DNA of 64,000 nt from an uncultured Actinomycetes bacterium (GTDB taxonomy: Bacteria > Actinomycetota > Actinomycetes > S36-B12 > UBA10799): assembly GCA_963752505.1 (NCBI GenBank), contig CAVVYM010000001.1, positions 87,411-151,410 on the forward strand. Direction: 5' to 3'. Below are positions 1 to 64,000 of this stretch, piece after piece (the first letter of the stretch is position 1; each line of letters starts with the position of its first letter). The notes beneath the pieces are model-generated. The model ran no database searches. It was given only the letters and a program-made list of their open reading frames with translations, and had not been told where the DNA came from. A program made the translations under genes and the position numbers.

Positions 1-206
1 GCCAACGTTTCCACCCCGTCGGCGACGAAGTCGGATACCTCGTCACGAATGGTGCACAGTTCACCGGTGCAGGTGCCGGTGAAGGCAAAGGGGTAGAAGA
101 CGATGACCACGTTCTTCTTTCCACGGAAGTCCGATAGCCGTACCTTCTGACCATGCTGGTTGGACAGTTGGAAGTCGGGTGCCAGGGCGCCAATCTCAAT
201 GGGCAT
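1..206 (-). CDS. ahpE: Peroxiredoxin, AhpE-like (N-terminal part; gene runs off the window start)
   Basis: Minus-strand translation from ATG at 206 gives MPIEIGALAPDFQLSNQHGQKVRLSDFRGKKNVVIVFYPFAFTGTCTGELCTIRDE. The FTGxCxxEL peroxidatic-Cys motif matches mycobacterial AhpE, and the gene lies near aceE and DUF3052 as in mycobacteria. Confidence 0.75.
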   Translation of the reverse strand, partial: MPIEIGALAPDFQLSNQHGQKVRLSDFRGKKNVVIVFYPFAFTGTCTGELCTIRDEVSDFVADGVETL

Positions 207-251
207 GCTTTCGATCTCCTTGTGACCGATCTGATGTGTTAGGTATGTGGC

Positions 252-1166
252 GTGAGTGAAATTCCCCCGCCATTACTGCAGCCCTCGCCTGGCGAGCGTG
301 GACTTGCCACCGCTGATCCCCATGCGTTGGTGAGCACAACGTTAGCCGCCTGGGACCTGTTCAGCGACTGCGCCCTGGAGGTGGATCCCGCCGCGGCGGT
401 GCGCAAGCGGACGGCGGGCCAGGCGGTGGCCGAAATGGGTACCTGGCCGGGCAGTCGAACGCTCACGGACATGCTCGAGGACGCCCGAGCCGGGCGGACG
501 TCGATGCCAGCCGACGCGTCGACCCCCGACGTGCCCGCGGAGCCGACCACGGCCGAACTCGCGGCCGCCTTACGGCGCTCGCGCGATTCGCTGGCGCAAT
601 GGGTGGAATCGGACCCGGAGTGGGAGGCCGATTCGCTGCTGCTCACCCCCACCATGCTCGGACCGCTCCCCTTGCTCACCGCCATTCACGGCGCCACCTA
701 CCCGATGGCGCTCATCGCGCTGGACCTGGCTGCCGCCGACCTCACTGCCCCCGAGGCGCTGCTGAATACCGGCCTCAACGCCTTGGTGGACACCACGGGA
801 GCCTTTGCAGCTCGGGTGAGCGCCGCAGCGTCGATCACCGCCCGCGTCCCGCATCGACAGATTGGCACCGGCGCGGCGCGCGGCGACTGGTGCACGCGCG
901 ACGTCAGCGATGCACCCCCGAACGAGGCCGGTCCGGCGGTGGTGGCCGACGTTTCGACCGTGCTGACCGTGACCGCCGGGCGCGCCGACGTCGCGGGCTT
1001 GTACCGGTCAGGTTCCCTGCGGCTGCACGATGTGCCCGGGTTGCTGCATTGGGTGCCCGTCGTCGAGTCGGTTCCGGGGCTGCCCGGTGGGGCCGCCTTG
1101 GCCCGCGCGGGCCGCTACCTGGGCGGCATTACGAACTTGATCTCGAAGTTGCCGTTCCGCCGCTGA
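252..1166 (+). CDS. Hypothetical protein (function unknown)
   Basis: 304-aa ORF with a GTG start. Its composition is more protein-like than the Ser/Ala-rich antisense ORF 239..685. I recognised no secure motif. Confidence 0.45.
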   Translation: MSEIPPPLLQPSPGERGLATADPHALVSTTLAAWDLFSDCALEVDPAAAVRKRTAGQAVAEMGTWPGSRTLTDMLEDARAGRTSMPADASTPDVPAEPTTAELAAALRRSRDSLAQWVESDPEWEADSLLLTPTMLGPLPLLTAIHGATYPMALIALDLAAADLTAPEALLNTGLNALVDTTGAFAARVSAAASITARVPHRQIGTGAARGDWCTRDVSDAPPNEAGPAVVADVSTVLTVTAGRADVAGLYRSGSLRLHDVPGLLHWVPVVESVPGLPGGAALARAGRYLGGITNLISKLPFRR

Positions 1167-1291
1167 ACGTTATGACCACTTTCGTCCGCCGATAAGGGCA
1201 ATATGTGCATACATGTTGCATAGCCACCTCATGTCGGGTGGACTGACTCGCGGGCTGTTGATTCACGGCCCGCTCACGCTAGGGAGGAACG

Positions 1292-1699
1292 TTGACGGCG
1301 ACCACGGGTCCGGCAAACGCGCTGGGCGTCAAGGCCGGCGAAGCGGTGATGGAAATCGGGTGGGACACCGACTGCGATGAATCACTGCGCGAAGTGGTGG
1401 CGAGCGCCGTCGAAGGCGATCTCCTCGACGAGGACTCCGATGAGGTTGTCGACGTTGTGCTGCTGTGGTGGCGGGCCGAGGACGGCGACCTCGTTGACGC
1501 CCTCATGGATGCCATCACGCCGTTGGCTGACCACGGCACGGTCTGGCTACTCACTCCCAAGTCGGGACGCGACGGCCACATCGAAGCTGCCGACATCTCC
1601 GAAGCTGCACCGGTAGCGGGGCTGCAACAGACCAGCACGATCAGCGCGTCCAAAGACTGGCAGGGCACCCGCCTTGTGAGTCCCAAAGCCAAGCGATAG
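1292..1699 (+). CDS. DUF3052 domain protein
   Basis: Contains EIGWDTDCDESLR, VVDVVLLWWRAEDGDLVDAL and VWLLTPKSGRDGH, typical of the actinobacterial DUF3052 family found next to aceE. TTG start is preceded by AGGGAGGA. Confidence 0.8.
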   Translation: MTATTGPANALGVKAGEAVMEIGWDTDCDESLREVVASAVEGDLLDEDSDEVVDVVLLWWRAEDGDLVDALMDAITPLADHGTVWLLTPKSGRDGHIEAADISEAAPVAGLQQTSTISASKDWQGTRLVSPKAKR

Positions 1700-1708
1700 G
1701 ACCCAAAG

Positions 1709-2530
1709 ATGCCCCGTGAGCTCATGTCAACCCGCCGCCGGATGACCATCGCGACGTGGAAGCCGCCGCACGAGGGATTGATCCAGGGAGTCATCACGCT
1801 TGACGCCACTGACGTGCTCGACTACATCGAACGTGCGCGCGAGATAACCGGCGAGAAGGTCACCATCACGTCCTTCATCGGTGCCGCTCTTGGCCGGGGG
1901 TTGGCTCTGGAGCCAACGCTGAACGGCTACATCGCGTTCGGGAAGTACTACGCCTACGACGATGTGAGCATCTCGTTCCTCGTCCAGGTGGACGGCGGCA
2001 AGCAATTGGCGCAGGTCCTCGTCAAGGACATCGACACACTCACCCCGGCCCAGGTCGCACACAAGTTGCAGTCCGGCGCGAGCCACGTTCGCAGCGGGCA
2101 AGACGAGAATTTCAAGAAGAGCGCCGACATCGCGTCGAAGACCCCGACCTGGGCTCTGCGGCGGATCTTCAGCCTGGCCGGATTCATGACCACTGCGATG
2201 GGACGCTCGTTCGGCGGCCAACCACCTTTCCCGTTCGGAGCCGCCATCATCACCAGCGTGGGCATGCTCGGCGTGGACGAGGCCTTCGTGCCACCGACGC
2301 CGTTTGCCCGGGTGCCGCTGTACATCGCGGTGGGGGCAATCCGCGACATGGTGTTCCCGGTCGACGGCAAGCCCGAGGTACGCAAGGGCATCACCATCAC
2401 CGCGACGCTGGATCACCGTTTCGTCGACGGCTTCCAAGCGGCCAGCGTGGCCCGCTCCTTCAAGAAGTCCTTCGCACAACCCGACAGCCTCGGGCCGCTC
2501 ACGGCACCTGCGGTGCAGCACGATCAGTAA
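1709..2530 (+). CDS. 2-oxoacid dehydrogenase acyltransferase (E2) catalytic-domain-only protein
   Basis: 273 aa with the catalytic DHRxxDG motif (TLDHRFVDGFQAA). No lipoyl or E1/E3-binding domain precedes it. Confidence 0.8.
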   Translation: MPRELMSTRRRMTIATWKPPHEGLIQGVITLDATDVLDYIERAREITGEKVTITSFIGAALGRGLALEPTLNGYIAFGKYYAYDDVSISFLVQVDGGKQLAQVLVKDIDTLTPAQVAHKLQSGASHVRSGQDENFKKSADIASKTPTWALRRIFSLAGFMTTAMGRSFGGQPPFPFGAAIITSVGMLGVDEAFVPPTPFARVPLYIAVGAIRDMVFPVDGKPEVRKGITITATLDHRFVDGFQAASVARSFKKSFAQPDSLGPLTAPAVQHDQ

Positions 2531-2584
2531 GCCGCCACGACAACCCACCGCCCAAACCCACACCAGCGCGTCTAGGAGAACCTC

Positions 2585-5317
2585 GTGAGCGAAGAAGCAA
2601 GAATCGTCAAGTCGCCGCTCCCTCTGCCCCACCAATACGTCGACCCGGATCCCGGTGAGAGCCAGGAGTGGCTGGATTCGCTTGATGCGCTCGCCCGCGA
2701 CGAGGGGGCGGATCGGGCGCGCTTCGTGCTACGGGAACTCCAACGGCGCGCCGCCGAGCTGGAGCTCGGCGTGCCCGATGTGCGCCAGACCGACTACATC
2801 AACAGCATCCACCCGGACGACGAGCCCGTGTACCCGGGCGACATCACCACCGAGAAGCGATTCGCCAAGATGGTCCGCTGGAATGCCGCGATGATGGTGC
2901 ATCGGGCCCAGCGGCCCGGGATCGGCGTCGGTGGCCACATCTCGACCTTCGCCTCGTCGGCCACCCTCTATGAAGTTGCCTACAACCACTTCTTCAAGGG
3001 CCCGAGCCACCCTGGTGGCGGCGACCAGGTGTTCTTCCAAGGCCACGCGGCGCCTGGCATCTACGCCCGGTCGTTCATGCTGGGTCGATTCGGAGCCGAT
3101 CGCATGGACGGTTTCCGGCAGGAGCTGTCGCACCCCGGTGGCGGCCTACCGTCGTACCCGCACCCCCGCCTGATGGCTGGCTACTGGCAGTTCCCAACGG
3201 TTTCCATGGGTCTCGGCCCGCTGCACGCCATCTATCAGGCGCGCTTCAACCGCTACCTGACCGGACGTGGCATCAAGGACACCAGCGACCAGCACGTCTG
3301 GGCCTTCGTGGGCGACGGCGAAACCGACGAGCCCGAAACGCTGGGCAAGATCAACCTCGCCGCGCGTGAGGAACTCGACAACCTCACCTTCGTCATCAAC
3401 TGCAACCTCCAGCGCCTCGACGGGCCAGTAAACGGCAACGGCAAGATCATCCAAGAGCTCGAGGCCCTCTACCGCGGTGCGGGCTGGAACGTCATCAAGG
3501 TCATCTGGGGCAGTCCGTGGGATCAACTGCTGGCCCAGGACACCGAGGGCGCGCTGGTCAACCTCATGAACAACACCCTCGATGGCGACTACCAGACCAT
3601 GAAGGCCGAGGACGGCGGGTTCATCCGGGAGTACTTCTTCAACCGCGACCCGCGCACCGCCGCGATGGTCGCGGACTGGACCGATGAGCAAATCTGGGGG
3701 CTTTACCGTGGTGGCCACGACTACACCAAGTTGCATGCCGCCTACGCCGCCGCGATGGCCCACAAGGGTCGCCCAACGGTGATCCTGGCCAAGACGGTCA
3801 AGGGCTACACCCTCGGCTCCCACTTCGAGGGCCGCAACTCGACCCACCAGATGAAGAAGTTGACCCTTGACGACATCAAGGGCCTTCGCGACCGGCTCGA
3901 GATTCCGATTCCGGACTCCGAGCTCGACCCCTATCTCCCTCCGTACTACAACCCTGGTCTGGATGACCCCGCAGTGCAGTACGCGATGGATCATCGCCAG
4001 GGCCTTGGCGGTTTCCTCCCCAGCCGGCGTGACGAGTCTCGACCCCTGGTGCTACCCGGGGACAAGGTCTACGAGGTCATGACCAAGGGCTCCGGCAAGC
4101 AGGAGGTCGCCACGACGATGGCCTTCGTCCGGCTGCTCAAGGACCTCGTCAAGGATCCTGAAATCGGCCACCGCATCGTGCCGATCATCCCCGACGAGGC
4201 GCGCACCTTCGGTGTGGACGCCATGTTCCCGACGCAGAAGATCTTCAACCAGCACGGCCAGCTCTACACCGCGGTCGACCGCGAGTTGCTGCTCTCGTAC
4301 AAGGAGAGCAACGCTGGCCAGATCCTGCACGAGGGCATCAACGAAGCCGGCTCGATGGCCACCTTCGCAGCAGCTGGCACCTCGTACTCCACACACGATG
4401 AGCCGATGATCCCGGTCTACATCTTCTATTCGATGTTCGGCTACCAGCGCACCGGTGATCAGTTCTGGTTGGCCATGGATCAGCGGGCCCGGGGCTTCAT
4501 CATCGGTGCCACCGCCGGGCGCACGACCCTTAACGGCGAGGGTCTGCAGCACGAAGACGGCCACTCGCCGTTGATGGCGGCGACCAACCCGGTGCTGGTC
4601 TACTACGACCCCGCGTACTCCTACGAGATCGTGCACATCGTCAAGGACGGCCTGCGCCGGATGTATGGCGAAAACTCCGAAGACATCTTCTACTACCTGA
4701 CCGTTTACAACGAACCCATCCCCCAGCCGGCGCAACCAGACGACGTCGATGTCGACGGCATCCTGCGCGGTATGCACCTGGTGGCCCCCGCGGCATCCGG
4801 CGACGGCCCTCAGGCGCAGATCCTGGCGGCTGGTATCGCGCTGCCCTGGGCCATGAAGGCGCAGCGGCTGCTAGCCGAACAGTGGGGCGTGCAGGCGTCT
4901 GTGTGGTCAGTGACCTCGTGGACGGAATTGCGCCGTGACGGCCTGGCAGTCGACCTGCACAACCTGACCCAACCCACTGAACCGCCGCAGACGGCCTTCG
5001 TGACCCAGAAGCTGTCGGGTCGTCCAGGGCCAGTCGTGGGTGTCTCGGACTACATGACCGCCGTGCAGGACCTCATCCGGCCCTGGGTCCCCAGCGACTA
5101 CTACACGTTGGGCACTGACGGGTGGGGCCTGTCCGATACCCGCGGTGCGCTGCGTCGGCACTTCCTCGTGGACGCCGAATCGATCACGGTGCAGGTGCTG
5201 TCGGCGCTGGCTCGGCGCGGCGAGATGGACCCGGCACGAGTGGCCGAAGCGATCAACCGCTACCAGCTATGGGACCCGGCCGCCGCCGACGCGGGCAGCA
5301 CCGAAGGCGGGGGCTGA
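2585..5317 (+). CDS. aceE: Pyruvate dehydrogenase E1 component, homodimeric type
   Basis: 910 aa, typical AceE length. Contains the ThDP-binding GDGETDEPE region and a conserved C-terminal transketolase-like part. Confidence 0.97.
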
Positions 5318-5418
5318 ACGCAGCCGGTCGGACTGGCACCCTCAACCTGCGTGAAGGGGCCAGGCGTGCCAGCCGATCGGGGCCAGGAGGGTCAGCTCAC
5401 CCGGGCCAGGAGGGGTCG

Positions 5419-5961
5419 TCAGCCGACCTGGTTGAGCCAGCGCACCGGGGCACCGTCGCCGGCATGCCGGAAAGGTTCGAGTTCGTCGTCCCATGGTCGT
5501 CCCATGAGAAGTTCGAGTTCGTCTTCCAGGTTGAACTCTTCACCCAGGATTGACGCTGCCATGGAACGTCCGAGCATTTCGCGAATCTGCTCTTCGCCGA
5601 CCATCACATCGCCGTTCGAGGCGATGGTGGCTCGAAAGATGCCGAGATCGGGCGTGCACGAGTAGCGCTCCCCATCAGTGCCGGGAGTCGGCTCCTCCGT
5701 CACCTCGAACCGCAGCCCAGGAAACGCGCGCAGCTCCGTGGCGAGACGCGAGGCAAGACCGGGAGATCCGTGCCAGGAGTACTCGCAGCGCAGAGCCCCC
5801 TCGAGTGCGGGCTGCGGCGTGAACTCTAGGTTCACGTCCGACCCCAGCACTCGCTCGAGCGCCCACGAAACGTGGGCACTCATGGCTTTTGTGCAGGTGT
5901 GGACGAACACGACGCCACGCGCTTGGCTCACGCCGCCAGCCACACCGGTGTGTGATGTCAC
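5419..5961 (-). CDS. DUF3145 domain protein
   Basis: Contains VFVHTC..AHVSWALERVLG, LRCEYSWHG, LRFEVTEEPTPGTDGERYSCTPDLGIF. I place the start at GTG 5961, 6 nt after GAGGAGG, rather than at the ORF-track ATG 6042. Confidence 0.8.
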   Translation of the reverse strand: MTSHTGVAGGVSQARGVVFVHTCTKAMSAHVSWALERVLGSDVNLEFTPQPALEGALRCEYSWHGSPGLASRLATELRAFPGLRFEVTEEPTPGTDGERYSCTPDLGIFRATIASNGDVMVGEEQIREMLGRSMAASILGEEFNLEDELELLMGRPWDDELEPFRHAGDGAPVRWLNQVG

Positions 5962-6107
5962 GACCGTCCTCCTCGATTGAGAGTCGCCTTCCCCTGCGCC
6001 CTCGTGAAGTTCGGTTTGACAGGCGCAACTATAGCAACGCACACCGGAATGGCAACACCCGTCTCACGAACCACTTCAGTCACAAACATCACACGGGTCT
6101 GACGAGG

Positions 6108-7043
6108 TCACGCACTTCGATCGACTGCTGCAAGCCAACTCGCTACGGCATCACGGTATCCCAGTGACGAGCGGTATTCGGCCAATTCGTCGGATACACC
6201 GCGCAACGATTCGCGCAAGGCACGCTGCTCGCGTCCGGTCAGGTCCGCCAACGGTGTCAGAAAGGTCCGAATCGTGAAGACCACACCAAGTCCGTCGGGC
6301 ACCGGCCGCATCGTCTGACGCTCCGTGCGCAACCACAACTGCTCTGGTGGTGCGGGATCAGATTGGCCGTCGACTCCACCCTCGGCCACAACCAGCCGTG
6401 GCGAATCGACCAGCACCCAGTTGAAGCGCTCCACGATGGCGTCGCCCGCAGCAACCCGATCGAGCGCCTGCGTACTAGCCCTCGCTAGCCGCGCGGCATA
6501 GCCGGGCACCGGGTTGTGGATGGCATCGAGTCCGGCCCCAATCTTGTCGGCAACGCGCCAACCGCTCGGGAAGCACACGGCCGCGGCCCATAGCCGCCAT
6601 TGATGCGATCGACGCTGCATCAGGCAGAGGTCTTCCTGCACCCGCAGCGAGACGTCAGCAAGCTCCCGTTCCGCCGGCCGGCCCTGGTAGTACTTCGACG
6701 GGAGCTCGTGGTCCGCCCCCGACTCCAGATCAGGTACGGCCTGGCGCACCATCTCGGCCAGCGCCGCGATCCCCTCCTCGGCGCCGGGCAGGGCGGCCAA
6801 GACGTCACCCGGCCGAGTTCGGAGGAGTTCCGCCTTCACCGGCAACTGCTCGGGGTGATCCGAGCCGGGAAGCAACCACTCCGAGGTAGGACGGGTGCCC
6901 ACCACCATTCGGAAGGGTTTCGGCGTCAGCGGAACGGCACGACTTCGCAAGGGATCGCTCGGTCCGATGTACACGGCCCACAGGATAAACACAGCGACCA
7001 CTACCGATGTCCAGTGCGCAGGGCATGGTTCGCCCAGTCGCAC
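6108..7043 (-). CDS. DUF3445 family protein (heme-dependent oxidative N-demethylase alpha-subunit-like)
   Basis: Family-like segments: KPFRMVVGTRPTSEWLL, VQEDLCLMQR, AAAVCFPSGWRVADKIG, IHNPVPGY. The start codon is uncertain. Confidence 0.6.
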   Translation of the reverse strand: MRLGEPCPAHWTSVVVAVFILWAVYIGPSDPLRSRAVPLTPKPFRMVVGTRPTSEWLLPGSDHPEQLPVKAELLRTRPGDVLAALPGAEEGIAALAEMVRQAVPDLESGADHELPSKYYQGRPAERELADVSLRVQEDLCLMQRRSHQWRLWAAAVCFPSGWRVADKIGAGLDAIHNPVPGYAARLARASTQALDRVAAGDAIVERFNWVLVDSPRLVVAEGGVDGQSDPAPPEQLWLRTERQTMRPVPDGLGVVFTIRTFLTPLADLTGREQRALRESLRGVSDELAEYRSSLGYRDAVASWLAAVDRSA

Positions 7044-7082
7044 TAGGCTGACCTACGATATCCGCCACCGGAAGGTCACACT

Positions 7083-9530
7083 GTGAGCACTGATTTCTCA
7101 CCGCCCCCCATAACTCCCAGCGAACTCGCCAAAGAGTTCATGCGGAATCTGCGCACGACCCAGGGTGTGGACCTGACTCGAGCCACCAACAACGACCTGT
7201 ACCAGGCGCTGGGCCTCACCGTCCGGGGCCTGCTCATGCAGGATTGGATGGATCGCCTGGCGACGCAGTTGGTGACCGGGCCGAAGGTTGTGGCCTACCT
7301 CAGTGCCGAGTACCTCCTTGGGCCCCAACTGCTCAACACGCTGCTCGCTTACGACCTCGAGAATCAGATGCGCACCGCGTTGGCCGAGTTGGGCTTGGAT
7401 CTGGACACGCTGGTGGCCATCGAACCCGAACCCGGCCTGGGCAATGGTGGCCTGGGACGGCTGGCGGCGTGCTATATCGACTCCTTGGCCACTCTCGGCA
7501 TCCCAGCGGTGGGCTACGGCATCCGCTACGAGTACGGGATCTTCCGTCAGGTCTTCGAAGACGGCAAGCAGGTCGAACTGCCGGACAAGTGGCTCAGCGA
7601 CGGCAACCCCTGGGAGTTCCCGCACACCCACATGTCCCAGACCATCGGATTCGGTGGTCGCACCGAGAGCCACGTGGACGCTCTCGGCCAACTGCGCACC
7701 ACCTGGGTTCCGGACTACACGGTCAACGCGGTGCCTTACAACTACCTGGTACCCGGCTACCAGAACGGCGTCGTCAACACCCTGCGACTCTGGGCCGCCG
7801 AATCACCCGACGAGTTCAATCTGTCGATCTTCAACCGCGGTGACTACGTCGACGCCGTCGAGGATCAGGTGAAGGCATCCAACCTCTCGAAAGTGCTCTA
7901 TCCGGAGGACTCCACGCCGCAGGGCAAGGAACTGCGACTGTCCCAGCAGTACTTCTTCACCGCGGCATCCATCCGCGATTTCCTCGACCAGACGCTACCT
8001 GAGGGATTCGACCTGCAGAACCTTCCCGATCGGGTGGTCTTCCAGCTCAACGACACCCACCCGGTGATCGGCATCCCCGAACTCATGCGCATCCTCGTGG
8101 ACGAGCAGGGCATGTCGTGGGACAAGGCCTGGGAAATCACCACGCAGACGTTCAACTACACCTGCCACACGCTGATGCCCGAGGCGCTCGAGGTGTGGGC
8201 AGTGGATCTCATCGAGAAGCTTCTCCCCCGCCACATGGAGATCATCTACGAGATCAACGCCCGTTTCCTGACCGAGGTCGCCGCCAAGTACCCCGGCGAC
8301 GACGAGCTCGTGTCGCGTATGTCGATCATCCAAGAGGAGCCTTGGCGCGGGGTTCGTATGGCCCACCTCGCCGTCGTCGGCTCGACTCGGGTGAACGGCG
8401 TGGCGGAGTTGCACTCCCAGTTGCTGCGCGATCGCGTACTGCACGACTTCTCCACGATGTGGCCGGAGAAGTTCACCAACGTCACCAACGGCATCACACC
8501 GCGCCGGTTCCTGCGGGTCGCCAACCGGGGCCTGTCCAAGTTGATCACCGACACGATCGGGCCGGGCTGGGAGGCCGATCTGGATCGGCTCGAGGAATTG
8601 GTTCCCTACGCCGACGACGCCTCCTTCCGGGAGGAGTTCGCTGCGGTAAAGAAGGCGAACAAGGCCCGATTCGCCGGGGTGCTGGCCGAGCGCGACGGCA
8701 TTGAGATCGACCCGGCGACCATGTTCGACGTCATGGTCAAACGGCTCCACGAGTACAAGCGGCAGATTCTCAAACTGCTGCACATCGTCACGCTCTACCA
8801 GCGCATCAAGGCCGACCCGTCGGCGCCCATCGTGCCCCGAACTTTCATTTTCGGGGCCAAGGCGGCACCTGGCTACCTCATGGCGAAGCAGACGATCGAG
8901 GTCATCTTGGCAGTCGCGAAGGCGATCGACGACGATCCAGTGGTGCGCGGTCGCCTGCGCATCGCTTTCCCCGCCAACTACAACGTGGTGCTCAACCAGG
9001 TGATCGTGCCCGCGGCGGAATTGAGCGAGCAGATCTCCATGGCCGGCAAGGAAGCCTCCGGCACCGGCAACATGAAATTCGCCCTCAACGGCGCCCTCAC
9101 CGTCGGAACACTGGATGGGGCCAACGTTGAAATCGAGCAGCTCGTTGGCAGAGACAACTTCTTCCTGTTCGGCCTGACCGTCGATGAGGTCACCGCACTG
9201 CAGGAGTCCGGCTATCAACCCCGCGACTTCTACTACAGCGACCCCGAGTTGCGCCGAGCCATCGACGCGCTCCAGGGCGGGGTGCTGCTCGGGTCAGCGC
9301 GCGAGGCCGGCCACGCGGTGGTCGAACACTTGATGAACTCCGATCCGTTCCTGGTGCTCGCCGACTACCGGGCCTACATCGACATCCAGGATCGGGTGTC
9401 CGAGACCTATCTGGACGTTGACAAGTGGAATCGGATGGCCATCCTCAACGTGGCCCGCACCGGCTACTTCTCGTCCGACCGGTCCATCGCCGACTACCTC
9501 GACCGGATCTGGCACGCCACGCCGGGCTGA
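7083..9530 (+). CDS. glgP: Glycogen/maltodextrin phosphorylase
   Basis: 815 aa with the PLP-lysine motif EASGTGNMKFALNG and a conserved GT35 N-terminus (GLGNGGLGRLAAC). Confidence 0.96.
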   Translation: MSTDFSPPPITPSELAKEFMRNLRTTQGVDLTRATNNDLYQALGLTVRGLLMQDWMDRLATQLVTGPKVVAYLSAEYLLGPQLLNTLLAYDLENQMRTALAELGLDLDTLVAIEPEPGLGNGGLGRLAACYIDSLATLGIPAVGYGIRYEYGIFRQVFEDGKQVELPDKWLSDGNPWEFPHTHMSQTIGFGGRTESHVDALGQLRTTWVPDYTVNAVPYNYLVPGYQNGVVNTLRLWAAESPDEFNLSIFNRGDYVDAVEDQVKASNLSKVLYPEDSTPQGKELRLSQQYFFTAASIRDFLDQTLPEGFDLQNLPDRVVFQLNDTHPVIGIPELMRILVDEQGMSWDKAWEITTQTFNYTCHTLMPEALEVWAVDLIEKLLPRHMEIIYEINARFLTEVAAKYPGDDELVSRMSIIQEEPWRGVRMAHLAVVGSTRVNGVAELHSQLLRDRVLHDFSTMWPEKFTNVTNGITPRRFLRVANRGLSKLITDTIGPGWEADLDRLEELVPYADDASFREEFAAVKKANKARFAGVLAERDGIEIDPATMFDVMVKRLHEYKRQILKLLHIVTLYQRIKADPSAPIVPRTFIFGAKAAPGYLMAKQTIEVILAVAKAIDDDPVVRGRLRIAFPANYNVVLNQVIVPAAELSEQISMAGKEASGTGNMKFALNGALTVGTLDGANVEIEQLVGRDNFFLFGLTVDEVTALQESGYQPRDFYYSDPELRRAIDALQGGVLLGSAREAGHAVVEHLMNSDPFLVLADYRAYIDIQDRVSETYLDVDKWNRMAILNVARTGYFSSDRSIADYLDRIWHATPG

Positions 9531-9550
9531 TCCCCGCCCCGTGAGACGCG

Positions 9551-9614
9551 AGTGCACACCTTCGTCGCACTAGACGGCTGATTCCGCCCATCGAGTGCGA
9601 CGAAGGTGTGCACT
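9551..9614. repeat. REP-like palindrome, copy 1 (likely bidirectional terminator between convergent glgP and the rpf-like gene)
   Basis: AGTGCACACCTTCGTCGCACT (9551-9571) is perfectly complementary to 9594-9614, with a 22-nt spacer. It shares its core with copies at 18484, 19571 and 41878. Confidence 0.8.
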
Positions 9615-9627
9615 TCGCCGTTACGGG

Positions 9628-10548
9628 TTAGGCGCAGGCCCAGGGCTGCCAGCCGCGCGACTGCCACGTGCGATAGGCGATGTAGTTCTGCTGCGCGGGG
9701 GTGGCCAGGTGGGCGTACGAGGCGAACTGGCCGCCACCGTTGCCCAGCCAGGTGCGGTAGTCGAACTGCCAGGCACCGTAGTAGCCGTTCCCGGTGCTGA
9801 TGCCGTAGTTGCCGCCTGACTCGCAGCGGATCACGCTCTGGGCCTTGGCCGAGCTCGCCCACGCCTCTGACGCGCTGAACGGGTTGGCAGCAGCAGCACG
9901 CGCCCGCATGTTGGCCTGGATGGCCGCAATGAAGGCGGCTTCGGCCCGCATCTTCTGCGCAACAGCGGCGCGGATGGCGGCTTCGTAGCGCCACTTGGCG
10001 GCCACGGCCTCACGAATCGCGGCCTCGTAGCGCCACTTCGCGGCCACGGCCGCACGGATCGCTGCGGCGCGTTCGGCGGCCTCCTGGCGCCACTTGGCGG
10101 CCACCGCCGCACGTACAGCCTGGTCATAGGCCAACTGCGCTTCCGCGTTCGGCGCGGAAACGGGAGCGTCGACAGCTGGCACATCTACGGCGGGGGCTTC
10201 CGCCGCAAGAACGACCGGTGCGGGCGCTGCCGGAACTTCCACAACAGTCGCCGCAGCGGGTGCTGCCGGAGCTTCTACGACAGTCGGCGCGGCGGGCGCT
10301 GCCGGAGCTTGAGTGACGGCAGGGATCTCAACGATCTCGGTCGGCGCGCCCGGCAACTGCACGGGGGCCTCGGTCGGGTCCGCAGGTGCGGGGAGAATTC
10401 CCTCGACGGGCGCCCCCTGCACCTCTGCTTCGGGCTGAGCAACCGGGGTCACCGGCGCTTCTTGTGCCATCGCTGGTGCGGCGGACAGCAGGGAGGCGCC
10501 GGCCGCGAGTGCCGCGACAGGAAGGACGTAGGACACGGACTTGCGCAT
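9628..10548 (-). CDS. Secreted Rpf-domain (resuscitation-promoting-factor-like transglycosylase) protein with Ala/Pro-rich and 14-aa repeat regions
   Basis: Start ATG 10548 follows AAGGAGGA. Signal peptide MRKSVSYVLPVAALAAGASLLSAAPAMA. The C-terminus CESGGNYGISTGNGYYGAWQFDYRTW...GWQPWACA matches the Rpf transglycosylase-like domain. Confidence 0.85.
   Translation of the reverse strand: MRKSVSYVLPVAALAAGASLLSAAPAMAQEAPVTPVAQPEAEVQGAPVEGILPAPADPTEAPVQLPGAPTEIVEIPAVTQAPAAPAAPTVVEAPAAPAAATVVEVPAAPAPVVLAAEAPAVDVPAVDAPVSAPNAEAQLAYDQAVRAAVAAKWRQEAAERAAAIRAAVAAKWRYEAAIREAVAAKWRYEAAIRAAVAQKMRAEAAFIAAIQANMRARAAAANPFSASEAWASSAKAQSVIRCESGGNYGISTGNGYYGAWQFDYRTWLGNGGGQFASYAHLATPAQQNYIAYRTWQSRGWQPWACA
9916..10116. 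repeat. In-frame 42-bp tandem repeat (AAVAAKWRYEAAIR units) inside the rpf-like gene
   Basis: Protein reads AAVAAKWRQEAAER/AAAIRAAVAAKWRYEAAIR/EAVAAKWRYEAAIR/AAVAQKMRAEAAFI. The DNA units at about 9970-10053 are nearly identical. Confidence 0.8.
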
Positions 10549-10882
10549 TGATCCTCCTTGGTAACTACCGGTCAATGCGTGCGCGTCGGTTGCACTGCCC
10601 ACATCGCCCCGGTGACCTGAATTTCCGCCGGAAGCGCCCGCGATTCACTCGCTACTCATGAGGCGCACTCCGAGCCCTGCGATTCCGCAGTTCTCATTCG
10701 GCGAAGGCCGTTGGTTCGTTGAAAAAGACCGTACCCAGACAAAATCCCTGGCCATGCTCCGCCCGAGTGACATGGGTCACGGAATTGACCAATCTTGGGT
10801 AAACTTCGGCACCGGCGGTTGGAACTCCTGCTCCGCGCGCCTCCTAGGGAATCGGGCGACTCGCGGCTAACGTGCAGAACTT

Positions 10883-12067
10883 ATGCGGACCAAGCCCAGC
10901 ACCAAGCGCCGAAAAGCACCCGCGTTCGGAGTTGCCCTGTGTGTCGCGACCGTGTCGGTTGGCCTCGTGGGAGTCGCTCCAGCCTTGGCCGATGCCGACG
11001 ATATCGCGCAGGTAGAGCAGCGGGTGCAGGCCCTCGAGGAGCGCAGCGCCGAAGCCTCGAATCGCGCCGTGACCGCCCGCTACGAGTTGGCGGATGTGCA
11101 GGTGAAACTCGACGAATTGACCCAGAAGCTGACCGAAGCTCGCGAGAACCTCGCCGCGGAGCAGGACGCGATGGCCGGCCTCGCGCGCCAGATCTACGTC
11201 AACGGAGGCATGGACACCGCCACCGCAGGATTCGCACTCGAGGATCCAGATGCCTTCATCGACAGCCTTGAGCGAGTGGCGGCCGCAGGGGCCAACCAGA
11301 GCACAGCAGTGGGACGCGCGACCGCGGCGGCAGAAGCAGTCGCCGCCGCAGAGGCGGCCGTCGCCGCCGAGCGCGACGAGAAGGCACGCGTGACAGCCGA
11401 ACTCGAGGAGGCCCGGGAAGCTGCGCGCGCAGCCTTGGCGGAGGCGCAATCCGAACTTGAGCGACTCAAGGAAGAGGAACGCAAACGCATCGCAGAAGCC
11501 ATCGCGGCCGCCCGGGAAGCCGCCCGCATCGCGGCCGAACAGGAGGCAGCTCGCGCTCGGGCCGAGGCTGAGGCTCGGGCGGCAGCGGAAGCGGCGGCGC
11601 GCGCCGCCGAGCAGGCACGGCAAGCTGGCATCGCCGCAGCTGTGGTTCAACAATGGCAGACGCAAGCGGCCCAATCCGATGCCGCAGCAGCAGCCGCTGC
11701 CCAGGCTGCCGCCGCCGCAGCCGCGGCCTCGCAGTACAGCGCAGCACCGCAGGCTGTCGCGCCGGCGGCGCCAGCGCCGAGTACCCAATCCAGCGGTGGT
11801 GCACCAGCCAATGTTTCGGCCTGGGCGGACAGCTCCTACTCACAAGCCATCAAGATGTGCGAATCCAGCGGCAACTACTCCATCAACACCGGCAACGGCT
11901 ACTACGGCGCCTGGCAATTCGACTATCCCTCCTGGCACGACAACGGTGGCGGGCAGTTCGCCGAGTTCCCGCATCAGGCGACAAAGGAACAGCAGGACTA
12001 CGTGGCATGGTCCTACTACCAGCGAGCTGGTTGGCGCCCGTGGGAGTGCGCCCTCAAGATCGGTTAA
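10883..12067 (+). CDS. Secreted coiled-coil protein with a C-terminal Rpf transglycosylase-like domain
   Basis: Signal peptide MRTKPSTKRRKAPAFGVALCVATVSVGLVGVAPALA, then a long Ala/Glu/Arg coiled-coil. C-terminus is CESSGNYSINTGNGYYGAWQFDYPSW...GWRPWEC. No obvious SD precedes the ATG. Confidence 0.8.
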   Translation: MRTKPSTKRRKAPAFGVALCVATVSVGLVGVAPALADADDIAQVEQRVQALEERSAEASNRAVTARYELADVQVKLDELTQKLTEARENLAAEQDAMAGLARQIYVNGGMDTATAGFALEDPDAFIDSLERVAAAGANQSTAVGRATAAAEAVAAAEAAVAAERDEKARVTAELEEAREAARAALAEAQSELERLKEEERKRIAEAIAAAREAARIAAEQEAARARAEAEARAAAEAAARAAEQARQAGIAAAVVQQWQTQAAQSDAAAAAAAQAAAAAAAASQYSAAPQAVAPAAPAPSTQSSGGAPANVSAWADSSYSQAIKMCESSGNYSINTGNGYYGAWQFDYPSWHDNGGGQFAEFPHQATKEQQDYVAWSYYQRAGWRPWECALKIG

Positions 12068-14301
12068 CCAGGTTGCTGACCCGAGACGACGACGGGTCCC
12101 GCCAGCGGCGCGAGATAGGTGGCGTAGATCGGAGCGACGTGTATCCCGTCGGTGTAGATGGGCAGGTCACCCAGCAGCGCCGGACACCGGCCGTCCACAC
12201 AGAACCATTGTTCGACGCTCTGATGTCGCACAGCCTGGATCCCAAGCGATTCGTTCACCTGCGTCGCCGCCTCCCCATTGAGGCGTGACACTGTCTGGGA
12301 CAGGGCCTGGATCTCTCGCGCGCAGTCGGTCGGCGTCGACCCCGCGGTCTTGCATTTCTTGATCGACTCGGATCCCTGCGGGCTATCGAGCAGCACTAGG
12401 CGGGAGGTGTGAGGCGAGAAGGCCTCCAGCGTGCGCACCATGCCTGCCCGCCATTCCTCTTCGGCGGCGGCTCCCGTGGCCCCGCTCATCAATAGCTCGG
12501 CCTGGCGCCAGAAACTCGTGACAATCGTCAACTCCGGTGCCAGCGACGCGACCCTCCGCACCGCTTCTGCCCGGAAGTCCTCGCAGTTCTGGTTCACGGG
12601 GGCAGCCGTGAAATGTTCGTGGATGGCCACGTCCGCAGCCGCGCACCCCACCAGGTAGTACACCTCGACGTAGTACCCCTCCGCCTCCATCGTCGGTCGC
12701 AGCACGGGGAACCATGCCGCGGCCTGTGAATCGCCGAGGATCACCGCCTTCTTGGGTGCGTCAGGCGATCCGAAGGAACACATGCGGGCCTCGCCGAAAG
12801 CCGTGGTGCAGTTGCCGGAATTGACATTGCGCGCCCAGTCGTCCCACTCGTCGCCGATTTGGAGCTCCGGCCATTCCGCCGCCTGCAGTGCGGCACGCAG
12901 GTGGGCCTCGTGGATACCTTGTGCGTCCGGAAAATCGATGATGAAGCCGTCGCCGGTACCCGCCGCTGGAGGGGGCTCGCGCAGCGCGTTGAGGTCCTCC
13001 TCCGCGATCTGATCCACGGGGGCACTGCTCGTGCTCAACCGCGTGTCGGCGTTGTGCCAGGTGAGCGTGACCAGCGACGCGATGAGCATCAAGGCCGCTC
13101 CTACGCTCGCTGCGTGCCGCATGTGCGTTCGCCAACTGCGCGATGCGGGGACGGTGGGTGCAGCTCGCCTGGAGAGCCACGACGAACGCCGCACCGGTTC
13201 CTCGATGAAGTGGAACGACGCTGCAGCCAACGCAAGAGTCACGGCGATGACGACCAGATACAGGCCGATCGATGGCGGTGCGAGCACAAACGCGAAGACG
13301 ATGACGGGGAGATGCCAGAGGTAGAACGAATACGACACCTTGCCGAGGTAGCCGGCGTAGCGATTCGTGAGGATTCGAATCGGCGGCGCCGTCCCTTCGG
13401 TTCCGGAGGCCAGCACCAGCGCGGTACCAGCCACCGGCAGGAGCGCCCACGGGCCGGGGAAGGCAGAGTCCGGTGTCAGCAGCAAGGCGCCGGCCGCGAT
13501 GAGCAGCACACCGAACCGGACCAACAGCCAGCGCAATCGGGCCCCGAGGGCGGCGAAGGCTGGCGCCGCAAATGCCAGCAGGGCGCCAGCCCCCAGTTCC
13601 CAGGCCCTCGTTGCGGTGGAGAAGTAGGCCGCAGTCGGCTCCTGCGCCGTGAGGTAGACCGCCCAACCGAACGACACTGCGGTCACCAGGCTCAACGCGG
13701 CGACCGGAACTGTTCGCGAATGCCGCGCCCAACGGGTGCCCGGGGCGGACCGTCGCAGGCGTCCTGCAAGCCACCAGAGCACGACGAGCGCGGCTGGCCA
13801 CACAAGATAGAACTGCTCCTCCACCGAAAGCGACCAGTACTGCTGGACAGCAGACATCGAATCCGCGGCATGGAAGTAGTCGGTTCCAACGCTGATGAGA
13901 CGCCAGTTCTCAAGGAATACGAAGGCCCAGAGCGCGTCGATCAGCGTTTCCTCGGCTTCGGACTGGAACAGCAGCAGGTAGGCGAGTGCGACGGTGACCA
14001 CCAAGACCAACGTGGCCATGGGGAAGATTCGCCGCATCCGGCGGGCGTAGAACTCTCGAAACGAGATGCGACCAGTGCCCTGCCGTTCCCGCAGCAAGAT
14101 CCCGGTGATGAGAAAGCCGGATACGACGAAGAAGACGTCTACGCCGATGAAACCCCCGCGGGGCCATCCCCAAAGGTGATTGGCGAAGACCAGCAGCACG
14201 GCGACCGCGCGCAACCCTTGGATGTCGGCCCGAAAGGTCCGCTTTGGCGCAGGCGTCTCCACCGGTGGCGCAACTTCGGTGCGAATATTGGTGTGACTCA
14301 A
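12064..14301 (-). CDS. Acyltransferase family 3 membrane protein with a C-terminal SGNH domain (OafA/OatA-like O-acetyltransferase)
   Basis: N-terminus RADIQGLRAVAVLLVFANHL...GFIGVDVFFVVSGFLITG, followed by multiple TM segments and an SGNH-like extracytoplasmic part (VILGDSQAA). I place the start at TTG 14301 after GAGGAGGAG rather than at the ORF-track 14448. Confidence 0.85.
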   Translation of the reverse strand: MSHTNIRTEVAPPVETPAPKRTFRADIQGLRAVAVLLVFANHLWGWPRGGFIGVDVFFVVSGFLITGILLRERQGTGRISFREFYARRMRRIFPMATLVLVVTVALAYLLLFQSEAEETLIDALWAFVFLENWRLISVGTDYFHAADSMSAVQQYWSLSVEEQFYLVWPAALVVLWWLAGRLRRSAPGTRWARHSRTVPVAALSLVTAVSFGWAVYLTAQEPTAAYFSTATRAWELGAGALLAFAAPAFAALGARLRWLLVRFGVLLIAAGALLLTPDSAFPGPWALLPVAGTALVLASGTEGTAPPIRILTNRYAGYLGKVSYSFYLWHLPVIVFAFVLAPPSIGLYLVVIAVTLALAAASFHFIEEPVRRSSWLSRRAAPTVPASRSWRTHMRHAASVGAALMLIASLVTLTWHNADTRLSTSSAPVDQIAEEDLNALREPPPAAGTGDGFIIDFPDAQGIHEAHLRAALQAAEWPELQIGDEWDDWARNVNSGNCTTAFGEARMCSFGSPDAPKKAVILGDSQAAAWFPVLRPTMEAEGYYVEVYYLVGCAAADVAIHEHFTAAPVNQNCEDFRAEAVRRVASLAPELTIVTSFWRQAELLMSGATGAAAEEEWRAGMVRTLEAFSPHTSRLVLLDSPQGSESIKKCKTAGSTPTDCAREIQALSQTVSRLNGEAATQVNESLGIQAVRHQSVEQWFCVDGRCPALLGDLPIYTDGIHVAPIYATYLAPLAGPVVVSGQQPG

Positions 14302-14456
14302 AGGCGCTTCTTCTCCTCCTCTGGCGCCAACTCCCCACAACGGTACGCCCCGGAACCCCGGCGATCCGCGCCGCACCGCCAACAGGTGCGGATGGCATAG
14401 CTTCGCAGGGAACCTTGCCGTGGCCGGTTCTTCCGACCACCTCTGCAACGACCGGG

Positions 14457-14709
14457 CTTCAATTCGTTGATGGTGTCGAATCCGTCGTGGCCCGGCATGG
14501 CCACGTCCAGCAGGATCAGGTCTGGGTTATCCCGTATCGCCAGCTCCAATCCTTCCGTCCCGGTGAGCGGACCGCCCAACGCCTATACCCGTCGGGATGC
14601 CAGTGAACACCTTGGTCAACACCGAATCATCGTCGATGATCACAATGCTCGGTCCGGAGGTGTCGTTCGCGACCTCGGTGCGCACTCTTGCATCGCACAG
14701 GGAACGCAA
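14457..14709 (-). pseudogene. Response-regulator receiver-domain remnant (frameshifted and 3'-truncated)
   Basis: PSIVIIDDDSVLTKVFTGI lies in ORF 14527..14709, and GLELAIRDNPDLILLDVAMPGHDGFDTINELK lies in the different-frame ORF 14298..14579. No output domain or rest of the receiver follows in any frame. Confidence 0.65.
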
Positions 14710-14826
14710 ATCGAGGTCGAACAGGCTGTTTCGAGGATCAACTTCGCGTCAATGGCCTTCCGGCTCAACAGTGGGTGCCGGGTTCCCGGTGTTGAAACTG
14801 TGAACGAGTCCAGGCGCGGAGCGTAG

Positions 14827-15063
14827 CTAGCTGATGATGACTTGGCGCTGCGCCCGCAGGGACATGACGAGGGCGATGATCCAGCCGACGATGGTCCAGC
14901 CCAGCAGCAGGTTGACCCAGAACACCGACCAGTGCGGCACGTCGCGCACAGCGGCGATCGCCCAGGGAAGCATGTAACCGGCGGTAAGGATCGCCACCAC
15001 GACGGCCACGATCTTGGTGGTGGTCCAGGAACGATCAGCGGATTCGACGCGAACTTGAGACAT
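14827..15063 (-). CDS. Small membrane protein, superinfection-immunity (Imm/PF14373-like) family
   Basis: 78 aa, two TM segments, with the family-like motif LPWAIAAVRDVPHWSVFWVNLLLGWTIVGWIIALVMS. Confidence 0.65.
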   Translation of the reverse strand: MSQVRVESADRSWTTTKIVAVVVAILTAGYMLPWAIAAVRDVPHWSVFWVNLLLGWTIVGWIIALVMSLRAQRQVIIS

Positions 15064-15140
15064 GACCCCAGTGTAAACGTCGGCGCGCGCGGAGGAAACT
15101 ATCGCTTGGGCCCAAACCCGCGGCGGGTAATATCAGGCGG

Positions 15141-16466
15141 GTGCCTCGACGACGCTTCGCGATACTCACCGCGCGTACCGGCGGCCTCGCAGTTGCGTGT
15201 GCCGCTGCTCTTGTGGTCACAGGTTGCACTGCGGCCGGCCCGGCTGCAACCGGCGCTCCCGGGACGCCGTCGGGCCAGCCGTTGGCCTCATCATCGGCAC
15301 CAGAAGCCACCGCACCCGCGTACGATCCCAGCGCACCGACCGGTTGGGGGCCGACGGTAGGCGAACTCGACGACGCCCGTGCATTGGTGGCCGACTGGAC
15401 TCCGGAGCAGTTGGCGGGCCAAGTGATGGTCGGGCGCTGGCGCGGCACCGATCCTGCCGAGGCTGCCGCCCTGGTGTCCGACCTCGGCCTCGCCGGGGTC
15501 CAGTTGACCGGTGCGAACATCGTCGACGAGGCCCAGGTGCGAGCCGTCAACGAGGCGGTGAGCGTCGCATTCGCCGCCTCCGGCCGCGACTTTCCCCCTG
15601 TGATCGGCGTGGATCAGGAGGGTGGGCTGGTCTCCCACCTGAGTGGGGTCACGACTGAACTGCCTGCATTTGCGGAAGCGGGACGGGCTGTGAGTACCGG
15701 TGGGGATGGCGCCCAGACTGTGCAGGAGGCGATGACGGCTGCCGCCCTAGAACTCCGGGGCCTGGGATTCACCTGGGTGTTCGCCCCGGTCGCAGACGTG
15801 ACGATCGGCAGCGCCGATCCGACCATCGGCAGTCGATCCCCGTCGACCGACCCCACCATCGCCGGCCTCACTGCTGTGGCCGCCATTCGTGGCTACAACG
15901 ACGCTGGCATCGCCTCCACCGTCAAGCACTTCCCCGGCCATGGTTCCGCCACCGAGGACAGCCATCAGACGCTGCCGGTGCTCAGCGGAAGCCTGGACGA
16001 ACTACGGGAACGGGACCTCCGCCCCTTCGAGGTCAGCATCGATGCTGGCGCCCCGGCGGTCATGGTCGGTCACCTCGACGTGACCACCCTCGCCCCCGGA
16101 GTTCCCACCAGCCTGGCGCCGCAGGCCTACGACCTGCTGCGCGGTGAGTACGGTTTCGAGGGCGTCGCCATTACCGACTCGCTGGGCATGGGCGGGGTGA
16201 TGGCGTGGGAGAGCCCATCAGTGACTGCCCTGCAGGCCGGAGCCGACCTCCTGCTGATGCCCGCCGATACACGGTTGGCCCACCAACAGGTGACCAATGC
16301 GATTGTCAGCGGTGAGGTCCCTCGTGCTCGGGCCGAGGAGGCTGCTGCCAGGGTCGTCGCGCTGCAACGCTGGCAACAGCGCACAGCGGCCGCGATTCCC
16401 GTGCCGACCGACGTGTCCGCACAGACGGCGGCGCGCGTCAACGAGATGCTGTCCGCCGGCTGGTAA
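15141..16466 (+). CDS. Glycoside hydrolase family 3 lipoprotein (beta-N-acetylhexosaminidase, NagZ/LpqI-like)
   Basis: Lipobox LVVTGC. Contains GH3 N-terminal domain motifs (GVDQEGG, KHFPGHG, ITDSLGMGG). Confidence 0.85.
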   Translation: MPRRRFAILTARTGGLAVACAAALVVTGCTAAGPAATGAPGTPSGQPLASSSAPEATAPAYDPSAPTGWGPTVGELDDARALVADWTPEQLAGQVMVGRWRGTDPAEAAALVSDLGLAGVQLTGANIVDEAQVRAVNEAVSVAFAASGRDFPPVIGVDQEGGLVSHLSGVTTELPAFAEAGRAVSTGGDGAQTVQEAMTAAALELRGLGFTWVFAPVADVTIGSADPTIGSRSPSTDPTIAGLTAVAAIRGYNDAGIASTVKHFPGHGSATEDSHQTLPVLSGSLDELRERDLRPFEVSIDAGAPAVMVGHLDVTTLAPGVPTSLAPQAYDLLRGEYGFEGVAITDSLGMGGVMAWESPSVTALQAGADLLLMPADTRLAHQQVTNAIVSGEVPRARAEEAAARVVALQRWQQRTAAAIPVPTDVSAQTAARVNEMLSAGW

Positions 16467-16603
16467 CCGCCTCCCTGCCAGCGCATCTGTGTCTCGCGAT
16501 GCCGGGTGCCCGGTAGGAGCCTCTGCGTCGCTCGAGTGATCGGTATGTGCCTTGCCCGCTATGTTGGGTCGGAACTGTCCCACAATTGAAGGAGGCGTTT
16601 CCC

Positions 16604-18448
16604 TTGGGCCCCCACGGCACCGGCCGAACGACCGGAAGGCAGGGAGCAGCAAGTTCATCGGAGTCCGGAGCTGATCCGACTGCCCGCGCGGGCGGGGTGT
16701 TGTCGTCGATCTCCAAACCTGTCTTCATTCCAGCATCAATCATCATCTTCGTCATGATCGCGATTGCCTCACTGGCCGCGAACGATAGCGAACGCTTCTT
16801 CGGATCGATCAACAGTTTCGTGACCGACACCATCGGGTGGTGGTACATCCTTATCGTCACGCTCTTCGTACTCTTCGCGTTCTATGTCGGGCTGAGTCGC
16901 ATCGGCAACATCAGGCTCGGCCAGGACGACGACAAGCCGGAATTCAGCTTGGGTGCGTGGTTCGCGATGCTGTTCAGCGCCGGTATGGGCATCGGACTGG
17001 TCTTCTGGGGCGTCGCCGAACCGCTCAACCACCTGCTCAGCCCGCCGAGCATCAAGGGCGAACAATCACAAGGCATCGAGGCCGCCGACCTGGCGATGGA
17101 CCTCACCTTCTTCCATTGGGGTCTGCACGCGTGGGCGATCTACGTCGTTGTCGGATTGGGCATGGCCTACATGACCCACCGCCGCGGACGACCCCTCTCG
17201 TTGCGCTGGCTGCTCGAGCCGCTTCTTGGCCGGGAACGCGTCGAAGGTCCGATCGGTCACGTGGTCGATGTTGTGGCCGTGGTGGGAACCCTGTTCGGCG
17301 TCGCAACGTCTCTCGGACTCGGGGTTCAGCAGATCCTCGCGGGTCTGGTGTCATTGGGTTGGGTCGAAAATCCGGGCAACATCTGGTTCCTGGCGATCAT
17401 CGGCGTTATCACCGTGATTGCGACCTTCTCCGTGGTTTCCGGCGTGCACAAGGGCCTCAAGTGGCTGTCGAATATCAACATGGGCTTGGCCGCCAGCCTG
17501 CTGCTCTTCGTGCTGATCAGCGGGCCGACCATGCTGCTGCTGAACGCGTGGATCCACAACCTCGGCAGCTACGTCGCCTCGCTCCCCGAGTTCATGCTGC
17601 GCACAGCCCCGCTCGACGGCGAGCTCGCTGGCGACACCTGGCTGAGTTCCTGGACCATCTTCTACTGGGGATGGTGGATGAGTTGGGCACCTTTCGTGGG
17701 CATGTTCATCGCCCGCATTTCGCGTGGTCGGACGATTCGCGAGTTCGTCTTCGGGGTGCTGGTGGCGCCAACGCTGGTCTCGGCACTGTGGTTCACCGTC
17801 TTCGGAGAGAGCGCGATCCTTCGGCAACTGCTCACCGGCGACATGGCGCCCGAAGGTGTCGTCGACACCAGCACGTCGCTGTTCATCCTGCTCGACGGAC
17901 TGCCGTGGTCGACGTTGACGTCCATCGTCGCCATCCTGGTCATTGCGCTGTTCTTCATCACCTCCTCGGATAGCGGCTCGCTCGTGATCGACACGTTGGC
18001 GAGCGGCGGCCGTACAGACACCCCCGCGGCCACCCGCGTCTACTGGGCGGTGCTCGAAGGAGCGGCGGCAGCGGTGCTCCTCATAGCTGGCGGTAGCGCG
18101 GCCCTGATTGCGCTGCAGACCGCTGCGATAGTCACGGCCGTGCCGGTCTCGATCGTGCTGGTGGTCACGGTGATCTCGCTGCTACGGGCCTTCCGCTATG
18201 AAGTGTCGACAGCGCCCAACTACCTGCGCATCGTGGGAAGTTCGGCAGATATCCCACTGGAGGCGGCGAACCCGGTCGAAGTGGACATCGAGGAATCCGA
18301 CTCGCAGATGGTGGTGGCCTTCCACCGCCTCAAGCCGAGCTCGGTCGAGGTCGATCCGGAGACCAACACCATCCACCTCGCGGCGGAGCCGTATGGCGAG
18401 GACCCTTTGGCGACCGACGACCAGGAGTTCGCAGCGCAATCCACCTAG
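16604..18448 (+). CDS. BCCT family (betaine/carnitine/choline) transporter
   Basis: Carries the BCCT signature WTIFYWGWWMSWAPFVGMFIARISRGRTIREF and 12 TM-like segments. I place the start at TTG 16604, 8 nt after GAAGGAGG. The exact start is uncertain. Confidence 0.88.
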   Translation: MGPHGTGRTTGRQGAASSSESGADPTARAGGVLSSISKPVFIPASIIIFVMIAIASLAANDSERFFGSINSFVTDTIGWWYILIVTLFVLFAFYVGLSRIGNIRLGQDDDKPEFSLGAWFAMLFSAGMGIGLVFWGVAEPLNHLLSPPSIKGEQSQGIEAADLAMDLTFFHWGLHAWAIYVVVGLGMAYMTHRRGRPLSLRWLLEPLLGRERVEGPIGHVVDVVAVVGTLFGVATSLGLGVQQILAGLVSLGWVENPGNIWFLAIIGVITVIATFSVVSGVHKGLKWLSNINMGLAASLLLFVLISGPTMLLLNAWIHNLGSYVASLPEFMLRTAPLDGELAGDTWLSSWTIFYWGWWMSWAPFVGMFIARISRGRTIREFVFGVLVAPTLVSALWFTVFGESAILRQLLTGDMAPEGVVDTSTSLFILLDGLPWSTLTSIVAILVIALFFITSSDSGSLVIDTLASGGRTDTPAATRVYWAVLEGAAAAVLLIAGGSAALIALQTAAIVTAVPVSIVLVVTVISLLRAFRYEVSTAPNYLRIVGSSADIPLEAANPVEVDIEESDSQMVVAFHRLKPSSVEVDPETNTIHLAAEPYGEDPLATDDQEFAAQST

Positions 18449-18483
18449 CGAACTCCCCCTCCGCCCCACTTCCGCGCCCTTTA

Positions 18484-18555
18484 CGCGAGCGCACAGGTTT
18501 GTCGCACTAGGCCTCGTGTTCGGCGCCCCTAGTGCGACAAACCTGTTCGCTCGCG
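18484..18555. repeat. REP-like palindrome, copy 2 (28-bp arms, one mismatch)
   Basis: CGCGAGCGCACAGGTTTGTCGCACTAGG (18484-18511) pairs with CCTAGTGCGACAAACCTGTTCGCTCGCG (18528-18555). It lies downstream of the BCCT stop codon. Confidence 0.85.
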
Positions 18556-18622
18556 AGCCCGATTGGGACCTGTGCACTCGCGAGCCCGGTCGGGACCTGT
18601 GCACTCGCGGGCCTGGTTGGGA
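18550..18622. repeat. 27-bp direct tandem repeat, about 2.7 units, abutting the palindrome
   Basis: CTCGCGAGCCCGATTGGGACCTGTGCA / CTCGCGAGCCCGGTCGGGACCTGTGCA / CTCGCGGGCCTGGTTGGGA. The first unit overlaps the right arm of the palindrome. Confidence 0.8.
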
Positions 18623-18666
18623 TGATGGTGGGCAGAAGTTTGCATCCGAGGTAAAGGAGAATCGCC

Positions 18667-19560
18667 ATGCCAGATCCGGTCGAATCGACGCGGGTGCTAT
18701 TCCCCGGCGGCTCCTCGATTGGCACCTCCCAGGTGGTGCGGGTGTTGGACACCTCCGCGGGCACCGGCATCATTACGACCGAGTCTCCCTTCCACCCGAT
18801 CGATCACACCTGGCCGGATCAACCCGGTGACATCGGAACCCTCACTCTGGGTGACCACACGGTGGCCGTGGTCGACTGCGTCACGGGCGCGTCGAGACTC
18901 GGAAACGACGAGGTGGCTATCGGATCCGACATAGCGGCCCGGCGCGGGGACGACGAGTGGGCCTGGTATGTCGTTCACCTGATCGACGAGCCCTACGAGA
19001 ACTGCGCCGGCTGGGTGGGTGCGCCCGCGACGCTGTGCGTCGACGCCGAGCGACGGGCCAGTCTCAGCGCATCGCATACGGCCTGTCACCTCATGGCCTT
19101 CGCCCTCAACGACGTCCTGGCCCCCCGGTGGCGCAAGGACGTCCAACTCGATTCGCTCGGCCATCCGAACTTCGACGCGATCGCCATCACGTCGTCGGTC
19201 ATCGGCATCGACGGCAGCACCGACACCTATCGGCTGGGCAAGTCCCTGCGGAAGAAAGGCTTCACTGTCGCGGCGACCGACGAGATGGCCAGCCTCGCTG
19301 ACAGCATCGAAGGACTCGGCGCCACTGTCGAGTCGCTGCTCAACGACTGGGCGGCAACCGATGCTCCCGTGCGCATCGAAACTTCCGACGAAAAACTGAC
19401 ATCGCCGCGCACATGGTCGTGCCAGCTTCCGCAGGGCGTCGCCACCGTGCCTTGCGGCGGCACCCACGTCGAGCGCCTGTCAGCCTTGGGTCGGGTGCAC
19501 GTCACCGCCCGCCTCAGCGACGATCAGACCGAACTCACCATCACAACGCGTCCAGGCTGA
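18667..19560 (+). CDS. AlaX-like metal-dependent tRNA-editing hydrolase (alanyl-tRNA synthetase second-additional-domain family)
   Basis: HxxxH motif (SHTACHLMAF) and CxxxH motif (PCGGTHVERL), characteristic of the Ala/Thr-tRNA synthetase editing domain. Confidence 0.7.
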   Translation: MPDPVESTRVLFPGGSSIGTSQVVRVLDTSAGTGIITTESPFHPIDHTWPDQPGDIGTLTLGDHTVAVVDCVTGASRLGNDEVAIGSDIAARRGDDEWAWYVVHLIDEPYENCAGWVGAPATLCVDAERRASLSASHTACHLMAFALNDVLAPRWRKDVQLDSLGHPNFDAIAITSSVIGIDGSTDTYRLGKSLRKKGFTVAATDEMASLADSIEGLGATVESLLNDWAATDAPVRIETSDEKLTSPRTWSCQLPQGVATVPCGGTHVERLSALGRVHVTARLSDDQTELTITTRPG

Positions 19561-19570
19561 ACCGCCTGCC

Positions 19571-19635
19571 GACTGCACACCTACGTAGCACTTGGGGCCG
19601 TCAGCCGGCCCGCTAGCGCGACAAAGGTGTGCAGT
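19571..19635. repeat. REP-like palindrome, copy 3 (degenerate)
   Basis: GACTGCACACCTACGTAGCACTTGG ... GCTAGCGCGACAAAGGTGTGCAGTC. The outer 12 bp pair perfectly and the inner part is diverged from the family core. Confidence 0.6.
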
Positions 19636-19654
19636 CGCGCATAGGGAGAGGCAG

Positions 19655-19729
19655 TAGGGCGGGTGGGACTCGAACCCACGGCCTGCCGGATTATGAGTCC
19701 GCCGCTCTAACCAACTGAGCTACCGCCCC
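19655..19729 (-). tRNA. tRNA-Met (anticodon CAT; elongator type, tRNA-Ile2 not excluded)
   Basis: Reverse complement GGGGCGGTAGCTCAGTTGGTTAGAGCGGCGGACTCATAATCCGGCAGGCCGTGGGTTCGAGTCCCACCCGCCCTA folds as a cloverleaf with anticodon loop CTCATAA. No CCA is encoded. Confidence 0.85.
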
Positions 19730-19850
19730 GAGGTGGCTCCACCCTACAAGGGGACGGCGGACTCCGGCGCAAACGCCGCAGCGGAACCGCGAAAGCCACG
19801 GTGGCCACGGCCTCGCGTACAGCGCCGGGCTGCTACCCTGGTCCACGCAT

Positions 19851-19925
19851 TCCCGCGTAGCTCAACGGCAGAGCATCCGACTGTTAATCGGACGGTTCCA
19901 GGTTCGAATCCCGGCGCGGGAGCCA
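19851..19925 (+). tRNA. tRNA-Asn (anticodon GTT), CCA encoded
   Basis: TCCCGCGTAGCTCAACGGCAGAGCATCCGACTGTTAATCGGACGGTTCCAGGTTCGAATCCCGGCGCGGGAGCCA. Acceptor TCCCGCG/CGCGGGA, anticodon stem TCCGA/TCGGA, loop CTGTTAA. Confidence 0.9.
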
Positions 19926-20687
19926 ATCCAACGCAGTCCCGCCGCTGCTGGCCGCACTCCCGCCGGCGATGCCCGCACCATACTGCGCGTTGATTTCGTT
20001 CACCTTCACCCAGATCTTCTGCCGCACGTCGGGCGAGTGCATCTCACTGAGGTGGTTGACCCGGCCAAGGATGATGTCATCGAGGGGTCGGTCCGGATAC
20101 AACTGCAGATGACGTAGGTGCTCCTCTTCCGTGGCGATCAGGGTGTTCGTGACTCCGTCGACGTCGATGTGCGCATCGATGTAGGGCCGGATGAACAGTT
20201 CGTGGGTGCTGAAGATGTTGCTCACCCGGCTGGCGATGCGAGGCAGATCCGCGTGCAGCGACGTGAGGAAGTCCGATCCTGCGGTCATGTCCCGCAGCGC
20301 CGGGGTGAGGCGACGGCCGAATATCCGGCTCACGCGCCCGGCGCTCACGGCGCCGTGCCAGGGCGATCCGATACTGAAGACATGCGCCACCTGGTCGGGG
20401 TGGTCTGTCGCGTACCGCAGCACGGCCAGTCCGCCTTGGGAGTGCCCCACGAGCACGATCGGAGTGTCCGCCGGGCGTCCCTGCTCCTCCAGTGCGCGCG
20501 AGATGTCTGCCGCTATGTGCTCCTGCGAGCGATGCAACGGCAACGTGACCCCATAGTTTGCCAACGTGATCATGAAGGCATTGGGGTGGCGCTCCAGCAC
20601 CGGTCGCATCATGACATTCGCAGCGACCCCACGGATGGCTGTGCCTGCCACAATTCCGACGGCCACACGCACGGCAACGACCTCCAC
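19884..20687 (-). CDS. Alpha/beta hydrolase (lipase/esterase-like)
   Basis: Nucleophile elbow GHSQGG in IVLVGHSQGGLAVLRY. The last ~14 codons overlap tRNA-Asn on the opposite strand. Confidence 0.7.
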   Translation of the reverse strand: MEVVAVRVAVGIVAGTAIRGVAANVMMRPVLERHPNAFMITLANYGVTLPLHRSQEHIAADISRALEEQGRPADTPIVLVGHSQGGLAVLRYATDHPDQVAHVFSIGSPWHGAVSAGRVSRIFGRRLTPALRDMTAGSDFLTSLHADLPRIASRVSNIFSTHELFIRPYIDAHIDVDGVTNTLIATEEEHLRHLQLYPDRPLDDIILGRVNHLSEMHSPDVRQKIWVKVNEINAQYGAGIAGGSAASSGGTALDWLPRRDSNLEPSD

Positions 20688-20793
20688 TTCCCAGACCGCG
20701 CAGGTGCCGCGGCCCGACGAACACCCACGGAGTCGAAGGCGACGTCAACGTCACTCTCTTCGAAGATACCCCAAGGCCGACCGGGGTGCGCGG

Positions 20794-21294
20794 CTAAACG
20801 CCGTAGGCATCCCGCAGGACGGCGAGCGATTCGGTGATCCGCTGGGCCACGGCAGGATCCGACGCGTCCACGCCCGGGTCCACCACCGTCTGCCAGCTGA
20901 CCTCGTCGGTCTCGGGGTCTCGACGTGCCAGGAACCGCACCCCCTTCGTGCCCCAGAGCGCCACATGCTGTTGCACGAGCAGCGACTGCATGATGCGCTC
21001 GCGAATCACCTGCGGGAGCACCCCCGCGTCGGGCAGGTGCACGCTGACCGACTCGACTCCCCCAGGTGTCCACAACTTGACTTCCAGCGCGGGCGAATCC
21101 CAGGACGCGCCAAGAATCTCCACCCAGCGGCGGTCCAGTTCTGGCGCGGTACAGCGCAACCGCACGTCCGTGGCCACTAACCAGCCGCCCCCGGCGGCGC
21201 GACCCGGCGCTGCCGTGGCCGCCCATGCCAGCGCCCGTTCCCGCTTCGGCAGCAGCGCCGCGACTTCCGACGGCGGTCGATGAAACAGCGTCAT
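20794..21294 (-). CDS. Conserved hypothetical protein, translationally coupled to dnaG
   Basis: Start ATG 21294 overlaps the dnaG stop (ATGA). The 166-aa protein MTLFHRPPSEVAALLPKRERALAWA... sits in the position of the small conserved gene downstream of dnaG in actinobacteria. Confidence 0.6.
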   Translation of the reverse strand: MTLFHRPPSEVAALLPKRERALAWAATAAPGRAAGGGWLVATDVRLRCTAPELDRRWVEILGASWDSPALEVKLWTPGGVESVSVHLPDAGVLPQVIRERIMQSLLVQQHVALWGTKGVRFLARRDPETDEVSWQTVVDPGVDASDPAVAQRITESLAVLRDAYGV

Positions 21295-23231
21295 GTCGCC
21301 TCTCCAACCGCGAGTTCCTGCAACTCCCGTCGGTAGTTTTCCAACTCCATCACCTGACCCATCAACTCTGCGAACTGGGCGGGTTCCTTGGCCGCATCGA
21401 GGCGGGCCAGCCGACCCTTGAGCGGCGCGATGCGGCGAGATACGTCCAACGAATGCAGCCTGGCCATGACGGCCTGGGCATAGCTCGCCGGATCGGTGCC
21501 AGCCGAGATCGGCATCGTCTGCACCGACCACCGGCGGATTTCCACCCGAACAGAATCGTCCTCGGCACCGTCGAGGACGCGCCCCAACCAGGCACGCAAC
21601 GAAGTGTCGTCCACGCCGGTGGGCTCGCCGGCCCGACTAATGGCCCGGAACAGCGCACCGCACAGCGGATCCGAGAAGGCGGAGTCCTCGGTGGCGGCCA
21701 CCCATTCCCACACCAGGTCGGGCCGTTGCAGCATCACCTGGGCGGCTTGGCGTTCCACGCGAGGATCCACATCGGAGGTCGTCGGCGCCGCCGCGCGTCG
21801 ATTCGACGCGCCCCGAGGGCGGTCGCTCAGGCTCCTGTCCGGCGCCTGCCCAGTGCGCTGCGACTCAGCCGCTCGGCGGTCGGAGTGGCCCCGGCTCGCC
21901 GTAGCGCCGACCCCCTCAGCACGGCGCACGGCAGTGGCAACAGCCGCCTGATCCATGCCCAACCAGCCGGCCAGCCGCGCCGAATACTCGTCGCGCAGCG
22001 CCACATCTCGCATGCTGTGCAGCATGGGCGCGGTGGCGCGAAGGGCGGCGACCCGTCCTTCTGCCTGGTCGAGGTTGTGGTCATCGAGCGAAGCCCGGAT
22101 GGCGAATTCGAACAGCGGGACCCGACTCGCCACCAGCGAACGCACGGCCTCATCGCCGCCAGCCAAGCGGGCGTCGCAGGGGTCGAGGCCCTCCGGCTGC
22201 ACCGCGACGTAGGTCTGGGCCACGAACGACTGATCGGTGCCGAATGCCCGCAACGCGGCGCGCCTGCCTGCCGCGTCGCCGTCGAACGTGAAGATCACCT
22301 CGCCGCGCATCGCGTCGTCATCCATCAGCAACCTGCGCAGCACCTTCACGTGGTCCTCGCCAAAGGACGTACCACAGGTTGCCACCGCCGTCGTGATCCC
22401 GGCGAGGTGGCAAGCCATGACGTCGGTGTAGCCCTCCACGAGCACGGCCTGCTGCTGCTTGGCGATGGACTGCCGAGCCAAGTCGAGTCCGTAGAGCACC
22501 CGCGACTTCTTGTACAGCGGTGTCTCGGGGGTGTTCAGGTACTTGGGCCCCTGATCGTCGTCGTAGAGCCGCCGCGCCCCGAAACCGACGACATCGCCTG
22601 ACAGGTCCCGGATCGGCCACACGAGCCGCCCCCGAAATCGGTCGTACACCCCTCGATTGCCCTGACTCACCACGCCTGCGGCGAGCAGTTCGTCCTCCCG
22701 AAAGCCACGGCTGCGCAGCGCTCCGGTGAGCGCGTCCCACGAGCGGGGGGCATAACCAACGCCGAAGAGCGCGACCGCGTCTTCGTCGAATCCACGCCCG
22801 GTCAGGAACTCGCGGGCCGGGGCGGCCTCCGGACTCGAGAGGTGCTTGACGAAGAACTCCGCCGCAGCCGTGTTGATGCCCACCAGTCGCGTGCGCTGCC
22901 CCTGCTGGCGACCTGGGGCCGCCGAGCCCTCCTCGTAGTGCAGTTCCACGCCGAACTGTCCGGCGAGCTTCTCGACCGCCTCCGCGAACGAGAGCAGGTC
23001 GACGCGCATGACGAAGTCAATGGTGTCGCCGCCCTCGCCGCAGCCGAAGCAGTACCACAGACCCTTGGCGGGACTGACATGGAAACTGGGGCTGCGTTCG
23101 TCGTGAAACGGGCACAGCCCCTTGTACGATCCACCGCCGGCAGGCTTCAGCGCGACGCTGTGCGACACCACTTCGTCGATGCGGGCGCGCTCACGCACCT
23201 CGCTCACGTCTTCGGCGCGAATCTTGGCCAC
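21291..23231 (-). CDS. dnaG: DNA primase
   Basis: Zinc-finger CPFHDERSPSFHVSPAKGLWYCFGCGEGGD, a TOPRIM region (VLVEGYTDVMA) and a C-terminal helicase-binding domain. Confidence 0.97.
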   Translation of the reverse strand: MAKIRAEDVSEVRERARIDEVVSHSVALKPAGGGSYKGLCPFHDERSPSFHVSPAKGLWYCFGCGEGGDTIDFVMRVDLLSFAEAVEKLAGQFGVELHYEEGSAAPGRQQGQRTRLVGINTAAAEFFVKHLSSPEAAPAREFLTGRGFDEDAVALFGVGYAPRSWDALTGALRSRGFREDELLAAGVVSQGNRGVYDRFRGRLVWPIRDLSGDVVGFGARRLYDDDQGPKYLNTPETPLYKKSRVLYGLDLARQSIAKQQQAVLVEGYTDVMACHLAGITTAVATCGTSFGEDHVKVLRRLLMDDDAMRGEVIFTFDGDAAGRRAALRAFGTDQSFVAQTYVAVQPEGLDPCDARLAGGDEAVRSLVASRVPLFEFAIRASLDDHNLDQAEGRVAALRATAPMLHSMRDVALRDEYSARLAGWLGMDQAAVATAVRRAEGVGATASRGHSDRRAAESQRTGQAPDRSLSDRPRGASNRRAAAPTTSDVDPRVERQAAQVMLQRPDLVWEWVAATEDSAFSDPLCGALFRAISRAGEPTGVDDTSLRAWLGRVLDGAEDDSVRVEIRRWSVQTMPISAGTDPASYAQAVMARLHSLDVSRRIAPLKGRLARLDAAKEPAQFAELMGQVMELENYRRELQELAVGEAT

Positions 23232-23240
23232 AACGTGATC

Positions 23241-24470
23241 CTACGTCGGCGCACCGACCAGGCGTCGATGCCAGCGCACAGCGGACACGTCTGTCAGCGA
23301 GGCGACCTGGTCGATCACCACGCGCAACTTCTCGTCGGCGTCGTTCGCAGCTCGCCACGACTCTGCGAACATGGGGTGCAGCGCATCAGGTGCGCGGCCA
23401 ACCAGCACCCGCACAAGGTCGGCGAGCAACTGCCGCTGATCGGCATAGATCTCGTCGACGCCCGGGCGGTTGAACACAAAGTGACTCGACATGGCTTTGA
23501 GCAGCGCCACCTCAGCCCGTTGCTCCTCCGGGACTCGCAGGTCCGAGGCGTACCGGGTGAGCGGTGCGCCCTCGGCGGCGATCAGCGTGCTGTCGACCGC
23601 GGCCGCGGACAGGCGGCCGATCATGGCGCTGGTGAACGCCTTCAGCGCCGCCAACGACGTCGCAGTGTGGTCGAAGGTGGCAGGCCACTGCGGCAACGCC
23701 AGCAGCCGTTGATGCGCACGGGAGAGGTCCGCCGCAGTCAGTCCCACTGCTGGATCCGCACCAGCCGTCGCGATCACCTCGTCCATGCCCGCACCGGGTT
23801 GAATCTGTGCCGGCGAGATGAAGCCGGAGTACAGGGCATCCTCAATGTCGTGCACCGAGTAGGCGACGTCGTCGGCCCAGTCCATCACTTGGGCTTCCAG
23901 ACACGGCCGCTCGGCGGGGGCATCGTGTCGAACCCAGTCGAAGGCGACGACGTCATCGTCGTAGGCGTTGAACTTGGGCGTGTCCGGGCGCCGCAGCCAC
24001 GGATACTTCACCATCGCGTCGAGCGAGGCCCGGGTGAGGTTCAGCCCCACTGAACCTGCGGCTGTCACCACCTTGGGTTCCAGCCGGGTGAGGATCCGGA
24101 AACTCTGCGCGTTGCCCTCGAATCCACCGATCGTGGCCGCCGCCTCGTTCAGCGCTGCTTCACCGTTGTGTCCAAATGGCGGGTGGCCCAAGTCGTGGCT
24201 CAGGCCGGCCGTGTCGACGATGTCCGGGTCGCAGCCGAGCTCATCGCCCATCTCCCTGGCCACCTGCGACACTTCAAGGGTGTGGGTGAGCCGGGTGCGT
24301 GGGAAGTCCGATTCACCCGGCAACAGAACCTGGGTCTTGTCGGCGAGGCGTCGCAGCGCCCAACTGTGCAGCACCCGGGCACGATCGCGCCGATACGGGT
24401 CGCGGGCGGGCCGTTTCGGCTCCTCCGCCAAGCGGCGTTCGGCATCGAAATTGGTGTACCCGGACATCAT
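23241..24470 (-). CDS. dgt: dGTP triphosphohydrolase-like HD-domain protein
   Basis: RTRLTHTLEVSQVAR and HDLGHPPFGH HD motifs. Conserved dgt-dnaG adjacency. Confidence 0.93.
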   Translation of the reverse strand: MMSGYTNFDAERRLAEEPKRPARDPYRRDRARVLHSWALRRLADKTQVLLPGESDFPRTRLTHTLEVSQVAREMGDELGCDPDIVDTAGLSHDLGHPPFGHNGEAALNEAAATIGGFEGNAQSFRILTRLEPKVVTAAGSVGLNLTRASLDAMVKYPWLRRPDTPKFNAYDDDVVAFDWVRHDAPAERPCLEAQVMDWADDVAYSVHDIEDALYSGFISPAQIQPGAGMDEVIATAGADPAVGLTAADLSRAHQRLLALPQWPATFDHTATSLAALKAFTSAMIGRLSAAAVDSTLIAAEGAPLTRYASDLRVPEEQRAEVALLKAMSSHFVFNRPGVDEIYADQRQLLADLVRVLVGRAPDALHPMFAESWRAANDADEKLRVVIDQVASLTDVSAVRWHRRLVGAPT

Positions 24471-24498
24471 TGACCCGCTGCGGTCACGCGATGACTTA

Positions 24499-25188
24499 CT
24501 AGGCGATCGCGGTCGGGATCACGGGGGCAACCGACCACTGGCCTGCGAACACGAAGTACAGATAGCCCAACGTCTCCCGTGCGACGTACTCAGGGGTGAC
24601 GTTCGCACCGTCGCCCGTGTGGGTGGCGTTGGGCTGGGCTTCCATACCCAACCGGTCGGCGATGGCCAGTGAACGCGTCATGTGTGCCGGGTCGCTCACC
24701 ACCGTGATGCTCCGCAACCCGCGCTCAGACATGTCCTCGGCCACTGCGGTCAGCGATGTGAGCGTGTCCTCACCGCTGGGCACCGCAATCACGTTCTCCG
24801 CGGGGATCCCGACGCTCTCGAGGTACATCTTCCCGGCGTCAGCCTCCGTGTAGAGGTCGCCGGGTTGGTTGCCACCCACTGTGATGATGACGGGCGCAAC
24901 CCCGTCCGCGTAGAGGTCTCGGGCATGGTCGAGCCGGTTCTCGAATACCGGTGACGGAGTGCCGTTGAACTGTGCCGCGCCGAGCACAACGATCGCATCC
25001 GTTGGCGTGGCAACGTAGGTCGACGACATTCGCACTACGTGCGCAGCCGCAGCGAAGGGGACAACCGCGGCCAAAATCAGTAGGGTGGCGAGCACCAAGC
25101 CGACGACTGTTCCCCAACCTCGACGGGGAGGTGGGCACGCCGGCTTCCGGGCGCGCGGGGCGCGCGCCTTGGTCACTTCGGCTGGCAT
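24499..25188 (-). CDS. YdcF/DUF218 family membrane-anchored protein
   Basis: N-terminal TM segment, then VVLGAAQFNGTPSPVFENRLDHA...VIITVGGNQPGD...VVSDPAHMTRS. I take the start at ATG 25188 rather than the ORF-track 25359. Confidence 0.75.
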   Translation of the reverse strand: MPAEVTKARAPRARKPACPPPRRGWGTVVGLVLATLLILAAVVPFAAAAHVVRMSSTYVATPTDAIVVLGAAQFNGTPSPVFENRLDHARDLYADGVAPVIITVGGNQPGDLYTEADAGKMYLESVGIPAENVIAVPSGEDTLTSLTAVAEDMSERGLRSITVVSDPAHMTRSLAIADRLGMEAQPNATHTGDGANVTPEYVARETLGYLYFVFAGQWSVAPVIPTAIA

Positions 25189-25280
25189 CGTCACCCCCGC
25201 ATTGTCGCACCCGCGGGCAAGCCCTGGACTCCGGCGCGCACAAGACCTCCAAGTTACCGCGATTTCCACCCCTGGCCGTG

Positions 25281-26474
25281 CTACCCCCCAGAAGAGAACG
25301 CCTCCGCCTGCGCTACCTGCCGCCGCTGAAGGCTGTCCGTGGTGGTGCTGTCGAGCCACCCCTGGGGCAGGCTCACAGCCCGGTCCCCCGAGGTTCGACC
25401 GCGAGGCTTGCCGGCGATGTCGGTGGGGAACTGCTGAGCCACGTCGATGTCAGCCACGAGGGCATCGAACTCCGCCAAGTCGTTGACGTTGGCCAGCCCG
25501 AGTCGCACGTGGTGCTTGACTCGGAATCCCTTGAGATACCAGGCCACATGCTTGCGGAAATCGCGCGGGCCGCGGTCTTCGCCCAGCACTTCACAGAGCA
25601 GTTCCACGTGACGTCGCATGACAGCGACGACGGCGGCCAGGTCAGGATCGGCCGGCAACTCTCGGCCGTCGAAGGCAGCCGAGAGTTGGCCGAACAGCCA
25701 AGGCCGGCCCAGGCAACCGCGGCCCACGACGACGCCCGCGGCGCCGGTCTGGCGAACCATGCGCAGGGCATCGTCAGCGGTCCAGACGTCGCCGTTGCCC
25801 AGCACCGGCAGGTCGTAGGGCGCGAGTTCCTCGACGAGTCGGGCGATTGCATCCCAGCGGGCAGAACCGCCGTACAGCTGCGCGGCGGTGCGGGCGTGGA
25901 GGGCCACCCAAGCAATTCCCGCCCTGGCGGCGATGTGTCCGGCCGCAACGTAGGTGAGGTGTTCATCGTCGATGCCCATGCGCATCTTCACTGTCACCGG
26001 AGGCGCATCGACTCCTACCGCGGCCGCGGTCTCGGCGGCAGCGCGCACGGCGGCCGTGCATACCGCTTCGAAGAGGTCGCGCTTCCACGGCAGCGCCGAC
26101 CCACCACCCTTGCGCGTGACTTTCGGCACCGGGCAGCCCATGTTGAGATCGACATGGTCGGCGATCCCCTCGGCTACCACCATGCGCACGGCCGCCGCCA
26201 CCGTCTCCGGATCGACCCCGTAGAGCTGCAAGCTGCGCGGGGACTCGTCATCGTCGAACGTGCACATGCGCAGCGTGGCAACGTTGCGCTCCACCAACGC
26301 CCGCGAAGTGACCATCTCCGAGACGTAGAGGCCGCCGCCCTGCTCGCGGCACAGCCGTCGGTAGGCGCGATTCGTGATACCCGCCATCGGTGCGAGCACG
26401 ACTGGCGTGGTCAATGCGTACTGGCCGAGGTGCAGCGTCGGGTGCACCGCGGTTCCCCTGCTGGCCGATGCCAT
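25281..26474 (-). CDS. dus: tRNA-dihydrouridine synthase
   Basis: VVLAPMAGITNRAYRRLC, DLNMGCPVPKV and a conserved TIM-barrel Dus layout. Confidence 0.92.
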   Translation of the reverse strand: MASASRGTAVHPTLHLGQYALTTPVVLAPMAGITNRAYRRLCREQGGGLYVSEMVTSRALVERNVATLRMCTFDDDESPRSLQLYGVDPETVAAAVRMVVAEGIADHVDLNMGCPVPKVTRKGGGSALPWKRDLFEAVCTAAVRAAAETAAAVGVDAPPVTVKMRMGIDDEHLTYVAAGHIAARAGIAWVALHARTAAQLYGGSARWDAIARLVEELAPYDLPVLGNGDVWTADDALRMVRQTGAAGVVVGRGCLGRPWLFGQLSAAFDGRELPADPDLAAVVAVMRRHVELLCEVLGEDRGPRDFRKHVAWYLKGFRVKHHVRLGLANVNDLAEFDALVADIDVAQQFPTDIAGKPRGRTSGDRAVSLPQGWLDSTTTDSLQRRQVAQAEAFSSGG

Positions 26475-26476
26475 GG

Positions 26477-27853
26477 TCAGCAGGCTGGCAGTCGTTCCGC
26501 GAGCCAGCCCGACACCGCGTCCAGGCCGACCCGCTCCTGCGCCATGGAGTCGCGCTCACGGATGGTCACGGCCCGGTCGTCGAGGGTGTCGAAGTCCACC
26601 GTCACGCAGAACGGGGTGCCGATTTCGTCCTGGCGCCGGTAGCGGCGCCCGATGGCGCCGGCGTCGTCGAACTCGACGTTCCAGCGGCTCCGGAGTTCGG
26701 CCGCCAAATCGCGGGCCACCGGAGACAGGTCGCCGCGGCGGCTCAACGGCAGCACCGCGGCCTTCACCGGTGCGAGCCGGGGGTCGAATCGCATGACGGT
26801 GCGGGTGTCCACTCCCCCCTTGGCGTTGGGTGCCTCATCGACGTCGTAGGCATCGAGCAGGAACGCGAGCACACAGCGGGTCAGGCCAGCCGCGGGCTCG
26901 ATGACGTAGGGCACCCAGCGCTCCGAGGTCGACTGATCGAAGTAGGACAGATCCACGCCGGAATGCTCCGAGTGCGTCTTCAAGTCGAAATCGGTGCGGT
27001 TTGCGATGCCCTCCAACTCCGCCCACTCGGAGCCGGCGAAAGTGAAGCGGTACTCAATGTCCACCGTGCGCTTCGAGTAGTGCGACAGCTTCTCCTGCGG
27101 GTGCTCGAAGAAGCGCAGGTTCTCGGGGTTGATGCCCAGGTCGGTGTACCAGTCCCAGCGCTGGGTCAGCCAGTACTCGTGCCACTGCTCGTCGGTGCCC
27201 GGTGGCACGAAAAACTCCATCTCCATCTGCTCGAACTCGCGGGTGCGGAAGATGAAGTTTCCGGGGGTGATTTCGTTGCGGAACGATTTGCCCACTTGGC
27301 CGATGCCAAAGGGCGGCTTCTTGCGTGCCGCCGTCATCACGTTCATGAAGTTGACGAAGATCCCCTGGGCCGTTTCCGGCCGCAGGTAGTGCAGCGCGCC
27401 GTCATCCTCCACCGGGCCGATCGATGTGCGCAGCAGGCCGTTGAAGTCGCGCGGCTCGGTGAAGTCGCCCCTGGTGCCGCAGTTGACGCACACCACCTCG
27501 GCGAGGGTCCCGGCCCTGCCCTTGCGCTCCTCGAACTCCTCGAGCAGTTGGTCGGCCCGGTAACGGCGGTGACACTTGCGGCACTCCGTCAGTGGGTCGC
27601 TGAAGGCCGCCAGGTGACCGGACGCCTGCCATACCTGCGGCGAAAGGATCACAGCGCTGTCGAGTCCGACCACGTCGTCACGACCGCGCACCACGCTTTG
27701 CCACCACTGGCGCTTGATGTTCTCCTTGAACTCGACCCCGAGCGGGCCGTAGTCCCACGCCGAGCGGCTGCCGCCGTAGATTTCGGAGGACTGAAAGACG
27801 AAGCCCCGTCGTTTGCTCAGGTTGACGACGGCATCGACGCGGTCAGCAGCCAC
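26477..27853 (-). CDS. glyQS: Glycine--tRNA ligase (dimeric class II)
   Basis: 458 aa. Contains [40 protein letters not shown] and a conserved anticodon-binding C-terminus. Confidence 0.96.
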
Positions 27854-27928
27854 GGGTGAACTCCTCGCGAGGTGGGCAGGTATCAGCCGCCGAGATGACG
27901 GACCGACCCCCTAGGCTACCGACCCGGC

Positions 27929-28279
27929 CTACGTGGGTCCGGCGGTGTCGGCGTCTGCGGCCAAGTCCGACTCGTTCATGACGAATTCCGACGGACTGCG
28001 CACCGACAACACTTCGAAGGCGCTGACGTCGCCGTCCGCCGTAGCCAACAGCGGCACCGCGGCCAACTTGACCTCGAAATTGCTCAGCGCGCGACGGTAG
28101 GAGCCGACGTTGTCCCACCGGCTCACAATGAGCCAGACGGCAGCGTCGTCAATCGCACGCGTCACCTCCACCGACTGGCAGCCCGACGTGGCCAGCAATG
28201 CCGCAGAAGCACTGGTGGCATCGGCCATGAAGGTCTCCTGGTCCTGCGCAGCAACCAGGTGACGGGTGATCACAAGCAT
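27929..28279 (-). CDS. Antibiotic-biosynthesis-monooxygenase (ABM)-like small protein
   Basis: 116 aa from ATG 28279. MLVITRH...VEVTRAIDDAAVWLIVSRWDNVGSYRRALS resembles the ABM ferredoxin-like fold. The upstream ORF extension is Arg-rich and implausible. Confidence 0.5.
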   Translation of the reverse strand: MLVITRHLVAAQDQETFMADATSASAALLATSGCQSVEVTRAIDDAAVWLIVSRWDNVGSYRRALSNFEVKLAAVPLLATADGDVSAFEVLSVRSPSEFVMNESDLAADADTAGPT

Positions 28280-28369
28280 CGCCCACCTGCCTCTCCGACC
28301 ACGATCCGGTGGCCTGTACGTAGGATTCGACGCTACCCGGATGCGCGCCGCGCCACTGCCTAGTTCACC

Positions 28370-28759
28370 ATGGACACCATGTCGAAGAAGCGCAAGAAGC
28401 CGACGAACCGTCGCCCTGCGTCGACCCCTCGACCGTTGTCGAGCAAACCGCAGCAAGCGCCGCCGCAGCAGAAGTCTGAAGCCAGGCGGACGCTGGAGCG
28501 CAAGTCGGCCGGGCCGCTGCTGATACTGCACCGGATGCCGCGCTGGCTGATCCCGGTAATCATGGGCGTGCTGCTGCTGTTGGGCCTGTTCATCCAGGCC
28601 GCCTGGGCTGGCATCTTTATCATCGCCATCGCGGTGTTCCTCGGTTGGCTACTGGTGCTGTCCTGGCCGGTGATCCTCCCGAGTTCGCGCGCCTTTCGCG
28701 TCATTGTGATCGGAGTGGTCGCCGCCGTCGGCGTGATGAAGCTGATGGGCTGGACCTAG
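28370..28759 (+). CDS. Small membrane protein (basic N-terminus, two TM segments)
   Basis: 129 aa: KKRKKPTNRRP... followed by two hydrophobic helices. Function unknown. Confidence 0.55.
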   Translation: MDTMSKKRKKPTNRRPASTPRPLSSKPQQAPPQQKSEARRTLERKSAGPLLILHRMPRWLIPVIMGVLLLLGLFIQAAWAGIFIIAIAVFLGWLLVLSWPVILPSSRAFRVIVIGVVAAVGVMKLMGWT

Positions 28760-28781
28760 TCCACACCGCGATGCGGGCGCC

Positions 28782-29552
28782 TCAGAGGTAGGGCTCAGTC
28801 GGTGGTGGAATCGGTACGATCCGCTCGACCGACACCCACGGCACTGCGGTGGCTGACTGGGTGCCGCCACCTGGCTCGTAGCGGCCGGTGACTGCCACCC
28901 AGGTGTTCGCCGGCAAGTCCGGCACGTCACCTACCGGTTGCACCTTCACCGGCACGGTGTCAGCAGCACAGCACGCCAGCGCCAACCGCGTGAGTTGCCA
29001 GCCGTCACCGTCCTCGGCTGGGGCTACGAATCCGACCAACTCGACCGTGCGCCCCGTCAGCGTTCGTCCATCGTCCCAGACGGCGCGGGTGGCGTAGGAA
29101 TCCAGCGGCACCGCGATGGGATCCCCCGGCGGTAGCGGCGGCATCAACTCTCCGGCTTTGGGCTGCACCACGCTGGACGCCTCCCGGGTTGCCGTGTAGG
29201 CGCCCAACGGGCCGGGCGCAATGAGGAAGACCGCGGCAACCGGCAGCAGCAACAACCACGCGATCGGCATCGAGCCGTGATTGTGGCCGTCGTCGTCGGG
29301 GTTCGGTAGTTGGGCCCCGACGGATTCGACTCCCGGATGCGCGTGTTCGTGGGCAGCGACCCGCGGGGCCCGAATCGCGTCGTAGATGGCGAAACCGCCC
29401 AATACAAGCAGGATCGCGGCCGACCCATACAGGTAAGGCGCCATGGACGGTTTGACGTAGTTGATGTAGGCCCCGCTGGTGACGATGCGCAGGATCGCAC
29501 CGCCGACGAGGATGAGCAGCACCCCCTGCACTTCGCGCTTCACAACAGCCAC
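28782..29552 (-). CDS. TIGR03943/DUF1980-family putative permease accessory subunit with a His-rich loop
   Basis: Two N-terminal TM segments (LLILVGGAILRIV, AILLVLGGFAIYDAI), a His/Asp-rich loop HEHAHPG...DDDGHNHGS and a C-terminal soluble domain. Overlaps and follows the UPF0718 permease gene. Confidence 0.7.
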   Translation of the reverse strand: MAVVKREVQGVLLILVGGAILRIVTSGAYINYVKPSMAPYLYGSAAILLVLGGFAIYDAIRAPRVAAHEHAHPGVESVGAQLPNPDDDGHNHGSMPIAWLLLLPVAAVFLIAPGPLGAYTATREASSVVQPKAGELMPPLPPGDPIAVPLDSYATRAVWDDGRTLTGRTVELVGFVAPAEDGDGWQLTRLALACCAADTVPVKVQPVGDVPDLPANTWVAVTGRYEPGGGTQSATAVPWVSVERIVPIPPPTEPYL

Positions 29553-30538
29553 CCCCCGACCAGCACCGCCGAGATGATGGCCACCACGAGCGTTGCCGGC
29601 GCGAATCTGGTGGCGAACACCCGGCCGAAGGTCCCGCTCTGCATCGCAATGAGCTTGAGGTCGACCATCGGACCGACGACCAGGAACACGAGCCGGGACG
29701 TGAGCGAGAATTCCGTGAGTGACGCGGCGACGAAGGCATCGGCCTCAGAACAGATGCTGAGCACCACCGCGAGACCGGCCATCACGAGTACGGCCAGCAT
29801 GGGATTGTCCGCCACCGTCTGCAGGACGTCCCTGGGCACCACGACGTTGAGCACCGCCGCGGTCAAGCCGCCGATCACCAAGTAGCCACCGGCGTGCATG
29901 AAGTCGTGGGTCGCCGTGAGTCGAAAGGTGTGCCAGTCGGTTTTGCCGACCAGGTGGTCGCGGCGCGGCATCCGGATCCAGGAGTCCTTGCCCAACCGCA
30001 ACCAGAGCCAGCCGATCACCACAGCCGCCGCCAGCGACGCGATGAAGCGAGCGGCGGCCATCTTGGGGTCGTTGGGGAAAGCCACCACGGTGGAGATGAT
30101 GACGATTGGGTTGATGGCCGGCGCCGACAGCAGAAATGCCAGCGCGGCTGCGGGCGCCACACCTCTGGCGATGAGGCCACCGGCCACCGGAACGGAAGCG
30201 CATTCGCAGCCCGGTAGCACCGCCCCGGCACATCCCGCGACGGGCACCGCCAGCCCTGGTTTCGCCGGCAGCACCCGTTGCCAGAAGGTTGCTGGCACGA
30301 ACGCGGCGATGGCTCCGGAGAGCACCACGCCGACCACCAGGAACGGCAGCGCCTGCACGATGATGGACACGAAGATGGTGGCGCCGGCCTGCAGCCGCGG
30401 GGAGTCGAACAGCCCGACGATCCAGCGCTGCCCGACGAGCACCACCAGCATGCCGACCGTCAGCACCTCCAGCGCCCCCGGCCGCCAGGGACCGCGGGGT
30501 TTCGCGGCGGCCGGTGCCGATGCGGTGGTCGGCGTCAC
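29540..30538 (-). CDS. UPF0718/DUF318 (ArsP-like) family permease
   Basis: 332 aa polytopic membrane protein with a Cys-containing motif (VAGCAGAVLPGCECASVPVAGGL) typical of this family. Paired with the TIGR03943 gene. Confidence 0.75.
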   Translation of the reverse strand: MTPTTASAPAAAKPRGPWRPGALEVLTVGMLVVLVGQRWIVGLFDSPRLQAGATIFVSIIVQALPFLVVGVVLSGAIAAFVPATFWQRVLPAKPGLAVPVAGCAGAVLPGCECASVPVAGGLIARGVAPAAALAFLLSAPAINPIVIISTVVAFPNDPKMAAARFIASLAAAVVIGWLWLRLGKDSWIRMPRRDHLVGKTDWHTFRLTATHDFMHAGGYLVIGGLTAAVLNVVVPRDVLQTVADNPMLAVLVMAGLAVVLSICSEADAFVAASLTEFSLTSRLVFLVVGPMVDLKLIAMQSGTFGRVFATRFAPATLVVAIISAVLVGGWLL

Positions 30539-31350
30539 GATTCCGCGCCCGGCGCGCTCGCCGCGGGATGCGCCGGCGGCGGCTCAACCGGCGGCGCCGC
30601 ACCGTAGCGACGGTCGCGGCTGGCGTAGAGCTGCAGGGCGTGCCATAGGTGGGTGCGATCGAAGTCGGGCCAGAGGGTGTCGAGGAAGACGAATTCCGCG
30701 TAGGCGGATTCCCAGAGAAGGAAGTTACTGGTGCGCTGCTCACCGCTCGAGCGCACGAAGAGGTCCACGTCAGGCATGTCCGGCACGTACAGGTATCGGT
30801 TGAACGTGCGCTCGTTGATACGAGAGGGGTTGAGTCGGCCCGACTTCACGTCGGCGGCCATGGCACTCGCGGCATCGGCCAACTCGGCGCGACCGCCGTA
30901 GTTGACACACATCACGAGATTCAGTTCGGAGTTGCCGGCGGTGAGTTCCTCGGTCTCACGTAGCTCGGACACCACACTCCGCCAGAGTCGCCCCGCGCGC
31001 CCTGCCCACCGCACCCGAATACCGAGTTCATGCATCTCCTGGCGTCGGCGCCGCACGACGTCCCGGTTGAAGCCCATGAGGAACCGGACCTCCTCGGCGG
31101 ATCGCCGCCAGTTCTCGGTCGAGAAGGCGTACACCGAGAGCCACTTGACGCCCACTTCCAGTGCTCCGTTGACCACGTCGAACAGCGCGAATTCGCCTGC
31201 CTCGTGTCCCGCGGTGCGCGGAAGGCCCCGCTGGTGGGCCCACCGGCCGTTGCCGTCCATGACGATCGCCACGTGCCCGGGCACTTCGTCCGAACTGAGG
31301 CCGGGGGGTCGCGCACCTGATGGATGGGGTGAAGGCGACCGAACGGGCAT
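30535..31350 (-). CDS. uppS: Isoprenyl (undecaprenyl/decaprenyl) diphosphate synthase
   Basis: HVAIVMDGNGRWA, TVYAFSTENWRR, and LLWESAYAEFVF near the C-terminus. Confidence 0.95.
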   Translation of the reverse strand: MPVRSPSPHPSGARPPGLSSDEVPGHVAIVMDGNGRWAHQRGLPRTAGHEAGEFALFDVVNGALEVGVKWLSVYAFSTENWRRSAEEVRFLMGFNRDVVRRRRQEMHELGIRVRWAGRAGRLWRSVVSELRETEELTAGNSELNLVMCVNYGGRAELADAASAMAADVKSGRLNPSRINERTFNRYLYVPDMPDVDLFVRSSGEQRTSNFLLWESAYAEFVFLDTLWPDFDRTHLWHALQLYASRDRRYGAAPPVEPPPAHPAASAPGAES

Positions 31351-31415
31351 GCTCGCGATTCTGCCACCTGTGCCCGGCCAGCTCCGGTAACGACCTCAGC
31401 GATGTGGATCCAGCA

Positions 31416-32168
31416 TCAGTTCGATGGTGCGGCCTGCGACGTTCGGTCCACCAGCGGCAGCGCCCTGAGCCGATGTTCGAGATGCCATTGGACATAGGCC
31501 GCCACCAGGCCGCTGGCCTCTCTGCGCACGCGCGGCTCGGACGCATCTGCCACCTCCCAATCGCCGGTGAGCAGCGCCGCCATCAACTCCAGCGCCGCGG
31601 GGCTGGGTGCAGCCGAGCCGGGCAGGCGGCATTGCCCGCAGAGTGATCCGCCGGCGCTGAAGTGGAAAGCCCGATGAGGCCCCGGTACCCCGCAGCGGGC
31701 GCACTCGTCGAACGTTGGTGCCCACCCGCCAACGGCGAGTGAGCGCAGCAGAAATGCGTCGAGCACCAAACCGTGGTTGTGGCCCCGACCGGCCAACGTC
31801 CGCAGGCCACCCACGAGCAGCAAGTACTGCTGCAACGCCGGATGACCCTCCTCCGGGGTGAGTTTCTCGCTGGCCTCCACCATGGCCTGCCCGGCCGTCC
31901 AACGGCCGTAGTCGTGCGCCAAGGCGTTGCCGTAGGAGTGCAGCGACTCCACCTGCGTGACGATCTCCAGCGACTTGCCGGTGTGGAATTGGATGTCCAC
32001 GTGGCCGAGAGGTTCAAGCCGCGCCCCGAAACCGCTGGTGGTACGCCGCACCCCTTTGGCAACGGCCCGCACCCGTCCGCGGTCCTTGGTGAGCACACTG
32101 ATGATGCGATCGGCCTCGCCGAGTTTGTGGCACCGCAGCACCACGCCCTCATCCCGAATCAGCGGCAT
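31416..32168 (-). CDS. recO: DNA repair protein RecO
   Basis: 250 aa with an OB-fold N-terminus (DEGVVLRCHKLGEADRIISVLT) and a Cys-rich zinc motif (CARCG...CGQC). Conserved uppS-recO-era context. Confidence 0.93.
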   Translation of the reverse strand: MPLIRDEGVVLRCHKLGEADRIISVLTKDRGRVRAVAKGVRRTTSGFGARLEPLGHVDIQFHTGKSLEIVTQVESLHSYGNALAHDYGRWTAGQAMVEASEKLTPEEGHPALQQYLLLVGGLRTLAGRGHNHGLVLDAFLLRSLAVGGWAPTFDECARCGVPGPHRAFHFSAGGSLCGQCRLPGSAAPSPAALELMAALLTGDWEVADASEPRVRREASGLVAAYVQWHLEHRLRALPLVDRTSQAAPSN

Positions 32169-32246
32169 GCACCCAGTGTCCTACGTGGAGGGTGAATATC
32201 GATGCATTGCGCTACCCAATGGGGTTTGTGGGGCACAATCGTCCAC

Positions 32247-33518
32247 ATGTCAGAACACGAGGGTCAGTCGACCGACTCGGCACCGACAACCACTCCCGGC
32301 AGCACCGGCACGGTCGAGCCCCCGGAACAGCCATTGCCCGCATCCCAGCAGGTGCAACTCGTGGCCTTCGATCCCCGCAGGCTGCGCCGCTCAGTGCTGC
32401 TGATCCTGGGCCTGCTCGTGCTGTTCGGCATTGGTCTGTGGGTCTTCGAGAGCATCGCTTCGTTCCTCTTCCTGCTCCTCCTCGGCTGGTTGTTCGGCGT
32501 CGCGCTTGAGCCGATCGTGGGGTGGCTCTCGCGCCGGGGATTTCGTCGCGGCGTCGCCACCGGCATGGCCATGGTTACCTTCGTACTTCTCGGTATCGTC
32601 TTCACCGCCACCTTCGGCGGACTTCTTGTCGCGCAGTTGTCGCAGCTGATTCAGGAGATTCCAGCGCTGATCGATCGGGCTGCCGACTGGGCCAGCGACA
32701 CGTTCGAGCGCGATATCGACCCCAACGAGATCGCCAAGCAGTTCAACATCACCAGTTCCCAGATCACCTCCTGGGCCACAAATGTGGCGGGTGGCGTGCT
32801 CGGGATCCTCACCACCACCGTGGGCTTGGTGTTCCAGCTCTTCACCATGCTGCTCTTCGCGTACTACTTCTCCGCAGACGGCCCGCGCCTGCGCCGCACC
32901 ATCGCATCGTGGCTCCCCACAGGGCGCCAGCAGGTGTTCGCAACAGTGTGGGACATCACGGTTCAGAAGACGGGCGCCTTCGTGGTCTCGCGCCTGCTCC
33001 TGGCGCTGGTGGCGGCATTCTTCATGTCGCTGTTCCTACTGCTCATCGGCGTGCCGTACTGGCTGCCGCTCGGTCTGTTCACCGGAATCGTCAGCCAGTT
33101 CATCCCCACCATCGGCACCTACCTGGGGATCCTCCTGCCCGTTCTCGTGGCAGTGTTCAACGATCCGCTGGATGCTGTCTGGATCATCATCTTCGGCACG
33201 GTCTACCAGCAGGTCGAGAACTACTTTCTGGCCCCGCGCATCAGTGCCGCGACGCTGGACATCCACCCTGCCGTGGCCTTCGGCTCAGTGATTGTGGGGG
33301 CTTCACTGGCAGGTGCCATGGGCGCGATCATCGCGATTCCCATTGCGGCGGCCATCACGGCGATCATCGAGACCTACGGCCAGCGGCACGAGTTGATCCC
33401 GTCGTTGAGGGATACCGAGCCGAGCAAGGGTGCGAAGCGTCGAAAAGCCGCCCAGGACTTGCCTGCCAACTCCTATGAGAGAGTCGACGTCGCGTTGCCG
33501 CCGAAGTCCGACGGCTAG
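32247..33518 (+). CDS. AI-2E family transporter (UPF0118/PerM-like)
   Basis: Polytopic membrane protein with family-like C-terminal core (VENYFLAPRISAATLDIHPAVAF). Start taken at ATG 32247, uncertain. Confidence 0.8.
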   Translation: MSEHEGQSTDSAPTTTPGSTGTVEPPEQPLPASQQVQLVAFDPRRLRRSVLLILGLLVLFGIGLWVFESIASFLFLLLLGWLFGVALEPIVGWLSRRGFRRGVATGMAMVTFVLLGIVFTATFGGLLVAQLSQLIQEIPALIDRAADWASDTFERDIDPNEIAKQFNITSSQITSWATNVAGGVLGILTTTVGLVFQLFTMLLFAYYFSADGPRLRRTIASWLPTGRQQVFATVWDITVQKTGAFVVSRLLLALVAAFFMSLFLLLIGVPYWLPLGLFTGIVSQFIPTIGTYLGILLPVLVAVFNDPLDAVWIIIFGTVYQQVENYFLAPRISAATLDIHPAVAFGSVIVGASLAGAMGAIIAIPIAAAITAIIETYGQRHELIPSLRDTEPSKGAKRRKAAQDLPANSYERVDVALPPKSDG

Positions 33519-33576
33519 CACTATCGGCGGATGACGGCGCAGGAGTGCGCTTACGCCAGGAGTGCCCGACTGCGGT

Positions 33577-34497
33577 CTAGAATCCCAGCCGCTTGAGCTG
33601 CTTGGGGTCGCGCTGCCAGTCCTTGGCCACGCGAACGTGCAAGTTGAGATAGACCGGAGTGCCCAGCAGCGCCTCGATCGACGTGCGGGAGGTCTTGCCG
33701 ATTTCAGCCAGCCGCGTGCCGCGCCGGCCGATGATGATGGGCTTCTGACTGTCCCGCTCCACGTGGATCGTGGCATAGACGTCAAGGAGGGGATCGTCCG
33801 GCTTGCGCCCCTCTCGCATCGCCATCTCCTCTACCGTCACGGCCAGCGAGTGCGGCAGTTCGTCTCGCACCCCTTCCAGCGCCGCCTCGCGAATCAGTTC
33901 CGCCACGAGCACTTCTTCGGGCTCGTCGGTGGTCACGTCGTCGGGGTACAGCTGCGGACCCTCCGGCAGTTGGGCCAAGAAGAGGTTCGTGACCACGTCG
34001 ACGTTCTCGCCGGTGCGGGCCGATACCGGGACCACTTCGGCGACTGGCAGCCCAACCGCCGTGCACGCCTCGTGAGCGGCGACCAGGGCCGCAGCGCCGG
34101 CGGCCGCATCCACCAAATCGATCTTGGTGACGAGCAGGAGCACCGGTGTGCGCCGCAAGCCGCGGAGTTGCTCGGCGATGAATCGATCCCCTGGCCCCGG
34201 CTTCTGGTCAGCAGGCAGGCAGAGCCCCACCGTATCGACTTCTGCCCACGTCGTGCGTACGAGATCGTTGAGCCTTTCCCCCAGCAGTGTGCGGGGCTTG
34301 TGCAACCCGGGCGTGTCCACCATGATCAGCTGGCCGTTGGGCCGATTGATCACGGCCCGAATCGCGTGCCTGGTCGTTTGGGGTCGGTTGGAGGTGATGG
34401 CCACCTTCGCCCCGGCCATGGCATTGGTCAGGCTCGACTTGCCCGCGTTGGGACGGCCGACCAGGCAGGCGAATCCTGAGCGATAGGCGTTGGTCAC
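33577..34497 (-). CDS. era: GTPase Era
   Basis: G1 GRPNAGKSSLTN, G3 DTPG, G4 TKIDL, and a KH domain at the C-terminus. Confidence 0.96.
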   Translation of the reverse strand: MTNAYRSGFACLVGRPNAGKSSLTNAMAGAKVAITSNRPQTTRHAIRAVINRPNGQLIMVDTPGLHKPRTLLGERLNDLVRTTWAEVDTVGLCLPADQKPGPGDRFIAEQLRGLRRTPVLLLVTKIDLVDAAAGAAALVAAHEACTAVGLPVAEVVPVSARTGENVDVVTNLFLAQLPEGPQLYPDDVTTDEPEEVLVAELIREAALEGVRDELPHSLAVTVEEMAMREGRKPDDPLLDVYATIHVERDSQKPIIIGRRGTRLAEIGKTSRTSIEALLGTPVYLNLHVRVAKDWQRDPKQLKRLGF

Positions 34498-34826
34498 ACC
34501 GACTCGATTCCGACCACAGTGCCCGACGGGTCGGCCAGGATCAGGTTGACTCCCGTACCGCCCGCTTCGCGCAGCCCCGCCAATTCATGGTGCGTGACCT
34601 CCGGTGACACCGCGACGATGGCGGCGCCCTCGATACCCCTCGCCCCGGCGGCCACGGCTTGCGCCGTTGCCAACTGCAGCGCGCTCAGCGTCAGCGACGG
34701 CAGCACAACGTCGGCCCCGGAGTAGGACCGGCCGGTGTCGTCGCGCACGGCCGCGCCGGCGTTGGCGCCCACGCGACCACGAGCACCACGGGCCAGAGTG
34801 ATGAGTTTGGCGTCCTCAGCGTTCAT
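34494..34826 (-). CDS. Cytidine-deaminase-fold-like small protein lacking the zinc ligands
   Basis: 110 aa. Contains LITLARGARGR...GAAVRDDTGRSYSGADV. No H/CAE or PCxxC motif is visible. Sits in the conserved position immediately upstream of era. Confidence 0.5.
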   Translation of the reverse strand: MNAEDAKLITLARGARGRVGANAGAAVRDDTGRSYSGADVVLPSLTLSALQLATAQAVAAGARGIEGAAIVAVSPEVTHHELAGLREAGGTGVNLILADPSGTVVGIESV

Positions 34827-34838
34827 CGTTCCACCCTC

Positions 34839-35318
34839 TCACTGCTCGTCATCAACGTCCTCAGCCCCCACAGCAAGTTGCTCCCACTCGGCCACGAGCC
34901 GGTTCTGCAGGCCGAACATCAGCCGCTCGTCGTCGGGTTCGGCGTGGTCGTAGCCGAGCAGGTGCAGAATTCCGTGGGTGAGCAGCACCGCCAACTCATG
35001 CCGTTCGGAATGTCCGGCGTTCTCCGCCTGTGCCCGGGCCACCGCAGGACAAATCACGATGTCACCGAGCAGCCCCTCAGGCGCCTCCTCGCCATCGCGG
35101 GGCACGCGCAAATCGTCCATCGGGAAACTCATCACGTCGGTGGGGCCCGGCTCGTCCATCCAGGTCAGGTGGAGGTCGGCCATACTGGGCTCGTCGACGA
35201 AGGCGATGGACAGTTCGGCCTGTGTGTGGATCCGGAGCCGCCCCAGCACGAAACGCGCCTGCTCGGCGATGGAGACCTCGTCGACGAAGTCGGCTGATTC
35301 ATTGACGATGTCAATCAC
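34839..35318 (-). CDS. ybeY: rRNA maturation endoribonuclease YbeY
   Basis: Zinc motif HGILHLLGYDH. Confidence 0.95.
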   Translation of the reverse strand: MIDIVNESADFVDEVSIAEQARFVLGRLRIHTQAELSIAFVDEPSMADLHLTWMDEPGPTDVMSFPMDDLRVPRDGEEAPEGLLGDIVICPAVARAQAENAGHSERHELAVLLTHGILHLLGYDHAEPDDERLMFGLQNRLVAEWEQLAVGAEDVDDEQ

Positions 35319-35336
35319 GTCGCCAAGTCTCCCACG

Positions 35337-36371
35337 CTAGCCACCACCGCCGGGTGTCGAGCGGGACCGGCCACGGTGCTCCGGGGTACCCACTGCCGAA
35401 CCGGCATCAAATCTGCCGTAGGCATCCACGATGCGCCCGACGAGTTTGTGGCGGACTACGTCGCGACTAGTCAGTTCCTGGAACGAAATGTCGTCGACGC
35501 CGTCGAGCACCCGCTGTACCTGGCGCAGGCCGCTGGTGGAACCGCCCGGGAGGTCCACCTGCGTGACGTCTCCGGTGACCACCATGGTTGAGCCGAAGCC
35601 GAGCCTGGTCAGGAACATCTTCATCTGCTCTGCGGTGGTGTTCTGCGCCTCGTCCAGGATGATGAACGAGTCGTTGAGCGTGCGTCCGCGCATGTACGCC
35701 AACGGCGCCACCTCGATCGTCCCCGAGGTCATCAACCGTGGAATCCGATCTGGATCCAACATGTCATGCAGGGCGTCGTAGAGCGGGCGCAGGTAGGGGT
35801 CAATCTTCTCGCTCAGAGTGCCGGGCAGGAAACCGAGCCGCTCCCCGGCCTCCACGGCTGGGCGGGTGAGAATGATTCTGGTGACTTCCTTGTTCTGTAG
35901 CGCCTGTACCGCCTTGGCGACTGCCAGGTAGGTCTTTCCGGTACCCGCCGGCCCGATCCCGAACACGATGGTGTGCGCGTCAATGGCATCCACGTAGCGC
36001 TTCTGATTCAGCGTCTTGGGCCGGATCGTTCGGCCCCGGCTCGACAGGATGTTCGCCGTAAGCACCTCGGCCGGGCGCACGCCTTCGGACTCGCGGAGCA
36101 TCCCGAACGAACGCTCGATGGACTCCGTCGTCAATGCCTGACCGCTGCGCAGAATCGTCAGCATCTCGGCGAGCATCTGCTCGGCCAGCACCACATCTGC
36201 CTCCGGGCCGGAAATCCGCACTTCGTTGCCGCGCACGAAGAACTGCGCAGCGGGCATCAACCGCTCCATGAGCGACAAGTACTCGTCGCCGATGCCAAGC
36301 ACCGACACCATCGGTTGCGACGACGGGATGATCACCGTGGTCTGGGCATCGGATTCCTGTGATTGCGTCAT
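35337..36371 (-). CDS. phoH: PhoH-like ATPase
   Basis: Walker A GPAGTGKTYLAVA, IILDEAQN, and an N-terminal KH-like region. Confidence 0.94.
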   Translation of the reverse strand: MTQSQESDAQTTVIIPSSQPMVSVLGIGDEYLSLMERLMPAAQFFVRGNEVRISGPEADVVLAEQMLAEMLTILRSGQALTTESIERSFGMLRESEGVRPAEVLTANILSSRGRTIRPKTLNQKRYVDAIDAHTIVFGIGPAGTGKTYLAVAKAVQALQNKEVTRIILTRPAVEAGERLGFLPGTLSEKIDPYLRPLYDALHDMLDPDRIPRLMTSGTIEVAPLAYMRGRTLNDSFIILDEAQNTTAEQMKMFLTRLGFGSTMVVTGDVTQVDLPGGSTSGLRQVQRVLDGVDDISFQELTSRDVVRHKLVGRIVDAYGRFDAGSAVGTPEHRGRSRSTPGGGG

Positions 36372-36397
36372 GCGCTGCGCTGCGTCTCCTACTCTTC

Positions 36398-36751
36398 TCA
36401 GCCCGGCGGCCAGGTCAGGTGCCGGCCGCCGAGCAGGTGCACGTGGACGTGGTCGACGGTTTGACCGCCGTCACCACCGGTGTTGATCACCACTCGATAG
36501 CCCGATGAGAGTTTCTCCTGGGCGGCGACATCGGCGACCGCCACCATGAGGTCGGAGAGCAGACTCGGATCCGCCGCGGACAGCAGCGAGAGGTTGTCGT
36601 GATGTGCGCGTGGGATCACCAACACGTGCACCGGGGCCTGGGGGTTGATGTCGCGGAAGGCGAGGATTCGCTCGTCGGCGTAGACGATGTCGGCGGGAAT
36701 CGATCCGGCAGCTATGAGGCAGAACGGGCAGTTGCTCATAGCGCCCATCAT
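36398..36751 (-). CDS. HIT (histidine triad) family protein
   Basis: CPFCLI near the N-terminus and the histidine triad HVHVHLLGG. ATG 36751 overlaps the rsmE stop (ATGA). Confidence 0.9.
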   Translation of the reverse strand: MMGAMSNCPFCLIAAGSIPADIVYADERILAFRDINPQAPVHVLVIPRAHHDNLSLLSAADPSLLSDLMVAVADVAAQEKLSSGYRVVINTGGDGGQTVDHVHVHLLGGRHLTWPPG

Positions 36752-37536
36752 GGCCTAACCCCGCCACTTCTCGCATCGAAGCGTCCGGTCCGGGACATCA
36801 CAAGCCCGGCGGCCAGCCCCCCAGCAAGGCTCGTGCGCAGCACCGTGGGGCCAAGCGAGACCGCCCTGGCACCGGCAGCGCCCAACTCAGTCAACTCCTC
36901 GGGTGCAATGCCCCCCTCGGGTCCGATGACCACCACGATCTCGTCCGCACCAGCGGGGACGGCGTCATTGATCGGCATACTCGCCTGCTCGTGGCACAGC
37001 AGAACCGCATCCGCCTTCCCCACCAGTTCGGCCAGTTGTCGACCGTTCACCGGGACGTCGATGATGGGCAACCGCACGCGCCGACTCTGTTTGGACGCCT
37101 CTCTGGCGGTGCGCCGCCAGCGCGCGAGGCCACGAGAGGCCCGCTCGCCAGACCACTTCGCCACCGACCTCGTCGCCTGCCACGGAACGATTCGATCGAC
37201 GCCCACCGACGTGAGAAATTCGATCGCAGAGTCGGCTCGATCAGATTTCGGCAGCGCCTGCACCACGGTCAGGGTGGGCGTGAGCGGCGGGTCGCTGCCC
37301 ACGCGTTGCACCGCAACCTCGAGCCGGTCCTTGCCCGCCACGACTTTGATGGGCCCGGCCACCCAATCACCGTCACCGTCGGCCACCACGATCCAGTCGC
37401 CTGCGCGGTGACGGCGCACGGCGATGGCGTGGTGGGCCTCATCGCCGACCAGCGTCACCTGCCCGTGGGGTGCCGCATCCCGGGCAAACTGGGACGAGAA
37501 GTAGACCGGCCAAGCCAGATCGCGCTCGCCGCTCAC
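36748..37536 (-). CDS. rsmE: 16S rRNA (uracil1498-N3)-methyltransferase
   Basis: 262 aa with a PUA-like N-terminus (LVGDEAHHAIAVRRHRAGD) and a SPOUT C-terminus (VVIGPEGGIAPEE). The GTG start overlaps the dnaJ stop (GTGA). Confidence 0.9.
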   Translation of the reverse strand: MSGERDLAWPVYFSSQFARDAAPHGQVTLVGDEAHHAIAVRRHRAGDWIVVADGDGDWVAGPIKVVAGKDRLEVAVQRVGSDPPLTPTLTVVQALPKSDRADSAIEFLTSVGVDRIVPWQATRSVAKWSGERASRGLARWRRTAREASKQSRRVRLPIIDVPVNGRQLAELVGKADAVLLCHEQASMPINDAVPAGADEIVVVIGPEGGIAPEELTELGAAGARAVSLGPTVLRTSLAGGLAAGLVMSRTGRFDARSGGVRP

Positions 37537-38657
37537 TTGCCGCCGAAGGCGTCTTTGAGCCGCTTAAACATGCCGGCGTGTTGCGGCTCCGGCTCGCCGC
37601 TGGGGTTCTCCTCCCCGCGAATAGCCGCCAGTTCGCGCAGCAACTCGGTCTGCCGTGGGTCAAGCCGCGTCGGGGTGGTGACATCGATGTGGACGATCAT
37701 GTCGCCACGGCCGCCACCTCGCAGATGGGTGACACCGGCACCCCTGATGGTCTGCGACGAGCCGGGCTGCGTGCCCGGCCGGATCACGATCTCGACCGTG
37801 TCGTCCAGCGTGGTGAATTGCAGCGTGGCTCCCAGCGCGGCGGCCGTCATGGGCAAACTGAGGGTGGCGTGCAGGTCGTCTCCGCGCCGGGTGAACACCG
37901 GATGCGGCCGTTCCACGACTTCGACGTAAAGGTCGCCGGGCGGACCGGCACCCGGACCTACCTCGCCTTCACCGGAAAGCCTGATCCTGGTGCCCGACTC
38001 GACGCCGGCGGGGATCTTGACCGAGACCGTCCGCCGAGTTCGGACGCGACCATCCCCCGCGCACTCCGGGCAAGGGTGCGGAATCAGGGTGCCGTAACCG
38101 CGACATTGCGGGCAGGCACGCGCGGTCATCACCTGCCCGAGGAATGAGCGCTGAACGCTCTGAATCTGGCCGCGACCGTGGCACATCGTGCAGGTCACTT
38201 CCTCGGTACCGACCGCCGCGCCCCGGCCCTCACAGGTGGGGCAGGCCACCGCGGTATCGACCGTGATGTCCTTCACTGTGCCGAACGCCGATTCGGCTAA
38301 GTCCAGTTCGACTGTGAGCAGCGCATCCTGGCCGCGCCGCACCCGCGAGCGCGGACCCTGCTGGCCACCGCCGCCGAAGAAGGCGTCCATGATGTCGCCG
38401 AAGCCGAAACCCGCCTGACCGAATCCCTGTGCCCCGCCACCGGCAGCCGCACGCGGGTCGGCACCCAAGTCGTACATCTGACGCTTCTCAGGATCCGCCA
38501 GCACCTCGTAGGCCGCGGTGACTTCCTTGAAACGCTCGTGGGTGGCCGGGTCAGGATTCACGTCAGGGTGCAACTGACGGGCCAGTTTGCGGTAGGCGCG
38601 TTTGATTTCCTCGCCCGTCGCGTCGCGTGACACGCCAAGGAGTTCGTAGTAGTCCAC
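37533..38657 (-). CDS. dnaJ: Chaperone DnaJ
   Basis: J domain DYYELLGVSRDAT...LHPDVNP and four CxxCxGxG repeats (CPTCEGRG, CTMCHGRG, CPQCRGYG, CPECAGDG). Start placed at GTG 38657. Confidence 0.95.
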   Translation of the reverse strand: MDYYELLGVSRDATGEEIKRAYRKLARQLHPDVNPDPATHERFKEVTAAYEVLADPEKRQMYDLGADPRAAAGGGAQGFGQAGFGFGDIMDAFFGGGGQQGPRSRVRRGQDALLTVELDLAESAFGTVKDITVDTAVACPTCEGRGAAVGTEEVTCTMCHGRGQIQSVQRSFLGQVMTARACPQCRGYGTLIPHPCPECAGDGRVRTRRTVSVKIPAGVESGTRIRLSGEGEVGPGAGPPGDLYVEVVERPHPVFTRRGDDLHATLSLPMTAAALGATLQFTTLDDTVEIVIRPGTQPGSSQTIRGAGVTHLRGGGRGDMIVHIDVTTPTRLDPRQTELLRELAAIRGEENPSGEPEPQHAGMFKRLKDAFGGK

Positions 38658-38733
38658 TACTTGTCCGTCCTGTTCATCGATGAGCCTCAAAGGAGAGCAG
38701 CGACCCGACACCGCACGGTCGTTGCGTGCGGAG

Positions 38734-39759
38734 TTAGCCGGTATCCGTGACGATGCGCCCCAGATATCGTGCGACAGCCTGTACCGCGGTCATGGTGGCG
38801 GGGTAGTCCATCCGGGTTGGCCCCACAACGCCCAACTTGGCCAGCACGAGTTCGTCCGTTCCGTAGCCCGACACCACAACGGAAGCTTTCGTCAGCCCGC
38901 TGTCCACGTTCTCATTGCCGATGAGCACCCGCACGTCCTGGGTGGCCGAGACCTCGCCCATGAGCCGCAGCAGCACCATTTGCTCCTCGAGTGCCTCGAA
39001 GACCCGATCGAGAGAGTTGCCGAAATCGTCCCATTCGCGGGCCAGATTGGCCGTTCCGGAGTAGACCAGGCGATCTTCTCGTCGTTCCGTGGCAGCCTCG
39101 GCCACTGCCGCGGCTATCGCGGTGAGCGTGGCCTGTTCCACCTCGGGGTGGGCATCGGCGAAGCCGGCCAGGCGGGTCTCTACTTCGGCCACATCGCATC
39201 CGCTGACCATCCGGTTGACGCGGTCGCGCACCTGCACCAGGGACTCCTGATCCAACTCGGTATCGACCTCGACGATTCGTTGGTCAACTCGGCCCGATTC
39301 GGCGATGACGACCACGAGCACGCGACGTGCAGAGAGGCAGACGACCTCCACGTGGCGAACGGTTGACCGACTTAGCGACGGGTACTGCACGACCGCGAGT
39401 TGCTTGGTCAACTGCGCCAGCAGGCGAACCGTGCGTTCCACCGCATCATCGAGGTCCACCGGCTCGGCGAGGAAGGTCTGGATCGCCCGACGCTCCGACT
39501 GACTCAGCGGGCGTAACTCGACCAGGTGGTCGACGAAGAGCCGGTAGCCCTTGTCGGTAGGGATGCGCCCCGCGCTGGTGTGGGGGGCGGTGATGTAGCC
39601 CTCCTCTTCGAGGATCGCCATGTCGTTGCGAATCGTCGCCGGGCTGACTCCCAGCTGGTGGCGTTCCACGAGGACCTTGGATCCAACGGGCTCGCGCGAC
39701 CTCACGTAGTCGGCGACGATCGCGCGCAGTACCGCACGCTTGCGCTCATCGAGCATCAT
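38734..39759 (-). CDS. hrcA: Heat-inducible transcription repressor HrcA
   Basis: N-terminal winged helix MMLDERKRAVLRAIVADYV..EPVGSKVLVERH...SPATIRNDMAILEEEGYI. A CIRCE operator lies just upstream. Confidence 0.95.
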   Translation of the reverse strand: MMLDERKRAVLRAIVADYVRSREPVGSKVLVERHQLGVSPATIRNDMAILEEEGYITAPHTSAGRIPTDKGYRLFVDHLVELRPLSQSERRAIQTFLAEPVDLDDAVERTVRLLAQLTKQLAVVQYPSLSRSTVRHVEVVCLSARRVLVVVIAESGRVDQRIVEVDTELDQESLVQVRDRVNRMVSGCDVAEVETRLAGFADAHPEVEQATLTAIAAAVAEAATERREDRLVYSGTANLAREWDDFGNSLDRVFEALEEQMVLLRLMGEVSATQDVRVLIGNENVDSGLTKASVVVSGYGTDELVLAKLGVVGPTRMDYPATMTAVQAVARYLGRIVTDTG

Positions 39760-39783
39760 CGCCTCCTCTCCGGCCGTGCCGCC

Positions 39784-39810
39784 ACTGGCACTCACGTACT
39801 TGGAGTGCCA
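39784..39810. promoter_or_regulatory. CIRCE operator (HrcA binding site)
   Basis: Perfect inverted repeat CTGGCACTC-N9-GAGTGCCAG, compared with consensus TTAGCACTC-N9-GAGTGCTAA, 25 nt upstream of the hrcA start. Confidence 0.85.
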
Positions 39811-39971
39811 GTTTAGTGCCCCTGGCCGCAATCGCCCACCAGGAGGATCGAGCCGGCCCGCCGCCACCCGGCCGGATTAGTTGATCTCAATGTCCATCAC
39901 ATACCCGCAGTCCGGCGCTAGCATCCAGAAGGTAGTTGTGATTTCTTTACCCTTGACACCTTGGAGGCACG

Positions 39972-40787
39972 ATGTCGGCCAACCCCCCAGTTCCCCCTCC
40001 CCCGCCCGGCGGAGGAATTCCGCCTACCCCACCTCCGCCACCCGGCGGGGGGATGCCGCCCGCCATGCCGTCGGGCGCCGGGCCGCAAGTCGGCGACGGA
40101 ATCAAGTGGGCATTCAATAAGTTTGGGCAAAACGCCGGCATCTTGATCGCCTTCGCGGCGGTCATCATGGTGGTCCAGTTCCTCGGCTACCTCGCCCGAA
40201 ATGCAACCTCGACCACTGTGGACACATTCAACGATTGTGACGGTCTCACTGGCGAGGCACTGGCCAACTGCCTCCTCGAAGGGCCGGATTCCGTCGGATT
40301 CGTCGCCGGCATGGGAATCCTGTCGATCCTCCTGGGCATCCTCTTCTGGGTGCTGGCCACGATCGCTCAGATCGGACTGATCAACGCCTCCCTGAAGATC
40401 ACGCGCGGCGAGAAGCCGGAGTTCTCCGACCTGTGGAACCCGCGGCACTTCTGGCAGTACGCCTTTGTTTCCATCCTGCTCGGCCTCGCCGTCGGCTTCG
40501 GCCTGGTGCTGTGCATCATCCCCGGCCTGCTCGCGATTTGGGCCTGGCAGTTCGCACAGTACTCCGCGTTGGATACGGGCAAGGGAGTGTTCGCGTCGTT
40601 CGGTGAATCGTGGCGCATGGTGTCGGCCAACAAGTCAACCGCTGTCATCACACTCGTGGTTGTCGCGGTCGCGTCGTTGATCACGGTCATCACCTGCGGT
40701 TTCGGTGCCTTGGTCGTTGCCCCGTTCCAGACCTTGTTCATCGCGAACATGTACCGGCAGTTCCGTAACGAGCCCCTCGCTGCGTAG
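39972..40787 (+). CDS. Proline-rich N-terminus integral membrane protein (paralog A)
   Basis: MSANPPVPPPPPGGGIPPTPPPPPGGGMPP followed by about 5 TM segments. Similar architecture and leader (TGGAGGCACGATG) to the next gene. Confidence 0.7.
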   Translation: MSANPPVPPPPPGGGIPPTPPPPPGGGMPPAMPSGAGPQVGDGIKWAFNKFGQNAGILIAFAAVIMVVQFLGYLARNATSTTVDTFNDCDGLTGEALANCLLEGPDSVGFVAGMGILSILLGILFWVLATIAQIGLINASLKITRGEKPEFSDLWNPRHFWQYAFVSILLGLAVGFGLVLCIIPGLLAIWAWQFAQYSALDTGKGVFASFGESWRMVSANKSTAVITLVVVAVASLITVITCGFGALVVAPFQTLFIANMYRQFRNEPLAA

Positions 40788-40881
40788 TCGGCAGACACTG
40801 TGAACGACTACCATGCGAAATGCACCTTTTGACACAATTACGCATCATTTGGCCGCCACCCACCCCGCAACTGGAGGCATG

Positions 40882-41820
40882 ATGTCCACCAACCCACCAG
40901 GTCCACCGGGATCCGTACCTCCCCCACCACCTGGGGGAACCCCACCGCCGCCTCCACCAGGTGGTGGCTACCCGCCCGGCCCCCCAGGTGGTGGCTACCC
41001 GCCGCCGCCAGGTGGTGGCTACCCGCCCGGCCCCCCAGGTGGTGGCTACCCACCGCCGCCAGGCGGCCCACCTCCCGGGCAGCCCGGCTACCCGGGTGCG
41101 CCAGGTGCGCAGGGCTTCTCGGTCACCGAGGCGATCAGCTACGGGTGGAAAAAGTTCACCGAAAACTGGCAGCCCTACGTCCTGGCTCTCGTCGTCTTTG
41201 CGGCAGTTGGTGCCGTGCTCTACGGCATCTACTACGCGATCCTCGGCCTATTCGGGTTCTTCAGCTCCGAGAACGTCTTCGAAGTGGATCCGGTCACCGG
41301 CGAGGTGGTGACAAGCGCTGGCGCCGGAACGTCATTCATCGGCGGCTTGGTGCTCGCGGGCCTGATCTCGCTGGTGTTCGCGGTGTATGGCTGGTTCGTG
41401 CAGTCCGCCATCATCCGCGGCACGCTTGCCACCACGGCAGGGCGCCCGGTGGAGTTCAAGTCGTTCTTCGTCACGGACAAACTGGGCAGCATCATCGGGG
41501 CCGGCGTGCTGGTGGGCATCATGACGTCCATCGGCTTCGTCTTGTGCTATCTCCCCGGATTGATTGTTGCCTTCCTGTCGCAGTTCTTCATGTTCTTCAT
41601 CCTCGACCGGAACCTGGGCGTCATCGATTCGATCAAGGCCAGCTGGAGCTTCGTGTTCAGTAACCTCGGACCTCTGATCCTGCTGTTCCTGCTCTCGATG
41701 GTGGTCTACTTCGTCGGTGCCCTGCTCTGCGGCGTCGGCTTGCTGGCGGCGATTCCTGTGATCGTCATCGCGCAGACCTACGCCTACCGTCTACTGCAGG
41801 GCGGAACAGTCGCACCGTAG
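40882..41820 (+). CDS. Proline-rich N-terminus integral membrane protein (paralog B)
   Basis: MSTNPPGPPGSVPPPPPGG..(GGGYPPGPPGGGYPPPP)x2, then ISYGWKKFTENWQPYVL and TM segments. Leader CTGGAGGCATGATG; the start could be 40879 or 40882. Confidence 0.7.
   Translation: MSTNPPGPPGSVPPPPPGGTPPPPPPGGGYPPGPPGGGYPPPPGGGYPPGPPGGGYPPPPGGPPPGQPGYPGAPGAQGFSVTEAISYGWKKFTENWQPYVLALVVFAAVGAVLYGIYYAILGLFGFFSSENVFEVDPVTGEVVTSAGAGTSFIGGLVLAGLISLVFAVYGWFVQSAIIRGTLATTAGRPVEFKSFFVTDKLGSIIGAGVLVGIMTSIGFVLCYLPGLIVAFLSQFFMFFILDRNLGVIDSIKASWSFVFSNLGPLILLFLLSMVVYFVGALLCGVGLLAAIPVIVIAQTYAYRLLQGGTVAP
40960..41061. repeat. 51-bp in-frame tandem duplication (2 units, 1 mismatch)
   Basis: GGTGGTGGCTACCCGCCCGGCCCCCCAGGTGGTGGCTACCCGCCGCCGCCA repeated at 40960-41010 and 41011-41061. 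Confidence 0.85.
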
Positions 41821-41877
41821 CCAGGCGACCAACGGGTGGGGGCCTCAGGATTCTCCTGGGGCCCCCACCCGTTTCGT

Positions 41878-41945
41878 GAGTGCACACCTTCGTCGCACTA
41901 GGCGACCGATGTGGCCCCCCTAGTGTGAAGAACCCGTACACACGC
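41878..41945. repeat. REP-like palindrome, copy 4 (intact left arm, decayed right arm)
   Basis: GAGTGCACACCTTCGTCGCACTAGG (41878-41902) has the same core as copy 1. The partner arm CCTAGTGTGAAGAACCCGTACACAC is only partly complementary. Confidence 0.6.
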
Positions 41946-42063
41946 GGGGAATGCATGGTGGTCGTCCTGGGGCTGCGGGTGCGTCGGGCCGGCCTCCGTG
42001 CAGAATGGCGTCAAGGTGGCTACTGGCCATGGCCGACGAAGACAACGAAGGAAGTTGACAGCG

Positions 42064-43191
42064 ATGGCGCGAATCGGCGTGTTCCTCATCGCGGTGATCG
42101 CACCGGTCGCGGTGTTGGCCGCGTGCGGCGAAGGCTCCACGCAGTCGAGTGACCGACCATCCGTCCCCACGTCTACGTCGACTGAGTTGCCAATAGCTGA
42201 AGGTGATTCCGAGGATGCGGTCCGCATCGACGGGATCATCGCCGAAGGACTTAACGCCCCCTGGTCGGTGGCCTTCCTCGCAGACGGCTCCGCGCTGGTG
42301 ACCCAGCGCGACGACGCCGACGTGGTGCACCTCTCCGAATCGTCACTCGGCACCTGGGACGCCGACATCGTGGGCGACGTCGCGGGGGTCTCCAACGACG
42401 GCGAGGGTGGCCTCATGGGCATTGCCGTGGCACCGGGAGCCCCCGACCAGGTGTACCTCTACTGGAGCACGGCTGAGGACAACCGCATCGGGGTGGCCAC
42501 CTGGGACGGATCCACCCTGGGCGAGCCAAGTGTGATCCTTGAGGGCATCCCGCACGCCGCCATTCACGACGGCGGTCGAATCGTCTTTGGGCCGGACGGC
42601 AACCTGTATGTGGGCACGGGCGATGCTGGAGACGCGGACCTGGCCCAGGATCCTGCGAGCCTCGCTGGCAAGATTCTACGGATTTCCCCGGATGGCTCTG
42701 TGCCTGCCGACAACCCCGTGCCGGGTTCGGCGGTGTATTCGCTGGGGCACCGAAACGTGCAGGGGCTGGCGTTCGACCCCGAGGGCCGGCTGTGGGCCAG
42801 CGAGTTCGGTTCCGGCGATGTGGACGAGTTGAACCTGATCGTGCCAGGCGGCAACTACGGTTGGCCGATTCACGAGGGTGCCGCAGGTGACCCCAGGTTC
42901 ATCGACCCTGCCGCTGCTTGGAGCCCCACTTCCATCGCTTCGCCGAGCGGCATGGCGATTCTCGCTGGTCAGGCGTGGGTCGCGACTCTTCGTGGGGCCT
43001 CGTTGTGGCAGGTGCCGCTCGATGGCGCGACCGCGTCGGAACCAATTCCGCACCTCGCCGGCACATTAGGCCGACTGAGGGATGTGGTCGTGGCACCCGA
43101 CGGCCAGTTGTGGCTGGTCACCAACAACACGGACGGCCGCGGCACGCCCACGCCCGAGGACGACCGCATCGTGGCTCTGCAGGTTGGCTAG
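42064..43191 (+). CDS. PQQ-dependent sugar (glucose/sorbosone) dehydrogenase-like lipoprotein
   Basis: Lipobox VLAAC. Beta-propeller sGDH-like motifs (GGLMGIAV, HDGGRIVFGPDGNLYVGTGD, GHRNVQGLAFDPEGRLWASEFG, NYGWP). Confidence 0.8.
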   Translation: MARIGVFLIAVIAPVAVLAACGEGSTQSSDRPSVPTSTSTELPIAEGDSEDAVRIDGIIAEGLNAPWSVAFLADGSALVTQRDDADVVHLSESSLGTWDADIVGDVAGVSNDGEGGLMGIAVAPGAPDQVYLYWSTAEDNRIGVATWDGSTLGEPSVILEGIPHAAIHDGGRIVFGPDGNLYVGTGDAGDADLAQDPASLAGKILRISPDGSVPADNPVPGSAVYSLGHRNVQGLAFDPEGRLWASEFGSGDVDELNLIVPGGNYGWPIHEGAAGDPRFIDPAAAWSPTSIASPSGMAILAGQAWVATLRGASLWQVPLDGATASEPIPHLAGTLGRLRDVVVAPDGQLWLVTNNTDGRGTPTPEDDRIVALQVG

Positions 43192-44375
43192 TCGTCTACC
43201 TGTGCCAGCCGAAGGGTGACGGCATCGCCCAACAATCGGCCCGGGAGTGTGAGGACGTAGGCGTCGCCTTGCCTCGCCATCAGCCCGTCGGACACCAGCA
43301 ATTCGAGTTCCGAACGGACGGCGTCGCGGTCGGGGGTCAACCCCTGACGCAGTCGAACTGCCAGCATGAGCGCCTCGAGCCGCCGCTCGTCGGGCGTGAT
43401 CTCTTCGTAGTCGGCCACCGGCAGCCGACCGCTCGCCAATTGCTGCGCGTAAGTCCTGGGGTGCTTGACGTTCACTGACCGGATCCCGCCGACGTAACTG
43501 TGGGCACCCGGGCCGAACCCCCACCACTCGGCATCGACATTCCAGTAGTTCAGGTTGTGACGGCATTCCTGCCCAGCTTTGGCCCAGTTGGAGATCTCGT
43601 ACCACGACAGCCCCGCGGCAGTGAAGGCTTCCTCGGCCGCCTCGTAGCGTGCCGCGGCAACGTCCGGATCCGGCGCAGGCAGGACGCCCCGGCGCACCGC
43701 CGCTCCCATCGCCGTGCCGTGCTCGACCGTGAGGGCATAGGCGGAGACGTGGTCCACGTCAGCTGCGATCACGGCCGCCAGCGAATCCTCCCAATCCTTC
43801 GCCGATTCCCCCGGAGTGCCGTAGATGAGGTCGAGGCTGATGCGCCGGAAACCAGCCTGCCGGGCCTGGCTGACCACCGTAGGGATCCGGCCCGCTGTGT
43901 GGCGCCGATCGAGGATCTTGAGCACCCGCGGCGATGCGCTCTGCATGCCGAGGCTCAGCCGAGTGAAGCCACGCTGGCGCAACTCGGTGAGATAGCAGAG
44001 ATCAACCGATTCCGGGTTGGCTTCCGTAGTGACTTCCACGTCATCAGCTAGTCCGAAGGTGGCCTCAAGGTGGTCGAGAACCTCGGCCAGATCGGTCGCC
44101 GGGAGCAACGTTGGAGTACCGCCGCCGAAGAACACCGTGCTGAGCGACCGCCCGGGGCGCCACATCTGGGCAACGAGGTCGATCTCGCGCTTGACGTCCA
44201 GCACGTAGGTGTCCGAGCGCACGCCCGGACCGAGTTCGGACGCCGTGTAGGTGTTGAAGTCGCAGTAGCCGCATCGGCTTTGGCAGTAGGGGACGTGGAC
44301 GTACGCTCCGACCGGGCCGTGGCTAGGCCCCGCTCGATGTACCTCGGTCAGCGGTGGCACGTTGTTGATTCTCAC
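43188..44375 (-). CDS. hemW: Radical SAM heme chaperone HemW (oxygen-independent coproporphyrinogen oxidase-like)
   Basis: YVHVPYCQSRCGYCDFNTY (CxxxCxxC), FFGGGTP, and a HemN_C-like C-terminus. Confidence 0.92.
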   Translation of the reverse strand: MRINNVPPLTEVHRAGPSHGPVGAYVHVPYCQSRCGYCDFNTYTASELGPGVRSDTYVLDVKREIDLVAQMWRPGRSLSTVFFGGGTPTLLPATDLAEVLDHLEATFGLADDVEVTTEANPESVDLCYLTELRQRGFTRLSLGMQSASPRVLKILDRRHTAGRIPTVVSQARQAGFRRISLDLIYGTPGESAKDWEDSLAAVIAADVDHVSAYALTVEHGTAMGAAVRRGVLPAPDPDVAAARYEAAEEAFTAAGLSWYEISNWAKAGQECRHNLNYWNVDAEWWGFGPGAHSYVGGIRSVNVKHPRTYAQQLASGRLPVADYEEITPDERRLEALMLAVRLRQGLTPDRDAVRSELELLVSDGLMARQGDAYVLTLPGRLLGDAVTLRLAQVDD

Positions 44376-44457
44376 ACGTCAGTGGACGCCGGACATGCGA
44401 AACTCCCGGCGGAACACCCCACTGGGGCGCTCCGCCGGGAGCCTGTCGCTGGATGGA

Positions 44458-46338
44458 TCAGGCGTACATGCTGTCCAGGATGTCGCGGTACTTGTCCTCG
44501 ACAACCTTGCGCTTGACCTTCAAGCTGGGGGTGAGCTCGCCGGTGTCGATGCTCAGCGGGGCTTCCAGGATCTCGAACTTCTTGATCGTCTCCCACTTGT
44601 TGAGCTCGGTGTTGAGCTTCTCGATGTTGCCCGACATCTCAGCGTGCATCGCATCGCTGTCGGCAATCGCCTTGAACTGCGCGGCCTGCTCGTCGTCGGC
44701 GGGGCCGACTCCTGCTTCCCAGGTCGCAGGCATGCCGTTCTCCTGTGCCCAGACCAGAGTCGCGTCGGGGTCGAGCGCCACGAGTGCGGAAGCGAAGTTG
44801 CGGTTGTTGGCGTGCACCACGAGCGCCTGTGCAAGGCCGCTGATGGCCTTGAACTTGCCCTCAATGGCGCTCGGGGCGATGTACTTGCCGCCGGAGGTCT
44901 TGACGAGGTCCTTCTTGCGGTCGGTGATCTTGACCCGACCCTTCTCGTCGATCTGACCGATGTCGCCGGTGGAGAACCAGCCGTCGCCGTGCTCGAAGAC
45001 CTCGGCGTTGGCGTCGGGCAGGTTGCGGTAACCGCGCATGACGCCCGGACCGCGAACCAGGATTTCGCCGTCGTCGGCGATCCCGATTTCGGTGCCCGCC
45101 ATCGGCTCACCAACGGTGCCGAAGACGACGTTGTCAGGCCGCACGATGCAGGTTGCAGCAGACGTTTCGGTGAGGCCGTAACCCTCCAGAATGGTGAGGT
45201 TGGCCGCGTCGAACCACTCCGCGATGGTTCCGGAGAGTGCCGCCGAACCGGACACGAAGTAACGGATCCTGCCGCCCATCTTCTCGTGCAGCTTGGAGAA
45301 GACCAGTTTGGTGGCGAGGTTGTTCTGCCAACCGCCGTGCGGCTGACCAGCCCGACGCTTCGCCGCTTCACGCTTGCCAACCTCGAACGCCCAGTTGAAG
45401 ATCTTTGCCTTCATGCCGCCGGCCGAGGTGCCGTTCTTGATCGCCCCGGCGTAGATCTTCTCGAAGATTCGCGGCACGCCAGCCATGAAGGTGGGCTGGA
45501 CGACTGGGAGGTTCTCCACAATCTTCGGGACCCGACCATCGACCGCGGTCGCGAAGCCGATCTGCAACTGACCGGCCTCGAGCACCTTGCCGAAGGAGTG
45601 CGCCAACGGCAGCCACAGGAACTGCACGTCGTCCACGTTGAGGATGCCGATCGCATCCATGGCGGCACCCTCGTAGGTCCAATTGGAGTGGGTGAGTTCC
45701 ACGCCCTTGGGCTTGCCGGTGGTACCGGAGGTGTAGATGAGGGTCGCCAGGTTGTCACCCGAGATCGAGGCGCTGCGCTCGTTGACAGCGTCGGGGTTCT
45801 CGGCCAGGAAGTCACGGCCGAGCGCGCGCAGGGCTTCCGTGCTGATGGCCCAGTCGCCGTCGCCTTCGCCGTCAATGACGATGACCTTGCGCAGGTCGGG
45901 CAACTGGTCGCGGGTGTTGCGCACCTTCTCGACCTGCGATTCGTCCTCGGCGAAGAGAATCACGACGTCGGCGTCGGAGAGGATGTACGCGACATCCTCT
46001 TCGCCCGTCGAGGGGTAGACCGTGGTGGTCGCACCGCCGGCGAGCATGATGCCGAGGTCAGCGTTGATCCACTCGAGACGGGTGTTGGAGGCGATTCCTA
46101 CGCGTTCTTCGGTCTTCAGTCCGAGGGACAGCAGTCCGGCAGCGAGCAGCGTGGCCTCATCGAAGGTTTCTTTCCACGTGAACGACTGCCATCCGCCTTC
46201 TGCGGTGGGTTTGCGGAACGCCTCGCGGTCGGGCGTTTTCGCTACTCGGTCGATGAGCATCTGCGCAACGGTCGTGTTCTGTTGCGGCAAGGACTCCCGA
46301 GCCTTGGTGATTTCCACTGCTGGTTCCTCCGATTCCAC
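44458..46338 (-). CDS. Long-chain fatty-acid--CoA ligase (AMP-binding enzyme)
   Basis: AMP-binding motif IYTSGTTGKPKGVELTH, GYGLTETS, and WFSTGDIG...TDRKKDLVKTSGGKYIAP. Confidence 0.92.
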   Translation of the reverse strand: MESEEPAVEITKARESLPQQNTTVAQMLIDRVAKTPDREAFRKPTAEGGWQSFTWKETFDEATLLAAGLLSLGLKTEERVGIASNTRLEWINADLGIMLAGGATTTVYPSTGEEDVAYILSDADVVILFAEDESQVEKVRNTRDQLPDLRKVIVIDGEGDGDWAISTEALRALGRDFLAENPDAVNERSASISGDNLATLIYTSGTTGKPKGVELTHSNWTYEGAAMDAIGILNVDDVQFLWLPLAHSFGKVLEAGQLQIGFATAVDGRVPKIVENLPVVQPTFMAGVPRIFEKIYAGAIKNGTSAGGMKAKIFNWAFEVGKREAAKRRAGQPHGGWQNNLATKLVFSKLHEKMGGRIRYFVSGSAALSGTIAEWFDAANLTILEGYGLTETSAATCIVRPDNVVFGTVGEPMAGTEIGIADDGEILVRGPGVMRGYRNLPDANAEVFEHGDGWFSTGDIGQIDEKGRVKITDRKKDLVKTSGGKYIAPSAIEGKFKAISGLAQALVVHANNRNFASALVALDPDATLVWAQENGMPATWEAGVGPADDEQAAQFKAIADSDAMHAEMSGNIEKLNTELNKWETIKKFEILEAPLSIDTGELTPSLKVKRKVVEDKYRDILDSMYA

Positions 46339-46489
46339 CGGCCGAATCTCGGCCGGACGTTAATTGAGCCTAGGGGTTCTCATGGTGAAATGCCGTGACG
46401 CACGTGATGAATCTCACCGTGTCAACCGGATTGTAGGCGCAAAGTCACTCGGAGTCATCCACTCACCCGTACCAATCTTCTGCCGAGCG

Positions 46490-48340
46490 TCAGTCTCCGG
46501 ACGTGCTCAGCGCCGCGATGAAGGCCTCCTGAGGGACCTCGACGCGCCCCACCATCTTCATCCGCTTCTTGCCTTCCTTCTGCTTCTCCAGCAGTTTGCG
46601 CTTACGCGAGATGTCGCCGCCGTAGCACTTGGCGAGCACATCCTTACGGATCGCGCGAATGGTCTCCCGCGCGATCACGCGGGATCCGACGGCGGCCTGG
46701 ATCGGAACCTCAAACTGCTGGCGCGGGATCAGTTCGCGCAGCCGAGCGGTCAACGCCACCCCATAGGCGTACGCCTTGTCCTTGTGCACGATGGCGCTGA
46801 AGGCGTCCACCTTCTCCCCCTGCAGCAGGATGTCGACCTTCACCAGATCGGAGGCTTCCTCCCCGCTGGGGTCGTAGTCCAGGGATGCGTAGCCCCTGGT
46901 GCGGGACTTCAACTGGTCGAAGAAGTCGAAGACGATCTCCGCTAGCGGCAACGTGTACCGGAGTTCGACGCGGTCCTCGGAGAGGTAGTCCATGCCCAGC
47001 ATCACACCGCGCCGCTGCTGGCACAGTTCCATGACTGTTCCCACGAATTCCGTCGGGGTCAGGATCGTCGCGCGCACCACCGGCTCGAAGACTTCGGCCA
47101 CTTTGCCGACCGGGAACTCGCTGGGGTTGGTCACGACGTGTTCCGCGGCGTCCTCCATCACCACCCGGTAGACGACGTTGGGCGCGGTCGAGATCAGGTC
47201 GAGGTTGAACTCCCGTTCCAACCGCTCGCGCACGATTTCCAAGTGCAGCAGGCCGAGGAAGCCGCAACGGAATCCGAATCCAAGCGCCGCCGAGGATTCG
47301 GGTTCGAACACCAGCGCGGCATCGTTGAGCTTGAGCTTGTCGAGGGCATCGCGCAGCAACGGGTAGTCGGATCCGTCGATGGGGTAGAGCCCGGCGAAAA
47401 CCATCGGCCGTGGGTCTCGATACCCGCCCAGCGACTCGGCCGCTGGTTGGTGCGCCGAGGTGATGGTGTCGCCAACGCGGGATTGGCGCACATCCTTGAC
47501 CCCCGTGATGAGGTAGCCCACCTCACCGGCGGCCAGCCCCTGGGAGACTGTCGGTTCCGGACTGATCACGCCGATCTCGAGGGCCTCGTGGGTGGCGCCG
47601 GTGCTCATCATCGTGATTCGTTCACGCGGCGCGAGGGAACCGTCCACTACGCGCACGTAGGTGACGACCCCCCGGTAGGAGTCGTAGACGCTGTCGAAGA
47701 TCAGCGCGCGTGCCCTCGCGTCGGGATCGCCCGACGGCGGCGGCACTAAGTCGATCACCGTATCCAGCAGGTCAGCCACGCCGTCCCCGGTCTTCGCACT
47801 CACGCGCAGCACGTCGGCCGGGTCACAGCCGATGATGTGGGCAAGTTCCGCCGCGTACTTCTCCGGTTGCGCGCCGGGCAGATCGATCTTGTTGAGCACA
47901 GGAATGATCATCAGATCGTTCTCCAGCGCCAGGTACAGGTTCGCCAGCGTCTGCGCCTCGATGCCCTGCGCGGCATCGACCAGCAGGATCGCCCCCTCGC
48001 AGGCGGCAAGCGAGCGGGAGACCTCGTAGGTGAAGTCGACGTGGCCCGGCGTATCGATGAGGTTGAGTACGTAGTCGCGGCCATCGCCGGCGCGGTACGG
48101 CAACCGCACGGCCTGGGATTTGATGGTGATGCCGCGCTCCCGCTCGATGTCCATCCGATCCAGGTATTGCGCACGCATTTGTCGGTCGGAGACGACACCC
48201 GTGAGTTGCAGCATCCGATCGGCCAGCGTCGACTTGCCATGATCGATGTGGGCGATGATGCAGAAGTTACGAATCGCCTCCGCCGGCGTGGATCCGGGGG
48301 TATTCACACCGGGGCTGTGCTGCCCTTGACCGACTGTCAC
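46490..48340 (-). CDS. lepA: Elongation factor 4
   Basis: [31 protein letters not shown], and the LepA C-terminal domain ([13 protein letters not shown]). Confidence 0.97.
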
Positions 48341-48536
48341 CGGGCTATCTTCCCACGGCCGCGATTCCGCGCAGGGGCCGAGCGAGTTTCACCCCGCATG
48401 CCCTGCGCTACACTGGGGGTCTGGCCTTGGCCGCGCTTCGTCCTGCGCTCGTGCCGCCGAGTCCTCCCCGACCGAAAACTCTCCAGAACCAGCACTGCAC
48501 GCGCCCAGCGTGTGCCTCGCAGCAGATTGGTAAACC

Positions 48537-48803
48537 GTGGCCAACATCAAGTCCCAGATCAAGCGCATCCGCACCAACGAGAAGCATCGCCTCCGCAACA
48601 AGTCGGTCAAGAGCGAACTGCGCACCCTCGTGCGGCACGTGCGCGAAGCGGTCGACGCAGGCGACGCAGCGGCCGCGCAGACTGCGGCTCAGCGGGCTTC
48701 GCGTGCACTTGACAAGGCCGTCTCCAAAGGCGTGATCCACAAGAACCAGGCCGCGAATCGCAAGAGTGCGGTGGCCAAGGCCGCCGACAGCGTCAGCGCA
48801 TAG
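48537..48803 (+). CDS. rpsT: 30S ribosomal protein S20
   Basis: [30 protein letters not shown]... GTG start. Confidence 0.96.
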
Positions 48804-48804
48804 C

Positions 48805-49602
48805 TCACGTCATCATCCCGGGCCGAGAGCCACGGAGATTGCGCAGCCGCCGTTCGATGGCGGGCGGAATCGTGGAGTCCGGATCCCGAGTTGCAGCCGC
48901 GTTCTCCCCGGCGAGGGCCTCCGTCGTGGCCACGAGCGATCGGTAGAGAGCCGGGCAGGTGGGGCAACCGGCAAGGTGGGCCTCCAGCGCAGCCGCAGTT
49001 CGCGCGTCCACGTCGTTGTCGAGGTAGTCGCTGACGTTGCGCCGGGCCTCCCAGCAGCTCAGCGGAATGCCTCGCACCGCCTCGCGCCGTTCGACGCCGT
49101 TGGCCAACGCGGTCACGAGCATCATGCGTCCTCGCCTCAGCCGCTGTTTGGCGGCGGGTAACCCGATCTCGAATATTTCGGCGATCTCCGGAGTCGTCAG
49201 ACCGTGCGCGTCGTGCAAAACGACGGCCGCCCGGTGGGTGTAGGGAAGCCGGATGAGGGCATCGTGGAGTTCGGCCGAGGTCTCGGCCCTAGCAACGACG
49301 ACTGCCGCATCGACTGTGTAATCGTTGTCCTGCCAACGCTTCTCGACTTCCGTGGCGATGTCGGAGTCGGGCACTTCACGCCGGGCGCGTGCCCGGTCAA
49401 CCGCCAGGTTGTGCAGAATCCGATGCAGCCAGGTTGCGAGCGACGATTCGGCGCGGAAAGACTCTGAACGCTCAAGCGCGCGAACGCACGTGTCGCCGAC
49501 GAGGTCCTGGGCAAGATCTGGATCACGCACCATCGAGGTGGCGTACCGAAGTAGCCCAGGAACCTGCGCCGGCAGAAGGTCTGCGAGCTCGGATTGGTCC
49601 AT
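48805..49602 (-). CDS. ECF sigma-70 family factor with a C-terminally fused zinc-finger anti-sigma (zf-HC2/ZAS) domain
   Basis: Region 2 (DLVGDTCVRALERSESFRAESSLATWLHRILHNLAVDRAR), region 4 (LPYTHRAAVVLHDAHGLTTPEIAEIFEIGLPAAKQRLRRGR), then C-x25-HLAGCPTC (SCWEARRNVSDYLD...EAHLAGCPTCPALY). No TM segment. Confidence 0.8.
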   Translation of the reverse strand: MDQSELADLLPAQVPGLLRYATSMVRDPDLAQDLVGDTCVRALERSESFRAESSLATWLHRILHNLAVDRARARREVPDSDIATEVEKRWQDNDYTVDAAVVVARAETSAELHDALIRLPYTHRAAVVLHDAHGLTTPEIAEIFEIGLPAAKQRLRRGRMMLVTALANGVERREAVRGIPLSCWEARRNVSDYLDNDVDARTAAALEAHLAGCPTCPALYRSLVATTEALAGENAAATRDPDSTIPPAIERRLRNLRGSRPGMMT

Positions 49603-49648
49603 GGCTGGCAGGCTAGCGATCGTCCAACCAGGCAAACCCCACGTGCGA

Positions 49649-49888
49649 TCAGCCGACCGCAGTGCGCTCGGGCTGCGCCTTGGATGTGTTGACCGGGCAC
49701 GTACTGAGGCCAAAGAGCCGATACAACGGGCAGAAGCCAGCGGCTGCTGTGACCAGCATGACAACCCCGACAACGGCCAGCACGATCCCGAGCACAGATC
49801 CGATTCCCACCGCGAGCGCGGCTGCGAAAGCAGCAACTGCGACCACGACGCGGATCATCCGATCGATGTTCGATTCATTACGAGTCAT
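49649..49888 (-). CDS. DUF2892 (YgaP-like) small membrane protein
   Basis: 79 aa from ATG 49888 (RBS AAGGGGA). Contains NIDRMIRVVVAV...MLVTAAAGFCPLYRLFGLSTCP. Confidence 0.7.
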   Translation of the reverse strand: MTRNESNIDRMIRVVVAVAAFAAALAVGIGSVLGIVLAVVGVVMLVTAAAGFCPLYRLFGLSTCPVNTSKAQPERTAVG

Positions 49889-50021
49889 GATGCGATCCCC
49901 TTTCGGCGTCCGGCGGCAGGTCCGCCGGTGTTTCTGTCGCATCATGGACGCGCGAGCCCGCCAAATGGATACATCCGATTCGGTGAGAAGCGTTGCCGTG
50001 GCTTGCATCTTCCTGTGCTCC

Positions 50022-51008
50022 TCAGGGAGCGGAGGGAGTGGCCATGTCGATCACAGCCCGCTCGAGGACGTACGCCTTCTGCTCGTCGCCGAGTGCGGAT
50101 GCGGCGTCGTAGCCGCCCTTCATCAGCACCGAGAGTCGTGCCAACTGGGCAATGGCATCGGCGATCTCCTCCGAGCTCCAGCGTCGGGCCTGGTGGACGG
50201 CCGTGCGAGCCATCCATTCAGGAATCTTCAACGCCGCGGCAACGTCTGCCGCGGCCCCTGAGCCAGCCCGTGCGGTCTTGGCGGCGGCCAGCCGTTGGAA
50301 CGTGATGGTCAGCGCCGTGACGGTCATCAGACCTGCTCGTGTACCGCCCTCGTGCAGGGCGAAGCGCAGGCGCTCCAAGGCGAGCGGGGCGTCCCGGCCG
50401 ACCACTGCGTCGGCGATCTCGTAGCCCTTGATCTCCACATGTCCGGAGTAGTACTGCGCTGCATCCTCCCGGCCGATGTGGTCGTGCTGAACGTCGCTGC
50501 ACAACTGCGCCACCGCACTTGCCAGGCCGCGGGGTTCGGCGCCGATCGCGTCCACCAGTAGCGCCACCGTCGCCTGGTCGGCGCTCTTGCGCGCCCGACG
50601 GAACTCCGCCACCACGAAATCGGTCACGGCCCGACCCTTGAGCGGATCGGCCTTCACCACTGTGCCCATCTTCGTCAACCGGTTGCGCACCTTGGTGGAG
50701 CCGCGACCGCCGGCGTGCACCACGATCCACCCAGTGTCGGTGCTGGAGCTGATCATGTCGCATACCTGTGAACCCGTGGACTCGTCGAGGAGCTGGAAAT
50801 CGCGCAACACGATGGTCGGGCTGCCCCCGAAGAGGTCTGGTGATGCGGCGTTCATGAGGTCCGGCAGGATTCCCGACGACGCCCCGGACACCTCGGATAC
50901 TTCGGCCCCCTGAGTCCGCCAGGCCGTGACGGCGGCAGCGATCTCGCGCTCGGCGAAGAACTCCTGGCTGCCGAGCACAACAAGCACCCGCGGCGGCGTC
51001 GAGGTCAT
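50022..51008 (-). CDS. holA: DNA polymerase III delta subunit
   Basis: About 328 aa with conserved position between comEC and rpsT. HolA-like N-terminus (VLVVLGSQEFFAEREI) and C-terminal helical domain. The start is uncertain (ORF extends to 51053). Confidence 0.85.
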   Translation of the reverse strand: MTSTPPRVLVVLGSQEFFAEREIAAAVTAWRTQGAEVSEVSGASSGILPDLMNAASPDLFGGSPTIVLRDFQLLDESTGSQVCDMISSSTDTGWIVVHAGGRGSTKVRNRLTKMGTVVKADPLKGRAVTDFVVAEFRRARKSADQATVALLVDAIGAEPRGLASAVAQLCSDVQHDHIGREDAAQYYSGHVEIKGYEIADAVVGRDAPLALERLRFALHEGGTRAGLMTVTALTITFQRLAAAKTARAGSGAAADVAAALKIPEWMARTAVHQARRWSSEEIADAIAQLARLSVLMKGGYDAASALGDEQKAYVLERAVIDMATPSAP

Positions 51009-51080
51009 GCCGACAAGCATGACAGCACTCGACCGCACCGGCGATCGGCACACCCCGGCGGAGTCGCGCCACCGGCCGCC

Positions 51081-53462
51081 TCAGGAGCGGTCATGGACCC
51101 GCCTGGTCACCACGGTCGTTGATCCATCGTCCCCGCCGACCGCGATCACGTCTCCGTGCAGGTCTGTGCGGGCCACGGCCGCCCCGCTGGCCGCCCACGA
51201 GGCCACGGTCTCCGCAGACGGATGCCCGTAGTCGTTGTCGGCACCGTTGGAGACGACGGCCACGTCCGCTCCGACCCAGCGGGCGAACCGGGGATGCTGA
51301 TTCGCGGAGCCGTGGTGCGGCACTTTCGCCAGGTCCACCTGCAGCGACGGTGCCGACGCCATGAGCGCGCGCTGCGCCTCCGGTTCGATGTCTCCGGTCA
51401 GCAGCACCCGAGTCAGGGCCCGCGGCGAATCGACCGTTGCCGAAAGCACGAGGCTGGCGTTGTTCGGCACCGATCCAGCGTCGATTATCCGCCCCGGGCC
51501 TAGCACCGTGAGGCGCACCCAACCTGCCTCGAACTGTTGGCCCAGTCGAGCGACGTCAAGCGTGACCGGGGCCGCAGCGGCGAGCGATTCCAACGTCGCG
51601 TCGTAGGTCTGCGCCGGTTCCGGGAGCGGCGAGACCAGCACCCTGGGCGGGCCGAACCGTTCGGCTACCGGACCCACGCCGGTGACATGGTCGGCGTGGA
51701 AATGGCTCAAAATGACGGCCGGTACGTGGGATATCCCGTTGCGGAGCAGGCAATCGGCCGCACCCTCAGGTGTCGGGCCGGCATCGACCAGCACGGCCGA
51801 TTGCGGCCCCGCCCGGAGCAAAACCGCATCACCCTGCCCGACATCACACACGACCACCTGCCAGTCCTTGGCCGGCGATGGGAGCGCGGCCGGCACCACA
51901 GCTGCGGTGATGCTTCCCAGCGCAACGGCCAAGGGGACCAGAATCGGCAGAGCGCGCCAGCGCCGACCCAGCAGGGCAACGGCTCCCACCGCGACGACCA
52001 CCGCCACGGCTGGCCAGAACCCGGCGGGCCAGCGCAACCGACCGCCCGGCACTGCCGACGTCACCTCGGCGACGGCAAGAATCCAGCCCGCTCCGGCTGT
52101 TGGAATCGGGCTGGCCGCTGCCGCGAGTTCCGGCTGCACCCAAGCCAGCATCGCCACGATCAATCCGCTCACGGTCACGAGGCCCACGAGCGGCGCGGCG
52201 GCGACGTTGGCCAGCACGGAGAGCAGTGAGATGCCCTGCCCGTAGGCGGCGATGAGGGGCATCGTGGCGAATCCCGCCGCCGCGGCGGTGAGCACCGACG
52301 CCAGCACGGCTGTGACGGATAGGCGGGCCGCCGGTGGCACCCGTCCGGCGATGGTCGTCACTAGGGTTCGCCCCGGTACCGCCACCAGGATCAGGCCGGC
52401 GGTAGCGGCGCAGCTCAAGGCGAAGCCGCGCGACGAGGCCAACCACGGGTCCACCACGAGCAGGGCGCTCAGCGCAACGGCCAGGGCGGCAAATCCAGTG
52501 CCTCCCCCCAGCCACAGACCAGCTATCGCGACCAGCGCCATCGCCGTGGCCCGAACCACGCTGGGTTCCGGGCCGACAACGGTGACGTAGGCCGCCACCA
52601 CAGCTAGCGCCGGCACCAGGGCTGCGCGCCCGGTGAACCCGACGAACCGCGCGAGCACGAGAACTGCCCCGCAAACCAGGGCGATGTTGGCACCGCTCAC
52701 CGCCGTCAGATGCGACAGCCCCGACGAACGCATGGCTTCTTGGCTGTCCTCGGACAATCCGGAATCATCGCCGAACACCATGCCCAGCACCAGGTTCGAC
52801 TGCTCGGGGAGGTTCACCGGCAGTGCTGCGGCCAACCTGTCGACGACGTCCGAAGTCCACGACGTGTCAGGTTGGACCCGGCCCGGCTCGCCGGTCGACG
52901 TGAGGGTGGCCGAGTGGCCCAGGTGCGGCTGCTGCGGCGACGACACCCGGAAGTCCCCGGTCAGGCGGTCCCCGGGCCGAAGGAGTTCGGCGGAGAGGGG
53001 CAGGATTGCCAGCGTCCCCACCGTGCTGCCAAGGTGCCACGTCTCGGTGGCGGTGTGGATCTCTCGAACCTGCGCCACGAAACGTTGCCGGTTCACATCG
53101 GCTTGCCACAGCGGTCCGCCAGTCACGGCCCTCGCGGGCGTGACGACCTCGACCTCGGCCACCACCCGGGCGCGCTGATCGATCAACTTCTGCCAGGGTC
53201 CTGCGTCACGTACGACCAGGTGGACACCGGTGCTGATGGACACCAGCACGACGACGCCGGCCACGGCCGCCGCTGCGACCCGCAGCGGCGTCGGATGCCT
53301 GGCACACAGGCGTAGGGCGACGCCGACGGCACCTGCGGCCATCGCGACACAGGCCCAAGGCAGCCACGCCGGGCCTCGGGGTAGAACAAGGGCCATCAAC
53401 CAGGCGGCCAGTCCCGGTGGCAGTAACAGGAAGGAGCGGTGGTCAAGGATGCCGCGGCTCAC
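51081..53462 (-). CDS. comEC: DNA internalization-related competence protein ComEC/Rec2
   Basis: Polytopic competence domain plus a C-terminal metallo-beta-lactamase domain (CDVGQGDAVLL, SHFHADHVTG, VPHHGS). Confidence 0.93.
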   Translation of the reverse strand: MSRGILDHRSFLLLPPGLAAWLMALVLPRGPAWLPWACVAMAAGAVGVALRLCARHPTPLRVAAAAVAGVVVLVSISTGVHLVVRDAGPWQKLIDQRARVVAEVEVVTPARAVTGGPLWQADVNRQRFVAQVREIHTATETWHLGSTVGTLAILPLSAELLRPGDRLTGDFRVSSPQQPHLGHSATLTSTGEPGRVQPDTSWTSDVVDRLAAALPVNLPEQSNLVLGMVFGDDSGLSEDSQEAMRSSGLSHLTAVSGANIALVCGAVLVLARFVGFTGRAALVPALAVVAAYVTVVGPEPSVVRATAMALVAIAGLWLGGGTGFAALAVALSALLVVDPWLASSRGFALSCAATAGLILVAVPGRTLVTTIAGRVPPAARLSVTAVLASVLTAAAAGFATMPLIAAYGQGISLLSVLANVAAAPLVGLVTVSGLIVAMLAWVQPELAAAASPIPTAGAGWILAVAEVTSAVPGGRLRWPAGFWPAVAVVVAVGAVALLGRRWRALPILVPLAVALGSITAAVVPAALPSPAKDWQVVVCDVGQGDAVLLRAGPQSAVLVDAGPTPEGAADCLLRNGISHVPAVILSHFHADHVTGVGPVAERFGPPRVLVSPLPEPAQTYDATLESLAAAAPVTLDVARLGQQFEAGWVRLTVLGPGRIIDAGSVPNNASLVLSATVDSPRALTRVLLTGDIEPEAQRALMASAPSLQVDLAKVPHHGSANQHPRFARWVGADVAVVSNGADNDYGHPSAETVASWAASGAAVARTDLHGDVIAVGGDDGSTTVVTRRVHDRS

Positions 53463-54235
53463 ACCTGAACCTGATCCCGCAGACCCTCCAGCGTTCGTTC
53501 GCCGATCCCCGGTACGTCGAGCAGTTGATCCACCGACCGGAAAGCACCGTTGGCCTCACGATGGGCGATGATCTTCGCCGCCGTGGCGGGCCCGATTCGC
53601 GGCAACAGCTGCAGTTCCTCGGACGTGGCGGAGTTCAGGTTCACCAATGCCCCGTTCGCCCCCGCCGACGCGTTCGGCTGTTGCGCGACCGCGACGCCCG
53701 AACCGGCGCCCGGCACGCCGACGGGGGCTGCGGCACTGTGCTGTGCGCCGACGTACACCTGCTCACCGTCTGCCAGCACGCGAGCCAGATTCAAGCCGTC
53801 GAGCGACGTTCCGGCTGCCGCACCCCCGGCCGCCGCTAGCGCCTCGGCCACTCTGGAACCCAAGGGCAGCGTCACGACGCCCGGGTTCGCGACGTCGCCA
53901 GCCACGTGCACGACGACCAGCCCACCCGGATCTGCCGCCTCTGCGGACGCGGGATCAGGTCTGCCCTCCTGCGTGAGTTGAGGTTCCTCGATCGGCGAGG
54001 CCGGCGATACGGCTTCGGGCATGCTCCGCGCCGCCGAGACCGCTCCGACGCAGAGTAGGAAGCCCACGAGCAGCACCGTGAACAGCCAGGGCCGCATACG
54101 CCCGGGTCGCAGTGCAGTCGAGAGTCGACGTCGGCCCGGTGCATCGTCGGGCAGGTGCTGGGTGGTCACCGGCACACCAAAGGCAGCCTGCAGCCGCTGC
54201 CTTGCCGGCCCCTCGGGGGCATCGTCGTCTCGCAT
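53459..54235 (-). CDS. comEA: ComEA-family DNA-binding protein (SLBB + helix-hairpin-helix)
   Basis: VVHVAGDVANPGVVTLPLGSRVAEAL, and C-terminal NLNSATSEELQLLPRIGPATAAKIIAHRE...LLDVPGIGERTLEGL. Confidence 0.9.
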   Translation of the reverse strand: MRDDDAPEGPARQRLQAAFGVPVTTQHLPDDAPGRRRLSTALRPGRMRPWLFTVLLVGFLLCVGAVSAARSMPEAVSPASPIEEPQLTQEGRPDPASAEAADPGGLVVVHVAGDVANPGVVTLPLGSRVAEALAAAGGAAAGTSLDGLNLARVLADGEQVYVGAQHSAAAPVGVPGAGSGVAVAQQPNASAGANGALVNLNSATSEELQLLPRIGPATAAKIIAHREANGAFRSVDQLLDVPGIGERTLEGLRDQVQV

Positions 54236-54303
54236 GCATATGACGCTAGTGAGAAGTCACCTGGGCCAGCGGCCCGAAGTTGTCAGCTGTGGACAATCGT
54301 CGG

Positions 54304-54879
54304 CTAGTCCGACGAGAAGAACGCCTCGCGGATGTTGCTCTGATGACGCACCACGATGAGCAGTGCCACGGCAAGGGCGAGAACGATGTCGTAGGGCCGC
54401 TCGCCAAGGACCACTGCGGTCGGAATCAGCGTCAGCGCACCGGCCACACTCGCGATTCCGACGCGCCGGGTGATGAGGAACACCACACCGAAGATGACAA
54501 GCACCGGCAATGCCCACTGCGGACTCAGGGCGAGCACAACACCACCGGCGGTAGCGACACCCTTTCCGCCACGGAAGCCGGCGAACGGTGAGGTGATGTG
54601 GCCCACGATCGCCGCCACCCCTGCGATGACGCCGAACTCCTCACCCCACACGGTGGCCGCCACGAACGCCGGAACATAGCCCTTGGCGATATCGAGCAGC
54701 GCCACCACAACTCCGGTCCAGCGTCCCATGACACGCCCGGCGTTGGTGGCCCCCGGATTCCCGGATCCCTCTCCACGGATATCCGCACCCTTGACACGAG
54801 CGAAAATGAGCGCGAAGTTGATCGATCCCAGTAGGTACCCGAAGAGTGCTGCAATCAGACCGGCAAGCCAGGGATTCAT
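54304..54879 (-). CDS. plsY: Glycerol-3-phosphate acyltransferase PlsY
   Basis: YLLGSINFALIFAR, GSGNPGATNAGRV and GGKGVATAGG motifs. Start at ATG 54879. Confidence 0.92.
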   Translation of the reverse strand: MNPWLAGLIAALFGYLLGSINFALIFARVKGADIRGEGSGNPGATNAGRVMGRWTGVVVALLDIAKGYVPAFVAATVWGEEFGVIAGVAAIVGHITSPFAGFRGGKGVATAGGVVLALSPQWALPVLVIFGVVFLITRRVGIASVAGALTLIPTAVVLGERPYDIVLALAVALLIVVRHQSNIREAFFSSD

Positions 54880-55717
54880 GGTCGTGGCGCGATGCTCACG
54901 CTGACCATGCCCGGCCCCACGTGGGCGCCCACCACGGCACCCACCTCGTTCACGAGAATGTTGTTGAGCCCAGCCGGTTCTCCAAGTCGGCGGCCAGTGC
55001 CACGCCCCGGTCAGGTGCGGCAAGGTGCTGTACGGCCACGTCGACGGAACGATCGCCGATGCGTTCGACGGCGATCTCCGCCAGCCGGGCCAGCGCCTTG
55101 TTGGCAGTGCGGGCCTTCTCCAGTGGCATCACCCGGCCATCCACAAGTTGAAGCAGCGGCTTGACGCGCAGGGCGGTGCCGACTGCGGCGCTCGCCACGC
55201 CGATCCGCCCCCCGCGGCGCAGGTACTCCAAGGTGTCGACGTAGAAGAGCAACTCGGCTCCTGCCGCAACGCGCCGGGCCGCGTCGGCGACCTCGGTGGC
55301 GTCCGCACCTCTGTGGGCGGCTTCGGCGGCTGCAAGGACGGCGAAGCCGAGCGCCATCCCCACCGCCCGCGAGTCGATGACGGTGACCGGGATCGCCGCA
55401 TCGTGCGAGGCGAGCAGCGCTGACTCGTAAGTTCCACTCATGTCCGACGAGAGATGGATGCTCACGACCGCGTCAGCGCCAGCCTCAGCGGCAGCCCGGT
55501 AGACCGACGCGAAATCGGCCGGAGTGGGCCGTGAAGTCGTGATGACCTTCCATTCGCGCAGCGCCTCGGCCACCTGCCACGGTTGGATCTGCGTGCCCTC
55601 CTCGTATCCGCGGCCGGCGACGATCACGAGCACTGGCACCACGCGCACCTGCCACTTGGCGACTAGCTCGTCAGGCAGGTAGGAGGTGGAATCGGTGACG
55701 ATGGCGACTGAGGGCAT
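54876..55717 (-). pseudogene. DegV family fatty-acid-binding protein, interrupted by one frameshift near 54969-54971 (or a consensus error)
   Basis: ORF 54950..55717 carries the DegV body (VAIVTDSTSYLP...). The canonical C-terminus LNNILVNEVGAVVGAHVGPGMVSVSIAPRP continues in the +1 frame and ends in an ATGA overlap with plsY. Confidence 0.8.
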
Positions 55718-55797
55718 GGCGCCACCCTACTTGCGCACCCGGGGGGAGTCCTGTGGCGAAGCCAGCGGCGCGACGAGCGGGCGCCAGTGCGATCGGG

Positions 55798-58298
55798 TCA
55801 GGAGGCTGGCACCAAGTTCACCAGTTTGGGTGCCCGCACAATCGTGCGTGCGACCTCCCGACCGGCGAGGGCCTTGACCACCGAGGGATCCGTCAGCGCC
55901 AGCGCCTCCAGTTCGTCAGTGCTGATCTGCGGACTCACCCTCAGGCGCGCCTTCACCTTGCCCGCCACCTGCACGATGCAGGTGACCTCGTCCGCGCACG
56001 AGGAGCGCCGGATCGACCTGCGGCCAGCCGGCCCGGGCCACCGAGGGGCTATGCCCGAGCCGTGCCCACATGTCCTCCGCCGTGTAGGGCGCGACCAGCG
56101 AGAGCAGGATCGCCACCGCCTCAACCGCTTCGCGCACCGCCGGGTCGTGCGGTCCGGGGCCTGAGTCGATGGCCTTGCGCGCGGCGTTGACCAACTCCAT
56201 GACCTCGCGCCACGGCGACGTTGAACCGATAGGCGTCGATCGCCTGAGCGGCATCGTCGATCGAGCCGGTGCGCGATCGTGCGCAGCGTGATGTCACCGG
56301 TCGTGGCGTCCGCGCCGGGTGGGCTCTGGACTCCTGCGGCCAGCCGCCACGCCCGCGCGAGGAACCGATTCGAACCTGCCGGGGACACATCGGCCCAGTC
56401 GATGTCGTCCTCGGGCGGCCCGGCGAACACCATCGTCAGCCGGATCGCGTCGACCCCGTGCTGCGGCCAGTTCGTCGGAGAGGCGCACCAGGTTGCCCCG
56501 CGACTTGCTCATCGCCGAACCATCCATGACCACCATGCCCTGGTTGAGCAGGCGGGTGAACGGTTCGTCGAAGTCGACCAGGCCCATGTCGTGCAGCACC
56601 TTGGTGAAGAACCGCGCGTACAGCAGGTGCAGGATCGCGTGCGTCACGCCACCGACGTACTGGTCGACCGGCATCCAGCGTCGCGCCTGGCCGGCGTCGA
56701 ACGGGCCCGTCGTCCTTGCGCGGGTCGAGGTAGCGCAGGAAGTACCAGGAGGAGTCGACGAAGGTGTCCATGGTGTCGGTGTCCCGCTGCGCGGTCCCAC
56801 CGCACTTCGGGCAGGCCACGTCCGCCCAGTCGGTTGCTGCACCCAGCGGCGACGTGCCCTTCGGCTTGAGATCCAGACCCTCGCTGCCGGGCAGCCGCAC
56901 CGGCAGCTCGGTCACCGGCACCGGCGACCTCACCGCACTGCTCGCAGTGGACGATCGGGATCGGGGTGCCCCAGTAGCGCTGCCTCGAGATCAGCCAGTC
57001 GCGCAGGCGGTAGTTGACTGCGGCCTCGGCCGGTGCCCCGCTCGTCCAGGACCGCGATGATCCGGGCGATCGCCTCAGCCTTGTCGAGTCCGTCGAGCGG
57101 GCCGGAGTTGACGTGCCGGCCGTCGTCCGCGGTCGCCTCCCCCGTCGCGGTCGGGGTCCGTCGTCCGGTTCGACCACGACCCGCACCGGCAGGTCGAAGG
57201 CCCGAGCGAAATCGAGGTCTCGCTGGTCGTGCGCTGGCACCGCCATGATCGCCCCGGTGCCGTAGTCGGCCAGACGTAGTCGCTGGCGTAGACCGGGATC
57301 TGTTCACCGTTGACGGGTTGATGGCATAGCGCTCGAGGAACACACCCGTCTTGGGCCGGTCCGTGGCGAGTCGTTCGATATCGCTCGTCGCGCGAACCTG
57401 CTCAACGTAGGCGGCGAACTCCGCTTCGGCGGGCGTGCCCGCGGCCAGTTCCGCCGCCAGGTCGCTGTCGGCCGCCACCACGAAGAATGTCGCGCCGTAC
57501 AGCGTGTCCGGTCGGGTGGTGAAGACCGTCACCGGCTCGTCGCGACCTCGAATGGCGAACTCCACCTCGGCGCCCTCGGAACGGCCGATCCAGTTGCGCT
57601 GCATCGACAGGACCTTGTCCGGCCAGGCGGCCTCCAGTTGCGCCATGTCCTCTAGCAGGCGGTCGGCGTAATCGGTGATCCGCAAGTACCACTGCGTGAG
57701 CTTGCGCTTGGTCACGGCCGTGTCGCAGCGCTCGCACTTGCCGTCGACGACCTGCTCGTTGGCCAGCACGGTCTGGCAGTTCGGGCACCAGTTGACGTTG
57801 GAGGCCTTGCGGTAGGCCAGTCCGCGCTCGAACATCTGCAGGAAGAGCCACTGGTTCCAGCGGTAGTACTCCGGGTCGCAGGTGTTGAGCGATGCGATCC
57901 CAGTCGAACGAACACGCGTAGCGGCGCATCGAGGCGCGCTGCGTGGCGATGTTCTCGTAGGTCCAGGCCGCTGGATCAACGCCGCGCTTGATGGCGGCGT
58001 TCTCGGCAGGGAGGCCGAAGGCGTCCCAACCGATGGGGTGCAGCACGTTGTAGCCGCGCTGCACCCAGTAGCGAGCCAACACATCGCCGAGGGCGTAGGC
58101 CTCCGCGTGCCCCATGTGCAGGTCGCCGGAGGGGTAGGGGAACATGTCGAGCACGTACTTCGTCGGCCGATCGTCATCCGGGTTGCCGGAACGAAAAGGC
58201 GCAATCTGGTCCCACACAGGCAGCCACCGCTCTTGCAGGGCGTGCGGATCGAACGAGGATGCGAGGAAGCCGGCGTCGGCATCTGTATAAGTACTCAT
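55798..58298 (-). pseudogene. leuS: Leucine--tRNA ligase, fragmented over about eleven frame switches (pseudogene or assembly indels)
   Basis: HIGH ([11 protein letters not shown]), [62 protein letters not shown] (AMSKSRGN), [13 protein letters not shown] and the C-terminal [13 protein letters not shown] are all present. They are distributed over ORFs 57402..58298, 56930..58282, 56644..57246, 56436..56933, 56294..56842, 56121..56390, 55916..56254 and 55798..56433. Confidence 0.85.
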
Positions 58299-58408
58299 AG
58301 CCGTCCCAGGCTATCCCTGGGCTACTCAGGTCCACCCATGCAGTTGGCCTCTCGGCCGAGCTCGGGCCGTAGGATGCGGTCCGTGCTGTTGCCGGCGGGC
58401 GGATTGGG

Positions 58409-59170
58409 ATGGGAATGCTGCTAGGAACCCTTGAGTACCAGGTGCACCGGATCGCCGGCTGGCCTCGACAGCAACTGCTTCGACATCGGGAGCGGCACAA
58501 ACCTCAGCACGTCATCGACATGCTGGAGGCAACGCGCTTCCGACGCCCGGCCTATGACTTCATCGTTGCCATGATGGTGAATCCATCGATCTTGTACGAC
58601 TTCGATTTGAGTACCGACGATCTCGCCGTCGACGTGGGCGCATTCGAAGGGGAATGGGCAAGTCGAATCAGTGACACCTACGGATGCACTGTCGACGCCT
58701 TCGACTTGAGCCCGCGATTCAACGAGCCGCTCGCAGCCGTGGCGGACTCCCATCCCAAAGTGCAGGTCCACCATGTCGGTCTCGGCGCCGCCGACGAGTT
58801 GGTACGAGTCTCGAAGAAGAGCATGGGTTCGTCCGCCTTCGCCCATCCAGGGGATTCCTCCGACCAGGTCTGGGATGAGGCGCGGATCCGAGACGTCGCC
58901 GGTGTCTGGGACGAACTCGGCTGGACCCGAGTGGCTGCGATGAAGATGAACATCGAAGGCGGCGAATACGATCTACTCGAGCGCCTGATCGCGACCGGGC
59001 TGCATGCCCGCGTGGACGCCTTCACCATCCAGTTCCACGAGTGGTTACCCGACGCCTACCGGCGTCGCCGACGTATCCGAAAAGCGCTCAATCAGACGCA
59101 CGTATGCGACTGGAACTACCCCTTCATTTGGGAGAAATGGTCACGTCGCCGGAACCAGCAGCGGCAGTGA
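58409..59170 (+). CDS. FkbM-family methyltransferase (paralog 1, intact)
   Basis: DVGAFEGEWASRISDTYGCTVDAFDLSP, VGLGAADE, and MKMNIEGGEYDLLERLIATG...IQFHEW, typical of Methyltransf_21/FkbM. Confidence 0.8.
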   Translation: MGMLLGTLEYQVHRIAGWPRQQLLRHRERHKPQHVIDMLEATRFRRPAYDFIVAMMVNPSILYDFDLSTDDLAVDVGAFEGEWASRISDTYGCTVDAFDLSPRFNEPLAAVADSHPKVQVHHVGLGAADELVRVSKKSMGSSAFAHPGDSSDQVWDEARIRDVAGVWDELGWTRVAAMKMNIEGGEYDLLERLIATGLHARVDAFTIQFHEWLPDAYRRRRRIRKALNQTHVCDWNYPFIWEKWSRRRNQQRQ

Positions 59171-59202
59171 GGCAACGATTCCTATCTGGGCTACGTGGTA
59201 GG

Positions 59203-59784
59203 TCATGTGCACCCCCACGCGTAGTTGCGGCCGCTCTGGACGAATCGAGTCCACCCAAGGATAGTGTCTGACGCTACAAACAGCGCGGCTGCGGCGGCCA
59301 GTGGCCAGGTGTTAGTAGCGAAGGCCGCCACTGCCATCAAGCTCAAGAGAACTTGATAGATAGACACCACCTGTCCCATCGCAATGTTCCGCTGGGAGGC
59401 AGCTACCGTGATGCGCCGGCCGACGGTGAACATCAGAACCAGCGCCAACGCGATCCCGATCGTCATCCCGATGCCCGGCTGCGCGTAGGGGAGCCAGCCG
59501 ATGATGTACAGCAGATGCCCGACCGCGAATGCAGCCGCCCCCGGCACGAACTTGCCCAGCATCAGCCCGACATCGCCAGCAAGACCTGCTGCTTGGGCCC
59601 CGACCGTGAATAGGCGCAAAGCCATCGGGATATCAGGCAACGTGAGCGTCGCTGCGATCAACACCACCATTACTGCCGGCTTGAAGGTGTAGACCAAACG
59701 ATCCCGCCCGCCGGCGACCCCGACCCAATCGATTGCCGCTGCCACGAACGCCACGATGAGAAGCGCAATCGTGGTGGTTGTCAT
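59203..59784 (-). CDS. YhhN-family lysoplasmalogenase-like membrane protein
   Basis: 193 aa polytopic. Contains FKPAVMVVLI, GLAGDVGLM, AFAVGHLLYI, FVASDTILGW. ATG 59784 is preceded by GAGGAGG. Confidence 0.75.
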   Translation of the reverse strand: MTTTTIALLIVAFVAAAIDWVGVAGGRDRLVYTFKPAVMVVLIAATLTLPDIPMALRLFTVGAQAAGLAGDVGLMLGKFVPGAAAFAVGHLLYIIGWLPYAQPGIGMTIGIALALVLMFTVGRRITVAASQRNIAMGQVVSIYQVLLSLMAVAAFATNTWPLAAAAALFVASDTILGWTRFVQSGRNYAWGCT

Positions 59785-59798
59785 GAGACCTCCTCGTA

Positions 59799-60560
59799 CT
59801 AGTCGGATCCCACCGCGTTCGGCGTACCTCGTTCGGCGAGTCTGCCCGCCAGCATTGCACCCACGGCGGTACCCACCGCCTCGTGGCTGCGCCACGACCA
59901 GTGCATGCCGTCAGGGTTGGCCGTACCGTCCAGCAGTGACGGCCAGATCAACGGGTCGACATCAAGGAAGTGCAGGCCAAGAGCCCTAGCCGCATCTTGG
60001 GCAGCCACCACTGCCGGCCCGTGGCTCCTGGTAGCGGGGTAGTCGCGCGCAGCAAAGGGCGCGGGTCCGAGCAGCAGGATGGGCAGGTTTCCGCGGTAGT
60101 ACCGAATACCCCCGACGATCCGCGCGAGGTAGGAGTCTGTGGCTGATTGCGGCAACTGCCGGAACGGTCCACCCGTCGCCCGCATGACCTTCGGAGCCGC
60201 GATTCGGTAGGTTTGCCGGAGCCGGCGTCGCCAGGAGCCGGGGCGTACGTAGGCAATTCCCTCCCGCAGGTAGGTTGGGATTGCTGCTGGGAGTTGATCC
60301 ATTCCTCCCAGCGCGATCACGACGGCGTCAGCCTGCGGGAGAACTTCGCCCCAGCAGCGTGGGTCCTTGGTGAGTGCCCACCACCCGTCTCGCATTGTCC
60401 ACCCCAGCCGCGCAACCAGGTCAATTCGAGCGTCAACACCACAGTGCGCAAGCTCCACCGCAACCATCCGGGGCCATAGCCGGGCGTCGTGAGGCATCTC
60501 GGCTCGTTCCGGACCGTGATAGGTCAACGAGTCTCCGAGAACCAAGACGTTAACACTCAC
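59799..60560 (-). CDS. SGNH/GDSL hydrolase family protein
   Basis: Block I VLVLGDSLT and block V DGMHW. Lies 15 bp upstream of, and co-oriented with, the YhhN gene. Confidence 0.8.
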   Translation of the reverse strand: MSVNVLVLGDSLTYHGPERAEMPHDARLWPRMVAVELAHCGVDARIDLVARLGWTMRDGWWALTKDPRCWGEVLPQADAVVIALGGMDQLPAAIPTYLREGIAYVRPGSWRRRLRQTYRIAAPKVMRATGGPFRQLPQSATDSYLARIVGGIRYYRGNLPILLLGPAPFAARDYPATRSHGPAVVAAQDAARALGLHFLDVDPLIWPSLLDGTANPDGMHWSWRSHEAVGTAVGAMLAGRLAERGTPNAVGSD

Positions 60561-60692
60561 ATGCTCACCCTAGGAGGCGGCTCGTTCGGCGCCGGACCGT
60601 ACCCGGCGCAACGTCTGCAGACACTCCCGGTCAGTATGACCAGCCGGGCGGGCCGCGGGCAGTAGGTTGGGACCTGTGAATAGGATGTTCCG

Positions 60693-61463
60693 GTGACCGA
60701 AACGCCGCGCCGGCTGCGCGGGTTCCGTCGCCCCACCGAATACGACATACGCCGATTGCTCGGCACCCCACGGAAGTGGGTCATGCGCCGCAAAGAGCGG
60801 GACCAGGATCCGCTCGCGATCGCCTTCTTGAGGCGGGGCGCTACCGCAAGGCGCAGTATCGGTTCATCGCACGGCGCATCGATGAACCCGAGATCCTTTA
60901 CACCTGTGACAATCTGACCGAAGACTCGTTGGCCGTCGACGTCGGGGCTTTCGAAGGCCTCTGGAGCACCAGCGTGTCGGCACGCTACGGGTGCAAAATC
61001 GACGCTTTCGAACTCAGTCCAGAATTCTTCGGCGTCATGGCTGACGTGGCCGAGGAGTTCCCGGGAGTGCGGTCGCACGAGTATGGCCTTGGAGGGCGAG
61101 ACGAGACTGTGCGGGTCTCGCAAACGCACATGGGCTCCTCAGTGTTCATCAATCCGGTGACCGGCGAGGACGTCGACTGGATCGACGCGCAGATTCGGGA
61201 CGTGGCTGAGGTCTGGTCGGAACTCGGCTGGGATCGCGTTGCGGTGATGAAGATCAACATCGAAGGTGGCGAATACGACCTACTCGATCGACTCATCGAG
61301 ACCGGGCTTCACACGCGAGTGGATTGCCTCTTCATCCAGTTCCATGAGTGGATCCCCAACGCCTACGCCCGGCGCCGACGAATCCGTAAGCACCTGCGAC
61401 ACACCCACGAGGAACAGTGGGGCTACCCCGTGGGTGTGGGAGAAGTGGGTGCTCAAGGCCTAA
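60693..61463 (+). pseudogene. FkbM-family methyltransferase (paralog 2) with two frameshifts (about 60830 and about 61425)
   Basis: N-terminus in ORF 60693..60917 (…DPLAIAFL), body in ORF 60776..61681 (EAGRYRKAQYRF…DVGAFEGLW…MKINIEGGEYDLLDRLIETG…FHEW), C-terminus WVWEKWVLKA* in ORF 61266..61463. The order is colinear with paralog 1. Confidence 0.75.
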
Positions 61464-61484
61464 CCGGCCCGGCCGCGGGAAGCA

Positions 61485-62180
61485 TCACCCGGCCAGTCCC
61501 GTGGACACCTGCAGCCGGATTCCAAGGTCTTCATAGGCGCGATGTTGAAGTTCGACAAAGTCGCCTTCGTCCCAGGGCTGCAGCACGGCAACGCCTACTA
61601 CCAGCGCTGGCAGCTCGACGTCAGCCGGGGCCATGGCTGCCATCTGCGCGACTAGCCGGGCTTCGACTGTGGATGGGGTGAACCCTGGCCCCTTGCCGAC
61701 CACCATGATCGTGTCCTCATCGACTCGGCCGACCGCGTCACCCGATCGGAAGACCAATTCGGAGGCCTCCGCCACTGAGATCATGTCCTCGTCGGTGAGT
61801 CCCGCCGGCCCACTCGAATCGGGCGACATCACCCTCACCAGGCAAGCGCTCACGGCGTCGGAATCGCGTCGGGCGATATGTACGATTCGCTGCCCGACGA
61901 GGGCTATTCCTTCGCCACTCAATAGCCCGGTGACCTCATCAAACAATGCGAAGCGCTCGAATCGCGCCTCGGCGTCGGCGAGTGCGCGCCGGAACCCGCG
62001 ACGCTCCACAAGAGCCAGTGTCCATCCGGCCGCGGCCACCAACGCCAGCCCCCCGCCGCCAACACACAGCCTGCGCGCGCATCCATCATGCGTGCAGTTT
62101 GCCAGGACCAACTCCGCAGCGGGGGACGGTGCGACAGACTGATACCCGCAAATCAAGTAGCCTGCGACTAGCAACGGCAC
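61485..62180 (-). CDS. Membrane-anchored degenerate GGDEF-domain protein (A-site lost, RxxD I-site retained)
   Basis: FDEVTGLLSGEGI corresponds to DPLTGLxNRR. RSGDAVGRVDEDTIMVV corresponds to RxxD-x5-GGDEF. Start (GTG 62180) is uncertain. The ORF-track N-terminal GRSRLRGLGRRA repeats are the antisense shadow of the neighbouring repeat. Confidence 0.6.
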   Translation of the reverse strand: MPLLVAGYLICGYQSVAPSPAAELVLANCTHDGCARRLCVGGGGLALVAAAGWTLALVERRGFRRALADAEARFERFALFDEVTGLLSGEGIALVGQRIVHIARRDSDAVSACLVRVMSPDSSGPAGLTDEDMISVAEASELVFRSGDAVGRVDEDTIMVVGKGPGFTPSTVEARLVAQMAAMAPADVELPALVVGVAVLQPWDEGDFVELQHRAYEDLGIRLQVSTGLAG

Positions 62181-62194
62181 TACTGGATGGGGCC

Positions 62195-63223
62195 ATGGAC
62201 GAGAACGCACCACAACCTGGGCACATGTCCGACGACGGGCAGTGGGTCTGGACCGGCGATCAGTGGGCACCCACCGGCGCCGAGGAGGCCTCCGGGGGTG
62301 TCGCCTACTCCGAAGCAGCCGATCCCCCATACGCGACTGAGCCCGTTGCCTATGCCCCGGAATCGGCTGAGCAAGGCGACTACTACGCCCAGCCGTACGG
62401 CCAGGACCCCGCAACCGGCTACGCCCAGCCCTACAGCCAGGACCCCGCAACCGGCTACGCCCAGCCCTACGGCCAAGACCCCGCAACCGGCTACGCCCAG
62501 CCCTACGGCCAAGACCCCGCAACCGGCTACGCCCAGCCCTACGGCCAAGACCCCGCAACCGGCTACGCCCAGCCCTACGGCCAAGACCCCGCAACCGGCT
62601 ACGCCCAGCCCGGACTAACACCGGAGTCTGGCTGGCGCTGGGACGGTCAGCAGTGGGTGCCGGTTGCCGCGGGCGCGATGCCGCCCCCTGCCGCCAACCC
62701 CGCCAAGAAGCAGCCCAACCTGCTGCTCATCGGGGGCCTAGTGGCGGTGGTGCTGATACTGGGGTTGATAGCGGTGTGGCTCCTCACCCGAGGCTCAAGT
62801 TCATCGACGTCAACGACCCCGGCGGCGACAGCCACCGCGTCTGTTCAGCCGACCAACCCGGCATCGCCCTCCGTTGACGTTTCGCCGACTTTCGATCCAT
62901 CCGCGTCGAGTGCCCCGACGGTGTTCGGGTCGCCGGGCAGCACATCGGATCCCCTGAGCCCCCAGGCCACGTCGACCGGGCCTCTCACCGTGGATCAGGC
63001 TGCGGCTGCGGTCAACTGGAGCCGCTTCTCCCCCGGGGTTCAAGCCAAGGTTGATGCGGCCGCCGCTTCTGGCAACTGCGCCGAACTGCAGACCCTGCGT
63101 CAGACTGCACAAAGCAACAGCGCTTCAGTGCTCGCCAGCACTGGCCAAGGCACAGAGGACCTCGTTGCCTACATCGAGGCGCAAGAGCGCGCCGTAGGCT
63201 GCGCCGCAGCCCCCGCGCCCTAG
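62195..63223 (+). CDS. Single-pass membrane protein with an N-terminal YAQPYGQDPATG tandem repeat and an S/T/P-rich linker
   Basis: MDENAPQPGHMSDDGQWVWTGDQWAP..., the (YAQPYGQDPATG) repeats, GWRWDGQQWVPV, TM LLLIGGLVAVVLILGLIAVWLL, an STP-rich linker and a Cys-containing C-terminal domain. Confidence 0.7.
   Translation: MDENAPQPGHMSDDGQWVWTGDQWAPTGAEEASGGVAYSEAADPPYATEPVAYAPESAEQGDYYAQPYGQDPATGYAQPYSQDPATGYAQPYGQDPATGYAQPYGQDPATGYAQPYGQDPATGYAQPYGQDPATGYAQPGLTPESGWRWDGQQWVPVAAGAMPPPAANPAKKQPNLLLIGGLVAVVLILGLIAVWLLTRGSSSSTSTTPAATATASVQPTNPASPSVDVSPTFDPSASSAPTVFGSPGSTSDPLSPQATSTGPLTVDQAAAAVNWSRFSPGVQAKVDAAAASGNCAELQTLRQTAQSNSASVLASTGQGTEDLVAYIEAQERAVGCAAAPAP
62384..62611. repeat. 36-bp in-frame tandem repeat, about 6.3 units (last four units identical)
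   Basis: TACGCCCAGCCCTACGGCCAAGACCCCGCAACCGGC units at 62384, 62420, 62456, 62492, 62528 and 62564, plus a partial unit. Confidence 0.9.
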
Positions 63224-63257
63224 TGGCTGGCTGTTTGGTCTCCACCTGACAAGCAAC

Positions 63258-63959
63258 ATGAACCTTCGAGATGCGGCCCGGACTGCCGAACTGTCACCCG
63301 ACGCCCGGGTGCGATACCTGGGCGCGGCAGCTGCTGTCCTGGGGCCGGTCACGGCAGTCGTCGCGGTCTTCTACGCCCTTCTTGCGGTTTCTCACCTTGT
63401 CGTCCTCGAGGGTTCGGCCGGACAGATCATGTCAGCGACCGCGGCCGCCACAGCCGTGTTCATCGGCGCCCTTTCCGCCTGGTGGTATCGGCTTCGGCAG
63501 GGGCTTCGCTTTGCCAACCTCCTCCTGACCCTCGTGTTGGTGCTCGCCTTCGCCAACTCCGGACTTCACCTCTACCTCACCGACCAGATCATCCAGACCA
63601 CCAACTTCATGCTCGTCATCATTGCCTGCGGCCTGGGGCTGATGAGCACGCCCTGGAACGTCGCAGCAACCACCGTTGGCTGGCTGATGTGGGCCGCCGC
63701 ACTGTTAGGCGTAGCGAGCCTCGATGCCACACATTGGCTGTTCTCCATGCTGATGGCCACCTTTGTCGGCCAGCTGGGTCGCTACGGCCGTCGCCGCAGC
63801 CTCGACACGGCCGCCGCCGCCTACCAGCAGATCGGGGAATTGAGCCTTCGAGACCCGCTCACCGGCCTTTCGAATCGGCGAGGACTCCAACTCCGGGGCT
63901 CCGACCTCGTTGCGGTGGCGCGCCATACGGCCAGCGCTTCTACGCGGCTCTCGAGGTAG
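63258..63959 (+). CDS. Polytopic membrane protein with the beginning of a GGDEF domain (apparently truncated or frameshifted; continues past the window)
   Basis: About 6 TM segments, then LRDPLTGLSNRRGL. The ORF stops at 63959, but GGDEFAVV is encoded in another frame at 63977-64000. Confidence 0.6.
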   Translation: MNLRDAARTAELSPDARVRYLGAAAAVLGPVTAVVAVFYALLAVSHLVVLEGSAGQIMSATAAATAVFIGALSAWWYRLRQGLRFANLLLTLVLVLAFANSGLHLYLTDQIIQTTNFMLVIIACGLGLMSTPWNVAATTVGWLMWAAALLGVASLDATHWLFSMLMATFVGQLGRYGRRRSLDTAAAAYQQIGELSLRDPLTGLSNRRGLQLRGSDLVAVARHTASASTRLSR

Positions 63960-64000
63960 TCGGACTAAGGAGTCGGGGCGGTGACGAGTTCGCGGTCGTC

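Follow-up and report, generated by a model that had tools for sequence, protein, structure and literature searches.

Results

A full-length leuS is split over three reading frames

If a leuS gene is found in pieces, is the gene being lost or has it been broken by the assembly? In the window, by which we mean the whole 64-kb stretch of DNA analysed here, the minus strand from 55807 to 58298 encodes leuS, a leucine-tRNA ligase of the bacterial type that is split over three frames while the order of its parts is kept. A sequence-only reading of the stretch had assigned eight ORFs with diagnostic motifs to this gene, and all eight, including their motifs, were found where it had placed them. We mapped the frame switches with a purpose-written, frameshift-aware dynamic programming aligner that compares protein to DNA. 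Plain tblastn masked shifts inside gapped alignments, and a GC3 frame plot was too noisy for mapping the leuS shifts.

Compared with the intact LeuS of L004, positions 58286 to 55807 (minus strand) gave a single colinear alignment with 79% identity and 11 frame switches. The same span aligned colinearly with the intact LeuS of L083, with 86% identity and again 11 frame switches. The read-through of this frameshift-aware alignment comprised 828 amino acids without any in-frame stop codon. With X at the shifted codons, it scored 961.1 bits against TIGR00396 (leuS_bact equivalog, cutoff 548.4), and the match spanned positions 3–841 of the 843 positions of the profile, that is, the full length of the protein. 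The single alignments to L004 and L083, together with the end-to-end match to TIGR00396, bore out the claim that the segments are colinear and conserved. The count of about eleven frame switches held as well, with 11 by alignment and 12 if a +2 event is split. What the deposited sequence lacks is an uninterrupted reading frame.

Both signatures of class I synthetases, HIGH (as HMGH) and KMSKS (as AMSKSRGN), were present in the leuS pieces, and the separate ORFs hold pieces of the Pfam domains PF00133, PF09334, PF13603 and PF08264. The CP1 editing domain (PF13603) matched two ORF pieces (E = 1e-30 and 4e-9), while the anticodon-binding domain (PF08264) matched the piece at 55916–56254. Among 5.8 billion proteins, the nearest LeuS was only 87% identical; the nearest proteins (86–87%) are intact, comprise 830 amino acids and belong to Nanopelagicales-like Actinomycetota MAGs. 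Pfam calls on syntenic relatives revealed the gene order yhhN-leuS-degV-plsY-comEA-comEC-holA, which is that of the window and includes the leuS-degV-plsY-comEA-comEC-holA context recognised before. No second leuS locus was detected within the 64-kb window. An exact look-up of the window DegV in public assemblies returned no record and thus no second, independent assembly of this strain.

Position and sequence context of the leuS frame shifts

We took the positions of the indels from a multiple alignment of the window DNA with that of seven relatives in which the gene is intact. The 11 frame corrections comprised eight +1 events, two -1 events and one +2 event, the latter probably representing two +1 events. 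All lie on the minus strand, and the single-base events were placed by both alignments. The first extra base, at 57891, follows codon ~135 and separates the HIGH segment from an 11-residue segment. The two losses, at ~57315 and ~57274, lie on either side of a 14-residue segment. The +2 event lies at 57157–57156 in the DNA multiple alignment, where the editing domain has a variable loop. A 92% identical contig from metagenome X2 resolved it into two separate insertions of one base, at ~57152 and ~57162, with which the number of events would be 12. Further extra bases were located at 57026 and 56926, at 56705 and 56462, and at 56267, 56205 and 55997.

Most of these events are an inserted A, C or G outside homopolymer runs (for example CCG[A]GG, GGT[C]GCC and CGC[A]GCA). 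Insertions outnumber deletions, and no deletion was longer than 2 bases. We searched the leuS shift sites for a common motif or homopolymer context and found none. At the junctions that it could resolve, the sequence-only reading had seen single bases lost from short runs of G or C. This description fits two of the 11–12 events; according to the DNA alignment with the seven relatives, the remaining junctions are eight to ten single-base insertions, mostly outside homopolymers.

Frame shifts in neighbouring genes

We scanned the neighbouring genes with the same aligner, using orthologues from three related genomes, and checked the shifts by DNA alignments. Both approaches agreed that degV and the YhhN-family gene yhhN, which are both on the minus strand, are shifted by -1 close to their 3' ends, at 54972 and 59237, respectively; the degV ORF ends at 255 instead of 280 amino acids. 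They also agreed on two shifts in the second FkbM-like paralog on the plus strand (-1 at ~60825 and +1 at ~61430). In a 201-aa gene on the minus strand, a -1 shift close to the start (62071) is possible; the local alignment there is weak, and the DNA alignment confirmed the shift only weakly. At the end of the SGNH gene, the aligner placed a +2 event near 59824, which the DNA alignment did not confirm.

In total, about 17 indel events fall into 54.97–62.1 kb, versus no ORF-breaking shift in any orthologue compared between 18.7 and 54.9 kb (~36 kb). The latter set includes comEC, lepA, an AMP-binding gene, hrcA, dnaJ, phoH, era, recO, glyS and dnaG. The shifts are thus clustered by region, whatever the gene, and are not confined to a single gene that might have been released from selection: degV, yhhN, the second FkbM paralog and the 201-aa gene are shifted as well. 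leuS carries most of the events (11–12), probably because it is the longest and best-conserved gene of the stretch. Per kb, leuS has 4.4 events, and the remaining shifted genes have about 1. The excess is mild (P of about 0.01 under a flat Poisson model) and may be due to detection power.

Some candidates from the scan were discarded. Two shifts in dnaG (21883 and 21789) sum to +3 within an intact ORF and were rejected as alignment effects rather than real breaks. Likewise, the dGTPase gene has an intact ORF, and its apparent N-terminal shift (24477) is an alignment effect. In holA and lepA, the supposed "stops" turned out to be the regular stop codons at which these genes end. As for dnaG itself, a +2 and a +1 shift 94 nt apart in an intact 646-aa ORF may represent a naturally compensated frame change or an alignment effect at a variable linker.

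Independent metagenome contigs and a divergent tract

Among public sequencing runs, the best share of the stretch found in any run was 0.14. Three unrelated metagenomes, X1, X6 and X11, contain a population at 2–6x depth that is at least 99.5% identical to the window at 51.0–55.9 and 62.15–63.9 kb. Between these flanks, from 55909 to 62150, lies a divergent tract in which the window is mostly ~5–9% different from this population: the same runs yield mostly 91–95% identical contigs there, at unchanged depth. The mismatches within the tract are common to the three runs, and at 57211–57235 the distances between them are multiples of three, as expected of natural alleles. Fragments of 98–100% identity occur inside the tract at 57239–57420 and 61325–61577. 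All shifts but that of degV fall within the tract.

Independent short-read metagenome contigs of 98–99.6% identity cover four of the shift sites, and at all four the frame is restored; that is, the indels are absent wherever nearly identical independent sequence was available. At ~54971 in degV, contigs from X1 and X11 (at least 99.6% identical) have one more base than the window, and a ~98% identical X1 contig has one more base at each of the leuS sites 57271 and 57314. At 61426 in the FkbM paralog, contigs from X11 (98%) and X6 (99%) are one base shorter. These contigs stem from other samples and differ by 0.4–2% from the window; what they prove is an intact frame in close relatives, but not in the strain of the window itself.

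Contigs of ~92% identity restore six more leuS sites, namely 55992, 56208, 56262, 56463, 56706 and 57152/57162. An X2 contig (depth 35) has one base fewer at 56262, 56208 and 55992, X2 and X6 contigs have one base fewer at 56463/56464, and X6 and X11 contigs at 56706. Within leuS, the contig comparison covered the parts below 56490 and from 56660 to 57420, short of the site at 57891. In the spacer between leuS and degV, an X6 contig is one base shorter than the window at 55779, where the X1 contig equals the window.

The gene content of the tract differs from that of relatives. An intact 253-aa FkbM-like gene (58409–59170, plus strand), for which a Pfam search gave no match at E ≤ 0.001, lies between leuS and yhhN. 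In L081 and L083, yhhN adjoins leuS, and only the orthologue of the second FkbM paralog (60693–61463) is found. Over 253 nt, the two paralogs are 73% identical, and the GC content of the area (0.625) is lower than that of its surroundings. We rejected a repeat-driven misassembly via the two paralogs, since 73% identity over 253 nt is too weak to cause it alone. The tract may represent either a recombinant or strain-variable segment or a chimeric assembly join.

Further structural features were noted downstream. An X1 contig equals the window up to 63936 and continues with 86 bases unlike the window; at this very place, the GGDEF gene seems to be shifted or to have an internal deletion (aligner event at 63946). 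The difference at 63936–64000 is a structural difference or a misjoin and not a simple one-base indel. A 36-nt tandem repeat with about six copies, four of them 96–100% identical, occupies 62347–62634, and contigs from X1, X6 and X11 fit two places of it.

The metagenomes that contain the near-identical organism at 2–6x are very different from each other (soil, marine, macroalgae and freshwater sediment). For parts of leuS, matches were mostly found in sequencing runs of people. Such wide occurrence could point to a widespread reagent or water contaminant, or the matches could merely be conserved words.

Substitutions in LeuS

Neutral decay over the time needed for 11–12 indels should also leave substitutions in several-fold larger number, stops among them, as in bacterial pseudogenes. 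We compared the LeuS read-through with 120 homologues. At the 451 columns that are at least 99% conserved among them, it mismatched at one, with a conservative exchange (E686D). In a leave-one-out analysis of the same columns, 77 of the 120 homologues had no mismatch, and the worst had 9–10. At columns of 95%, 90% and 80% conservation, the window LeuS had 6, 12 and 23 mismatches, respectively (90th percentile of the homologues: 7, 13 and 29). With no stop codon and a single changed column out of 451, the combination of stops and changes at invariant residues that marks a pseudogene was not found.

Other measures deviated somewhat. The window LeuS has 19 residues found in no homologue (90th percentile of the homologues 12, maximum 21). 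Its terminal branch in the LeuS tree is about 1.8x that of its sister, and its identity to two relatives lies ~4 points below their mutual identity, a gap to which the X placeholders contribute ~1.3 points. The long branch and the identity gap are mild signals that are limited to variable columns. By any substitution-based test, leuS is not decaying; indels alone have accumulated.

Discussion

The sequence-only reading had left two options for the broken leuS: either indel errors of the consensus had piled up in this patch, or the gene had been inactivated very recently. Our results favour the former: neighbouring genes are shifted as well, substitution decay is absent and near-identical contigs are intact. 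We consider it very probable that the broken leuS is an assembly or consensus artefact and not a biological pseudogene, and the organism probably has an ordinary, intact leuS in a single ORF of about 828 codons. We infer a low-quality consensus as the cause. The ~7-kb stretch from 54.97 to 62.1 kb would have been built from poor or mixed read support, possibly through low coverage of a strain-variable segment or through consensus building or polishing across co-occurring strains. Alternatively, a chimeric join to a rarer relative might have produced the divergent, indel-rich tract. A poor or mixed consensus of this kind would leave one-base insertions and deletions scattered across the stretch. 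That divergence and indels pile up in one and the same tract would be covered, in both respects, by a strain-mixed or chimeric assembly from few reads. That long-read assemblies can break genes through erroneous indels is documented (PMC12007338, Kastor; PMC8442456, Trycycler). Several observations speak against an artefact, namely the lack of the homopolymer signature usual for a current Nanopore, 454 or Ion Torrent consensus, the excess of events in leuS, and the longer terminal branch and lower identity of LeuS described above.

A true, very recent pseudogene would mean that the indels in leuS and its neighbours are real and that a second leuS, for example an acquired or antibiotic-insensitive one, exists elsewhere. 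The indels are present in the deposited sequence, leuS is struck more densely than its neighbours and has a somewhat long terminal branch, and the tract resembles a strain-specific or recombinant segment, all of which such an inactivation would accommodate. It would also require ~17 or more indels within less than 1–2% divergence, essentially without substitutions. The events are all 1 base long without larger deletions, stops are missing and just one invariant column is altered. In addition, unrelated neighbours are struck alike, contigs of 98–99.6% identity are intact at every covered site, and the 64-kb window holds no second leuS. Recent inactivation is therefore very unlikely in our view. 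Marginally less probable still is a real, localized burst of indels, as might arise when a recombined tract of ~6–7 kb is resynthesised by error-prone repair; this again would need a second leuS elsewhere. The sequence might also be correct and expressed by recoding, that is, by programmed +1/-1 frameshifting, quadruplet decoding or transcript editing. In favour of recoding, eight +1 "four-base codons" each stand in place of one residue of the homologues. However, no motif is common to the four-base words (ATCG, CGAG, GTCG, GACG, GCAG, CGGC, CGAG, CGCG), +1, -1 and +2 events are mixed, and slippery runs are missing. Moreover, similar shifts occur in unrelated neighbours and in none of the other ~36 kb compared, and the extra bases are absent from close relatives. 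We regard recoding as scarcely credible. Given that the sites have neither a common motif nor a homopolymer context, we rejected recoding together with a simple model of homopolymer errors.

A tentative and more plausible alternative, although we still think it unlikely, is a hybrid in which 55.9–62.1 kb is a genuine recombinant import from a donor ~8% diverged and only the indels are errors. It is consistent with the sharp switch in identity to the X1/X6/X11 population on both sides of the tract, as well as with the mismatches common to the three runs, some of them spaced by multiples of three. But a natural import gives no cause for indels exactly there, while a chimeric or low-coverage consensus accounts for divergence and indels together, and the 98–100% identical fragments inside the tract also count against an import.

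If the shifts are an artefact, ~55–62 kb of this contig is unfit for pseudogene calls and for statements on gene content or completeness. No functional inference on leuS, degV, yhhN or the FkbM paralog should then be drawn from this stretch, and the same assembly may contain other such patches. More generally, where a patch of indels falls on a strain-variable segment, the result can look like the loss of an essential gene. If, on the other hand, the shifts were real, the syntenic leuS would be lost and a replacement LeuRS would be implied, a case of interest for the paralogy of aminoacyl-tRNA synthetases and for resistance to LeuRS inhibitors. Nothing in our analysis supports a replacement LeuRS.

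How does the locus compare with known systems? With LeuS proteins of the TIGR00396 type, the window leuS shares the whole profile, the motifs, the editing and anticodon-binding parts and the gene order. However, such proteins are encoded by one ORF, whereas the deposited leuS lies in pieces in three frames with 11–12 one-base indels. The decaying pseudogenes of Mycobacterium leprae and Rickettsia resemble it in their multiple frameshifts and in the syntenic place that they keep. Unlike these pseudogenes, the window leuS has no stops, keeps its invariant residues, has no deletion of more than 2 bases and lies among neighbours that are equally struck. Assemblies with indel errors (PMC12007338, PMC8442456) have in common with the window that scattered +1 and -1 indels are clustered, break several unrelated conserved genes and are missing from near-identical independent sequence; the window leuS differs from them in that its events lie mostly outside homopolymers and that insertions outnumber deletions.
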